Assembly (NCBI GenBank): GCA_973895155.1 | Contig: OZ316898.1 | Coordinates: 8,791,079 to 8,855,078, forward strand | DNA length: 64,000 nt | From: Marsupella aquatica | Taxonomy: Eukaryota > Plantae > Marchantiophyta | Direction: 5' to 3' | Shown here: piece after piece, positions 1 through 64,000 of the stretch | Numbering within the stretch: the first letter of the stretch is position 1 | How the letters are laid out: every line of letters begins with the position of its first letter | Notes under the pieces: model-generated | The model's database searches: none | What the model was told of the DNA's origin: nothing | The model's input: only the letters and a program-made list of their open reading frames with translations | Translations under genes and position numbers: made by a program

Positions 1-2
1 AG

Positions 3-893
3 GGAGTGAGCCAGCTGGATCTGGAAGCAGGTAAGGTCGTTTCCGAGTGGAAATTCCAGAAAGACGGTACACCGATAACCATGAAGGATCTGACGAATGA
101 CAGCAAAGGAGCACAGCTCGGCTTGAGCTCTACTTTCCTAGGGTTAGACGATAATCAGCTCTGCCGATGGGATATGCGGGTACAGCAGGGCATCGTGCAG
201 CAGCTTGCGAGCCCCACTGTGAACCTAGACTGGACAGAGGGACATCAGTTCTCCCGTGGAACGAATTTTAATTGCTTTGCTACCACAGGAGACGGAGCAG
301 TGGTTGTGGGTTCCAGAGATGGCAAAGTTCGCTTGTATGGGACGACCTCCATGCGCCAGGCTAAGACCGCGTTCCCGGGATTGGGCTCTCCTATCACCCA
401 TGTTGATGTCACTTACGATGGGAAGTGGATTCTGGCTACAACTGACACGTACATGATCCTCATCAGCACCCTCTTTAAAGACAAGGATGGGAAGACGAAG
501 ACTGGATTCACGGGCAGGATGGGAAGCCGCATCGCAGCACCCCGCCTGCTCAAGCTGAATCCAGTGGATGCACATGCTGCCGGCGAGCATAAGTTCAGCG
601 CTGGCCAGTTCTCGTGGGTAACAGAATCTGGGAAGCAAGAACGTCATTTAGTGGCATCTGTTGGCACTTTCTCAGTTGTTTGGGATTTTCAGAGGGTTAA
701 ACAAACAGACCACGAGTGCTACAGACACGAAAAGGGCCTCAAGAGCTGCTATTGTTACGAAATTGTACCGAAGGACGAGTCCATCGTTGAAAGCAGATTC
801 ATGAACGATACGTTCCACTCAATTTCTTCTCCTGAAGCACCACTAGTTGTAGCTACCCCCAAGAAGATCTCCTCTTATTATCTTGAGATGTAA
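3..893 (+). CDS. CYPRO4: 3' part of a VID27-related / CYPRO4 (DEM-like) beta-propeller protein; 5' end lies upstream of the window
   Basis: Open frame from the window start to TAA at 891-893. Motifs typical of plant Vid27/CYPRO4 proteins: [78 protein letters not shown]. Confidence 0.9.
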
Positions 894-3800
894 TTTCTTC
901 GTGGGTATTTGTTTGTACCAATTAGGCACACATTGCAGGGTTGACAGATTCCTCGTGACCAACTCGGTAAGTGAAGGCCAGGGCTTTGTTGACCCCACAC
1001 CTGTGATGCTGCACATCGTCCCTCTGGTGTAGACGTCGCTCTGATGCTTCTAACCATGTTAACCGGAGACGAGGTGAAGGAAACTATGATGGGATGATGT
1101 GGACAGGATAATCATGGATGCGGAGAAATCCTCCATCCTAATCAGGGTGAATGGTGCCGGCTACCGAAAGTCTCTGTTGAGATGTAAAGTGTACGTTCTC
1201 TTGTGATTGAGTAGGTCTTAGTTGTGTAGGCCAGCAGATCAGCGTTTCTCAATTGATAAGTCTTGTTGTGAATCATGTAGTCAATAGGGGCCGATGCCTA
1301 CAGCGACATTCCTGCTGAGCTGTGTTTGTCAATGATAGATTGTGTTAGCCTGTTGAGAGCAGTGATGATTATCTGTCTCGTGGTAGACCAATGACAAACC
1401 TGACCAAGCTGGAAAAACAATGTAAAATACATGCTCGTAAAGAAAGTCTCGAAATGGTTCGGCGTGTTAAATTCGCAAAATCTGTCAAGAAGCACTGAAG
1501 TTTTTGACTCTTGGCTACCGAAGCTTGATGAAGGAGCAGCAGAATTCAAGCGACGGAGCCATGCTTGCTTGCGTGAGTGATTTCACTTTAGGGTATGGAC
1601 AACTTCCACGGTTCAAAGAAAATCTCGAAACTCAGCTTACGAAACAGTTGTGAGGGGAACTCGCAGCGTGCTGTACCACGCGTTTTCTCGGTCGTTAGAC
1701 ATTCCTGGTCTTGATGGTTTCCTTTTTCGCTTAGAACCCCGGGTGTCGCTGATTTCTCGTTCGTTAGACAGTCTTGGTCATTTCTTGCTCTTATCTTTAG
1801 AGTCGTCGTCTCGATGAGTTTCTTTAGAGACTCTTGGACTTTCTGTTTTCCCCCACGAAACCCGTCCCGGTTTCGACCTTGTTTCTTCCTTAGGTGATCC
1901 TGATCTTGTGGAGTCTCCTTTTCTAAGTACTCGTGAATTCCTTTTGTTTCTTGGCACACTCTTCCTGCAGAACGAAGCTGTGTCCAGAAGTGGTGGGAGA
2001 GCCGAGGCAAGGTTTCCCGGGGCCGGATCCGATTTAACCCTTAGGTCCACGGTGGGGTGCCCCAAACTTGAATAATTGAGCGTCCTTTAGAGAGCATCTT
2101 CGGAAATCTAGTATGAAACAAATATGGTGGGAACTCTCAACGTACTGGGTCTCCATGGTTTCTGGTCAGTGCAGACACACTTTCAGTCTCCCTGTTTTCT
2201 GCGTCCTGTCTCTCCTTCCCTTCTTTCTCTTCGAAGTTGACTCCTTCATTCAGATCAGTCTGAAGAGAAACAGAACCGGGTTGGATATTTCATGGCGTGT
2301 TTACATTATCCAGATCTACATGCAGCAGACGACTTTCTACAGCCGTTACCCTACTAAAACTGTTGCATAGGTCGTAAAGTTCGAGGTCGTAGAGCATTAG
2401 AGTTGGAGGTCGTATCTAATTTGCTACTTTCTGTAGTTACCAAAATCCAGAGTTCGCATTGAAGCACTAGATTAGGAGGTTGTGTCTATTTCTTCAGATG
2501 TAAGGAAAGTAAGTAGTCGAATATTTTGTAGAGGGCAGCTGGGCAGGGAGTTGGAGCGTCACTTTCTTGCTTGTTCTGCTACCTTACCTTCACCCTGAGG
2601 TGGCAGGCTAATGGGTTCAATTCCCAATGGAGGCTTGTTGCCAACGAACTGTATCTTTCCCAACTCGCTTGTAGATAGTTCACCGTCATGCAATTTTGTC
2701 AACGCTGAATCAGCTACGGTGTGGTGAGTATGATGTGGAACTTCGGAAAAGCTGTGATCTGGTTAATGGTGTTTGCAGTAACTTAGAAGAGGCCATGATA
2801 CTCACCTCTTTCCTTCCAAAAACTTGTAACGGACTTCACTGGAATTCAGTGGAAGCTTCTATGGATTCTTGCTTAGAAGGACAAGAAACACCAGGAATTA
2901 ATTTGGCTTCCAACAGACTACAAGTGATGGAGTGGAGTAAACTGAAGTGTAAAATATTTCAGATCATGAAGATGTTAATGATCGTTACTGGTGATTTGGC
3001 ATAATGGGCTGTAGCTGTTGGATTTTCGAAGGAGGGTTGATAGAGAGTAAACGAGGTGTGGACAAAACAATTGGTCAGGGTTCGAAGTGGAATCTGAAAT
3101 AGCTGCCCACTGTTCCAAGAGTTTTAAGATTTGTATCAAATTTGTGTGATGTTGGAGAGGATGTCCACAAATTCCATGCCTTAGCCAAACTGGAATACTC
3201 AAAATTAGCAAAGGATTTTTGCTGGTCATTTCCTAGAAAAAGTGAGATATATTCCATGATTTATCTATGAACTGCCTAGAACAAGCCCAAGGCATTAATG
3301 TAACAGGTTTATTGGCCTTCAGATTTTGACTAATTATTAGAATGAGATGACATTAGTTACTTAAGTGATTGAGGTGAATCTAGTAAGATCCTAGAGTGGA
3401 CAGTCCTATTTCTTGGTGAGAGTGATTGTTGTCTCTACAAGATAAATTCTTACTTATGACTTATTCAAATTATGTGTTCAATATTTTGCCTAACAGGTGA
3501 ATCATTTATATTAATTTAATTTTGAATTAATTTTTGGACCCCTTTTAATTTTAGAGTATTTTGAATATACTTGGCTCTTCTCATAGATGTTTAATTTTTC
3601 CTTTTAAATCATTCTTTAGTAAATTATTTTTTTCTCATGAGAGTGAGAAAAATAAATTTGAATAATGTATATATCTGGTGTATTAAGTTCTCCTCATGAT
3701 TTCTTTTACAAAATTTATGATTTTAATTAAATTAATTATTATTAACTAAAAGCAAGTGAAAATCTGCACTATATGTGCACAACTTTCTAATACCTTGTAC

Positions 3801-4466
3801 TTTCTTGGCCATGATGTGTTTTTTTTGGTATGTGTATTATGTCACTCACTTTTAATTAACAGATATTAATTTCTTAGTATATATTTTACATGTACATATT
3901 TTTTATCATAAAATGAATTACATATCACTACAAGGAAAAAAAGGCATGTTCCGGGATGAACATGCTATATTGTCTCAACAAGATAAATTCTTACCTATAA
4001 AGTGCAATCAAACCTATTGTTCAGAACTACAATCTAGAGTGAAATGTTGTCATAGCAAGATAAAATCTTACCTCTAAAGCACCATTCAAACCTATTGCTC
4101 AGGATTACTATGTAGACTAAAGCCTCTAGACTACTACTTTCAAGGATAACTAGTGCATCCAGAAAACAAGGATGGGAGCAAAGACATCCAGGATGATAAG
4201 GAAAATCCTTTTGCAAGATTCTTTCTGGTTTCATCTCTATTTATGTTCAAGGAACGGGGTTTAAAATCAGGCCAGTCTAAAAGAAAAATGAAGTGTGTCT
4301 TTAAAGAATATATTTGGAAAGTGTGGACAAACATCAATGTACCCATAGTCAACTTGTTGTATAGAAGTTAACTCATAAGCAAAATGTTTGGCAGACAGTA
4401 TTGATAAATAGAGAAAGCATTGTGACATGATTGCCATTCATGACTTTTCTCAAGCAACTGCAACTA

Positions 4467-4847
4467 CACTGTCCACCATAATTAGTGTGACTAACACTAA
4501 TTCGAGAGCCTATTTTCAGGGTCTACTTGCGAATTAGTGTTAGTCACACTAATTTTGTGCTAACATTATTTTCGTGCACATGAATTAGTGTTACTATGGT
4601 CTTAAAAGTGGCAAAATAGAGTTAAAAATAACTATTTTGAAAAATCCACAACAATTAGTGTTACTTTGGACTAAAAATCAGCCATTTTTTACAAGCAATT
4701 TATACTAAAGTGAACAAAATCTGTTTTGAAAACCAACAAAAATTAGTGTTACTTGGGCTCAAAATCATTTTTACCAAAATTAGTGTTAGTAACACTAATT
4801 ATGTACTAACACTAATTCTTGCATAACACTAATTACGGTGAACAGTG
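4467..4847. mobile_element. 381-bp non-autonomous TIR element (MITE) with TA target duplication
   Basis: Left end CACTGTCCACCATAATTAGTGT versus reverse complement of right end CACTGTTCACCGTAATTAGTGT (2 mismatches). TA on both sides (4465-66, 4848-49). About 12 internal AATTAGTGTTA/TAACACTAATT motifs. Confidence 0.85.
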
Positions 4848-7310
4848 TAGTAATGTCACATGGGCCATGACAAGGCAATAGGAGCACTATTAGGGATCTA
4901 TGCCACTAAGATGGGGTACAAACATTTGGCTATTTGCACTCTTTATATCACTATCTATGATCATAGGGGCTAGGGGTGCTCCTATTATCTGCCTCGCAAC
5001 TTGTGTTGCTCCCTATTCACTTTGATCAAATGGCAGACCAAAGTTTGCTACTGCTTGCAGGTCCATCATGGGGCTAAACATGATATTTCAATTGTTCATA
5101 GTAAAATCAAGATGTCTTCCCTTCAGAGTATCCAATAGATAGGAAAAAAAGACTAGGAAAAAAGGTCAACAGGCTAGCGTGGGTTGGGCTCCATGTGTGC
5201 ACATGTTACCACTTTTAGAAAGTTGCTCATACATTCTCCTTATTGATCCATAGATATTGATATACATAAGTTTGGGTTAATTTTCTTAGCCAACAAATGA
5301 AAATAGTGACATTTTGATCAATAAATAAAATTCAGTGGCAAAGGTGAAGCAGTTAAAGACTGCTACGTGGTCTCTTGTAATCCCTGTGGATTGTGATAGG
5401 AAGACTGACCACTTAATTTAGATCTAATCATAAGAGAATTTATACTCTATAAATTTCATTGGCTTTTTGCGTGCATTTTTGTTCTGGAAAGGTGATTGTG
5501 TGCACTTAAAGTCTATTGTGAATTTGGATGGATTGGTTTAAGGTTTCACATTTTGTATCTATATTTGAAGCCTCTTGTAGCTCTGCAGCCACAGAGCATG
5601 CAAAGTGCTCCTTGGAACATAAGCAACGCTCTTTGAATAATATGAATTTTGATAGCTGTGGAGTGACAGAATTACTTGAAGCATAATGCCAGAAAAGCTC
5701 ATTTTTTGTCTTTTTTCTTTTCTTTTTAAGGGGAAATCTGTGAAACCCCACAAAAAGGGAAAAGTCAGTCCCAATAGTTGAACCCAAGACCTATTAGTCA
5801 CTACTTAAGTGAGCTACCACAAAGTCATGCCTCTTTGGGCACCAGATAAGCTCCTTAAAAATTAGATGTAACTTATTTCAGTTTCATCTTTTTTGGGTAT
5901 AATTGAACTTTTGAACAATGGGATGAAGTAACTCTCACCTACTTATCAAACAATTACACAAAAAATGTATTTCCCCTACTAAAATTGTTTGTATTGTATG
6001 ATGAGAAGTGGAGTGACGTTATTTAGATTATTTCACACTAGGATCAGTATCTTTGTTTTTTCTCCCGGACATTCCTGTTCTCAAAAATTTCACGCGCCCT
6101 TACAATTGTCAAAAGAAAAATCCTCTCTGAACTTTTGGGAGGGAATTTCTTGGGTGGCCTCTTCCTCCCAGATTCCAACCCCAAAAATGACTCGCAAAAC
6201 AAACTCCAAAAGGCCAAGATATGGCCATTCAAGTTTTCCTGACGACTAGGCCTGCCCACCGTGTTGTGAACCTCCATCAGTGCGGCCACAACCTCCCCCA
6301 AGAAATTATAGCGTGGGCCACTGGCCATGGTTCTTCACCTGGCCGTCGTACAAAAATGTAGTATGGTACCAAAACTCAATTTATCACAAAAATGTTGTGG
6401 GCCCATATTTCACTTATCTCAATTCCGTTTGGGGCGTGCCACACCTTGTTCAATTCATTTTGGAGAGGTCTTTCCAACAAGCCTATAAACTATTGATTCT
6501 GAGATGGTTAAAAATTGACCTCTGTATGATGAAAGTCAGTATGGATGGCCTCAGCTGTTGGCTTGCCTACAATTGGCCATCTCTCCCTCCAAAATGGCCA
6601 CTTCATGAATTTTTCCTGAGGTGGCCACCCAACTCCTCAAGAGATGGCCTCCTCCTTTTTCCATGATGGCCACCTCCTTTCATCCTTTTGCAATGGCTTC
6701 CTTCTACTTCTATGATGGCCATCATCTTTTCGCATTGCACAACCCTTGAATGACCAACCTCATGCTTTGCGATGGCTTTCCCAAAAAAAGTCTACGGTCA
6801 ATGGAAGCTAGGAACTCTGGTGGTCATCTCCACAACACAATTACTAGGCCACCTAGTCTGTCGTTTTACGGGCAATGAAAGCTCTTGAGATTATGCCGTT
6901 TATTTCAGAATTGAGCTTGACAAATGGACCTTGGTTTTGCATGGGGCTCATTGAGGGTTTCAAAATGAATCCAAACATGGCCATGTTTGAAATAGTACTA
7001 GTGCAACCACATCTGTTTCAAGCTTAAACACTTTCAATTTTTCAGTCATTTTTCCCGTATTGTACCTTGTGTGGAGCCTTGGGCCACCCCCCACCCACCA
7101 GCATGCCCACGCCTTGGTCTCCAAGTCCTTCGGCCCCCTCAATGGCTCCATTGCCATTCTTGGACCAAATTTCACCACGGCCAGATACCCCTCTCAACTC
7201 TGGCCACCGGTTGTGGCATCAATCTATTAGGACTAACATTGTTTTTGGAAAAATCAAACACTTTTGCTATACCTACTTGTCTTTCTACTTATATGCACAA
7301 TTATGAGTCA

Positions 7311-7941
7311 CTAGTCTGATGCCCGTGTGTTGCACAAAATATTTTGAGGTGAGAGCAAGATGTCGAGGAGAGGCAAAGATGTTGAGGCGAGGGCAAGATG
7401 TCAAGGAGAGGGCAAAATTTCAAGGCGAGACAAAGATATTGAGGTGATGGCAAGATGTCAAGGAGAGACAAAGATAAGGAGGTGAGGTAAAGATGTTGAG
7501 GTGAAAAAAGATGTTGATGAGAGAAAGAGATGTTGAGGCACGAAAAGGAGGTCAAGGAGAGAAAAGATGTCAAGGTGAGAAAAATATGTAAAGATTAAGA
7601 AAATGAGAGAAGGGTGTCGAGGGTGACAGAAAGATGTCAAGGTGAGCAAAAGGTACAATGTCGAGTTGAGGAAAAGATGTCAAGCCAAGTGAGAAAAGGT
7701 GTCAAGGAGAGAAAAATGTCAAAGGTGAGAAAAAATGTCGTGGTGAGATTAAAATGTTAATGTGAGAAAAAATTGTGAAATGAGAGAAAGATGTCAACTG
7801 AAGGTAAAATAAAGTTGTTGTGGTGGTGTTTAATAACCGTGCATTGTATATAGAAATTGGAGATGCTAAATGACGTACAACCACTGCATATATTCAACAC
7901 ATGTTTGAGATTAAATTATATTTATATTTTAGTATATATGA
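7311..7941 (-). mobile_element. Non-autonomous Helitron-like element carrying a 19-bp minisatellite
   Basis: Minus strand ends ...GTGCAACACACGGGCATCAGA-CTAG|T, like plant Helitron 3' ends. Candidate 5' end A|TCATATATACTAAAA at 7941, giving an A/T insertion site. Internal array of ~19-bp units (GAGGTGAGAGCAAGATGTC-like) at ~7345-7800. Confidence 0.6.
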
Positions 7942-8320
7942 TTACCACATATATAATTACTATTGAAATGCAAAATAGGAATATTTATATTAGGAGGGAC
8001 TACATGTGGTCCCTAAAATACATAGTCACCAAGTTAACCCCTTGAGGTTGTAGAGTTAAAATTGGGTGAAAGTGGTGCTCATGTGTAGAATATGGTGTCA
8101 GCCTCTAGACCAACAACTCCTAACTAAGACGTTAACTTCCCATGATTGTCTTGCTTCCTTGGCTAGAGAGTAGTCACAAGATGGGTGATCTGCATCACTA
8201 CCTCCGCTTGACCCACCCATAGTTGTTCTAAGGCCACTAGCTACTCTTTCCCACCCAATATATATATGTTCAAAATAATATGTGACTGAGTTGTGGAGTA
8301 GACTCAATCCATTTTCCCCT

Positions 8321-9496
8321 ATCGTCTTCCCCCAAACACAACGCCCAGGTGCTATATTCAAATAGTAGGTCGGGGGGCGCTATATTTGAATATATAGTGC
8401 CCTAGGCATTATGTTCAAATTTTGTCACATGGTTTTGGATTTTCTCACTTGCGGCGCTGTGTTCAAAAATAGCACTGCACTTTCCAAAAATGGTTTTCTG
8501 TTTGAGTTTGACGTTATATTTGAGTTTAGGCGTTGTGTATAAGGTTAAAAGATTGATTTATGGTGTAAGCACGAACTTGCCGGGGGGTCACTATATGGAG
8601 GGTCATACATCACATGCAATGTTTTAGGGTTTGACCCCCTAGCTTATAAGTGATTTTTTTTGTTTGCAAAATCCTTTTTTCTTTAATTTTTGTCATTTTT
8701 TACTAAAAAACCCCTAAAAACTTTAAAGAAAATATTTTTTATAATTAAATAGGTCTATGTGTTCTTTAAAGTCGATCAGTCAATAAAACATGCCCTATGT
8801 GTTCTTCCACCAAACTTTGGAAGTCTTTCGTCACACTCATTTAAATGGGCCTATACTTTGTTGCACATAATGTGTCACTTCCGTGGAAGTGACCCCCCCC
8901 CCCCCCCGGAGAACATGAATAAAAGTCATGATATACCGAACTGATATTTTAAAGAAAGTGTTTGGGAATGTGTAGGTAATTCAAACACTAAAATTACACA
9001 AGAGAAGAGAGCCAAGAGGATCGTTGTCCTATTGTTGAAAGGAAAGCCTGTCACAAATTTGATGAACCAATTTGTAGGAGATAAGTTAGAATAGGAATTT
9101 AGAGATTCATTATCAATGTGATTTCTAACTTCGTGCATGTGCACATTCATGTAAGAAAGTTTCACAAGGAAATAAAGTTGCCAAGTGCCCGTTCAATCAA
9201 GTATGTGTGTCTGAGCTATTGCTCCAGAAATTGTTGCGACTATTGCTACATACACTGCAAAAACTATGGATAATTTTTTTTGTTCAGTTTTGCTTCAGCT
9301 TTGAATGTAGCGAGAGACACAAAATAGGATCTTTCTCAAACACATGGTGGAATTTTGAACACAACTATTCAAACACAGTGTCAACTATTCAAACACAGCG
9401 TGCGTTGTGTACTACGATGCTGTGTTTGAAGAAAACCATTTTTTTTCCTTTTAGGACCCTAAAAATCCCTGGGCGTTGTGTTCAGGGGAAGAGGGT
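8321..9496. mobile_element. ~1.2-kb non-autonomous TIR element
   Basis: ATCGTCTTCCCCCAAACACAACGCCCAGG (8321-8349) versus reverse complement of 9468-9496, ACCCTCTTCCCCTGAACACAACGCCCAGG (25/29). Subterminal GCGCTRTRTTYRAA-like repeats at both ends. TSD not clean. Confidence 0.7.
8582..8907. mobile_element. Small TIR element nested in the 8321-9496 element
   Basis: GGGGGGTCACTATATGGAGGGTCATACAT at left versus reverse complement of right end GGGGGGTCACTTCCACGGAAGTGACACAT. CCGG occurs at both junctions. Confidence 0.5.
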
Positions 9497-9826
9497 CCGT
9501 AGCTCTACCACAAGACAACAGCAAAACAACAACAGTTTGGTCTTGCAACAATTACCAAAATGATAGACAATTAGAGTAGCTATGTTTTTTATCACACTAG
9601 AGGTCAGCCTCAATCTACTAGAAGCTCAAACTCAAAGCTCAATGCAACAATAAATGGAGCCAATTTTGAACCCCAAATTGTGCAGGGGCAACAATCCAAC
9701 TATAAGGGAGCCTGTCAAGCTGCACGGAACTCCCTTCAAGCTCAATTATTGCACTCCACGGAGGTTGTGCTTGGGTGATGTTTTATACCCCCTTGCTTGC
9801 TATGAAAAAAAACACAAACTGGTGTG

Positions 9827-10171
9827 TGTTAGGATTTACTCTTAGATCTAGAGTTACGACTGTATCGTAGTTAATGCTAACCTTAGTTGCAGACTTGGTT
9901 AGGTTAGTCATGCTGTGCACACTCTATAACCAAGCGGTGTTTGCTTGGAGAGTGGGAACTCAGGCTCATTGTTATGGAGCTAGTTGAGAGATAGAGAGAG
10001 CTTGCGCTGTGGATGCTTGGTATGGCCGGTCGGCCCAGAGTGCAGTAAAGCTCATGTGTGTTCTCGTGGACGTAGCCTCATGTGGAGGTGAACCACGTAT
10101 CTCTCTGTATCGACTCTTGTGCGTTGGATGGTTCATGGGGTTGCCGTTGCGATTGTCGTCTATGCTCAACA
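9827..10171 (+). repeat. 5' LTR of outer copia element
   Basis: TG...CA termini, followed by AT and the tRNA-iMet PBS; matches 22898-23242. Confidence 0.95.
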
Positions 10172-10785
10172 ATTGGTATCAGAGCATGCCTGGGAGGTGA
10201 CGAGGTTTTTTCGTGATGGTTTTCTAGCGTTCATTGTCGGTGTTGCATTTGCAGTTTTCTCGCATGAAACTTGAATGTGTGTGGCTGAGCGGATAGATTA
10301 GTGAGAGGGCTTTCTATCGATGTATAGAACTCACTGGTTGGTATCCGTTGTGTGGAGGAATTGGAGTTTGCGTCATTCAGGATTTATTCGTGTTCGACGG
10401 TGTTTCGGGGGAGAGACCAGAGCTTGTGTTTTTCAATGGTGTGAGTTGTGCGGTGCGGGAGGCGTCGCATGTTATAGCTCAAGTTGGAGGTTATGGCGAG
10501 CTGATCGTTTCAATAGCTGAGTTGCTGTCGAGTGGTTACCGAGTGCGTCGTGACGTGTGAAGGAGGCGTTCAGATTTTTTCACAGGCTATGGAGCTTGTT
10601 CCCATCTGAACCGGGTTACTCGTCGTCACGTCCGACTCGGAGGAAGAAATGCAAAGTGCTAGGGCTCAATGGAGAGATCGCGGCGAAGTGGTTGTTATGA
10701 GTCTGGGATTGGCACTTGACACGGAGTGAAAGCGACGTGACAAATTTTCTTTTCTTTCTTTTTTGAGCTTGCAGACTGTGCCGGT

Positions 10786-11242
10786 TGTTGGGTATTTACT
10801 CTTACGTCTAGGTTAGGTATGACGTGGTTGGTACAACAACGTGGGTTGGTACAACTACGTGGTTAGGTACAACTACGTGATTAGGTATAACTATGTGGTC
10901 AGGTACAACTACGTGATTAGGTACAACTATGTGGTTAGGTACAACTACGTGATTAGGTACAACTATGTGGTTAGGTACAACTAAGTTGCACACTATATCA
11001 TAAGAGGCATGTGTGCTTGGAGAGGTAGAACCAAGGCTCATTGTTATGGAGCCACTTGAGAGATAGGAAGAGCTTACACTGTGGAGACTCGGTATAGCCG
11101 ACGGGCTTAGAGTTCAGTAAAGCTCTCTTGTGTGTTCCCGTGGACGTAGCCTCAAGGAGGTGAACCACGTATCTCTTGTGTCGACTATTGTGCGTTGGAT
11201 GGTTCATGGGCTTGCCGTTGCGATCGTCGTCTATGCTCAACA
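10786..11242 (+). repeat. 5' LTR of inner copia element
   Basis: TGTTGGG...CAACA; near-identical copy at 16896-17352. Confidence 0.97.
10811..10986 (+). repeat. 18-bp tandem array (GGTTAGGTACAACTACGT / GATTAGGTACAACTATGT) in U3 of the inner 5' LTR; second copy at 16921-17096
   Basis: About 10 units; the last 7 are exact 18-mers alternating as a 36-bp dimer. Lies just upstream of a TATA-like CTATATCATAA. Confidence 0.95.
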
Positions 11243-11244
11243 AT

Positions 11245-11256
11245 TGGTATCAGAGC
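11245..11256 (+). promoter_or_regulatory. Primer binding site (tRNA-iMet) of inner element
   Basis: TGGTATCAGAGC two bases after the 5' LTR; the canonical plant iMet PBS. Confidence 0.95.
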
Positions 11257-12396
11257 ATGCTTGGGAGGTGACGTGTGTTCGTGACGGGATTTCATGACGG
11301 TTTTTCCAGTGTTGAGTGTTGGTGGATTTTCCAGAGTTCCATCGCATGGAACTTGGAGTTTATGGGCTCAACGGATAGATCAGGGCAAGAGCTTTCTAAC
11401 GGTGTGAAGAAATCGTTGAACGGAGCTCGTGGTGCAGAGAGATCTAAGTTTTCGTCGTTCTGGATTTTGTGAAGAAAGTTGGCAATCGACTCGGAGGGAG
11501 AAGCGTCAAGTGTTTTGACTCAACGGAGAGATTGAGGCAAGACGATTGTTTTTGAGTCCGGGATTGGCTCTTTGATGCAAAGAGGAAGGCTAAGCAAAAT
11601 CAATTACCTTGTTGGACTTGGTGACGGCACCAAGTGCAATTGATCAACATTCGTTGTTGACAAGGTACCATTTTTTTCTCTTTGAAAAACTGATTCGAAA
11701 TTGGCTATGGCAATTGAGAGAAATCTGTCATCTTTACCAATTTTTTTCTCCCTCGTTCTTTCCTCGTTTTGGGTGCTTCTTATATCGATCTTCATCGCCT
11801 CGGAGTCTAGTTTCCAAATCTGAAATCGGATCTTGATTTCGTCAAAACCCGAGTGAGATATCTTGCGTTTGGTGTCGAGGGGTACATTCTGCCGTGTGTA
11901 TTTTCTGCGCGCGCGACCAGATTTCGACGACGAAGGGTGGTAGGGGGTTTTGGGGGTTCGAGGACACATGTCAGCCCCTCGATTGTTCTTCCAAAATTCC
12001 CACAGGGCCTGTACAAGGGTCATAGAATATTCCAAAAAACCAGAGAGCTATTTTTTGACCGTCCGACAAAGATTTCATCCGCCGAACGGTAACTTTTTTG
12101 GTTATTTTTCGGCGAGGTCGTAGCCATTGAAGTTGGCAATGCAGCGCACCAATCACATCGCAATTCCGACAACGGGTTGTACTTGGTATTTCGGTTATTC
12201 CCTGAGGTGGTCAAAACGGGGGAGTTTCCCAAGGTTTTACCCACCTCGACCGAAATTTGAATAACTTTTCCGTCAAATTTTGATTTTGATTTTGGTTTTC
12301 AGTATTGGACTCCTAGCTTTGTGGGCTACGCGGCGGTGTTGAGTTTCGAGTTTTTTGAGAAGTTGTGAAAAACAACATTTTTTGTGACTTTCTCAT

Positions 12397-13431
12397 ATGA
12401 GTGATTCGGAGGAGTTTTTCGAAGACGTGGAACTTGAAGCACGAGGATCACCGCGGAGGTTTCAGGGGCAGAGAGAGGAGCAGGAGGAAGAGCACGTGAC
12501 ACCGATACCATCACCGGTGCGGCGTGTGGTGGAGGAAGCAGTACTACTACCGGAGCTCACGGTAAAGAAGAAGATGGGGACTTTCAAGCTTGGGGGACCC
12601 AAGTATGAAGTGACAAAGTATGATGGGCGCTCTGACTACTTGCTATGGGAGAAGCAGGTGAAGGGAGTGCTTTATGCGTCAGGGATGGGCCAACTGCTGA
12701 GCCCTCGTGAAGACGATGTTGATGAGAAACAATGGGACCGCATGCAGGAGCAGGGAGTGTGGTGTGTTACACTCTATCTCATGCCTCCCATCATCAAGCA
12801 GTTAGGTGCACATAAGGATTGCATGTCCTTGTTTGCGGAATTACAGAGCAAGTATCACCGCAAGGAGTTGTCGAACCGGCTCTACACTTCCTACAAACTG
12901 ATGAGTTTCAGGATGAAGGAATCTGGTACGAAGTTGCAAGACCATGTGGATGCTTTCAACGACATGGTCGTTGACTTGGAAAACCTTGGGGAGACTTTGA
13001 ATGATGAGACGAAGGCTCTGCAGCTTCTTAGTTCATTGCCTCCATCTTACCAGTCCCTATCACGAGTGTTGTTGCATCGTGATAGGGATACCATTTCATA
13101 CAATGACGTGATAAGTTCTCTGCTTAGTGATGATCTTCAGCAGAAGATGCACATCACGTCACAGCCTTCATCATCTGGTGCTGCCCTCAATGTTAACCGT
13201 GGGAGGAGTATGCAGCGACCAACTGGGGACCGTAGAACCCAGTTTAGATCTAAATCCAGATCTAAGTCCAAGGGTAAATCCCCTCAGAGGAGGCAGGTGA
13301 CATGTTGGAAGTGCAACCAAGTTGGACACTTCAAGCGAGACTGTAAGGGAAAGGCAGCGGAAACTTCATCGGCAAATGTGGCTAGGGCTGATGGAGAAGC
13401 TGATTTACTCAATGATGAGTATGTTTTATGA
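12397..13431 (+). CDS. gag: Copia Gag (capsid/UBN2-like region and CCHC zinc knuckle), 344 aa, ending at UGA
   Basis: KYDGRSDYLLW, HVDAFNDMVVDLENLG...LLSSLPPSY, and zinc knuckle CWKCNQVGHFKRDC. Confidence 0.95.
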   Translation: MSDSEEFFEDVELEARGSPRRFQGQREEQEEEHVTPIPSPVRRVVEEAVLLPELTVKKKMGTFKLGGPKYEVTKYDGRSDYLLWEKQVKGVLYASGMGQLLSPREDDVDEKQWDRMQEQGVWCVTLYLMPPIIKQLGAHKDCMSLFAELQSKYHRKELSNRLYTSYKLMSFRMKESGTKLQDHVDAFNDMVVDLENLGETLNDETKALQLLSSLPPSYQSLSRVLLHRDRDTISYNDVISSLLSDDLQQKMHITSQPSSSGAALNVNRGRSMQRPTGDRRTQFRSKSRSKSKGKSPQRRQVTCWKCNQVGHFKRDCKGKAAETSSANVARADGEADLLNDEYVL

Positions 13432-16400
13432 AGCCGGGGGTATGCCCTGTGCACGTCATCTAGGAGAGCAGATGATGTGTGGATTCTTGATTGTGCTTGC
13501 TCTTTTCATATTTGTTACATTCGTGAGTTTTTCAGTTCTTACTCTGTTTCAAACGGTTCAGTTCTGATGGGAAATGATCACTCCTGTCAAATTGAGGGAA
13601 TTGGGTCTGTGAAGATTCAAATGTTTGATGGCGCTGTGCGCACAGTGTCCGGAGTCAGGTATGTACCTGGCATGCGTAAGAATCTGATTTCACTCGGTGT
13701 GTTGGATTCAAATGGTCATCAATGGAGCGTTATTGATGGTGAACTTCAAGTCAGGTCGGGAGAGACAGTGATTTTGAAGGGGAGTAGACAAAAGAATTTG
13801 TATGTGTTACAGGGCAATACTGTATGTGGAGAGGCCAATGTAACCAAGTCTCACGAGGAGATGACTCAACTGTGGCATTCACGGCTAGGCCACATGAGTG
13901 AGAAGGGTTTGGCTATCTTACGGAAGAATGGACTCATTTCTGATTTGCAATCTTGTAAATTAGAGTTTTGTGAGCATTGCATTCTTGGAAAGCAGCATCG
14001 TCGTGCTTTTGGTGTTGGAACTCATCGTTCCAAAGCGGTTCTTGAGTACATATATAGTGACGTGTGGGGTCCATCCCCGACTCCCTCACACTCTGGAAAG
14101 TTGTACTATGTATCATTTATTGATGATTACTCAAGATTTGTGTGGATTTATTTCATGACGCATAAGTCTGATGTCTTGTCCATTTTTAAGAAGTGGAAGG
14201 CCCAGGTGGAGAATCAGACTGGAAACACGATCAAGTGTTTGGATACAAGGGTGAAGAGTCTGAGGTCAGACAATGGCGGGGAGTACACTTCAATGGAATT
14301 TGAAGAGTACTGTTCAGAACAGGGGATAACTCGCCATCTCACCACAGTTTATACTCCGCAGCAGAATGGTGTCGCTGAGAGGCTCAATCGGACATTGTTG
14401 GAGCGGTCACGGAGTATGTTGAGCCAATCAGGTTTACCACAAGAATTTTGGGCAGAAGCTGTCAATACCGCAGCTTATTTGGTAAATCTTTCTCCTTCTA
14501 GTGCTATCAATTTCAAAACGCCGTTTGAGATGCGCTATAAGCGGCAAGCAGACTATCATGGCTTGGTAATTTTTGGAAGTGATGCATATGCTCTCACACC
14601 AAAGCAGAATAGGACCAAGTTGGATCCTACCTCCAGGAAATGTGTTTTTCTTGGGTACCAGAGTGGTGTGAAAGCCTATAGGCTATGGGATCCTATTGCC
14701 TGTAAGCTCGTTGTCAGTAGGGATGTTTCCTTCAATGAATCCAGATTATTGAAGGAGGGGGAGAATACTCAGGTCTCCCGTACTGACAAAGGAAAATCTC
14801 CTATCCCGGATCTCGTTGAGGGGGAGATTGGTTATGAGGTGCATGACCGGAGAGAAGGAGTTGCTCCAATTATGGAGCTGGTTCCTGTGCCAGAGGAACC
14901 AGAGGAGTTTGTTGATGCTGGTGAGCAACAAGTGGATGCTGTTGAGCTTCAAATTGTACCAGCACACGCAGATCAACCGGAGTCATCGGCTAGAAGAACA
15001 TCTGGTCGCACTGTACGCGCTCCATCAAGGTATGGACAGTGGGTTGATTCATCTCAACTGCAAGAGGATGATTTTACAGCTGATGATGAGGGTGATCCGT
15101 TAATTTTGGAAGAAGGAGAACCTTCTTCATTTCATGAGGCAAGTGCTTCAAAAGAGAAGCAGAAGTGGACTGCAGCAATGCAAACGGAGATGCAGTCACT
15201 AAAGTACAACAAAACTTGGGAGCTTGTTAAGCTGCCTAAGGGTCAGCAAGTGGTGGACAACAAGTGGATTTACAAGCTGAAGGATAATTCCATAGGAGGT
15301 GGATCGAAGGTCTACAAGGCTAGATTGGTAGCAAAGGGATTCACACAAGAGAAAGGTGTGGATTACAATGAGGTCTTCTCACCAGTTGCTAAGTACTCTA
15401 CAATACGACTATTGTGTGTACTTGTTGTAATGTTTGGTCTGCTCCTAGATCAGATGGATGTTGTCACAGCTTTCCTCTATGGCACATTGGAAGAGGTGAT
15501 CTTCATGAGACAACCGCTAGGTTTTGTGAAGAGAGGACAGGAGGAATTGGTTTGCAGATTGCTGAAATCCTTGTATGGGTTGAAGCAGTCACCAAGACAG
15601 TGGAACAAGCGGTTTGACGATTGGATTCGGTCACAAGGTTTTCACAGAAGTGTATTTGACCCTTGTGTGTATTTGAAACCGGTGAAGAATGTTGTCTTTG
15701 GGTTCATTGTTTTAGTACTTTATGTGGATGACATGCTAATTGCAGCCAAGGATAGGTCTGAGATTGTTAAGCTCAAGGCACTGCTTAGTGCAGAGTTTAA
15801 GATGAAGGACTTAGGGCCAGCTAAGAGGATTTTGGGTATGGAGATCACTAGGGACTTGGAGGCTGGCAAGCTATGGTTGACGCAGAGCAGTTATGCGAGG
15901 AAGGTAATTGCAAGGTTCAACATGGAGAATAGCAAGCCAGTAAGTACCACGTTGGCTCCACACTTCAAGTTATCATCAGCGTTTTGTCCTACGGATGACA
16001 CAGAGAAGGGGTTGATGTCAAAGGTTCCATATGACAAGGCAGTGGGGAGTCTCATGTATTTGATGACTTGCACTAGACCTGATCTTGCCATGGCTATGGG
16101 CAAGGTGAGCAGGTACATGTCGAATCCAGGGAAGGTACACTGGGAAGCAGTGAAGTGGATTATCAGGTACTTGAAGGGTACCGTGGATCATGGTCTTTTA
16201 TTTGATGCGAATGCAAAGAATGCTAGATCATTGATTGGCTATGTAGATTCTGACTATGGACAAGATTTGGACCGAAGGAGATCAACAACAGGATACGTGT
16301 TCACACTTGGCGGTGGATGCATAAGTTGGAGGTCTACTTTGCAGAAGTATATTGCTCAGTCTACTACAGAAGCGGAGTATGTTGCAGCTGCGGAAGCAGC

Positions 16401-16704
16401 AAAGGAAGCGATTTGGTTGGATAGACTTATCACTGAAATGGGATTGTCACAGGGGAATGTGAAGCTCCATTGTGATAGTCAAAGTGCGCTCCACCTTGCT
16501 GTGAACCAGGTGATGGACAGCAGAGTGAAGCACATTGACGTCAGGTACCATTTTATCAGGCAGGCTGTGTCTGATAATTTGTTTGAGCTAGTCAAGATTG
16601 ATGGTAAACTCAACCCGGCTGACGCATTTACCAAAGTGATTCCTTTGGAGAGTTTCTCTAGACACCGTGACGTATTGCAGGTTTTGCAATTGCATCACAA
16701 GTAG
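13432..16704 (+). CDS. pol: Copia Pol (PR-IN-RT-RNaseH), open in the same frame immediately after the gag UGA
   Basis: PR WILDCACSFH. IN LWHSRLGH..CEHC, SDVWGP, RSDNGGEY, NGVAERLNR. RT QMDVVTAFL, LYVDDML. RH GYVDSDY, TEAEY, CDSQSA, NPADAFTK. No stop from 13432 to 16701. Confidence 0.95.
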   Translation, partial: SRGYALCTSSRRADDVWILDCACSFHICYIREFFSSYSVSNGSVLMGNDHSCQIEGIGSVKIQMFDGAVRTVSGVRYVPGMRKNLISLGVLDSNGHQWSVIDGELQVRSGETVILKGSRQKNLYVLQGNTVCGEANVTKSHEEMTQLWHSRLGHMSEKGLAILRKNGLISDLQSCKLEFCEHCILGKQHRRAFGVGTHRSKAVLEYIYSDVWGPSPTPSHSGKLYYVSFIDDYSRFVWIYFMTHKSDVLSIFKKWKAQVENQTGNTIKCLDTRVKSLRSDNGGEYTSMEFEEYCSEQGITRHLTTVYTPQQNGVAERLNRTLLERSRSMLSQSGLPQEFWAEAVNTAAYLVNLSPSSAINFKTPFEMRYKRQADYHGLVIFGSDAYALTPKQNRTKLDPTSRKCVFLGYQSGVKAYRLWDPIACKLVVSRDVSFNESRLLKEGENTQVSRTDKGKSPIPDLVEGEIGYEVHDRREGVAPIMELVPVPEEPEEFVDAGEQQVDAVELQIVPAHADQPESSARRTSGRTVRAPSRYGQWVDSSQLQEDDFTADDEGDPLILEEGEPSSFHEASASKEKQKWTAAMQTEMQSLKYNKTWELVKLPKGQQVVDNKWIYKLKDNSIGGGSKVYKARLVAKGFTQEKGVDYNEVFSPVAKYSTIRLLCVLVVMFGLLLDQMDVVTAFLYGTLEEVIFMRQPLGFVKRGQEELVCRLLKSLYGLKQSPRQWNKRFDDWIRSQGFHRSVFDPCVYLKPVKNVVFGFIVLVLYVDDMLIAAKDRSEIVKLKALLSAEFKMKDLGPAKRILGMEITRDLEAGKLWLTQSSYARKVIARFNMENSKPVSTTLAPHFKLSSAFCPTDDTEKGLMSKVPYDKAVGSLMYLMTCTRPDLAMAMGKVSRYMSNPGKVHWEAVKWIIRYLKGTVDHGLLFDANAKNARSLIGYVDSDYGQDLDRRRSTTGYVFTLGGGCISWRSTLQKYIAQSTTEAEYVAAAEAAKEAIWLDRLITEMGLSQGNVKLHCDSQSALHLAVNQVMDSRVKHIDVRYHFIRQAVSDNLFELVKIDGKLNPADAFTKVIPLESFSRHRDVLQVLQLHHK

Positions 16705-16895
16705 AGTTTTCTTAAACATTCATTGTAATTACTGATATATGCTCTTCCTCATTCCTATGTATTAGGCTACGGCTTAGTTCTGGTTTGCTCTAGTTAGAGA
16801 GGGAAACCGGTTTGGTTTCTGTCCAGAACTTCCCGCTGAGGGATCATATACATTGGCAGTATTACTCTCCCCTAGACCAGAGTCAAGGGGAAGAT

Positions 16896-17352
16896 TGTTG
16901 GGTATTTACTCTTACGTCTAGGTTAGGTATGACGTGGTTGGTACAACAACGTGGGTTGGTACAACTACGTGGTTAGGTACAACTACGTGATTAGGTACAA
17001 CTATGTGGTCAGGTATAACTACGTGATTAGGTACAACTATGTGGTTAGGTACAACTACGTGATTAGGTACAACTATGTGGTTAGGTACAACTAAGTTGCA
17101 CACTATATCATAAGAGGCATGTGTGCTTGGAGAGGTAGAACCAAGGCTCATTGTTATGGAGCCACTTGAGAGATAGGGAGAGCTTACACTGTGGAGACTC
17201 GGTATAGCCGACGGGCTTAGAGTTCAGTAAAGCTCTCTTGTGTGTTCCCGTGGACGTAGCCTCAAGGAGGTGAACCACGTATCTCTTGTGTCGACTATTG
17301 TGCGTTGGATGGTTCATGGGCTTGCCGTTGCGATCGTCGTCTATGCTCAACA
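16896..17352 (+). repeat. 3' LTR of inner copia element
   Basis: Follows the PPT AAGGGGAAGA(T); followed by TSD CCGGT. Confidence 0.97.
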
Positions 17353-18384
17353 CCGGTGCAATTTGGCTACTTTTCCTGTAGACGGTGTTCACTTTGCTTG
17401 TGAAAAGCGGCAACGGCCAGGTTTGTAACACGACCAAAATTTGCTTTTAAGGTTAATTTTTTGGTTTAAGGTGGTCTAAACACCCTGTTTTGGGTGTATA
17501 CCGTGTGTGTATACACACACAATATTGGTCGCTTGACCCCGCCCTTGTGACTCCCTCATACATCGTCACTCCCTCCTGAGTACTCAACCGTGACTGTAGC
17601 TGAGGCGGACCCTGTAGCGCCCTTCTGCGCATTTTGTGCCGCCCCACACCGCACCGGCAGCCGCAACCCTCCCTCCCCATACGCACCTGTTTGCCCTTAG
17701 TCCCGCGCCCGGCCCTTTTGACACCGGTTGCCACTTCGCGACGCCGGCTGCCATCCTCTCTCCTGTATTCCCCGGTTGCGTACGAAGCCGCTCGACGCCC
17801 CTGCGTACCCTGTATGCCCTTGTACTCTACGTACACGGACACGCGTTTTTAAGGCATATTTTTGTTTAGGGGCCATTACAAGCCTTTTAAGGGCCATTTT
17901 TTGGTTTTTTCCAGGCAGCTCTTTCTATTGGCTGTCCCGGGCCCGATGACCCGGCGTTTTAACCGCTTGGACAGGGGGAACGGCCCCCTGTGAGACCTGT
18001 TGGACTGTGCAGGAATATTCCCAAAAAACAGAGAGCTATTTTTTGGCTGTCTGACAAAGATTACGTGCGCCGAACGGTAACTTTTTTGGTTCTTTTTTGG
18101 CGAGGTCGTAGCCATTGAAGTTAGCAACGCGGCGCATCAATTGAATTGCGATTCCGATGACGGGTTATACTTGGCATTTTGGTTATTCCGTGAGGTGGTC
18201 AAAATGGGGCAATTTCTCAAGGTTTACCCACCCTGACCAAAATTTGAATAACTTTTCTGTCAAATTTTGATTTCAATTTTGATTTTCAGTGTTGAACTCC
18301 TAGCTTCGTGGGCTACGAGGCGGTGTTTAGTTTTGAGATTTTTGAGAAGTTGTGAAAAACGATATTTTTTTGTGATTTTCTCAT

Positions 18385-21300
18385 ATGAGTGATTCGGAGG
18401 AGATTTCTGAAGACGTGGAACTTGAAGCAAGAGGATCACCGCGGCGGTTTGAGGGGGAGAGAGAGGACCAGGAGGAAGAGCACGTGACACCGGTACCATC
18501 ACCGGTGCGCCATGTGGTGGAGGAAGCAGTACTACTACCGGAGCTCACGGTAGTGCCAAAGAAGAAGATGGGACATTCAAGCTTGGGGGACCCAAGTATG
18601 AAGTGACAAAGTATGATGGGCGCTCTGACTACTTGCTATGGGAGAAGCAGGTGAAGGGAGTGCTCTATGCGTGAAGGATGGGCCAACTGTTGAGCCCTCG
18701 TGAAGACAATGTTGATGAGAAACAATGGGACCGCATGCAGGAGCAGGGAGTGTGGTGTGTTACACTCTATCTCATGCCTCCCATCATCAAGCAGTTGGGT
18801 GCACATAATGACTGCATGTCCTTGTTTGTAGAATTGCAGAGCAAGTATCACCGCAAGGAGTTGTTAAACCGATCTATACTTCCGACAAACTGATGAGTTT
18901 CAGGATGAAGGAATCCGGTACGAAGTTGCAGGACCATGTGGATGCTTTCAACGACATGGTCGTTGACTTGGAAAACCTTGGGGAGACTTTGAATGATGAG
19001 ACAAAGGCTCTGCAGCTTCTCAATTCATTGCCTCCATCTTACCAATCCCTATCACGAGTGTTGTTGCATCGTGATAGGGATACCATTTCATACAATGACG
19101 TGGTAAGTTCTCTGCTTAGTGATGATCATCAGCAGAAGATGCACATCACGTCACAGCCTTCATCATCTGGTGTTGCCCTCAATGTTAACCGTGGGAGGAG
19201 TATGCAGCGACCAACTGGGGACCGTAGAACCCAGTTTAGATCTAAATCCAGATCTAAGTCCAGACGTAAATCCCCTCAGAGGAGGCAGGTGACATGTTGG
19301 AAGTGCAATCAAGTTGGACACTTCAAGCGAGACTGTAAGGGAAAGACAACGAAAACTTCATCGGCAAATGTGGCTAGGGCTGATGGAGAAGCTGATTTAC
19401 TCAATGATGAGTATGTTTTATGAAGCCGGGGGTATGCCCTGTGCACGTCATCTAGGAGAGCAGATGATGTGTGGATTCTTAATTGTGCTTGCTCTTTTCA
19501 TATTTGTTACATTTGTGAGTTTTTCAGTTCTTATTTTGTTTCAAACGGTTCAGTTCTGATGGGAAATGATCACTCCTGTCAAATTGAAGGAATTGGGTCT
19601 GTGAAGATTCAAATGTTTGATGGCGCTGTGTGCACAGTGTCCGGAGTCAGATATGTACCTGGCATGCGTAAGAATCTGATTTCACCCGGTGTGTTGGATT
19701 CAAATGGTCATCAATGGAACGTTATCGAGAACGTTATTGATGGTGACCTTCAAGTCAGGTTGGGAGAGACAGTGATTTTGAAGGGAAGCAGACAAAAGAA
19801 TTTGTATGTGTTGCAGGGCAATACTGTATGTGGAGAAGCCAATGTAACCAAGTCTCACGAGGAGATGACTCAATCACATTCACGGCTAGGCCACATGAGT
19901 GAGAAGGGTTTGGCTATCTTACGGAAGAATGGACTCATCTCTGATTTGCAATCTTGTAAATTGGAGTTCTATGAGCATTGCATTCTTGGAAAGAAGCATC
20001 GTCGTGCTTTTGGTGTTGGAACTCATCGTTCCAAAGCGGTTCTTGAGTACATATATAGTGACATGTGGGGTCCATCCCCAACTCCCTCACACTCTGGAAA
20101 GTTGTACTATGTATCATTTATTGACGATTACTCAAGATTTGTGTGAATTTATTTCCTGACGCATAAGTTTGATGTCTTGTCCATTTTTAAGAAGTGGAAG
20201 GCCCAGGTGGAGAATCAGACTGGAAACACGGTCAAGTGTTTGGATACAAGGGTGAAGAGTCTGAGGTCAGACAACGGTGGGGAGTACACTTCAGTGGAAT
20301 TTGAAGAGTACTGTTCAGAACAGGGGATAACTCGCCATCTCACCACAGTTTATACTCTGCAGCAGAATGGTGTCGCTGAGAGGCTCAATCAGACACTGTT
20401 GGAGCGGTCACGGAGTATGTTGAGCCAATCAGGTTTACCACAAGAATTTTGGGCAGAAGCTGTCAATACCGCAGCTTATTTGGTAAATCTTTCTCCTTCA
20501 AGTGCTATCAATTTCAAAACACCGTTTGAGATGCGCTATAAGCGGCAAGCAGACTATCATGGCTTGGTAGTTTTTGGAAGTGATGCATATGCTATCACAC
20601 CAAAGCAAAATAGGACCAAGTTGGATCCTACCTCCAAGAAATATGTTTTTCTTGGGTATCAGAGTGGTGTGAAAGCCTATAGGCTATGGGATCCTATTGC
20701 TTATAAGCTCGTTGTTAGTAGGGATGTTTCCTTCAATGAATCCAGATTATTGAAGGAGGGGGAGAATACTCAGGTCTCCCATACTGAGAAAAGAAAATCT
20801 CCTATCCCAGATCTCATTGAGGGGGAGATTGGTCATGAGGTGCATGACCGGAGAGAAGGAGTTGCTCCAATTATGGAGTTGGTTCTTTTGCCAGAGGAAC
20901 CAGAGGAGTTTGTTGATGCTGGTGAGCAGCAAGTGGATGCTACTGAGTTTCAAATTATACCAGCACATGCAGATCAACCGGAGTGATCGGCTAGAAGAGC
21001 ATCTGATCACACTGTACGCGCTCCACCAAGGTATGGACAGTGGGTTGATTCATCTCAATTGCAAGAGGAGGACTTTATTACTGATGATGAGGGTGACGCG
21101 TTGATTTTGGAAGAAGGAGAACCTTCTTCATTTCATGAAGCAAGTGCTTCAAAGGAGAAGCGGGAGTGGGCTGTAGCAATGCAAACGGAAATGCAATCAT
21201 TGAAGGACAACAAAACTTGGGAGCTTGTCAAGCTACCTCAGGGATAGCAAGTGGTGGACAGCAAGTGGATATACAAGCTAAAGGATCAGTCCACAAGAGG

Positions 21301-22704
21301 TGGATCAAAGGTCTACAAGGCTAGGTTGGTAGCCAAGGGATTCACACAGGAAAAACATGTGGATTACAATGAGATCTTCTCACCAGTTGCTAAGTACTCA
21401 ATAATACTGCTATTGTGTGTGCTTGTTGTTATGTTTGGTCTGCTGCTAGATCAGATGGATGTTGTCACAGCTTTCCTCTATGGCACCTTGGAAGAGGTGA
21501 TCTTCATGAGACAGCCGCTAGGTTTTGTGAAGAAAGGGCAAGAGGATTTGGTTTGCAGATTGCTGAGATCCTTGTACGGTTGAAGCAGTCACCAAGATAG
21601 TGGAATAAGCGGTTTGATGATTGGATCCGTGCACAAGGCTTTCACAGGAGTGTGTTTGACCCATGTGTGTATCTTAAACCGGTGAAGAATGTTGTTTTTG
21701 GGTTCATTGTTTTAGAATTTTATGTGGATGACATGCTTATTGCGGCCAAGGATAGGTCTGAGATTGTTAAGCTCAAGGCATTGCTTAGTGCAGAGTTTAA
21801 GATGAAGGACTTAGGGCCAACTAAGAGAATTTTGGGTATGGAGATCACTAGGGACTTGAAGGCTGGTAAGCTGTGGTTGACGTAGAGAAGTTATGCGAGG
21901 AAGGTAATTGCAAGGTTCAACATGGGGGATAGCAAGCCAGTAAGTACCCCGTTGGCTCCACACTTCAAGTTGTCATCAGCTTTCTGTCTTACGGATGACA
22001 TAAAGAAGGAGTTGATGTCAAAGGTTCCATATGACAAGGCAGTGGGGAGTCTCATGTATTTGATGACTTGCACTAGACCTGATCTTGCCATGGCTATGGG
22101 CAAGGTGAGCAGGTACATGTCGAATCCAGGGAAGGTACACTGGGAAGCAATGAAGTGGATTATTTGGTATTTAAAGGGTACTGTGGATCATGGTCTATTG
22201 TTTGATGCACATGCTGATAATGCTAGATCATTGATGGGCTATGTAGATGCTGACTATGCATAGGATCTAGATCGGAGGAGGTCAACAACAGGTTATGTGT
22301 TCACACTTGGAGGTGGATGCATAAGTTGGAGGTCTACTTTACAGAAGTGTATTGCTCAATCTACTACAGAAGCGAAATATGTTGCAGTTGCGGAAACAAC
22401 AAAGGAAGCAATTTGGTTGGATAGACTTATCACTGAGATGGGATTGCCATAGGGGAATGTGAAGCTCCATTGTGATAGTCAGAGTGCACTCCACCTTGCT
22501 GTGAACCAGGTGATGGACAGCAGAGTGAAGCACATCGATGTCAGGTACCATTTTATCAGGCAGGCTGTGTCTGATAATATGTTTGAGCTAGTCAAGATTG
22601 ACGGTAAACTCAACCCGGCTGACGCTTTTACCAAAGTGATTCCTTTGGAGAGTTTTTCTAGACACCGTGATGCGTTGCAGGTTTTGCAATTGCCTCACAA
22701 GTAG
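18385..22704 (+). pseudogene. Disrupted gag-pol of outer copia element
   Basis: Collinear and highly similar to 12397-16704, but with frameshifts (near 18570, 18870, 21578), premature stops (e.g. 18672, 20144, 20984, 21245, 21883, 22261, 22449) and PR catalytic D to N. Confidence 0.95.
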
Positions 22705-22897
22705 GGTTACTTAACATTTTCAGAGTAGAAATTGAGATATGCTTTTGCTCATTCCTTGTATAGGCTACGACTTAGTTTTGGTTTACTCTCGTATAAAGAG
22801 GGAAAAACCGGTTTGGTTTTTCTTTGCAGAACTTCCCGCTGAGCAATCATATTGGTAGCAGTCTTTACCCTCCCCTAGACCAGAGTCAAGGGGAGAT

Positions 22898-23242
22898 TGT
22901 TAGGATTTACTCTTAGGTCTAGAGTTACGACTGTACTGTAGTTAATGCTAACCTTAGTCGCAGACTTGGTTAGGTTAGTCATGCTGTGCACACTCTATAA
23001 CCAAGCGGTGTTTGCTTGGAGAGTGGGAACTCAGGCTCATTGTTACGGAGCTAGTTGAGAGATAGAGAGAACTTGCTCTATGGATGCTTGGTATGGCCGG
23101 TCGGCCTAGAGTGCAGTAAAGCTCATGTGTGTTCCCGTGGACGTAGCCTCATGTGGAGGTGAACCACGTATCTCTCTGTATCGACTCTTGTGCGTTGGAT
23201 GGTTCATGGGCTTGCCGTTGCGATTGTCGTCTATGCTCAACA
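22898..23242 (+). repeat. 3' LTR of outer copia element
   Basis: TGTTAGG...CAACA after the PPT; matches 9827-10171. Confidence 0.95.
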
Positions 23243-24418
23243 ATGTGGACCCAACCACAATTGCTCCAGAGTTACTAATTTTTTAGACTTTGGATGGCTA
23301 ACCAACCTTATTAGTAGTCCTGAATCCAAATTATAGAAAGGAAAGCAAAAAAAGCAAATGAAAGGGGTTGGGTTAAGTCATTTTCTTAAAGAAAATAATC
23401 TCTTAGTAGCATGGGGTTCCAATTTTGGGTTGTTTGGCAGGGTTGCAACTGTTGGTCACCCATTCTAGCAAGAAATACATTTGGTAGACCCCTAAATTGA
23501 AAAGTGTTATTGTGATGAATACTCAAGGGTTTCACTTCCACAAAAATGGCACACCATGTGAGACAAACGATAATGTCGTTTTATTGGTTCTAGGGAAGAT
23601 TGAAGAATTTTCTCATAAGAACAATAGGTTCCTTTTAATACAATTTTGAGACTTAGAACATTAGTGTATTTTTCATCAAGTTTTATAGAGGTTAAAATGT
23701 AAAAAAAAATCTTGCATTTTAGAGGATCTGAAACCTAAAAATGTAGTAGATGATGCGTGGGCGTCCATATAGTGAGACCCTTGAGGATGAATCCCATGAA
23801 AATTTGAAGTTCTATCAATGATCCATATCACTCATGGATCCATACGACACACTTTGCATTTGGGGGTCCATTAAATATATATCTTCCATTTTGTGCCCTT
23901 GTTTTTGCTTTCATTGCTGCCTGTGAATTTTGGCGCATTGTCGTGAGAGATATACCTAGTGGACCTCCAAACCAAATGTTTCCTCTTAATGGACCAAAAA
24001 ATGGAAATTCTCTCCTAGTGGACCTCAAGTTTTAGATTCTCTCCCAATGAATCTTTGGGCCCACTCCGTAGAGCAATGTTCTTGTGAAATGGCTTCCCGA
24101 TGGCTTAACACACAGTTCAAATTGACTAAGTATGTAGCCTGATAAGAGTGTCGTTGGTCAAGTGTAGTTACATCAAAAGGTAAATGTGTACTGTGCGGAT
24201 AACACAAGGGCCATAATGCAATAGCCCCGAGTGGTCTCCCTCCTTAATTGGTTGAATACATTATTACTATTGTATTCAAACTAAAATGAAGGATGTATGG
24301 TGGTATTGAAGCACCCAAGTGCCATAGCAATGTTTATTAAGTTGGATGAAACATTGTGGATAATGTATTCAAACTGCAAATGAAAGATCTTATCACCGCA
24401 TTGGTGTACCCAACGTCC

Positions 24419-24666
24419 TAGTGCCACCTCCTAGCTTGGTAGAATACATTATGATTGTTGTATCCAAATTAAACTACAAAGGAAAAAGTTTATGGCCACA
24501 TTCATTGAAGCATGCAAGCGTCGTAGTTGGGGCCATAGTGTATAGTGCCACCTCCTAGCTTGGTAGAATACATTATGATTGTTGTATCCAAATTAAACTA
24601 CAAAGGAAAAAGTTTATGGCCACATTCATTGAAGCATGCAAGCGTCGTAGTTGGGGCCATAGTGTA
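24419..24666. repeat. Perfect 124-bp tandem duplication, preceded by two diverged copies (~24230-24418)
   Basis: 24419-24542 is identical to 24543-24666. Confidence 0.9.
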
Positions 24667-26861
24667 CTCAACCCCATTGCTTTTTTGAAGAGAATGTGAA
24701 CATTATATAATGTGCCCTCCTTCTATGAAACCTGTTGGTAACCTGCTTGTTCTCATTTAGTTTCATTTCTCAACATCTTCTTGTGCCACTTGTTCTTGCT
24801 TCTCCTACTCATGTTCTTGCTCATGTTAGTCCTATGGCTACCCCTTAAGATGTGCAAACTGCAATGCAAAAGCAACCATAAAATATCATTGGGCCAATCC
24901 AAGTTTATGTTTATAATTTGGCGGCTCTTAGGCTTAATACATAATGTATTCTATTCATTATCATTTTATGCGCATACTCTCCGGTTTGTCCTAAACTCTA
25001 GTCCTCTAATTATTTGTATACATTGTTGTACAAGTTGTAACTGCAATGCTCTGTGCTATGGCTGCATGGCGAACAATTGACTTCACATTGTCAGTAATTG
25101 TAGTCGGACTCATTTGGGGATGCCCTCAGACACTCATCAACTATAGAACATCCTGCATTTTACAATGACTTTTCACATTATGCTGAGAATTATGTTATAA
25201 GAACTTTTTCCACTATATAGTACCTTTAGTGGACCGGGAAGTCCACTGGTCAAGATATATCTTTGAGTCTGCTAAAAAAAGAAGTTACATTTGGAGATAC
25301 ATTAACTGTAGTTACATTTACAAGGCAATTAAACTCTCCCATTGTTGCACTCTGAAATCTTGCCAAATGCCAAATGAACTGAGGGCGCCAGGGCGGTTTA
25401 AATTCAGTATCCTTTCGCGCTGCCAAGTGAGTAATGAGCAAAGTTAAGCCCAAAGTACATTAATGATTTACGAGCTCCCTATTTACGTGTCAAAGAGTGA
25501 GCGTAGAGCAGTCATTTGGTTTGCCATATCTATCCTCGTCGACACGTCCAATGGCCCCTTCACTCTCTCTCTCAAAACGTGGCACCCGATTCACGGTTCA
25601 AGCCCCTGTGGCGACGAACCGTCGCCTGCATGAAAGGCCGTTACGGATGGCGCTCTACGGTACGTGGGCCCTGTACCCAAGACCGTTACTGTCCTTGTTA
25701 CCCAAAGCCAATCCCTGAGTTAAGTTAAGTTATTAATTACTCAGCGTTTAATTAGTTTTCAAATTAATTAAACAAATCGCATCACTGTGAGCTCTAGCTG
25801 AGGATACCCTCCCGGGTCTTGGAATTTTGCATTTGTGGATAAGAGTGTATGGTTAGATTTCTTTGTGTAATGTGCTATTATGCGGTATCATGGGAATGTT
25901 GCCAGTGCTAGTTTGTGATGCAAGTTGACCTCCATGAAGTGAACCAACAGCATCAGGGACCCAACATGTCATATATGTATATATACAATGACACTCACTA
26001 GCTACAGGGGCAGTTGTAGCTTGGACAAATAGGGAAAACATCCAACCCAATATCATGCTTATTTCTCCTAGGAGAAACAATCCTAAACATAACTTACTTT
26101 GCTAGCAAACTCAGTCCCTAAGCTAACCAAAACTTGTTTTCAAATATCTTAACTATTGCGTCAGGTGTTAGTAAAATGTAATTTTGGGACTCCTCTTTTG
26201 GCTAGCCAGATGGAGTCTCAGAAATGCCCTAGAAATACAAAAGTCAGTAAAGATCAAACCACATGAAGAACCCTATGTGACTCCCTAACGATACTGCTGG
26301 CAAGCCCCCTTCACCCTTACTTGCCCTAGAAAAGAAATTGTGCCTGCTTGCATCATACAATACCTCCTAGCTACAGTGTTTTGACATGCCATGGGCCCTG
26401 TAGGAGTCATATTCTTGTGACTTACTGAATTGTAGATCCCCTGCCTTAAACTTGATCCCCTTCATCATCCGTGTAGTTACACTGTCAATAAAAATGACAT
26501 TAACTCAATTGTGCATAAGTGTTCATAAACCCTTATTTTGCACTTATATACTTGTTCGTCAGTGCAGCTTTCTTTTCACTTACAAAAAGTGCAAAACAGT
26601 GCAAAATGCTCAGGGAAAAATAAGAAAGAATAGAACGTCTCGCAAATAGCCAGGGCTGCACTTATGGAGTGTACACTTAGCGAAAGGTGACTCCACCAAC
26701 TAGTCTCGTCTAATGATGAATATCTGAAGGAGTGGTGAATGACTAATTCTGATTAGTTGTGGGATTTACAGGTAAGCAGAGAGATCCGAGGGACACGTGG
26801 ACGACGGAAGGTCTACTTAACGAACGCTCTACAAATAGGGAAGTTTCTGATTAGTCTTTCA

Positions 26862-27243
26862 GAGGAGAAATGTTGGAGAACTCTTCATTGAGAGCTCTGT
26901 CGCACGAAAGAAAAATTCACCCACTGTAGAGTACTGTTGCTCGTTACAAGTGCTTCTGTAGATTGATTGTTCGCTTGCCATTGAGATTTGGTCGAGTGAT
27001 TTTGTGAGGCGATTATCAGTGTTGCAGATTAGTGTTTTTGAGGGCTTTTCATCGAACGCCCTGTCGTGCGGAAGGAAATCTTACCTACAGTAGAGTACAG
27101 AGGAAAGTGGTGGAGAGCTTTTCATTGAGAGCTCTGTCTCCGCGAAAGAAAATCTTACCTACAGTAGAGTACTTTTCCTCGTTACGAATCCAGCTAAAGA
27201 TCGATTGTTAGCTTGCAACTGAGATTTGGTCGAGTGGTTTTGT
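26862..27243. repeat. Diverged ~140-bp duplication (period ~238 bp) upstream of PARP3, probably in a 5'UTR intron
   Basis: TTCATTGAGAGCTCTGTC...GTAGAGTAC...GAGATTTGGTCGAGTG occurs twice, with a partial third copy between. Donor CAG|GTAAGC at 26772. Confidence 0.7.
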
Positions 27244-28088
27244 TTCCGCTTTTTGCCGGTGGGCCAGTGGACGGGATGTCAGCTTGCGGAGGAGAGTGAG
27301 GAATCTAGTGGTGATTCTGATTCGGTCCCGTGATCGGCCTAGTGAGCTAGTCGACTCGAGTGTCTGATCGATCACGAGTACAGAAAGTGCGGTTACTCAC
27401 ATTTGTACGCCTGATCTACAGTACAGTAGGTTGCCATCGTTCATCGTCAACTCATTCAGCTCAGGTTGCTTCTTTAAAATGAAGTGAGTTCTTTCTCTTT
27501 CCTCTATTGTCGTCCATCAGAATTGTTTGAAATCATCTGATAATCCAGCATAGTTCTGGGACTCGAACAGACATTTTGCATCTCAAAGCGAACTATGGGT
27601 CCCTGAATGTTGAAGGTAGATGTGGACGCAGTGCAAGAAACAGAGCGAAAGGAAAACAATTGTTCGCTAAATGATCAAGACCGAACTGTTTCTCCGCTAT
27701 AACTTACTGAACTCGAAGGCTTTGGGTTCTTGTTCGTCATGGACTCACGAACTGGCCGGGGATGCGATGCTGGCGTTGCATGTAGTTGACTCTGGCTAAG
27801 TGGACATGCTGCATTGGCCAGAGTCAATTACTTGCAATGCCAACAGAGCAGATCACCTATCATAATTAGTATCAGCAAACGTAGCCAAGGGCATCGTGGC
27901 CGCATATCACGACTGTAGCATAGATTCAACTTCATTGATTCCACAATGCCTCTGGAGAAATGTACTGTCTTGGGAATTCCTTTGATACTCTGTCCCTATC
28001 TTGCAATTATCTATTCTTGCGGATACTTCTGCTATGGTCACTTCTATCGTTTGACAACGAAGCTGCATTTTGAAATAGGGAAACGGCG

Positions 28089-31000
28089 ATGGAGACACGA
28101 GGTAAAACGCGCCACGACCAAGCGCAGAAGGAGGATCCTGCTGCAACTCAGGACGCTCAAGGTGGCGCTGCTAAGCACGCTGAGAAGAAGAATTCTGGGT
28201 CAGCGCATGCTAGGCGGGGCAGAAAAACTGAGAACAAGGAAGCTCATCGTGACGAGTCTGACTTGGAAGAGCACGCGAAGGATGCTCCAACTAGCGGCGA
28301 AGAAGAAAATCCCAAGAAGACCAAGCAGACGAAGAAGGAGCATGATCACGACGAAGCCATGAACGGTGATGGTTATAAGAAGACAGCCGAAGAATTTGAA
28401 GAGTACGTACAGCAGTTGCACAGTAATGTGGCATTGGAGGAGATCAAAGCTATTCTCGAGGAAAATGGCCTCGATACACTGGGATCTGACGAGCAGCTAT
28501 ATCAACGCAGGTACGCATAAGTGTTATTTGTCTTGATCAATGTGTCCGAAGTCTCTCTGTATATCTCTGGATAAAGAAGACCCTGTGAAGAATTCCTTCA
28601 CATTTCTGACATGTTTGCCAGCAACATGTTGAAGCTTAGGTGCCTGGTACTGAGTTGCATGTGCTTGAAGTTTGTATGTAGTGTCGTGGGATTACTTGAT
28701 TGGCGTCCCAAATGTAACAGGAGATCTTCAAACCTTCGGAAGTGGACGACGTTGACAAGTTTGGGTTGCGCGAGTATAGCTTTCGGCGGGTTTAGAGTGT
28801 TTCAACATTTAAGTATTGCTTTTGCTAGACTCTGGGAATTTCGTTATTGGAGTTGATGAACGGTAGAGGTGCCAATCGAGACCCTTGCTAATAAACTCGT
28901 GCATGTTAATGGCCAGTGCCGATCTTTTATTCTTCGGTACCTGTGAAGCCTGTCCATCTTGTGGCGGCGTGCTGGAGTTTACCGGCCAGACCTACCATTG
29001 TTCAAGCTATAGCACCGAGTGGGCCAAGTGCAACTACACTACTGTTGAAGGCCGTAAGGGAGGAAAGGCCAAACTTCCTTCGAAAGTGAAGAGTGATTTC
29101 TTGAAGAAGGTACTGATCTTGGTTTGACGCTTCTGGGATCACGAATCATGATTAGACCTTAGCTTCACACTAGATGAAATCTCGCATGTTTTTACTATTC
29201 ATATACGTAGGGCCTACTAGATCTTAGTTCTATATTTCTTGGATCACGAATGATCGATTCGACCCTAGCTCACTCTTCATAAAATCTCGCATGTCTACTA
29301 CAAAGACATTTTGCTCCAAATCATGTAGCTTCATTTACAGTTGGCTTGGTTCAATTCTGGGAAAAGCGGTTTATTGAAATGAAACTTGGTGTTGCTTCAT
29401 CTTTGCGCAGTGGGTGAAGACTCATGTAATTGTGCCGCGCCTTTTCGACCCCGCGGACAAACCCTTCTCAGGAATGACCTTTGTGTTAGTTGGGCGAATG
29501 TCCCGTCCTCAGGTACGTCTCACGCTAGACTCTCACAGGATGGATTTGATAACTTCGAACTGAACTAAGCGTTCATTTGCAAGTATCTTGAATAGTAGGA
29601 GAATTTTTTTATTTGACATTCGTTCTGTCTCCCGTAATTTTTTCCGAGGGCATCACTGAGTCAGCTACGCATAGGAACAATCATGTGATCACTAGTCCTT
29701 CACGAGTCTGAACTGCCTCACGAGTACGATCGATCATCTCGGACTCTGTAAATAAAATTCGTCCGCTAGAAACGTCAATTTCGCCTGACATGTCCCTTGG
29801 TCCACTGTGTCGATGACACATGGTCGGCAACTTGCACAGGGGGAGGTAAAGAAGGATATCGAGAAGTACGGAGGAAGAGTACTGAATTCAGCTCGAGAAG
29901 GTAATGCTGCTGAAAGCTGGGCTCGAGTCAGTTGGAATTGATTGAAGAATTAGTATCATTGAACTGTCTCGGTCGCCTCATCAAATTGAAGACAGGATGG
30001 CTGAAAGCATAAGCATGTGGTTGCAGGCGTAACAGCAATGCTATTAGCAGACCACGAGATCTCGCGAGGAGGAACGTCGAAACTGGAGAAAGCAGAGTAA
30101 GTACGCTCACCCTGTAATCTCTACGTTTTCTGCTACGCTTCTTGGCAACATGCTCTATGTTTCCTGCTATACTTCTTGGCGATAATTCAGAAACTTAAAC
30201 GCTCACTTTGTAATGTTCTACGTTTCCTGCTGCGCTTCTTGGCAACATGCCCATGTCTCCTGCTACGCTTTGTAGCGATTATGCAGAAACTTGAAGCTCA
30301 TGCGCGGAAACCTTACAAGGAACGATGATAAATCGCACTAAAAGTTCGAATGAGATTTTTTTCTGGAAAAGTTTCTCTCAATTGCAGCCGAAACTTTTGC
30401 GCGAGCACTAAATCGCTTTTTATGAAATGGAAATTGCATCGACCTACCAAAAATACAGTGATTTCGGAGTGCCAGTCTGCCGCGAATCCTGGCTGAATGC
30501 GAGCATCGAAAAAATGCAAGCGCAGCCACTGGTTGCATATGACATTGATGACAAGGCAATACCGTGGGACATGCTACATCCCGAGGATGAAGCTTCCGAG
30601 GCATTGATGGCGGAGTTGAAATTGGTAGGCAAAAGAGGAGTTTACAAGGACACTCGACTCGAAGAAGATGATGCCGGTAGAATTTATGAGAAGGATGATA
30701 TCATCTACAACTGCGCTTTCTCACTCTGCGACATCCATGTGGACTTAAATCAGTTAAGTGAACTTCTGGAGAGTATTACGTGCTACAAGGCAGGCAGGGG
30801 TTGGGATTTTTGGCTAAAGCTTGATCATCGGTCATCGCGCATCGGTCGATTAGAAGCTTCTGAATGCTAAATTTAGAATTTAGAAGGAGATATGTCCAAT
30901 TGCTTCGCTTTGCTTGAAATTTCTTACCTGATTACCAATTTTTGTTGGTGTTCCTTTTCATTCATTTCAATCTCGTGAGTTAGGAGAGTTGCATGTGTCC

Positions 31001-34000
31001 GAGAAGAAACGTAAGAGCGGATAGGCCCTGGCCTAGGATCCTTTGGACTAACGTAAGTGCTTTACGGTAAATTGTCCAGGTACGCTATATTGCAGCTGAT
31101 TGAAATTCAGGGTAAGAAAAGACGACGTATGGGTGATCGGAAGGGGGACGTCTATCTTTACGTGAAAGAGGGGCGAGTGGGCGACAGACGCGGGGTGCGA
31201 GAGCGTCTGGACAAGCAAGACTCGCCGAAAGCTGCCGTGAGAGAGTTTACCAAGGTTTTCGAGGAGTTGAGTGGGAATAAGTTTATGGAATGGAAGTTAA
31301 AGAAAAAGATTTCGAAGAAACCTAACAAGTATTTTCCAATTGACATGGTAAGTATGCAATTGCTGCAAGGGAGTGTTTCGTTTCTCGAACAGGATTACCC
31401 GACTGGAGAGTTGTGGCAGGATGTGAGGATGAACATTTAGGTGTAAATCAGAATGGAAATCGTCGTCAGACGAAACATGTAACATATATTATCCTTGTTG
31501 AGTTTTGCGAAAACGTCATCAGACAGTATGTAGACAATAATGAATACACATCCTAGCTCGGTTGTGCGAAACTTGAGAATCCTTAAGGGCGCTTGTTGTC
31601 TCGTATCTTTTGAGTGGACGTTTGCGATTGACTTCGTGTTGTTGTTTCAGGCACCAGGAGTGGATGCAAGAGCTGGAGCTTTGGGAGTTAGGCAGCTGGG
31701 AATTGCTGCAGCCCACAGCCAAGTGGATTCAAGAGTAGTTGAATTCCTCAAGACCTTATTTAGTCAAGAGGTTTACAGGTATTTCAGATTTGAGAACTCT
31801 TTTGGATCTCTTACGTATGAGTATTCTATCTGCAGTTCAGTGCTTTCGTCTTCAGAATGTTTCGACGAAGTGAGAGAGAGCTGCCAGGGCTGCAGCTCAT
31901 TCCTAATACGCCTGTTCAATTGACTGAAGAAATAACTTCTATCACTGACTTGTACATTGTGATGATCGATACACGATGACGGTAGATATGCTATGTCTGA
32001 AATTGGTGTCGACGCACCTGATTTGCCGACAGGCAACCTGACAAATTGGCACATTGATTTATGTGAGTGAACTCTCCCTTTCTCCCCTTGAGTATGCGAA
32101 TCTCGGAAAACGAGGCGTAGATGTCGATGGACAGATGCATTACTGGAAAATCTGGTGCGGGCCTTTGAAGGTGAGGGATTATTTTTAATTCCTCTGAACG
32201 GAAAAATTCTACAGGCCAAAAATACTTAGTCGAGTTCTGCGAGTATCTGAAGACTGGGAAGGACAACGAGCAGAAGAAGGAGCAGATCTGCCTAGATTTC
32301 AGCAACAAGTGGTTTACACTCCTTCATTCAACGCGTCCATTTGTCATCCGCAACTTGGGTGAATTGGCAGAGCTGGTAAGTTTAACGCCTTACACTTTGA
32401 AGCTAGAATGACCTTTCGGACCCGCTACAGTCATTTGTGTATTGCGAATTCGCTGTGGATTTGAATGAAATGTTTTTTCGAAACAAATCTGACTTCTGTC
32501 GTTGAAACCTTCTCAGGCTGCTCCGACTTGGGAAACGGTACGAGATATATCACACGCGTCAAGTCTTCTCGGTGACATGACTGGGGATACACTCGACGAT
32601 CCCATAGCAGATCGATATGCAAAAATGGAGTGTATGATGACGCCTTTGGATCGCGAGGGGGATGATTTCAAAATGATTTTGAACTACTTTAGCAAGACCA
32701 TGGAGCCTCTAAAGTTTGCTGAAGGGGTATAGAGATCTCAAAAACTTATTTGTAAAGATGCACGGATTTGTAGTTGTCTTCTGGTGTTCGTTAGCAGTGC
32801 ATATCCATTTACATGTTGAGGTCGATGGTTGCAAAGCCCCGCCATAAGTACTGTCATTGTATTGTGGACTGCAGGAATATGAAGTGACAATTGAAGACAT
32901 TGTCCAGCTTGAAAGCAAGGCCGGACCATCGCTGAAAGACATTCTGAAAGTTCACAACCGAATGCTCTTATGGTGCGGTACGTGCAAAATTTCCGAAGCC
33001 TCACTGAGAAGCATTCATACTGTCTTGACAATGCTGCAACGCAACGAGTAAAATGTAGAATTGAACGCCTTCATGTGAAGTGATACCAAAATGGCCTCGT
33101 GGCAGAATGAGTTGTGCTGATCATTACAATTGTGCTGTTGAACTGATCATGACCATGATGCTGAGGGCTTACGAGAACATTATGGATGGACCTTCATCTG
33201 AAGTTCAAATTTAATTTTGTGAGATCAAAACAGTTAGAAATTACAGTACAACGTGAACTGCTTTGCGGGAAATACATGAACATAATTTACCCTTCGCACG
33301 CGTGGGTTTTGTGTCCATCAGGGATGAGAACCAGCAATTTGCTCGCTTCCTTGCACAGAGGATTGTTGCCAGCACCTATTGATGCACCCGCTCCTTACTA
33401 TTCGGTACGTCCTATCTTCTGATGGAACATTATATATACAGGGATGACATTTTCAGTTCTGGAAATCTTCGGAAAGAAAAGATGTTTCATTCATTTCCTG
33501 GCTACGTCCGTCCTGAAGCATTGATATGTGTTGGGGACATGCTCATGGCAATAATTTCAATTCCTTTGTTCTCAGCTTGGGAAGGGTATATACTGTACCG
33601 ATGCTGCTGCCAAAGCAGCTCAATATGGCTTCACTGGAGTGGACCGGCCCGAAGGCTTCCTTCTCCTTGCAATCGTTGGACTCGAAGATCGCCTTGAAGT
33701 CCAAGCCCCCGAGAAGGTATGTAATAGTAAAGACATCCGAAATGCTATCGAACTGATTCAAAGTGAGTGCTCCACAATTGTATGTTTGATTCGTGGGACA
33801 ACTTCTCTGTGCAGCCGGTGAAAGAGTACGAAGAAGCAGGCGTGTGCGTGAAGATCAATGGGAAGAAGGGTCTCGAGAACAAAGAGTATATCCAGTGGAA
33901 GTACGAGGTGACCGTTCCGTGCGGAACTATAACAGAATCGAAGGTGAAAGGTGTCCGAGATTACATGGAGTTTAACGAATACGTCGCGTACGACCCAATG

Positions 34001-34279
34001 AAGGTTTGCACACGACACAAGTTATGCGGACAGTGCGATGTTACTTCTTGGATTCAGGTAGTTGTCATTTGAAGGCAAGGTTGGTGTCCACTGATATTGA
34101 CGATACGGAGTTTTCTCGAATTTTGACAGGTGATGCCAATGTTTTTGGTGAAAACGAAGTTCGAGATGGTGAAATCCGATGAGGGAGTTCTGATGGATAC
34201 TGACGTTGAAGCCGACAACGCCGATGCCGATGAAGATGCAGCCGATGCTGCCGAGGCGGATGCTGCCTTAGAAGAGTGA
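28089..34279 (+). CDS. PARP3: Poly(ADP-ribose) polymerase 3-type protein (PADR1/Zn3, BRCT, WGR, regulatory and catalytic domains), 16 exons, ~883 aa
   Basis: Exons with GT-AG boundaries that join in frame: 28089-28510, 28917-29109, 29411-29512, 29840-29900, 30027-30096, 30459-30752, 31080-31347, 31651-31778, 31986-32062, 32215-32375, 32517-32726, 32875-32977, 33322-33404, 33576-33716, 33815-34003, 34130-34279 (2652 nt). Motifs CPSCGG..C..EWAKC, VCRESWL, GKRGVYKDT, LLWCG, GKGIYCTDAAA, GFTGVDRPEGFL, VPCG, FNEYVAYDP. Confidence 0.93.
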
Positions 34280-34819
34280 TCAAGATATCAAACTTGCCAC
34301 AAGGTTCTGTACAACAGGAGAGTTTAAGGTTAGGGTAGGACTGTACAGTTGACGCGATCAGTCCTCTCCCTTCCTGTAAAATTCCTTACGTCTGGTTCCA
34401 ACATTTCCCAAGAGTGCCGGACCACGTTTAGCGCTATGTTTTGTATATTTGTGACGAACTTGATGTCCCAGAGTTCAGAGAAATCTGTAGCTGCAAATCT
34501 TACTAGTTCATGGATACTGAGGACGTTAAAAGGCTTGGTTTTTGTTCGGATCGTTGGACGCGATTTTAATCTGAAGTTCAGTTTTTGACATTTGAGCAAC
34601 TGTGAAATGTGTCGAAACTAGATTTAAATTCAGATATAACGCAGTTCGACAACTTTGAGCTGTAATTTTGCGAATACAACAGGATGTTGGACTTGATTTT
34701 TCGGAGTGATTGTGTGGAATCTGAATGTACAATTTTGAACTGTAATTTGCAAATAAATTACAACCTTGGACTTTTTAACGTGCCTGGCGAAACTATTCAC
34801 AACTGACTAATTTCTGCGA

Positions 34820-35171
34820 TATAACCCTGAACTTTCCAATAAACAGTGAATGATCGAAAGTAGTACTGTACCAGCGATGTAATCATTTGAAAAAAATTGC
34901 ACGAAAGTCATCTCTTCGAAAATGGCACAGAAATACCGCAATCGGAAGACTTAAATCTTTTAAGTATTAGGTAATATACAATCCTGAACTTTTTTATAAC
35001 CCTAAACTTTCCAATAAACCGTGAATGATCGAAAATTGTACTGTACCAGAGGTAATCATTTAAAAGAAATTGCACGAAAAGTAATCTCTTCGAAAAAATG
35101 GCACAAAATTCCGCAATCGGAAGAATACATCTTTTAAAGGATTTAGTAAATACACAATCCTGAACTCTTTT
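34820..35171. repeat. ~175-bp tandem duplication between the PARP3 and PPC4 3' ends
   Basis: TATAACCCT.AACTTTCCAATAAAC.GTGAATGATCGAAA...CAATCCTGAACT starts at 34820 and again at 34995. Confidence 0.85.
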
Positions 35172-37164
35172 CGAAACAGTTCGTGCAAATATTGTCTCAC
35201 GCTCAAGCGCTTTCAGTGATATACTGACCCTACATCTTCGACGATAACCGATGTTCTGTAAAGTAATTCAGATTTCTGTAAGTAATGCTCTTCAGTTCGG
35301 AACATCGTCTGCAGGGGTTCCATCAATGTGCTGGTCTCAATATTACAACATCTCCCTTTACCAGTTTCACTGTTTTCATAGCTCCGGAGAAAGTTGGGAG
35401 TGACAGAATATCGCTAACGAATTTCAAAATGACTGTCGTAATGTAGAGAATTGTCGTGTGAACCTGAACTTTGGCTGAGAACTATCGAGAACTTTTCGAG
35501 AATTTTTCGAATTTGCGCTGCAATATTGCCACACTTTTCGAGAAGCGATAGTTCTCTTGCAATAGGAAAGTACGGCGTTTTAGGCACTCGAGCAGAAATT
35601 CTTACTATCTCAGGCTGACTTATCGATTTACTGAGCGGGTGACTCATTTACAATTATAAATATTGAAGTTGACAGTCACCAGTTGCTCTCTGTTTTCAAT
35701 TGTCAGGATGCTTGTACTGTGTCTTTGATTACGAAGAGGCGGGCATCCTTGCTTGAAATAGTGCACACCTTCTGAGTTCAGAGTCACTGGTGCGCGATGA
35801 AATCCACGATTCACTCTACAGCTTCATGATTGCGTGGTCTGACCTCTGTCGAACGAACGAAAGAGCTGTGAAGGTGGACCACAGTTGAGAGGTACCAGAA
35901 ATCCCGTCTTCAGAAACCTTGTCCTTTGAGCACACTGCCAATACTTCATCTAACAGGGGAGATGATTTGGACCTACGAGTTGAGAGCTGTGGGCAATGAA
36001 AGCTTTCGATCCGTTTAGGGTCGCAGGACGCCAGGAATGATAAAGATGGAGGAGGATTGTATTGCAGCTCATTTGTGGAGAAGTTTGTATAAACTCCCTT
36101 CGGTGAGAGGGAGCTTTCTGCTTTCAGTCGGCAGCGATGTGAAGGGGAGAAACAGGTTATGACCCTCCATTGCCTGACTTGTGCGGAAATGTTCTTGAGT
36201 GATGTCGGTGTCGAAGATTTCATCTACTGTAGGTAGCTTGAGAGAATGTCTCTAGTTTCCATTGGAAGGAAACTTCGTGACAAATTGCAACCGACAAGGA
36301 GAGAGGAATGGTTTGAATTGGAAAGGTTTCACGAATCGATTGCGGCTTTTTAATGCAGAAAATTTGCAGTAATGTCGACTAGTTCGTGGTACAATATTCG
36401 CATCTACGAAATTGATTTCGAATCTGGCAGAGCATTTCATGTATCAGGTGTGAACAAACCTGTGCTCTAGTGACGCTTTAGGTGTGGCGAACATTTTACC
36501 GTCCATTCCCAATAGCTCGTCTTCAGTTGCAACTGTGTACCTCCTACAGAGTCTTGAAAGTGATCCAGAATTTCTACCCTTCTTATCCCTCATCCAGGAG
36601 GCAAGGAACTCTTCTAAATTGCTATTGTTGCTGGCAATGGGGACCTAAGGTGGAGGTCGGGGGTTGCAACATGAGAGATATTTCACATAGGCAGCGACAA
36701 ACACGGAGCTATTTGTCCCATACAAGTTTGAGCCTACAACAATACTATGACCGATGACCATTGACAGACTATGACCAACCGATTGCACATTCAGAGTGCC
36801 ATTGCCGTCATAATTTCGTGAATAGCTTGGGTGGGCGGATACGGTGAATCGGGCGAGAATATTTCACAATTCCAGGATCAGCTTTTTTACATCAATAAAT
36901 CAAAGTTTCTCCCTCGTCCAAAAAATGATTGCTATTCATAGGTACATACGAACATAGGGCAAACTCCTCTTCCTGGGGAGGGCGGGAGCAAGATCAGCGA
37001 AAGAGAGTGGAGATAGTCGACAGATTCTTGCCAACAGTTTTGGTTGGCGCAAAGGTTTGTAGATACATGCATGCAAATATTCTACAGAGCTTAACGGCTT
37101 TAGGACTGCAATTGTGGTTAACAGCTTTAGGCCTTTTCTGCGCTCCGAAAATACCTAAGGGCAA

Positions 37165-40100
37165 TCACCCAGTGTTCCGCATGCCTGCAGCAATCCCGTT
37201 AATAGTGATGAGAAGGGCATCTCTAAGCTTCGGGTTATTTTCATCTCGTCTCAATCTTTGGAGGATCTCCACCTGAAGCATGTTGATCGGGTTTAAGTAC
37301 GCCAACCTACTCTCTATCAAGCGCCTTAGAGTCTTGTTGTTCTCGGACAATTTGTGGTGGCCACTCACTTCGAGGACAGAACTCTCTGTCGTAAAGAAAG
37401 CTTCGCGGAGCTCCACTCCGAGGTGCTGTCGTTCAGGCCCAACAAGCACTTCGTCGTAGTGTTTTGCAATGGGTATATCGGCCTTGGCAAGAATCATCTC
37501 AATGAGATCAATTGTGGACTGGAAAAATGGCCATTCCCTGTACATTGCTTGCAGTTCGTCCTTGTTCCCCCTGCCAATGACCGCTTGCAAACCTGCCCCA
37601 ACTCCCAGCCAAGCAGGCAAGACGAAGCGAGTTTGTGTCCAGGCAAATATCCACGGGATGGCCCGAAGCTGTTGCACACCGCCAGTTTTCTTCCGTCGAG
37701 CGGGTCGACTTCCGATGTTGAGGTTGCCCAATTCTGCTTCGGGGGTTGCTTCATGGAAGTACTGGAGAAAGTGCTCATTCTGAAACACGATGCTCCTGTA
37801 GTGCTGACAACTAACCTCGGATATGTGATCCATGATGTTTCTCCAGCTGGCAGACCGGGGAGGATCTGGTGGGTGCAAAGTTGCAAGAAGGACAGCTGTG
37901 GTGTAGATCTCTAGCTGGCGCACTGAAGTTTGGGCAAGACCGAACTTGGCCTGCACCATTTCTCCCTGCTCTGTGACACGAAGTGAACCCTGGGAGCAAC
38001 CACATCAAAACATATGAAGAGCTCTCTGTGCAGCAGGGAATGTAAAAAACACAACTGACCGGATTACGAATTTGATGGGTTAAAATCCCTAGGTAAGACT
38101 CATCCTGCCTAGAAGGACATTGGACCATCATCGGGCAAGTAGCTAGATGTGTGCTCGGGTCCTACTGGAGAGATGAATGCCAAGTGCAGCTAAGCACGAA
38201 TCCTGTCTCCTACTAATCCAACTATGCTGAACTATCGTTTACAGTAACAGAATTGTTTCATCTTCGAAGTTCCGCATCCTCCTTGTCTTACCATTACTAC
38301 ACAAAGAAAATCCAAGTACATAGCATGTGCGCAACAGAATGAATTACATACATCAATTTGATAGCAAAACCACTTTGTCAGGAAAAGCTAAGTCTCAGTT
38401 GTTTGCTCACAACCTGAGCATGAGTGAAGAGTAATTAGAAGGATTGCCCTCACCATAACAGAGCCGGGTGGTTGTGACTGGACAGCAAGATACATAGGTC
38501 CACCACCGCGCCCAACACTGCCACCTCTGCCATGGAAGAGAGTGACTTTGATATTGAACTCCCGGCATGCAGTTACTACAGCCTCCTGGGCTTTGTAGAG
38601 CTCCCATGCAGCGGTGAACCGTCCAGCATCTTTACCAGAGTCTGAATAGCCAAGCATGACCTGCAATTCCGGGATTTTCAAATTAGCAGGTAAGAGAAGT
38701 GATCACATGAAACAAAATGCTCTAACATTTTAAAGTAAAGATTGAGGAAGCCATCAAATCTTCCTGGGCCTAGATTATTTTCATACTTTCCGAAAAAAGG
38801 AGCTTATATATCTGCGAGTACGATATCTTCGTGCTCAATAAATGGTCGGAAATACCTCTTGGTGGCTGTTGTGATTCTCGATTAAATGCTCCTTGTACCA
38901 ATCAATACTTAAAAGCTTGCGAACAACATTTCCTGCGTCCCGTAAATCTTTGACAGTTTCAAAGAGAGGCACAACGCGCAACCTGTAACACAAGCAGAAC
39001 ACAAGAACACACGCAAGAAAGTTAATATGGTACATAAGAAAACCGTAATAAAATTGTAGGTGCAGAAGTTTGAAAATATCGGGTGCCGGAAGAGGCATCT
39101 CATATTCGGGAACTGAATTGCTCTCTGAAATGTGAAAAGTACAGATGTTTACAATACTCAGATGCAACCAATCATTCAAACTACGTTGGAATGAAATCCA
39201 AACTAGGATATTTCCTTTTATCAGAGGGCATATAGTCAGCTGTTTATTCATGAAGACAAGACTTAAAATCGTGCAAGACGCTTACGAGGTGCCTGGGCAC
39301 GGTTTGCCAAGCTCTCCGCTAACAGTAAGACATGCTTCCTTTTGAAGTAGCTCCACCGCGAGTACATCACTAGCCTGTTGTACGCATCCGAACGTGAGCA
39401 CCAGTTTATCAGCTTAAATTACCTTGCAGAGAAGAGACAACTACAAACCATCGAAACCTTTCTCTTCCGAATAGTGACTGGGTTTGAGTGAACAACCTCG
39501 GAGGCCATAGATATAATGTATGCCTCAAGTGAATTCGAACCCAGCTCCGCAGCCACGCGGAACGTGTTTAACACCTCTCTAACCTCATCCGAAACCTGCG
39601 TTTACGACTTGTTTGTCAAAACAGTAACTAGTGGAACACCGAAAATTGGAACCCTACAGAACTGGAATTCACGACAATTCAATGAACACACACAGGGTTA
39701 ACAGCTTAAGGATGAGGCTACCCTGGGTTGGAGAGTGAGCACAAATCATAAATTTAGGCTGCTAACGAAATACTTTAATCGAATTTCACATACCTATCTG
39801 CAAGTAGTAACAATTATTTATGGGCCGCTCTGATTGGTCGGGTCACTCCTTACTGTCTAATAGCAAATCCTTAGGGCCGAATACTCTGTATATATTTATT
39901 AGAAAAACGAGCGCAATTGGAGGCACTGGAGGCTATCGTCATTGCGATGCACACACCTCTATTGTCGGAGGAATAAGAGGTCTCTTTCCTTTCAACTCCG
40001 TGACCAAGAATTTGAGCTTTTTCTCTTCGTCCCACTCACTATAGGTTCCCATATCCAAAAACTCCGTGATAGCATTCAAGGCTTCAGCATGCTTGTCGGA

Positions 40101-43100
40101 TTCCTGGCATTGGAATGACACAAGAATATTTTTTCTGCGTCAATTATTATAGATAGCAGTTCTGAAAATGGCACAACAACAGAGTCCGATCTATTAAGAA
40201 TGAGAACGAATAGACTCTAGCTCATCTCCTTGACAGGCAATAACATTGGTGTACCTGGCGGATATCAAGTTTCATTAGAGTCATTCCAAATGTACTGACT
40301 CGCCTTATCAAGTCAGCAAGTCGGCCATCTGCTAGCAGGCCAGAGCCACTCGACTCCTGCAAACCAACAAGCCTCAGCATTTCTCCAGCATTCTAACGAG
40401 GAAGGATGAGACTCAGAGAAGCAATAGTAGCATTTGCTAATAAACGTGGCCAATACAACTCTTGTCACGTTTTCACTGTACCACTCGAACAGGTGTCTTA
40501 ATCAATTTCATCAATCAGTAGTTAACAAAAACTCTTGCTAGTAGGTATTCCTGGACCACTAGTCAACAGCAGACCCTCCTAAGTTCCACACTTTCAGCAT
40601 TGTGCTAAGCTCAGTTTCAAACCATGGATTCATGGCACATCAAAAGTGGTTCAAGAAGCTCCTCTGTCGTCTCGTAGTACTCATCAGCTTCGTAATCACA
40701 AGTCAAACCTTCAAGGAGCATCTCCATGCGACGCCTGGTATTAACAAGCTGAGAGAGACGACCAAAGCTTCATAAGTTTATGATGTTATCAAAGATTTTT
40801 CGAAAACGAGAAGCCTGACTTGTTCAATTCCACTGGGGCCTCGCTACCGAATGTCAGAGCTGACAATGCAGATCTTGACGATATCTAAATGGACACCTAA
40901 ATGTGAGGCACTTAAATTCACGATATTATCACGATCCTCGAAGAATGCAAACTACAGCTAAAATATTGAGATGCATTCACCTGCAAGAGACAATTTCTCA
41001 CCATATGTAAATGAAAAGCAAAGAATTCTCAGACTATCAATCTCAGACACCGAATACTCTCACCACAATCTCTTACGCAGTATTTTCAGTTTGAAGGTAA
41101 GGATGTGAAAGAGCTTTGCCAATCAGTGTAACTTCACCTCACCTTTTCCCGCAAATGGCCAAGGACAATTCTGTAGGGGGCAATATCAGGACGGCCCCTC
41201 AAACTCGGATGTAGCAGCTTGTCCACACTTGAAGTTTTCAAATTAGAATCTGATGAATTTTTCTTCTTGAAAGAGCCAGACTGCGTCAATCCCAGAGCCC
41301 TTGCTGATGTTGGGGTGGGGGGTGTTGAAGATATAACAGGTGAAGACCGTGGTGATGCAAGAGAGAGGGCACGGAGAGTAAGCCCAAGGCCTTGAGCATC
41401 GGACTTAGCAGCGGTTGGAGACTCTTCTTTTGACACCATTCCAGAGCTAATAGTATCAGCTATAGATGGAGCCTGCAAGACGGAAATGAAATCATAAAAC
41501 TGATCATTAAGTGCTGACACGCACTAACTTAGGGAATATTTAGTAATTTCTGTCACATGGTTGTGAAAAGAACTAACGCTAAAGCTGATAACATCGGTCA
41601 AATGTCTCACAGGAAAGTAATTGACATGCTGTTCTAGGGAAAATTGAGCCATTGTTTAGTCGTTTTACAACGATTAAAGTAAAACGAATCTGCTTACCTG
41701 AAATGTATCAGTCACTGGAAGTTCTAGCATGGGCATTTCAGCCTCTCCATCATTAGCATTACCTGATACGGTCCACCACCAAATGTGTTTACATTTAGAC
41801 CGGCCTCTTGAAAGAATCTTTTCCGACGGATTGTAACGAGCCATACTCTGGAACGTGTTGAATGAATGCGATAATTGCATTATGTTGTTTCTTGAATTAC
41901 TTGACAGTTCAATCGGACCGAAGACGACATGCAGCTGTTACCAAACGTAGCACAAGAAGCACTGGTATGTGAAGTACCAGTGAAGCCGGGTACATCTGCT
42001 CCAAATGGAAGATGCGATGGAAGAGGATGGCCAGGTATCTCTACGTCATCTGAATGCTTCTTCTGTCGCTGATTAAACCAGCTATCATGATGGTGGTCTT
42101 CATGGTGATGCTGCTCTGCAGCCACAATCCCAATTCACTAACATTACCGTTTGACTCACAGAGTAACCTTGGCTGCGTAAGGCCTCTACTGCCCAGTAAC
42201 TTCGGATTCGAGTCCTATTGCACAATTGTGATGCGCATTAAATTTGTTAGTGGGATAAGATACTGAATACACACCACGTGTCAAAATGTCGTACGCAATC
42301 CGAGCGAGCTTGTCACTGCAAGTGCTCATTGACAGCTCAAAGCGTAACCCGTCAATTTCTCGAAGATATAAGTCTGCAGCAATCCATCTTGCAAGATAGC
42401 TGACATCTCTAGTAACCTGCAGTCATACCATCACAAGAAGTTCGGGCTTCACTGTCTCCTTGCACCTCCATCCCAAACTTATGATAATGAAGATACTTAC
42501 TCTACCTCCACCTACGTATTAGCTTTGTCAAGCCGGATGTCAGCGGCGCAGTCATCGCGCGTCTCTAAACACGTAATGTGTCTGAAATACGGAAATTGTT
42601 CAAACATCGCTAAGACGAACCTTTAATGCCATGGCCACAATCGATAAGTAGCCACAATCGATAAGTACAACAGAATAACGAATTTTAACCCAAGAACAAT
42701 TCAACACTCCTAAAAGTGCAACTGACCTTCGCAGTAACATTTGGGTTCCCATCCCTGTCTCCTCCCATCCATGACCCAAACTTTATGGGAGTACTTGTCA
42801 GGGGAAGAGGCTTCCCTGTGTGCTGCAGAAAAGGGAATTTCCACGTTAGCTAGGACCCTCGCGTACTTCCGGCGGAAATAAAATAAATTTCACAAATTTG
42901 ACTGTTTTGAAGAGGTCGGGCCAGAAGGTTCCTAAAAAGTGCCACACGTCTCTTTTATTTATCATTAAGTTTTCAGATCTTGAATACCTTTTTGAGAGCA
43001 TTGCTGACTCGGCGTAAGTAGTGAGGGACAGCCTTCCAAAGGGATTGTTCGACAATGTGCAATCCTGCGAACGAGAAGAGGTAACTCAACCCGATGTCCA

Positions 43101-45457
43101 CCAAAAGTTTGCAGCGGAAAGGGTATGACAATAATTAGGGCCAATTTACCTCCACGAGCTTCATCTACTGGAGTGGGCTTCCGCCGCCTCAGTTCATCTG
43201 TTTGCCACAGTGAGGTTATTTCTCTGACCTGAACAGCATGTCACGAAATAAAATGAGCACAGTTAAAACCTATGCGGACGCCGTACCATCTCAGGGAGAG
43301 ACATGGTTTTGAACAATATCTTAAATCCACTTACAAATATATAGAAGTAAAAATTCGTAGGGTTTCCTTGAGAAAAGAATACATACCAGGTCTTCAATAA
43401 GTAAATCTTTGTCTTCATGAGTCAGATCTGTCCGATCGTTTCTCTCAAGGAGGTGCTACGGAAACAAACAGGAGAAGGAAAGGTGTGTCATACAACCAGA
43501 TGTCCTCACCAGGCAAAATTCAGATCCTAATTCGATGTTATCTCCGGTCCAACTTTTCGAAAACATGTCTGAGACCTTTTTAACTATGGCATTCGGATAC
43601 TCTCCTCAGAGAATTCAAATATGCAGCCAGAGTACATCTCAAGACGCAAAACATCCTTGAATTCCTGCACTTCAAGTGAACCCTATATGCATGTAAACTA
43701 GTTACTTATAACCATGGCATTTGACGAAACGGGATACTGGGAAATGCCGCGATGGCTTCAGTATAAATTACGGACAATGAGCATAATGGCTCGGGCATAA
43801 TAATGTAGTCAGTTGCGATATAGTAGAACAATGACTAGCCTTACGTCACTCACCGCAATCCTCAAAAATTTGTATTGTATCGTTCGCCTGTTTATCTGAG
43901 TAGGATGGGCTGTTAGAACTACGCCAACGTCCTGAAAAAATTGTCAGTCTTGTCAGAAATCGACTCCGAAAAGAGAGTTTCAAATAAGGAGCCCAAAAGG
44001 TTGAATAGTTTAAGCAAATTCAGCAAAAAATCAAGGCACCAGGTCAGAGATTTGGTGTATAGTGACGGCACGCGCCTGTTCACAAACGGCTTTGTATAAA
44101 TCATCCTGAGAAACTCCACTCTGAATAAGCCTGTGAAAAACATCGTCACATGATTTTGACATGTGACCCGGTAATTTCGTTCTCCGCACACTGTAGACAA
44201 CAATGGATTGATGATCAGTTTAACGCTTATCCCTGCGCTTTGCAATGAAACCTCAGAAGAGTTACAAGCCTAGCGATAAACTGGAAAGGGGAGTCCACGG
44301 AGACTTACCGATGATGCGTTTCTGCGATGCCCATCAGATTGAGATAGGCACTGAATGTTCTAGCGAGAGGCACTGCCTCCTCCAACTCCATATTTGACAC
44401 CTCTTCCTTAAGTTGCTTCGAGAGCATATCTGCTGCGTTGGTCACACCCGCCATGCGCATATTGCACGCGCTCTGGAACAATATATAACGCTATAACTAT
44501 CAGAACATTTTCTCCAGCGGAGCATCAATAATGATTTCTTCCGGCTATCGGCGTTTGCTGTTGACTAGTATCTGAGGTACGAAGAAACTACTATATGTTT
44601 GAACTCTGTTTAGCAAGCTATCCAACCACTACGAGCAATCCCCCACCCGTCCTGTCTTCTTACCCTGAAGTAGCAAAATCTACATCTATGTTGAAACAAA
44701 CGCGCTAATTTGCAAACAGTTCGTGTTCAAAGCAGTTTACAGTATAGACATAGCACGTTAATAAAATTATAGCCACATTATGGCCGCGGATCACATCCTC
44801 AGAGAGTGACCAATGCTACGAAATATATGCGGGTGGTGACATTCAACTCAAAAATATCGATTATGACGATCGACACCGTCAGTGAGATAAATAAATTTCC
44901 TGGCACGACATTCGCAAAACGGCGCTACAATAGCGAATTCAGCGTTCTTATTGCTCGGTCGATACTCCGTATGGTTCTGGAGCTTTTTTCATGCCTATCT
45001 TTCAGATATCGCTCGCTGTAAGGGGATTCGACCCGCCAAAGTAATCTAGGCGGCTCGGGAATTCTTGGCACGACATAGCGTTCTGAGAGAGTCATTTTAG
45101 CATTCCATTAAATTCGTGCAATGCACTCGGCAATGCAGAGCTGTGAGGCTAACGTCGAAAAAGAAAACGCCCGACGAATGAACACTCCTTTTGAAATAGA
45201 CCTCTACTCAACTGATGAACGACCACTTACTAAAATTGTTATCTGAAGCAACAAAATTGCGGAACGCGCTCAACGTGAAAGATCAATGGACTGCATGATA
45301 CCTGCGCCAACAGCCGCACGCGTTCAACTTTCTCTGTAAAATGTGGTCCAACCTCCCGCGACAGACAGTCATTCAGCAGGTTGCCCAAAAGATGGCAATC
45401 ATCATCAAACGCCTGAAACGAAATCTCTTCAGCAATATCGTCCGTCGTGTCCGTCAT
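37165..45457 (-). CDS. PPC4: Bacterial-type phosphoenolpyruvate carboxylase (BTPC), 20 exons, ~1076 aa
   Basis: Starts [15 protein letters not shown] with no plant-type N-terminal phospho-Ser motif, and ends RNTG. Motifs [61 protein letters not shown]. Exons: 45457-45302, 44472-44309, 44190-44076, 43931-43854, 43455-43387, 43228-43150, 43064-42988, 42822-42727, 42416-42275, 42115-41978, 41762-41698, 41472-41143, 40748-40623, 40356-40255, 40103-39957, 39595-39497, 39374-39286, 38982-38856, 38660-38454, 37989-37165 (3231 nt). Confidence 0.95.
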
Positions 45458-45924
45458 GATTATTACTCCACAGTAAGCACTAAAAATGACGTATCCAAAA
45501 CGAACGATTCCTTCGTAGAAAGCGCTGCTTCCTCCCTCCCTCCCTCCCTTCCTCCACCCCTCCCCCCCTACCCCACTGTCTTCCTTCCTTCGTAAGCGCC
45601 GACGCAATTTCAATTTCAATTTCAATTCCAATCCATTACGCTCCCTCCCTCCCCCTGTCTATCTATCGATCTCACTATCTATCTCAGCCTTTTAAAAACA
45701 GGACGAGCTTCCGCGTTGCCCTGCCTCATCGCAAGCTCCTTCTTCTAGTCCTCTCCCCTTCACATTACCATTGCCGCATCGGCAAAATCCGCGTGCAAGC
45801 AAGCGCAGCCTCGCTCAATGCTCCACCCTTCTCAAATGCCCGTCTCAAAAGCTTTTGCATCTCCCCTCCGTGTATGTTCGTCTCTCGTCGTCAGCACATC
45901 GTCTGCCCAAGAAGAACTTTCCAT

Positions 45925-45975
45925 CTCTTCTCTTCTCTTCTCTTCTCTTCTCCTCTCCTCTCGTCTCTTCTCTTC
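45925..45975. repeat. (TCTTC)n-type microsatellite upstream of PPC4
   Basis: Visible pentamer run. Pyrimidine tracts and (CAATTT)n also occur at 45530-45660. Confidence 0.85.
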
Positions 45976-48508
45976 AAGATGGGCTGATAGTGAAAACCCA
46001 TTTTTTACCATTCACTTTTCACTTGGCGCGCTCCGCTCACGGCGGATAACTATTTACCGCGTCCCTGAGCGCGGGGAGACACAGTGAAACTTGGACGGCG
46101 CCGGGAAGGAGGGAATGATGAATGACAATGATTACGGTGTTATACTCGCCGGTAAATTTATAATTTGGGTCGGTCGCCGGCGAAGTTGCGGCTCTCGTAA
46201 CGTGTCAAAAGCCAAGTTGTACTATCACACGCAACTATTACGGGAATAACATAATATCCGAACAATTATTCTGTGGGAATGTTTCTGTCAAGAAGATGCT
46301 TGAATGGCTCACAACTTCTGAGCTGGAAACTCCAATGGACCGACACTTTTTGACCCCTCAAAATAGAGCGCATTTATACGCACGAAGTGTGCTACCTGGA
46401 TAAACAAGTTACAATGGTACATGGGGGATATTGTGGTCCATCAGAGAATCACATGGTGAACCGTGGGTGACCAAACATAATAATACAACTAGGGTGACTT
46501 TACAAGACTCCGGGTAATTGTGACTTTTTCACCAAAGGTTACTTGTATAGGGTAATAAAGGCTTGGTCTTGGGTTATTAGTCTGTAACCCTGTGATCAGA
46601 AAGTGAAAAAATGTTGATCGGAGGTTGCCGAGAAATTTTTCTGAGCTTTGTGGGAACAGGTTTCAGACAATAACCCCAACCCAAGTTGTCATTATCATAC
46701 ATAATACCTGCTCAGTAAAAAGATTACCGGGAACATTTTCTAGGCATAGGGTTATGGAAATGATGGCACCTAGTAGAAAAGGTTACACACTGGTAGCGTC
46801 CTGACAGGAATTACAGTAAAACATAGAACCACATTTAGGAAAAATATATTCCAAACAGAAAAATGTAAAAACACTCCATGAATAAAAAGCATCTTACCAG
46901 GAGACAATATCCCAAAGGCCAAAAACCCCATAAAAGGAGGCAAACACAGGAAAAAACTGGGAAAATCAAAGAGCCAACAAAACCAATGGCCACAAAACCC
47001 TAGAGTCCAAATGGCAAGAGAACTAAGGCTTGCAAAGAAGGGATACCCTCCACTCAACTCCGCTCTCTTGGGGGTACTTGCCCTCGCCCTTGCCTGAGTT
47101 TGCTCCACACTACACCAACTCCAACTCCAGTTGATGCAATAATCTTTTGAAATAATCTTGCATAGAAATTAACTTCAATAAATGCAATGTATAAATGCAA
47201 ATCTTTACTGAGGGAGCAAAAGCTAACGTTTGGAAATGATTGGATCATCTTTATAGGTAATCTAAAATTCTGGACAATATAAGTACTCCGCATAAACTGT
47301 TACTTGGGCCCACTGCTTGGCATTTAGGATAAGGAGAAACCGTACCTGAATGGCTCTCTAGTTAAGCAAACTAGAGTCATTTCCATTCATTATAAGTTCA
47401 TATTTAATCTGCGAGTGAATAAGAAGGCGCCAAGGGTCCCCAGGTCTTATAAAGCCACCCCACAAATTTTTGGCTCTTGAGTATTTTGGTTCTTTGGTCT
47501 TCTTGTGTTTTTCTCGTGCTTTTCCTCCTTCATTCGGTCATCTACCTTTGGTGTCCTGCCTCCTTCTTTGGCCCTTTTTGCTTTTAGACAGTGTTATATA
47601 TACTTCATTAATTAATATGAAGTACAGCACGAGCAAGTGAAGGAAGGACATACATACAATGGCTTTCACGAGCAAAACATGGCTCAAAAGGTTGCTTGTG
47701 TCCTGAGATGCTGACCCAACAGCCAAAGGAAGATGGGGGAGAACATGTCACTCATTTCACTTCAGTCCAACAAAAAGTCTCAGCCAGCAGTAGTTGTAAC
47801 AGGGCTGGTCTGCAGAGTGGGTACTCCAAATTGCTATCCCCAGGTAAAATTCCAAGTGCAGTGTTGTTGTTGCACAGAAGTCAGCCAGTGCCCCCAGCTA
47901 AGTAAAATTGAGGTAATTGTGTTCTTGTATAGATAGGTTCTCGCAAAAAAAACTTTAAAAAACTTGGCACCCACCACAAAATGTGACATTTCAAAATTGG
48001 CGGGCTGGAAAAACATGCTGGCAGTTTCCCACCCCACGTGTGGAAGGCAAAATGCCATAGGAAATGGTGTCATTTCTTGATATTGGCCATAACACATGTG
48101 TTGGCTAGGTATGAGGGAGATAAAAAAGGAGGAAATTGAATGGCAAGCTGAGAAAGTCCCCAAAGATAAAATCACTTTCTGCAATTGAGTATTGCAAACC
48201 AAGTTACCACTACAGTAACTCAAAGCTTGCCAACAGCTGTCCCCTAGGCTCCAGGTGCTCATCCAACATTCTCCAACAGCTAGCTGGTCCCTTCTAATTC
48301 CATCCACCTTTCCATCTTCTTCGTCTGAACTTGAGTAGGGCATACAATTGATTTTGAATAGTTTTAAAAATCACATGAAGAGGAAAATCGTTTTCATTTC
48401 CACCTTGAATGAACCATTTGGCAGCTCTCCCGCCAAATGGGATCTAGCAATTCCGTCGGAGCATCTTGTCAATCCTTCAAGTGCACGAGGGCTGGCTTCA
48501 TGTTCACA

Positions 48509-49790
48509 CTAGCTCAATACCCGTGCGTTGCACACAAGATGTCGTCACGGCCAAGATGTCATTGAGAACAAAAGAGGTCATGTCGGCCAAGAGGTTGTTG
48601 AGAAGAAAGATGTCGTGTTGCCCAAGATGTTGTTGAGAACAAAAGATGTCGTGTCGGCCAAAATGTCGGTGATAACAAAAGATGTCATGTCGACCAAGAG
48701 GTCGTTCAGAACAAAAGATGTCGTGTCGACCAAGATGTCATGTCGGCCATGAATTGGTTGAGAAAAAAAATGTCGTGTCGACCAAGAGATTGTTGAGAAA
48801 AATGTTGTATTGGCCAAGAGGTTGTTGAGAAAAATGATGTCGTGTCGGCCAAGATCTCATTGATAAAAAAGACGTCGTATCGGCCAATAAGTCATTGAGA
48901 CAAAGGATGTCGTGTTGGCAAAGAAGTTGTTGAGAAAAAAATGTCATGTTGGCCAAGACGTTGTTGAGAGAAAAGAAGTTGTGTCGGGCAAGACATCACT
49001 GAGAAAAAAGATGTTGTGTCGGCCAAGACGTCATTGAGAAAACAGATGTCGTGTTGGCCAAGACATCGTTGAGGAAAAATACCCGTGCATTGCACAAAAG
49101 ATTTTGTGTCGCCCAAAATGTAAAAGATGTCATCATGTGAAAGATGGCGTTAAGAAAAAGTTGTCATTTTGCCAAACTAAGTTATTGTGAAGTAAATGAT
49201 GTTATAAGTAAAAAGGTGTTGTTTCACCCAATATGTCCTTAATATGTGAAAGATAGCTCAATACCCGTGCGTTGCACAAAATATGATGTTAAGAAAAAAT
49301 ATGTCATTTCGCCAAAGATGCTGTCAACAAAAAAGGTGTCATGTTGCCAAAGATTTTGTTAAGAAAAAATATATTGTGTTGCCAAAGATTTCGTTAAGGA
49401 AAAAGATGTCATGTTGCCAAAGATGTCGTTAAGAAAAAAGATGTCATGTTGCCAAAGACGTCGTTAAGAAAAAAGATATCATGTTGCCAAAGATGTCGTT
49501 AATATGTGAAAGATGTTGTGAAGTAAGAAGATGTCATTAAGAACTATGATGTCGTGTTGCCAAAGGTGTTGTGAAGAAAAAATGTTCTTATGTGAAAAAT
49601 GTCGTGAAATAAAAAGATGTTGATACGCCAAAGATGTCTTTATGTCTAAGATGTCGTCAGGTAAAAGAAGATGTTTCACCAAAGATGTTATTAAGTATTT
49701 TTTGTTAAGTACAAAATGGTCGATAAGTAAAGGATGTCGTTAGACAAAGATGCAAGTTGTGAAGTAAAAGATGTTCTTAAGTACAATTGA
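48509..49790 (-). mobile_element. Helitron-like element with AAGATGTC-core minisatellite arrays and repeated 3'-end motifs; right boundary unresolved
   Basis: Minus strand ends GTGCAACGCACGGGTATTGAG-CTAG|T at 48509. The motif recurs at 49078-49097 and 49253-49278. Arrays of ~33-35-bp units (AAAGATGTCGTGTCGGCCAAGATGTCGTTGAGAA-like). Confidence 0.6.
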
Positions 49791-50846
49791 AAATATTGCT
49801 AGTAAACCATGTTAAGTTAAGTAAAAAAAATGTTAAGTTGTTGCCACTTTTTTGTCACCCCTTGCATCCTGAAGCCCCATTGATAACCCCAAAGTTTTTG
49901 TTACGTTATTAAGCTTTTTGCTGAAAGTTACCATCATTGGCTACTTACTTAAAACTTCTTACTTAAAGTCGCCGCAATAGCTTAATTGACGTTGTCTGCC
50001 CCGATGTCGAGACCCCCTAGGGTAACGGCGCTGCTTGGCTGACTTTTCAATGGCCCTTTCCCTGCACTTGCATATATCTTGGAACCTCATCAGTAACCCC
50101 AATTTTTTGGTTACTTTAAGCTTAGTTTGATTAAAGTTGACTGCGGCCGCTTTCTTGGCTTTGGCCGCCCCAACGCCAATTCCCCTTGAGGCAACGGCAC
50201 GACTCAGCCCACTTTTCAACAAAACAATTTGCCTACCCCTTGCATGGAACCCCTTGGTAACCTCATCCAAGTTTACTCGGCTCCTTAGTCGTCAATACCA
50301 TGCCCCCTTGGGATAGTGGTGTGGTTTGGAACACTTTCCAATATTGGAGGACCTGCCACCCCCAGACCAACTTTGGTCCAGATATTTTGGCCCCCACCCC
50401 ATGCCTCTTCCTGGGGTAAACAAAGTGGCAAGACATAACAACAACTGAGGGGTTGTTGGGGAGTTGGAACCCGGGGCAAGATTGAGTTAGGGTTGGAGAT
50501 GGGACTTTGGGGCCCCGGGTTTAAAACATTAATTTTTTGTTTTTAGCCAATGTGGCAAATGTCAGCCTCTCAAAGGTAGGAGATGCTAGGAGTATTCTTC
50601 CACAATTTTTCTTGAATTATATCCTATTCGTCAGATATCCCTAGATTTACATACAACCGTTAGATTTTGGCAAATGAGGTCCATGATTTGGTGGGAGAGT
50701 GGCCAATGGTATGCAAAAAATCTAGCAAATGTTTGGCAAAAGTGGTGGAAAAAGTGGTGAACACATCTTGGGGAGGTAGAATTTGGCAAAAGCTTGCACC
50801 AAAAAAATACATTTATTGGATCGAGGCTAGGGCCAGGGTAGTCTCA

Positions 50847-50937
50847 GGAGTTATCATGGCTTCCTCTTCACTCTCCCTCTTCTGGCCATTCCGGAGTTAT
50901 CATGGCTTCCTCTTCACTCTCCCTCTTCTGGCCATTC
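50847..50937. repeat. 46-bp tandem duplication
   Basis: GGAGTTATCATGGCTTCCTCTTCACTCTCCCTCTTCTGGCCATTC occurs at 50847 and 50893. Confidence 0.9.
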
Positions 50938-52058
50938 AGTAGTTGTTGTTGCTTAAAAGTTCTCATTAAATGCCAGGAGCCCTTATGAGCTCACATAGGC
51001 TTGGAATAGAGAACTTTAAACTCCAAAGGGAAAGTTTCTCTTAAAAGTTGTACTCTGTTGGTACAATTGTACCTCTCTAGAGTACCTCTATCCCCTTTGT
51101 ACCTTGTACCTGGGCTCCCAAGAGTAATGAGTTCATATGTCTGTACCTGAAAGTATAATAGTATCTGTCTTGTGCATCTTTGTGTACCTGGTTTGTGCAC
51201 ACCCTGCCCTGTACCAGGTTTTTTCACGTCCCTTCCCCCTGATTGGTTCCATATTTAAAGGTTTCAATTATTATCACCCAAAAGGACACTCTAAATTTGA
51301 ATGACAACCACTCCATTTTTTGGCACAACTCTGTATTATAGTTTAGAAAGTTTAGAATACTTGTCACTTGTGGAGTCTAACAAAAAGGGAGGGTGACCAA
51401 AACATTGAAGCCAAGGGTGATGCAATAAGTCTAGAAACTCTTATGTAGGCTTTCTGTATTTCATTTTTCTGAGTTTCTCAAGAAATAGGTATCTGTCCTA
51501 CCATGAAATCTTGGTACAGGCTAGTGTAATTGTTCTTCCTTGAATGATTTTAGACTCGTGGGAATCAATATCCACATACCATGCAACAAGGTCAAAGTTG
51601 ATGTATGTAATGAAGTAATTCTATCCATGTACCTACAAAGTAAAGACAAGAATATAAGAACAAGAAGAAAATGGGCCCACACAATCTACACCTCCAATAA
51701 AGACTCTGGTAAAGACGACAAGAGTGTTACCCTCAAGAAAATCACTATGTCAAAAAATATATACTATCATGGAAACCCCTAAATTCTCGCTCATTCACCC
51801 AAATGCAATTCATTCCATGTTAGTTTATTTCTAAGAACTTTCATGTGAATCTGTTTACTCTACCAATTATCTTCGAGTAATACTTACACCTCCGACTTGA
51901 TGTGGTTGCGTTGACTTCAAGTAGCAATTTTTTACCAATCATCTGGTGTAACACCTTAACACCCCCAAGTCTTTCAAATAGAGGATTAGGATTCCGGTTA
52001 AAAGCAGCTGTAAAACCTAGCTTTGAAGGATTTCCTTTCTGTAACTCTGTTTATACCC

Positions 52059-52410
52059 TGTTAGGAATTTGACTTAACTTAGCCAGGTTGGTTAACCATA
52101 GTTAATTATACTTTTGATGAAGGGATAACTCTCCATGAAGGGATACCTCTTGTTTGTGTCCAATGAAACGTGCTGTGCATTGTGAATATGGAGCTTTTGT
52201 GTGAAAAGGGTTAGGCTCAAAAGCTATGGTGGCTTGTTTGTACTTTTCATGATTGTTCACAGTTGAGCTATTGGTGCAGCTGTGGTCGACGTAATTTGTA
52301 TGGGGTGAACCACATATCTCTGAGTCAGGGCACATATGATCTATGTGTTGAATGATTTTGTGTGAAGATACTCACTGTCCATTTTAATCTAAGACACCCG
52401 AGTCCTTACC
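52059..52410 (+). mobile_element. Degenerate solo-LTR-like relic related to the copia LTRs above
   Basis: Starts TGTTAGGAATTTGACT (cf. TGTTAGGATTTACT). Contains GACGTA...GGTGAACCACATATCTCT (cf. GACGTAG...GGTGAACCACGTATCTCT). The 3' end and TSD are not clear. Confidence 0.5.
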
Positions 52411-54024
52411 AAGTCTTTCACAACGAAGTTTAGGGATCTTGTTTAAGGTACAGCAATAACACTGTCACTCATGGGCAGTTCCTGTGAGCCATAAGAGTAT
52501 TTCCACTAGTGGGTGACTAATGCTCCCCAAACAATAGATATAGCAGTGAGTTAAAGGATTTGAGATGACAATGTGGCTATCAACAGTCCAAACCCCACCT
52601 AAAAGCTATTCTTCAAATTGCGGGTTTGTACATTCAATTTTTTTATTTGAATGGATTTGTATGTGTCGTGTGTTATTGATGAGAATGGAGACGTGCATAG
52701 TAGGCTGGTTTGCTAAATCTGGTAGTCATAGTTTGGATTTTAAAGTTGATCTCTAAACATTTAGAAATATGGATGTGGATATGGGTTACTTGGTGGGGGG
52801 GGGGGGGAGCGGAAGGAATTGCCAGAATTTCCCTCCATCTGGTTCATTTGGCAGTTTAGTGGGTGAAAAGATGCACGGTGGAGATGCTATGGCTCCTACC
52901 ACACAACACCCTAACTTGCATCTGGGGCTTGCACTGCCCTGAGTCCCACCATGGTTGGCTGTTTTGGTGCAATCCTGGTATGAGATGTTCTGCCCAACAC
53001 CACCATTTAAGGAGCCTGGAGTTAGATTCTCTAGCTTGTTAAACCTACATTAAGTGAATGTTCCCTGGTTTTCTTAGGCCAGGACATGTCCGTCTCAGTC
53101 CCCAAGACATGCTACCCGCTCTGGCCCAATTGACTTCAGTGTGTTCTGGGATTTTGCAGTGCCCAACAGTTGGCTGAAGTTTAATGTGAATGGTGAACTT
53201 AGGGGTGTTTACAAAATTGATAAACTCAAACTCCCAAAACAATAATCACAACTTTTGCCAAGGAACCATGATATTTGTCAAAACATAAACCAGGACTTTT
53301 TGCACTTTACCTTTCATTGCCCCTGGTCAATCCAATTTGAAATTAGGCAGGGCTTAACCACTGATATTATTCTTCATTATTGGCCTGGGTTGCTGTGTCA
53401 CCTGGTACTTAATTAACTTGGTCAATAATACACAAGCCTTGCCCTCCCCTCTGCCTTGTACTCTTTTGAGCGTCTGGCTTCTTCAACATCAAAGCTATGG
53501 CTGACAGAGTCTTCAGTTGGTTGGTGTTCTGCCAAACGCGTCTTCCCTAGAGTCCTGGTTGCTGTTCCGGTAACCCTTGGTCCTGGCAGGGTCATGGCTG
53601 TTTTCCTAACAAAGTCCACAGAAATGTTAAAGCAAAGTTGGGTACTTTGCTTAACACAGTCATGGTTGGTGGAGTCTTGGGTACTGTTTTGGCAAACTTA
53701 TGATTCACCACCAAGAATCATCCATATTGCTTCGAAGTTAGAGTTTATCAGTTTGTAAACAATCTCAAGTCACACTTCACATTCCGGGTGGTACCATGGA
53801 TTAAGATTCCTTCCATGGATCGGGCATACCCAAAAGTTGAGGGTCCCAAAATCCAAACCAAAGTAGATCCTGCTAGAATAGGCACCATGCATTGGGGACT
53901 GGGACATTAAGGATACAGGGATTGAGACAGGCAAGGTATAAGGGGCTGAGAAAACCCAGGGAAAACTGGGGAGCATTAACTTGACATGGTTTTAGTTTCC
54001 TTTAGGTGGGAGACTGAGTGAACT

Positions 54025-54237
54025 TTGTACTCGAAGCTTGGCCTGGAACTTTGGGTGGCACTGTTGGGGAGTGGGGGAGAGGGAGAGGGCCCTACTGAGT
54101 ACAAGTTTGTACTCAATTGTACTCAAAGCTTGGCCTGGAACTTTGGGTGGCACTGTTGGGGAGTGGGGGAAAGGGAGAGGGCCCAACTGAGTACAAGTTT
54201 GTACTCAATTGTACTCAAAGCTTGGCCTGGAACTTTG
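54025..54237. repeat. 92-bp tandem repeat (x2.3) with G-tract motif and palindrome
   Basis: Units start at 54025, 54117 and 54209. Confidence 0.9.
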
Positions 54238-57200
54238 AATGTTAGGGATGTTACATCATACCTGACATCCCAACATTGTACGGTGAAAGCGTAGACCATG
54301 GCTCCTCCACACAATATTATGTCTGGAAACGTTGGAGGCCAGAGTCACCCTGAAGGTCCCCCATCCCTAGTAAAGCTACTACCACCACAACTTTTGGTCT
54401 AGCCATGTGGATTACATTATGTAGTGCTCACTCATCCTATCGATAATGGCACAATGTGATATCGAAGATCAAGTGATTCACGCAAGAGATTCTCGAGATA
54501 ACAGTTTAAAATTCTCTGAAAAAGTGGGAGAGACTATGCATCCTGCACCTGAGAGAATATTAGGTGACCAATTCTCTAGCTACGCTTTAACAAGATTCGA
54601 GAGTTGTCAAGACGTCGTAACCATGAGCTCATGCCCTCTTCTTCAGACCTTCAGGGTGCCTCTGACGTCCCTCATCTCTTCCATCTACGCTAGTTCTGAG
54701 AAGGTTCTCATTATGGATAAGATTTCCAGTAATTTGGTCAGGATGCTAAGAGGCTTCCTCGGAGCTAGATGATACGCTGCCATTTGCCCGTATCGGATGA
54801 GAGCATATTTTCACGGACTACCGAACTGGACTGGTAGTGAGTCACTTGAAATTAAGTGGTCATAGAAAATGGCGAAATTGTCAAAATCACCTGCAGTTGG
54901 TTTCGAAGCTTTCTGGGTTCCTGTTGCATGAGTTTCTGCCTTAAAAAATCTGTTTGCAAACCCATCAGTCTTGTTATTTACATTACTAGCCCCTACCCTG
55001 AAACCGAGGTGGACCTGTAGAGTCTCCTCATGAACCTCCCACAAACTGGCATGGGTATCATGATAATACACCATAATTATCATTCTGCAAAGATCTACTC
55101 GAGATTGAATTTGCCAGCTTGTAGATGCACGAGTCTTATTTCTGAAATTCCTACTTAAGTGTGGCCGATCTGTCTAGAAACTAGACTAAAACTCGCCCTG
55201 AAAGCTGTTTCTTTCAATGCAATTGAATGAAATGTTGCGAAGCAAACAAATAAAATTACCCTCAGAGAATTCTGTTTGTAGTGCATTCACAGGTAGAGAG
55301 ATGATTGGAAACTTTTTAATAAATTGGAATACTGCTTGGAGATCGCGGAAGTTAAATGGAAGGCCTGGGAAATGAAATTCTCATGAACACAATGTAATAC
55401 TGCAGATATGGAATGGTTTCGCGGAAACAAATGTAATTCTTAGAAATCGTTCTAGTAAAAAGTGTATGACCAGGATTTGCGGTAAACTTCAACACTACTG
55501 TAGAAGTGTAGATGTTTCGATCATGGGCAATCATTAAAAATAACAAAAGTTAGGATCGAGTTCATATGTTCATACGTAGTGACCGAGGTATTGTGAAGTA
55601 GTGCATGTGTTACGGTGATTAGTCCTTTATATCTTCGGCTTCTTATTATCTGGGTCTTCTTATCCACTCCCCGATCTACTCGCGGAGGACTGTTGAATCT
55701 GGTGTTGAATGGCACGGCGGAAGTCGCGGCCCCGGTCGCGGCATTGAAGCCTCCAATAGCGCGATTATAGAAACGCAAGGTGCACAGAAGGATCAGAAAC
55801 GAATAGTGGATTGGATTGGCGCACAGACAGCAACCTGTAACTGTTTCAACCTGATGTGCGCTGAACTTAAGGAAGGGGAACACAATAATTGCTCACCGAA
55901 TCACCAATAATGGCTTTCTCGCCCGGAGCAGAATTATCAGCAGAGCCGCGGCGGTGAACCGTTACATTCAACGGTTTGCTCACAGTCGCGGTTCAGAGGC
56001 TTTGAAAAAGCAATTTACTGTACGCGCGTGCTTAACGACAAAATTATGGAGCCTGAGCGTAAACTTACGACACAATCATGTTCATGGTTGATGTCGCTCG
56101 ATCAGGTTATGGCGCGAAGGCATATGCACCTGTTAAAGGCGAAAGATTTACGGCATTCAGATTGTCTACCTCTGAGTGCTTTTGTTGTCTTTCCATGAAC
56201 AAATTGACCAGACATATAAGTACGAGCGGAAACAAAAGTGGTTGCCAGAGCATATCCTGGTAGTCGACACAGGAGCACAACAACGTCAGAGAGTCCAGAC
56301 GTCCACACTCCAGTTCAATCTCAGAGAGGTAAGGTACTTGACGACGGATAATCGTACACCCCAAGTACTCATAGGGTCCAATAAGGTACAAAAAATGATA
56401 CGGTATGTGCAGACACGTACTTGAAATCTTCCGAGTGCCATACTTTTGTCTCAGTACGGGAGTCAGGAGTTCATACTTCATAGCCACGGAGAAAATGGCA
56501 TGTACAATCTGCTGTACCCTTACAGTACTTGTGGTGGAACGACTTTGCGGGTGCTTCGCTCAAAGACATGGTAATCATTTTCCATTGTTTCGCATTGGAC
56601 ATTGTCGCAGCATCTGGCGGGTGTTTCTCTGGGCAAGAATTTGCCGGCAGACCAGTGAACTGCTCAGGCTCTGAGCCATTCTGGAGCAACATGTGAAATG
56701 CACTCATGAAAACCTCGTGAGTTCCCTGCTTTTCCGTGGTACAGTAATACACCGTCCTATATTCAGAGAAGTTCACCAGATACCAGTGGTATTCACGAAA
56801 AATGCCGTTGACTGGTCAGACGGTATTTCTGATGACCGGGGGCATTAATTTACAATTCACTATAACAGTCTCTCTGGCAAATTCTCTGGCTGCATGCAAT
56901 TCAACTTCACCAAATGATTAACTCTACAACAGCGTATTTCAGTACCTCGGTATTATCAAATGTGCATTAGTATATGGTGCTTTGATACACTGAAATCAAG
57001 ATCACATTCAGCCAGAAAGAATAAGTTGTAGGCACTGCCTTCTGCTAGCTTTGGAGCTGCCAATTGAATCCCCTGTTAGTCACATCGTTCAGTTTTAGGT
57101 CTCCCATGGAAGCCGACAGTGCTGAGCAGTCGCCCTCGATCTTTAAATTCTTCGCGTTGCTCATTACAAGTCAAATTTCAGTCCCTAATTCCAGTCTAGA

Positions 57201-58199
57201 AAAGTAAGAGCAAATTGATGGTAGAAAGCCCCATCGTATCTGCACAGACAAGGCATAGCTGAGACCGAGTAGTCAGGGACCTTCGTGCCTCTAAATCAAA
57301 CGTCGTCTTTTGTTGCTAATCAGCAGAATGATTTTTGGATACCATGCGCACATTATTATTTTTGGAATGACTTGATAAGCCGAAACAATAATGTTAACTA
57401 ATGTTCGCCGACATTTCTAATGGCACTAAAACATATTCTCGACTTCCTAAAATCGAGAATGACATCAGTCGATGAGTTGTAGGCCTACACCTGTCGACAA
57501 AAACACCAAGATATTATTAATGATAAAAAAATATTGTGATGCTCTAAAGTCAGGTCCAGGGCAGGTTGATGCTTTTTATCATAACAATGCCTATTTCGAA
57601 GAATCTTCGTCACCAGAATTCCCCTGGAATGTGTGAGAGGGATCAAATAAGAAATTCGTTCCATCAGTTGCACAAGGCTCAATTTACTAGGTCGGTATAC
57701 GATAGAAGCCAAACATATCAAACATGCTAAAGACATTATCATTCCCAGGTTAATAAGGAAGAATTAAATGTCCATCATGGTGACGACTTTTGAAGAGACA
57801 CAAATTGATATACCCCAAGTGAGGCAGTACTTGGAACAATTAAACAAAACATTATTGCTCTGCAGCATCATTCGATTCGAGAGAAGGATAGCTTACTAGA
57901 ACCAGCCGAATGGATATATGTTCCAGACAAGTCCTACTAAAGAATGATTGTTCAGGAAAGAATTATCTGCCCCTGACTCTTCTCGACCATGCTAAGTTTT
58001 AGTTTGTTCGTCAGGACTGGTCGCAAAGTAATACTGTAGTTAGTCGAAGATGTCCCCAAGCAGTCGAGGACGAAGATTCTGACATATTTCTCGACCTATA
58101 ATCCGGGCTGCCCACGATAGATGCTCTTTTGTACAGCATGAAAAGTTATAGGCAACAAAGATTCCGACGTGTTAAGGAAAGTATGCAGTCTCTTGTTTT

Positions 58200-58319
58200 T
58201 TTTGCCTCGAAAAAACCAATTGAATTTCATTCAAAAAGCCAACACACAATGGGGGTGGCCCACAAAGGGGGTCGGCACCCAGGTGGACCCGGAGGTCATT
58301 AAGCCACACAAGCCGGGGG
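58200..58319 (-). mobile_element. Short retroposed insert (5'-truncated LINE tail or SINE) with 16-bp TSD
   Basis: TGCAGTCTCTTGTTTT at 58184-58199 and 58320-58335. Minus strand ends ...AATGAAATTCAATTGGTTTTTTCGAGGC plus a short A run. Confidence 0.8.
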
Positions 58320-59748
58320 TGCAGTCTCTTGTTTTGAGATACAATCTTTGCTAGTTCATCATAAATACTTTACTTTCTTTGCCTTCTCCAAACGGAGTCC
58401 TTACTGCTGCATCTAATTCTGTATGACAAGACTGCTGAGGCCCAAGATGTCGACCTCGATCTCCGGGAAGGTTGCCCAATGCCTATTTAGTCTGCAAGAT
58501 CTGATTAGCAAGTATTCCTCCTCTTTGATCTTGAACGGGAATGGTGACTTATCAATTCGTTTCCGAAATTTTGGATGGTTCCAAACATCTTTCATGGAAA
58601 GTGTAACTCGCAGTCTGCTACTAGAACCAAAACTCTAACAGGAAAATGGCCTTGACAAGTGCTTGGCGTGACGTTGCAATTAAGCCATGATAACGAACGA
58701 ACCGCAAACGCTGATAGCTATTTATCTTGTAATTCACAATGAAGCGGAACAAGGAAAATGACAGAGTGCGACACATGAGTCCTTCCACGTTAGCAACAGA
58801 CAGAGTGATCGAAACTGATTCGAAGTGTCCACGTTGCACCACATATAAAAACCAAAAGAAATAACACCCAGAAGCAAACCGTCAATGTTGCCAGCATGAA
58901 AATAATTAGGTCAATGGAATGAGAAACCGGGACATACACAACGAGGGGACGCCTCGTGTTACAACGTCCAAATCTTCAAATTTCGAAGTCAGGCGGCACC
59001 ATGGCGGCTTGAGCAATGCACCTCTCAGAAACATACGGCACTACAGTACATTACGTACAAACGTTACCCTCCACGTGCTTTTGATTGTGGCTGGGCACTC
59101 AACGAACATCATGCGCATTTTTGTTGACCAAGTTCTGAGCGCAGGCGCAGCGTACCTACTTCCTTACTTTGCGACTCTTTCGATTATCTATAACAGACTG
59201 AACATAAGATTGGGACTGTGCATGCGACATTCACCCACTCCAAGGCAGGAGACTGATGATGGAGATTCGAGGCGATTGGAAGTCCAGGCTGGATGACTTT
59301 TTTTTCCTTCTTCTCTCGAACGGTACTTCAATCCTGTCTGGATGGACTCCAAGGGCGAAATCTAGGGCCTGTCAGCCTCTGCAATCTACCGCTATGTCGT
59401 GGTGGTTTCAACTTTCTCGGTATGATCTTGCCTCGACTGGCTCAGCAGCTCCTCTGCTGCTCTGCGCTTCGTACAATAATCTAAGTGTAAAGGGCTTCAA
59501 GAACTTTTACTGGCAACGAGCAACTCACGGCCTATAACTGTGGCATGCACTTCTTCTCGATTTCGGAGAAATGCTTTCGAATTCCGATTCATCTATCAGT
59601 CCGCTCATGGCAACAAGGGGTCAACCAATACGTCTACTTTGCCACCATTTTTGGAGTCCATTTTAGTCCCTTGCCACTCATTTTAGCTTTTTCTTTTGGT
59701 TCCAAATAACCAAATGAATTCAACATACAAAATAGTCAACATACAAAA

Positions 59749-59838
59749 AGGGGGCCCAATAAAGGATATCATCCTAGGGGAGTCCACATGTAAGGGGGCC
59801 CAATGAAGGATACCATCCTAGGGGAGTCCACATGTAAG
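59749..59838. repeat. ~44-bp tandem duplication
   Basis: AGGGGGCCCAAT.AAGGATA.CATCCTAGGGG(G)AGTCCACATGTAAG occurs twice. Confidence 0.85.
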
Positions 59839-61495
59839 ACCGGAGAGGTGCTAGGACCTGAAAGGCCGGAACGAGGGAAGAAACTGGACCCCCAAAGGGA
59901 GTGACTAAACAAAGAATTTAGAGACTACAGTCAGAGAAGCAAACTCCTAAAGACCGGCCATTGATGTGGTTCCGGCAGGGTTCCTATCAGTGAGTCCATG
60001 AAAGAGCAATTACTCTATCAGTAGTCAGTATACAGTGCAGCTTCCAACCAGGGAGGAAGAATCTTGGCGGTCGTGGAGGTACTGGGACTTGCAGGGTTTC
60101 TTCATGAATCTCCCAAAGACCAGCCCATGTACCATAGTTGAAGGACATCTCGTTGTGAGTCTCACAATGAGTGGTCCATCCATTTTGGTAGTACATTAGT
60201 CCCTTGCCACTCTTTTTAGCTTACTTGATAGAATGCCACATCTCGCCAACACTGATAAAGTGACCCATGTATGGTTAACTGTATGGTTAACTAGATTCTG
60301 TATGACATCTGCATATGCTGGGACTTTCACTCTACAAACCAGGACCTTAATCCACAGCACACATTTCTTGTTTTTTTTTGTTTCAATTTGAGAAAGGAGT
60401 GTGTGAGAGGTTTCTAATCAGATTTGTGACACATGTGTGTGAGCTTTCTATTTCTCTGGATTGAAAGAGAACTGTTACATCTGGCCAGTGACCCTTTTGG
60501 CTGGATAATTACAGTACCATCACCTAAACCACTAAGTTTGCCTAGAAATTAGAAAAATTAAGTTGTGTTGCCAACTTTGAATCCACCTAGACACGTTTGC
60601 AGTCATGTGGATCGTAGATCTTGAAAATTCAGAGCAGCTGCAACGTGGGTGAAAGGAACAGAGCACCCTGCACACTCATTCATTCCTCCTCTCAGCTGGG
60701 CAATTGGTGCTCGTCCCAATCAAACCTCCTCTCAGCTATGCAAGTGGGCAAGACATGCTGCGATGGAGACAAGGAACATCTAGATTGTCTACATCTCGAA
60801 TGTCTATTTCCCTATTGCTAGTTGTGTTTCTTGCATTTGTTTTTCCTCACACTCTCAGCAGATTCCCTTATGAATGCAAGGGAATCCCCGAAGCTGGAAA
60901 TTGTTCGTTGGATCTGCCTGGCCAGTTGCTAGTTGGATTTGTCGCTGTCCCATTAGCTTCAATTTCAAAAAGACCTTGATCTTACTTGATGTACCATAGC
61001 TTTTGCTTGTCACAATTTCTTTATTGCACTTTGGAAAATTCCTATGGAAAATTCCTAAGAACTGTTTCTGTCACTAGTGCCAACAGAAAGCAAATTGGTA
61101 AATAGGAGAAAATTAATTAATTTCAGTTGCCAACAGTTTAAACCTCTTCTTTGTAAAGGGCACTCAGGGTGACCCGCAGTTTGCATTCGAAAGGCATGAT
61201 GGTTGTGCTTACGGATGGGTGCCCATTGTCGGCCCTCCAAATGAACCTTGGAGAAATCTGGTTGGTTGAGGAAAGCATAAAATCTACAACTCAAAATGAA
61301 GCCTTTCATAATGAAAAGTGCTCTTTGTGAACCATTTTTGAGACCTCGGAAAGTGCACATGGATGGTTCTCTTGTGAGACCAAATGCAGAAAATGGGGCA
61401 GAAAACAAATTAAGCCAGGTGCAGTGAATTTTTTTGCACGTCAGAACCCAAATGACAAACATTAGTTAATATTTCAGCATTTTACAGTGGCCTTA

Positions 61496-62693
61496 GGGTG
61501 GCTTTACAAGTCCTTGGGAGCAGTTTGTGATTTTTTTTACCAAAGCTATTCTGTCATCCATTTAACATCCTAAATATAGTGTACGGATGGGAAAGGAAGT
61601 TTGTAATCACTGTATGGCCCCCAACTTCTTGTGAAACCAAATTGAGCAAATGGTGCTAAATTAATTTGTACAAGACAAGTTGGAGACCAATGCCACCTAA
61701 AAGTCTAGAGAAGATCTGATGAGGGGCATGTGGTTACACTTTCAACTTAAATGACTCAAAATAAGAATGGACCAAGCTGACACATGAAGAGACCTCCAAA
61801 AGAGATGGTATAAAATCTGGGACAAAAGTTTGCTCCACTTAAGAACAATTTGGGCCCCACTCCATTCCATCTAGGACAGGCAACAGTTTAGAAGTAAACT
61901 GCCCCCAACTTTTTGCAAAGTGAGCAGTAGGTGTTTCTCCCCAATGGATGACCCTGATCACATTAGGGAGACCAGAAAAAAATTGAAAGTACCCCCAATG
62001 TCTTGTAAAGCCACCTTTTCAGAGCTTGACAAGTTTAGGGGAAAAGTCTCCAGTTTTTTCTCTGTGCTGTTGTACAGAGTATTGACTAACTAAGATTTCT
62101 TTGAACAACCTTTCAAAAATGACTTCTAAGTATTATAACTTGTTTACTCTAGTTTCTTGTTCCAAGTGAACATTAGTAGTCATTGTATCAGGCATTATTT
62201 ATCACAAATGTTACAACGCATATCTAGCCGCCCTGCTATTAAACTCCTGTTCCCCTGTGGTCCACTTGTCCAAAGATTGAACTTAGGGGGACTTTACAAG
62301 CAGGTGGGGACCATTCAGTCTCTCTTCATCTAGAGCAAAGGTGATGGTCATTTCTTTCCACAAAAGTTAAAATGCCAGAGAGACAAAAATGTGTCAGGTT
62401 TGGAAGTAATCAATGCAATTCCCTGAAAATAAGCAACCGTTCTCTCCATGTTTTTAGACCACCTCAAGAGGAGGTCCAAGTTTTTGACAAAAAAGCTTGC
62501 ACACATAAGGAAAAAAAGGGACCCACAAGGGGCCTATTGACAGATGACCAGATTAGGTAATGCTTTTGCCTGATTGTGCCCCCAAGTTCATTTAAAGTGA
62601 AGTGTGGCCAGTTCCCACACATGAATGGCTAGGATTGCATCTCTCACTTTGAAAAAATAAAATTGTTGCCCCCAAGTTCTTGTAAAGCCACCC
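61496..62693. mobile_element. PIF/Harbinger (Tourist-like) non-autonomous element, 1198 bp
   Basis: TIR GGGTGGCTTTACAAGTCCTTGGGAGCA versus GGGTGGCTTTACAAGAACTTGGGGGCA (24/27). TTA duplication at 61493-95 and 62694-96. Confidence 0.85.
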
Positions 62694-64000
62694 TTAGCTA
62701 ACCATCTAATTGGGGTGTAGTATCTAGCTCTTGGCCAGGATATTGTAACACGGGCCAAAAGTTTTCGGGTTCAATCTCCACCATCATTTTCAAGGCAGAA
62801 TAAAAAGAGTTCACTTGGTGAGGCCCCACTTGAAATGACTTGGTGAGACCATTGTATCACTCCAGTTCTTTTCAATTTGATAGAACTCCTCACCTAGTCC
62901 AATTCAAAATCACATGCAATAAAGAATATGGTGTTTAATTCATTCAAGGAAAACTTCAGGGTTCCATCATGCTAGAAAGAATGTTGAAGCAAACGAAAGT
63001 TAGCTCCTAAGCGACAATGATCAAACAAAAGATTTGAAAAAGTAGGACAAGCAGACTCTTCAGATGAGACCAAGAGCTAGCCATTTACATAACCTTGCTA
63101 CAAACGCAAGTAAACGTCAACAATGGCACTGAAGAACTTGGCAGATAGCACTATTAGAGGTGTTTTAGTTTCCAATTAAAACCATCAGATCAAATGTCTT
63201 TATCAAAGAGCCGTATCCTCATCCAAAAAGGGATCCTTCTTGTTTGCAGACTCTCTTTGTTTACTCTCTTGTCCTTACCCAAAGTAGTGGTGTGTCAGTT
63301 TTTAATCAAATTTCTTCAAATACTACATGGGAATTAAATAACCTTACCAAGCCAGCTCCATGGAGCCTCATTTGTTAGCATTTACCCCAATGATAGCCTT
63401 CCTTCTAAATCCAAAGAACTTAACATTTACAATCACTTCCAAGAACTTTAAGAGGTCAGGTAATTATCTATGTTGCAAATGGGTTTTTCTCAATGCTTCT
63501 ACAACACCTCTGAAACTGTTAAACTCTTTTCTATGCATGGTTAGTACACCCGTTTGATGTGGCCCTTTGCAGGAGGCCTATGTCGCATTCATAGTGCCGT
63601 GGTGGAAACAAACCACTGAGGTCTCAACTGGCCATGTCAAGACTGGGTATCTTCCTCATCATCTATGCAACCCTGAATTCCTGGACGCGGTACTCCAAGT
63701 ATACCTGTGGTCAAACTCACAAGTAGATTTGACATGCTCTGATGGGAGAGAGGGGCAATAAAAGGGGTCACATTGATTGATGTGAGAGGCCCAACTTGGT
63801 GTTTGACTTGTATCACAATTTGTTTTTATGTTTATTGAGAATATTTATAGTCAATTTCCTATGTTCGATATCTCTTGTGTCACACCAGGGCAATCATAAT
63901 GACCTGAAAGATTGGATATACAATCACATGGATGTGAAAGGTAAATACATATGGATTTCAATACTCCAAACTCTTAGTAATTTCCGATATAAAGATATAT

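What the first reader, a model, noticed from the sequence alone, without database searches (positions are those of the whole stretch)
13361..13510. Plant copia family whose gag and pol are split by one conserved in-frame UGA: candidate stop-codon readthrough system
Seen: gag ends ...DEYVL-TGA (13429-31), and the same frame continues SRGYALCTSSRRADDVWILDCACSFH into an uninterrupted Pol. The first in-frame ATG (13567) lies after the protease catalytic Asp, so ordinary AUG reinitiation cannot make active PR. The independently inserted older copy has the same TGA (19421-23) within a 128-nt identical block (13361-13488 = 19353-19480). The young copy has near-identical LTRs and no other lesion, so the stop is a family trait rather than decay. 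Known: most plant copia elements encode gag-pol as one ORF and make excess Gag by splicing. In-frame stop suppression is known from gammaretroviruses (UAG) and the Candida copia element Tca2 (UGA). The context UGA-AGC-CGG does not match the standard UGA-CUA/CGG or UAG-CAR-YYA signals. Inference: this lineage sets its Gag:Pol ratio by an uncharacterised recoding signal. The alternative is that both copies are non-autonomous and are mobilised in trans.
Basis: partly seen in the sequence, partly recalled or inferred. Interest (0 to 1): 0.85.

Follow-up and report, generated by a model that had tools for sequence, protein, structure and literature searches.

The report
Liverwort copia lineage with gag-UGA-pol
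A young, otherwise intact jumping gene belongs to a lineage, likely liverwort-wide, that ends its coat gene with one stop codon directly in frame with its enzyme genes, so the enzymes are likely made when ribosomes occasionally read through that stop, a trick known from fungal and animal retroelements but, in the papers I could search, not described for this kind of element in land plants.

Summary
Confirmed and extended. The young Ty1/copia element (10786-17352) has intact gag (12397-13431) and pol (13432-16704) in one frame, split by one TGA. The first ATG lies beyond the protease Asp. The stop is lineage-wide. Of 31 related Gag proteins that keep their zinc knuckle, 26 (52-84% identity, including Marchantia and Calypogeia) end at the same position and none enters the protease. 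Fused gag-pol relatives reach at most 35% identity. A metagenome relative at 71% nucleotide identity has the same TA-TGA-AGC…GTATGCCCT junction, with dN/dS 0.29 after the stop. No substitution at the stop reaches 1% in a run holding very many copies. Decay is unlikely. Best reading: programmed UGA readthrough (about 0.65), inferred, with no RNA or ribosome data. The context resembles the 8-nt-spacer, long-loop stem class, but the candidate stem is not significant. Rivals are another bypass or splicing. The 128-nt identical block proves little. The layout is known (Tca2, Tj1, MuLV), and this scan noted it before in diatom and fungal copia, not in land-plant copia.

The parts
10786..11242 (+). 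5' LTR of the young element (TG...CA, 457 nt); TSD CCGGT at 10781-10785
   Evidence: 3 differences from the 3' LTR
11245..11256 (+). primer-binding site of the tRNA-Met type (label recalled)
   Evidence: sequence
12397..13431 (+). gag ORF, 344 aa, zinc knuckle, acidic tail ending YVL
   Evidence: P0121 and P0122 start at the same Met
13429..13431 (+). in-frame TGA between gag and pol
13427..13448 (+). conserved junction context: A at -1, UGA-AGC, variable spacer positions 13436 and 13439, invariant 13440-13448
   Evidence: L001 alignment; variant table; 7 of 8 third positions kept against 153 of 327 elsewhere, P=0.023
13432..16704 (+). pol frame, 1090 codons: PR (Asp 13489), IN, RT, RNase H; first ATG 13567
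13804..13820 (+). candidate distal partner of 13440-13454 (predicted long-loop stem; unproven)
   Evidence: not significant against synonymous shuffles of pol
16885..16894 (+). polypurine tract
   Evidence: sequence
16896..17352 (+). 3' LTR of the young element; TSD CCGGT at 17353-17357
9827..23242 (+). older, decayed copy of a sister subfamily that hosts the young one in its 5' leader; LTRs 9827-10171 and 22898-23242 with 11 differences
   Evidence: 8 further stops in the aligned frame, plus frameshifts
19421..19423 (+). the same TGA in the older copy

Best explanation
A Ty1/copia lineage, likely liverwort-wide, ends gag with a conserved in-frame stop directly before pol, and likely makes Pol by programmed readthrough of that UGA on the full-length RNA. 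Shown: the single in-frame TGA, intact frames on both sides, the same Gag end point across the clade, and purifying selection on the codons after the stop. Inferred: most ribosomes stop and release Gag, while a minority insert an amino acid at UGA and make Gag-Pol. Protease would then be cut free about six codons later, at the hydrophobic pair that sits 10 residues before the protease Trp, as in fused relatives. Speculative: the stimulator is the -1 A plus an RNA stem that begins after an 8-nt spacer at 13440 and pairs about 360 nt downstream. This would replace the splicing route that flowering-plant copia elements use to make excess Gag.
For: 26 of 31 knuckle-bearing Gag hits (of 45) end at the homologous site and 0 of 31 enter the protease. 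The search of longer proteins gave 1 hit, at 28% (weak evidence by the tool's own note). None of 148 fused Gags exceeds 35% identity, and the 30 closest fall on the other side of a 99% SH-like branch. L001 (71% nt) keeps TGA in frame, with 0 stops in the 45 codons before the first ATG, while both other frames are closed. dN/dS is 0.29 for 78 post-stop codons and 0.17 for gag against L001, and 0.24 for pol between the two window copies. Run X1 (335 contigs laid) shows no substitution at 1% or more at 13429-33 or 13440-48, while 8 neighbouring positions vary, five of them third positions of the gag-pol frame. The X7 contig has 1 difference over 13387-13485, placed at 13400, out of 19 over 13306-13485. 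The near-cognate starts CTG 13447, ACG 13453 and GTG 13477 are not kept in L001. UGA is the leakiest stop, and xxA-stop...xxG with an 8-nt spacer and long-loop stem is described for plant viruses and kelch, whose mosquito context is UGA-AGC.
Against: There is no expression evidence of any kind. +4 A is ranked the least leaky base after a stop in one cited ordering, and the site lacks CUA, CGG or CAR-YYA directly after the stop. The candidate stem is not significant for the invariant core (98 of 200 and 21 of 200 synonymous shuffles were as stable). A stronger rival pairing at 14050-14085 exists in the young copy, the local hairpin is not supported in L001, and no covariation test was possible. 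The codon identity (UGA) and the in-frame link to pol are seen in DNA only for the two window copies, L001 and a few run contigs; the 26 proteins show where Gag ends, not which stop is used or what follows. For X13 and X15 the retained stop is read from absent rows in a table that hides changes near ends. In Tca2 the junction alone gave no readthrough in yeast.
Confidence: 0.65

Rival explanations
1. The stop is programmed but bypassed by something other than decoding: ribosome hopping, non-AUG reinitiation, or a trans-acting or element-wide mechanism, as argued for Tca2.
For: Tca2, the only tested copia with this layout among the papers I read, needed more than its junction. The context is not a standard leaky one. 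A Tyr-x-Leu motif stands on both sides of the stop (YVL*SRGYAL; YAL*SQKYAL), and the TGA overlaps an ATG in another frame.
Against: Near-cognate start codons before the Asp are not conserved in L001. The overlapping ATG and the ATG-ATG at 13472 are in frames that close within about 35 codons. The Leu codons before and after the stop differ in the window (TTA, CTG), which does not suit matched-codon hopping. The codons directly after the stop keep S-x-x-Y-A-L.
Confidence: 0.17
2. Inverted splicing: unspliced RNA makes Gag, and a minor spliced RNA drops the stop to make Gag-Pol, as in Ogre elements.
For: The stop and the next two bases read TGAAG, close to the plant 3' splice consensus TGYAG (consensus recalled), with a U-rich stretch before it, and 13432-33 is invariant. 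A CAG at 13469-71 is also kept in L001. Ogre uses such an intron, and plant copia elements do splice here.
Against: The only phase-matched GT donors shared with L001 that score 6 of 9 or more in either sequence are 12603 and 12618 (phase 2), which would remove nearly all of Gag, and 12806 (phase 1). The GT at 13419, which would give a 45-nt in-frame intron, is absent from L001. No gene model joining this Gag to an intact protease was found. No joint was listed, but those runs are contigs of unknown kind.
Confidence: 0.13
3. The stop is a founder mutation of a non-autonomous family whose pol is not translated and which is moved by an intact partner.
For: Non-autonomous copia families with in-frame stops are common. 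RNase H between the two window copies has dN/dS 2.9 and protease 0.84. The protease motif is D-C-A.
Against: The same end point is kept across Gags 52-84% identical, from Marchantia and Calypogeia. No close fused partner was found. Pol is fully open in the young copy and shows purifying selection overall. The high RNase H value is best read as decay of the old copy, which has 8 further stops.
Confidence: 0.05

Closest known systems
Tca2 (pCal) of Candida albicans, Ty1/copia (PMC2194720; abstract and Background read)
   Same: Copia element with gag-UGA-pol in one frame; an 8-nt purine-rich spacer is described after the stop; the mechanism is unresolved.
   Different: Fungal. A local pseudoknot is proposed there, while no conserved local structure was found here. 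No relationship was tested; this clade's nearest fused relatives are plant Tnt1-like elements, which points to a separate origin (inferred).
Tj1, Tcry1, Tosmo1-3 of fission yeasts (10.1101/2022.12.06.519325; passages read)
   Same: Conserved in-frame TGA between gag and pol with conserved flanking bases; the stop is reported as essential for Tj1 transposition.
   Different: Ty3/gypsy, with the standard leaky context GAA-TGA-CT. Here the context is TA-TGA-AGC.
Structure-assisted UGA readthrough of tobra-, peclu-, furo- and pomoviruses, alphaviruses and kelch (PMC3159437; passages and section 13 read)
   Same: A at -1, G at +9, 8-nt spacer, possible long-loop stem; UGA-AGC is reported for mosquito kelch.
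   Different: The viral cases have CGx or CUA after the stop, and stems backed by compensatory changes. Here the stem is only predicted and not significant.
Moloney murine leukaemia virus gag-UAG-pol (passages in PMC2194720 and PMC3159437)
   Same: In-frame stop sets the Gag:Pol ratio; 8-nt spacer.
   Different: UAG-G with a compact pseudoknot; animal retrovirus.
Tork (Tnt1/Tto1) and other single-ORF plant copia, EVD and BARE1 (PMC6317226, PMC5580714; passages read)
   Same: Domain order, tRNA-Met-type PBS, 5-bp TSD; Pol 48-54% identical over PR-IN to most listed hits.
   Different: They encode one ORF and make Gag by splicing that creates a stop. This clade has the stop in the genome. The REXdb survey text has 0 mentions of Marchantia.
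SIRE1 and Sireviruses (PMC2829016; passages read)
   Same: Plant copia elements with unusual recoding; SIRE1 uses stop suppression.
   Different: SIRE1 suppresses the stop between pol and env; Sirevirus gag/pol variants are described as +1 shifts with an inverted repeat.

Membership tests
Ty1/copia LTR retrotransposon | LTRs with TG...CA ends, TSD, PBS, PPT | tested here: met
Ty1/copia LTR retrotransposon | domain order Gag-PR-IN-RT-RH | tested here: met
   for Gag, PR, IN, RT; RNase H by recalled motifs located
Tork lineage (REXdb) | RT/RH/IN phylogeny with reference elements | not testable with these tools
   no REXdb references on hand; hits are named Tnt1-like, a label also used loosely
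Tork lineage (REXdb) | single gag-pol ORF as in most plant copia groups | tested here: not met
Bryco lineage | half-tRNA-Met PBS | tested here: inconclusive
   PBS looks like the usual full tRNA-Met type (recalled); Bryco definition; no tRNA sequence was compared
gag-stop-pol retroelements (Tca2, Tj1, MuLV type) | one in-frame stop between intact gag and pol, conserved among relatives | tested here: met
gag-stop-pol retroelements (Tca2, Tj1, MuLV type) | Pol made from the gag-stop-pol RNA by readthrough | not testable with these tools
   no RNA holder listed; no reporter or ribosome data
Type I and II readthrough motifs | UAG-CAR-YYA, or UGA-CUA/CGG directly after the stop | tested here: not met
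   UGA-AGC; motif definitions
Extended 3' stem class (Firth 2011) | A at -1, G at +9, raised synonymous conservation after the stop | tested here: met
   one divergent pair plus run variants, P=0.023, chosen after the fact
Extended 3' stem class (Firth 2011) | conserved stem with compensatory changes | tested here: inconclusive
   L001 ends before the distal arm

The most novel reading that the evidence does not exclude
An ancient, undescribed land-plant copia clade, shared by complex-thalloid and leafy liverworts, swapped the splicing strategy of plant copia elements for ribosomal readthrough. It uses a UGA-AGC signal with an 8-nt spacer and a long-range RNA stem reaching about 360 nt into pol, a kelch-like recoding cassette working on plant ribosomes and testable in Marchantia.
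Probability: 0.25. Interest if true: 0.75.

Novelty: new variant of a known kind. Interest (0 to 1): 0.52.

Why it matters
Plant copia elements are described as single-ORF elements that do not use translational recoding and make excess Gag by splicing (PMC5580714). A whole clade with liverwort members that keeps a genomic stop at the Gag end is an exception. It gives a natural readthrough candidate with a non-standard context in a lineage that includes a genetic model plant, and it offers a second system for the unsolved Tca2 question. It also matters for annotation: intact-element pipelines will count these copies as broken, and gene finders start Pol after the protease Asp, as in the Riccia model P0001.

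Tried and rejected
No whole genome is held for this window, so copies could not be counted directly. No RNA holder was listed; this says nothing about expression. The four joints are low-depth, non-GT-AG and in runs of unknown kind. Scans of viral contigs found no relative; the 5 pattern matches encode neither Gag nor Pol. The genome-contig scan gave 5 distant loci, one of them an ordinary fused copia fragment. Rfam gave 0 matches over 10700-17400. The single-sequence protease model was unusable (pLDDT 36), and the PDB search gave only 3 weak matches to designed repeat proteins. The first tree run did not finish and was rebuilt by FastTree on 85 rows. Rejected: the 128-nt block as evidence; the 45-nt intron 13419-13463; splicing from the GT at 13440 behind the overlapping ATG (no acceptor before the Asp restores the frame, and any intron would be 32 nt or less); a net insertion at the junction (knuckle-to-protease distance 45 against a median of 44 in 157 fused proteins); the local hairpin 13451-13480 as a conserved signal (7 of 300 shuffles as stable for the young copy, but 241 of 300 for L001); the 14050-14085 pairing (best in the young copy, 1 of 300 shuffles, but weaker by 8 kcal/mol in the old copy and by 22 with the L001 arm). 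Gao et al. 2003 and Havecker et al. 2004 are not held.
Full report
Observation. The young element runs from 10786 to 17352, with 457-nt LTRs that differ at 3 sites, a CCGGT target duplication, a primer site and a polypurine tract. It sits in the 5' leader of an older sister copy (9827-23242, LTRs with 11 differences). Gag (12397-13431) ends YVL-TGA, and the same frame stays open for 1090 codons. Pfam places copia Gag and the zinc knuckle before the stop, and protease, integrase and RT after it. The protease Asp is at 13489 and the first ATG at 13567. The older copy has the same TGA in a 128-nt identical block. That block is weak evidence: a 139-nt run exists elsewhere, and 51% of permutations give a run of 128 or more somewhere in gag-PR-IN, 4.7% over the stop.

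Is the stop a lineage trait? The Gag search gave 45 hits among proteins of 156-499 aa. Of these, 14 lack a recognisable knuckle (fragments, gene models, one distant fused protein) and were set aside. Of the other 31, 26 end at the position homologous to the window's stop, at 52-84% identity. Two end earlier, two run on into unrelated sequence, and one (P0139) matches the L001 contig, where an earlier TAG cuts the frame and the DNA shows the TGA at the homologous site. None enters the protease. Named members are Calypogeia fissa and Marchantia polymorpha. The best Pol hit is a Riccia fluitans model at 63% that begins after the protease Asp. The host is therefore likely a liverwort; earlier unchecked notes on this genome say the same. 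The search of 500-2000 aa proteins gave 1 hit, at 28%, which the tool calls weak evidence. In the exhaustive search (best 150 listed) four more Gags end the same way, and two protease fragments at 85-88% begin just after the stop. Of 148 fused Gag-protease proteins with 190 or more aligned residues, none exceeds 35% identity. A FastTree of 85 rows puts 31 stop-ending Gags and 24 unscorable fragments or models on one side of a 99% SH-like branch, and the 30 closest fused Gags on the other (midpoint root, no bootstrap, no topology test). These proteins show where Gag ends, not which stop codon is used or the frame of pol.

DNA evidence. The metagenome scan confirmed 1 of 22 candidates, L001, 71% identical in nucleotides. 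It reads YAL*SQKYALST...WILDSAC, with TGA in frame. The 45 codons between the stop and the first ATG hold no stop in L001, 26 of the 45 residues are the same, and both other frames are closed. dN/dS against L001 is 0.17 for gag and 0.29 for 78 codons after the stop. Between the window copies it is 0.28 for gag and 0.24 for pol; protease (0.84) and RNase H (2.9) run against this and likely reflect decay of the old copy, which has 8 more stops. Of 24 runs listed, 22 hold part of the element, under seven organism codes plus air and biocrust metagenomes; I laid 6. In X1, 335 contigs fall on 13385-13495. Eight positions vary at 1% of depth or more (13423, 13425, 13428, 13434, 13436, 13439, 13449, 13455), five of them third positions in the gag-pol frame, and none at 13429-33 or 13440-48. 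The X7 contig has one difference over 13387-13485, at 13400, against 19 over 13306-13485, and an X3 contig is identical over 13150-13579. X13 and X15 contigs at about 85% show no row at the stop, but only 4 of 12 and 2 of 11-13 differences are listed, so this is weaker. One search hid 75 of its 115 variant rows. Contig depth is not a copy number, and contigs drop rare variants.

Mechanism. A selected in-frame stop before a selected pol needs a bypass. AUG reinitiation loses the Asp, and the near-cognate starts before it are not kept in L001. Splicing stays possible, because TGAAG resembles a plant acceptor (consensus recalled), but the shared phase-matched donors would remove most of Gag, and the donor of a 45-nt in-frame intron is absent from L001. 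Readthrough needs the fewest assumptions. UGA is the leakiest stop and a -1 A helps, although +4 A is unfavourable (passages). Around the stop, 7 of 8 third positions are kept against 153 of 327 elsewhere (P=0.023, chosen after the fact; about 5% of 330 sliding windows do as well). Firth et al. describe xxA-stop-CGx-xxx-xxG with an 8-nt spacer and a long-loop stem in plant viruses, and a similar stem in kelch, whose mosquito context is UGA-AGC (passages and section 13). Here A at -1 and G at +9 are kept, and 13440-13454 can pair with 13804-13820. That pairing survives in the old copy (-26.8 against -27.8 kcal/mol) and in a cross-test with the L001 arm (-21.1). It ranks in the best 0.4-1% of positions, but it is not significant against synonymous shuffles of pol (21 of 200 for 12 nt, 98 of 200 for the 9-nt core). 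A longer window prefers a different partner, and L001 ends before the distal arm. The stem is a lead only. The knuckle-to-protease spacing is ordinary (45 against a median of 44), and the hydrophobic pair after the stop lies 10 residues before the protease Trp, the commonest spacing in fused relatives (44 of 151 scored). This suggests that the protease N-terminus is cut just after the stop (inferred).

Comparison. Gag-stop-pol is known from Tca2 (abstract and Background), where the junction alone gave no readthrough in yeast. It is also known from Tj1 and Tosmo (passages) and MuLV. Plant copia elements are described as single-ORF and spliced (passages). The REXdb survey notes two-ORF Bianca and Ogre with spacers and has 0 mentions of Marchantia (passages). 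Sireviruses show +1 layouts and SIRE1 suppresses the stop before env (passages). Passages of the Apopellia genome, wheat and diatom papers did not describe this clade; the diatom paper allows one stop or frameshift between gag and pol. From recall only, rice RIRE2 (gypsy) and Kamikaze also have a stop there; the two papers concerned are not held. Ten searches (listings only unless named above) found no report of a liverwort or other land-plant copia with a conserved gag-pol stop. The library lacks most subscription journals, and I read no supplements; the REXdb Additional file 5 on ORF layouts could bear on this. The scan's own notes hold gag-stop-pol copia from diatoms, fungi and unnamed hosts, and a readthrough candidate in a gypsy element of this genome; look-ups by sequence found nothing like this element.

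Verdict. The feature is real, lineage-wide and selected. It is a new variant of a known strategy: readthrough 0.65, other bypass 0.17, splicing 0.13, non-autonomous decay 0.05. Interest 0.52.

Noticed in passing
window 13489-13497: The protease motif reads D-C-A in the young copy and in two 85-88% relatives (P0172, P0179), D-S-A in L001; the old copy has Asn for the Asp.
   Followed up: partly
window 14236-14259: About 8 extra residues just before the second catalytic Asp motif of integrase, present in both window copies and absent from the relatives shown.
   Followed up: no
window 12380-16900 against 18368-22900: Synonymous divergence is about 0.09 in gag and IN but 0.25 in RT, and the LTRs and leaders differ more (70-87%), which suggests recombination between subfamilies.
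   Followed up: partly
window 10814-10987 and 16924-17096: The young LTR carries a short tandem array of about 17-nt units that the older LTR lacks.
   Followed up: no
window 11243-12396: The 5' leader is 1154 nt with 8 ATG triplets; a site near 12000 is predicted to pair with the post-stop core as well as the pol site does.
   Followed up: no
window 37165-38004 (-): Exon of a phosphoenolpyruvate carboxylase gene (Pfam PEPcase, E 8e-113).
   Followed up: no
window 48535-49606: Degenerate tandem array with a 35-nt period.
   Followed up: no
L002 1-2371: A contig filed in a Corynebacterium assembly at low coverage is a plant-type copia gag-pol fragment, likely contamination.
   Followed up: partly
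run X3 on window 13150-13579: One contig identical to the young copy at depth 110, in a run whose two sister runs hold next to none of the element; possibly carry-over of the family's commonest variant.
   Followed up: no
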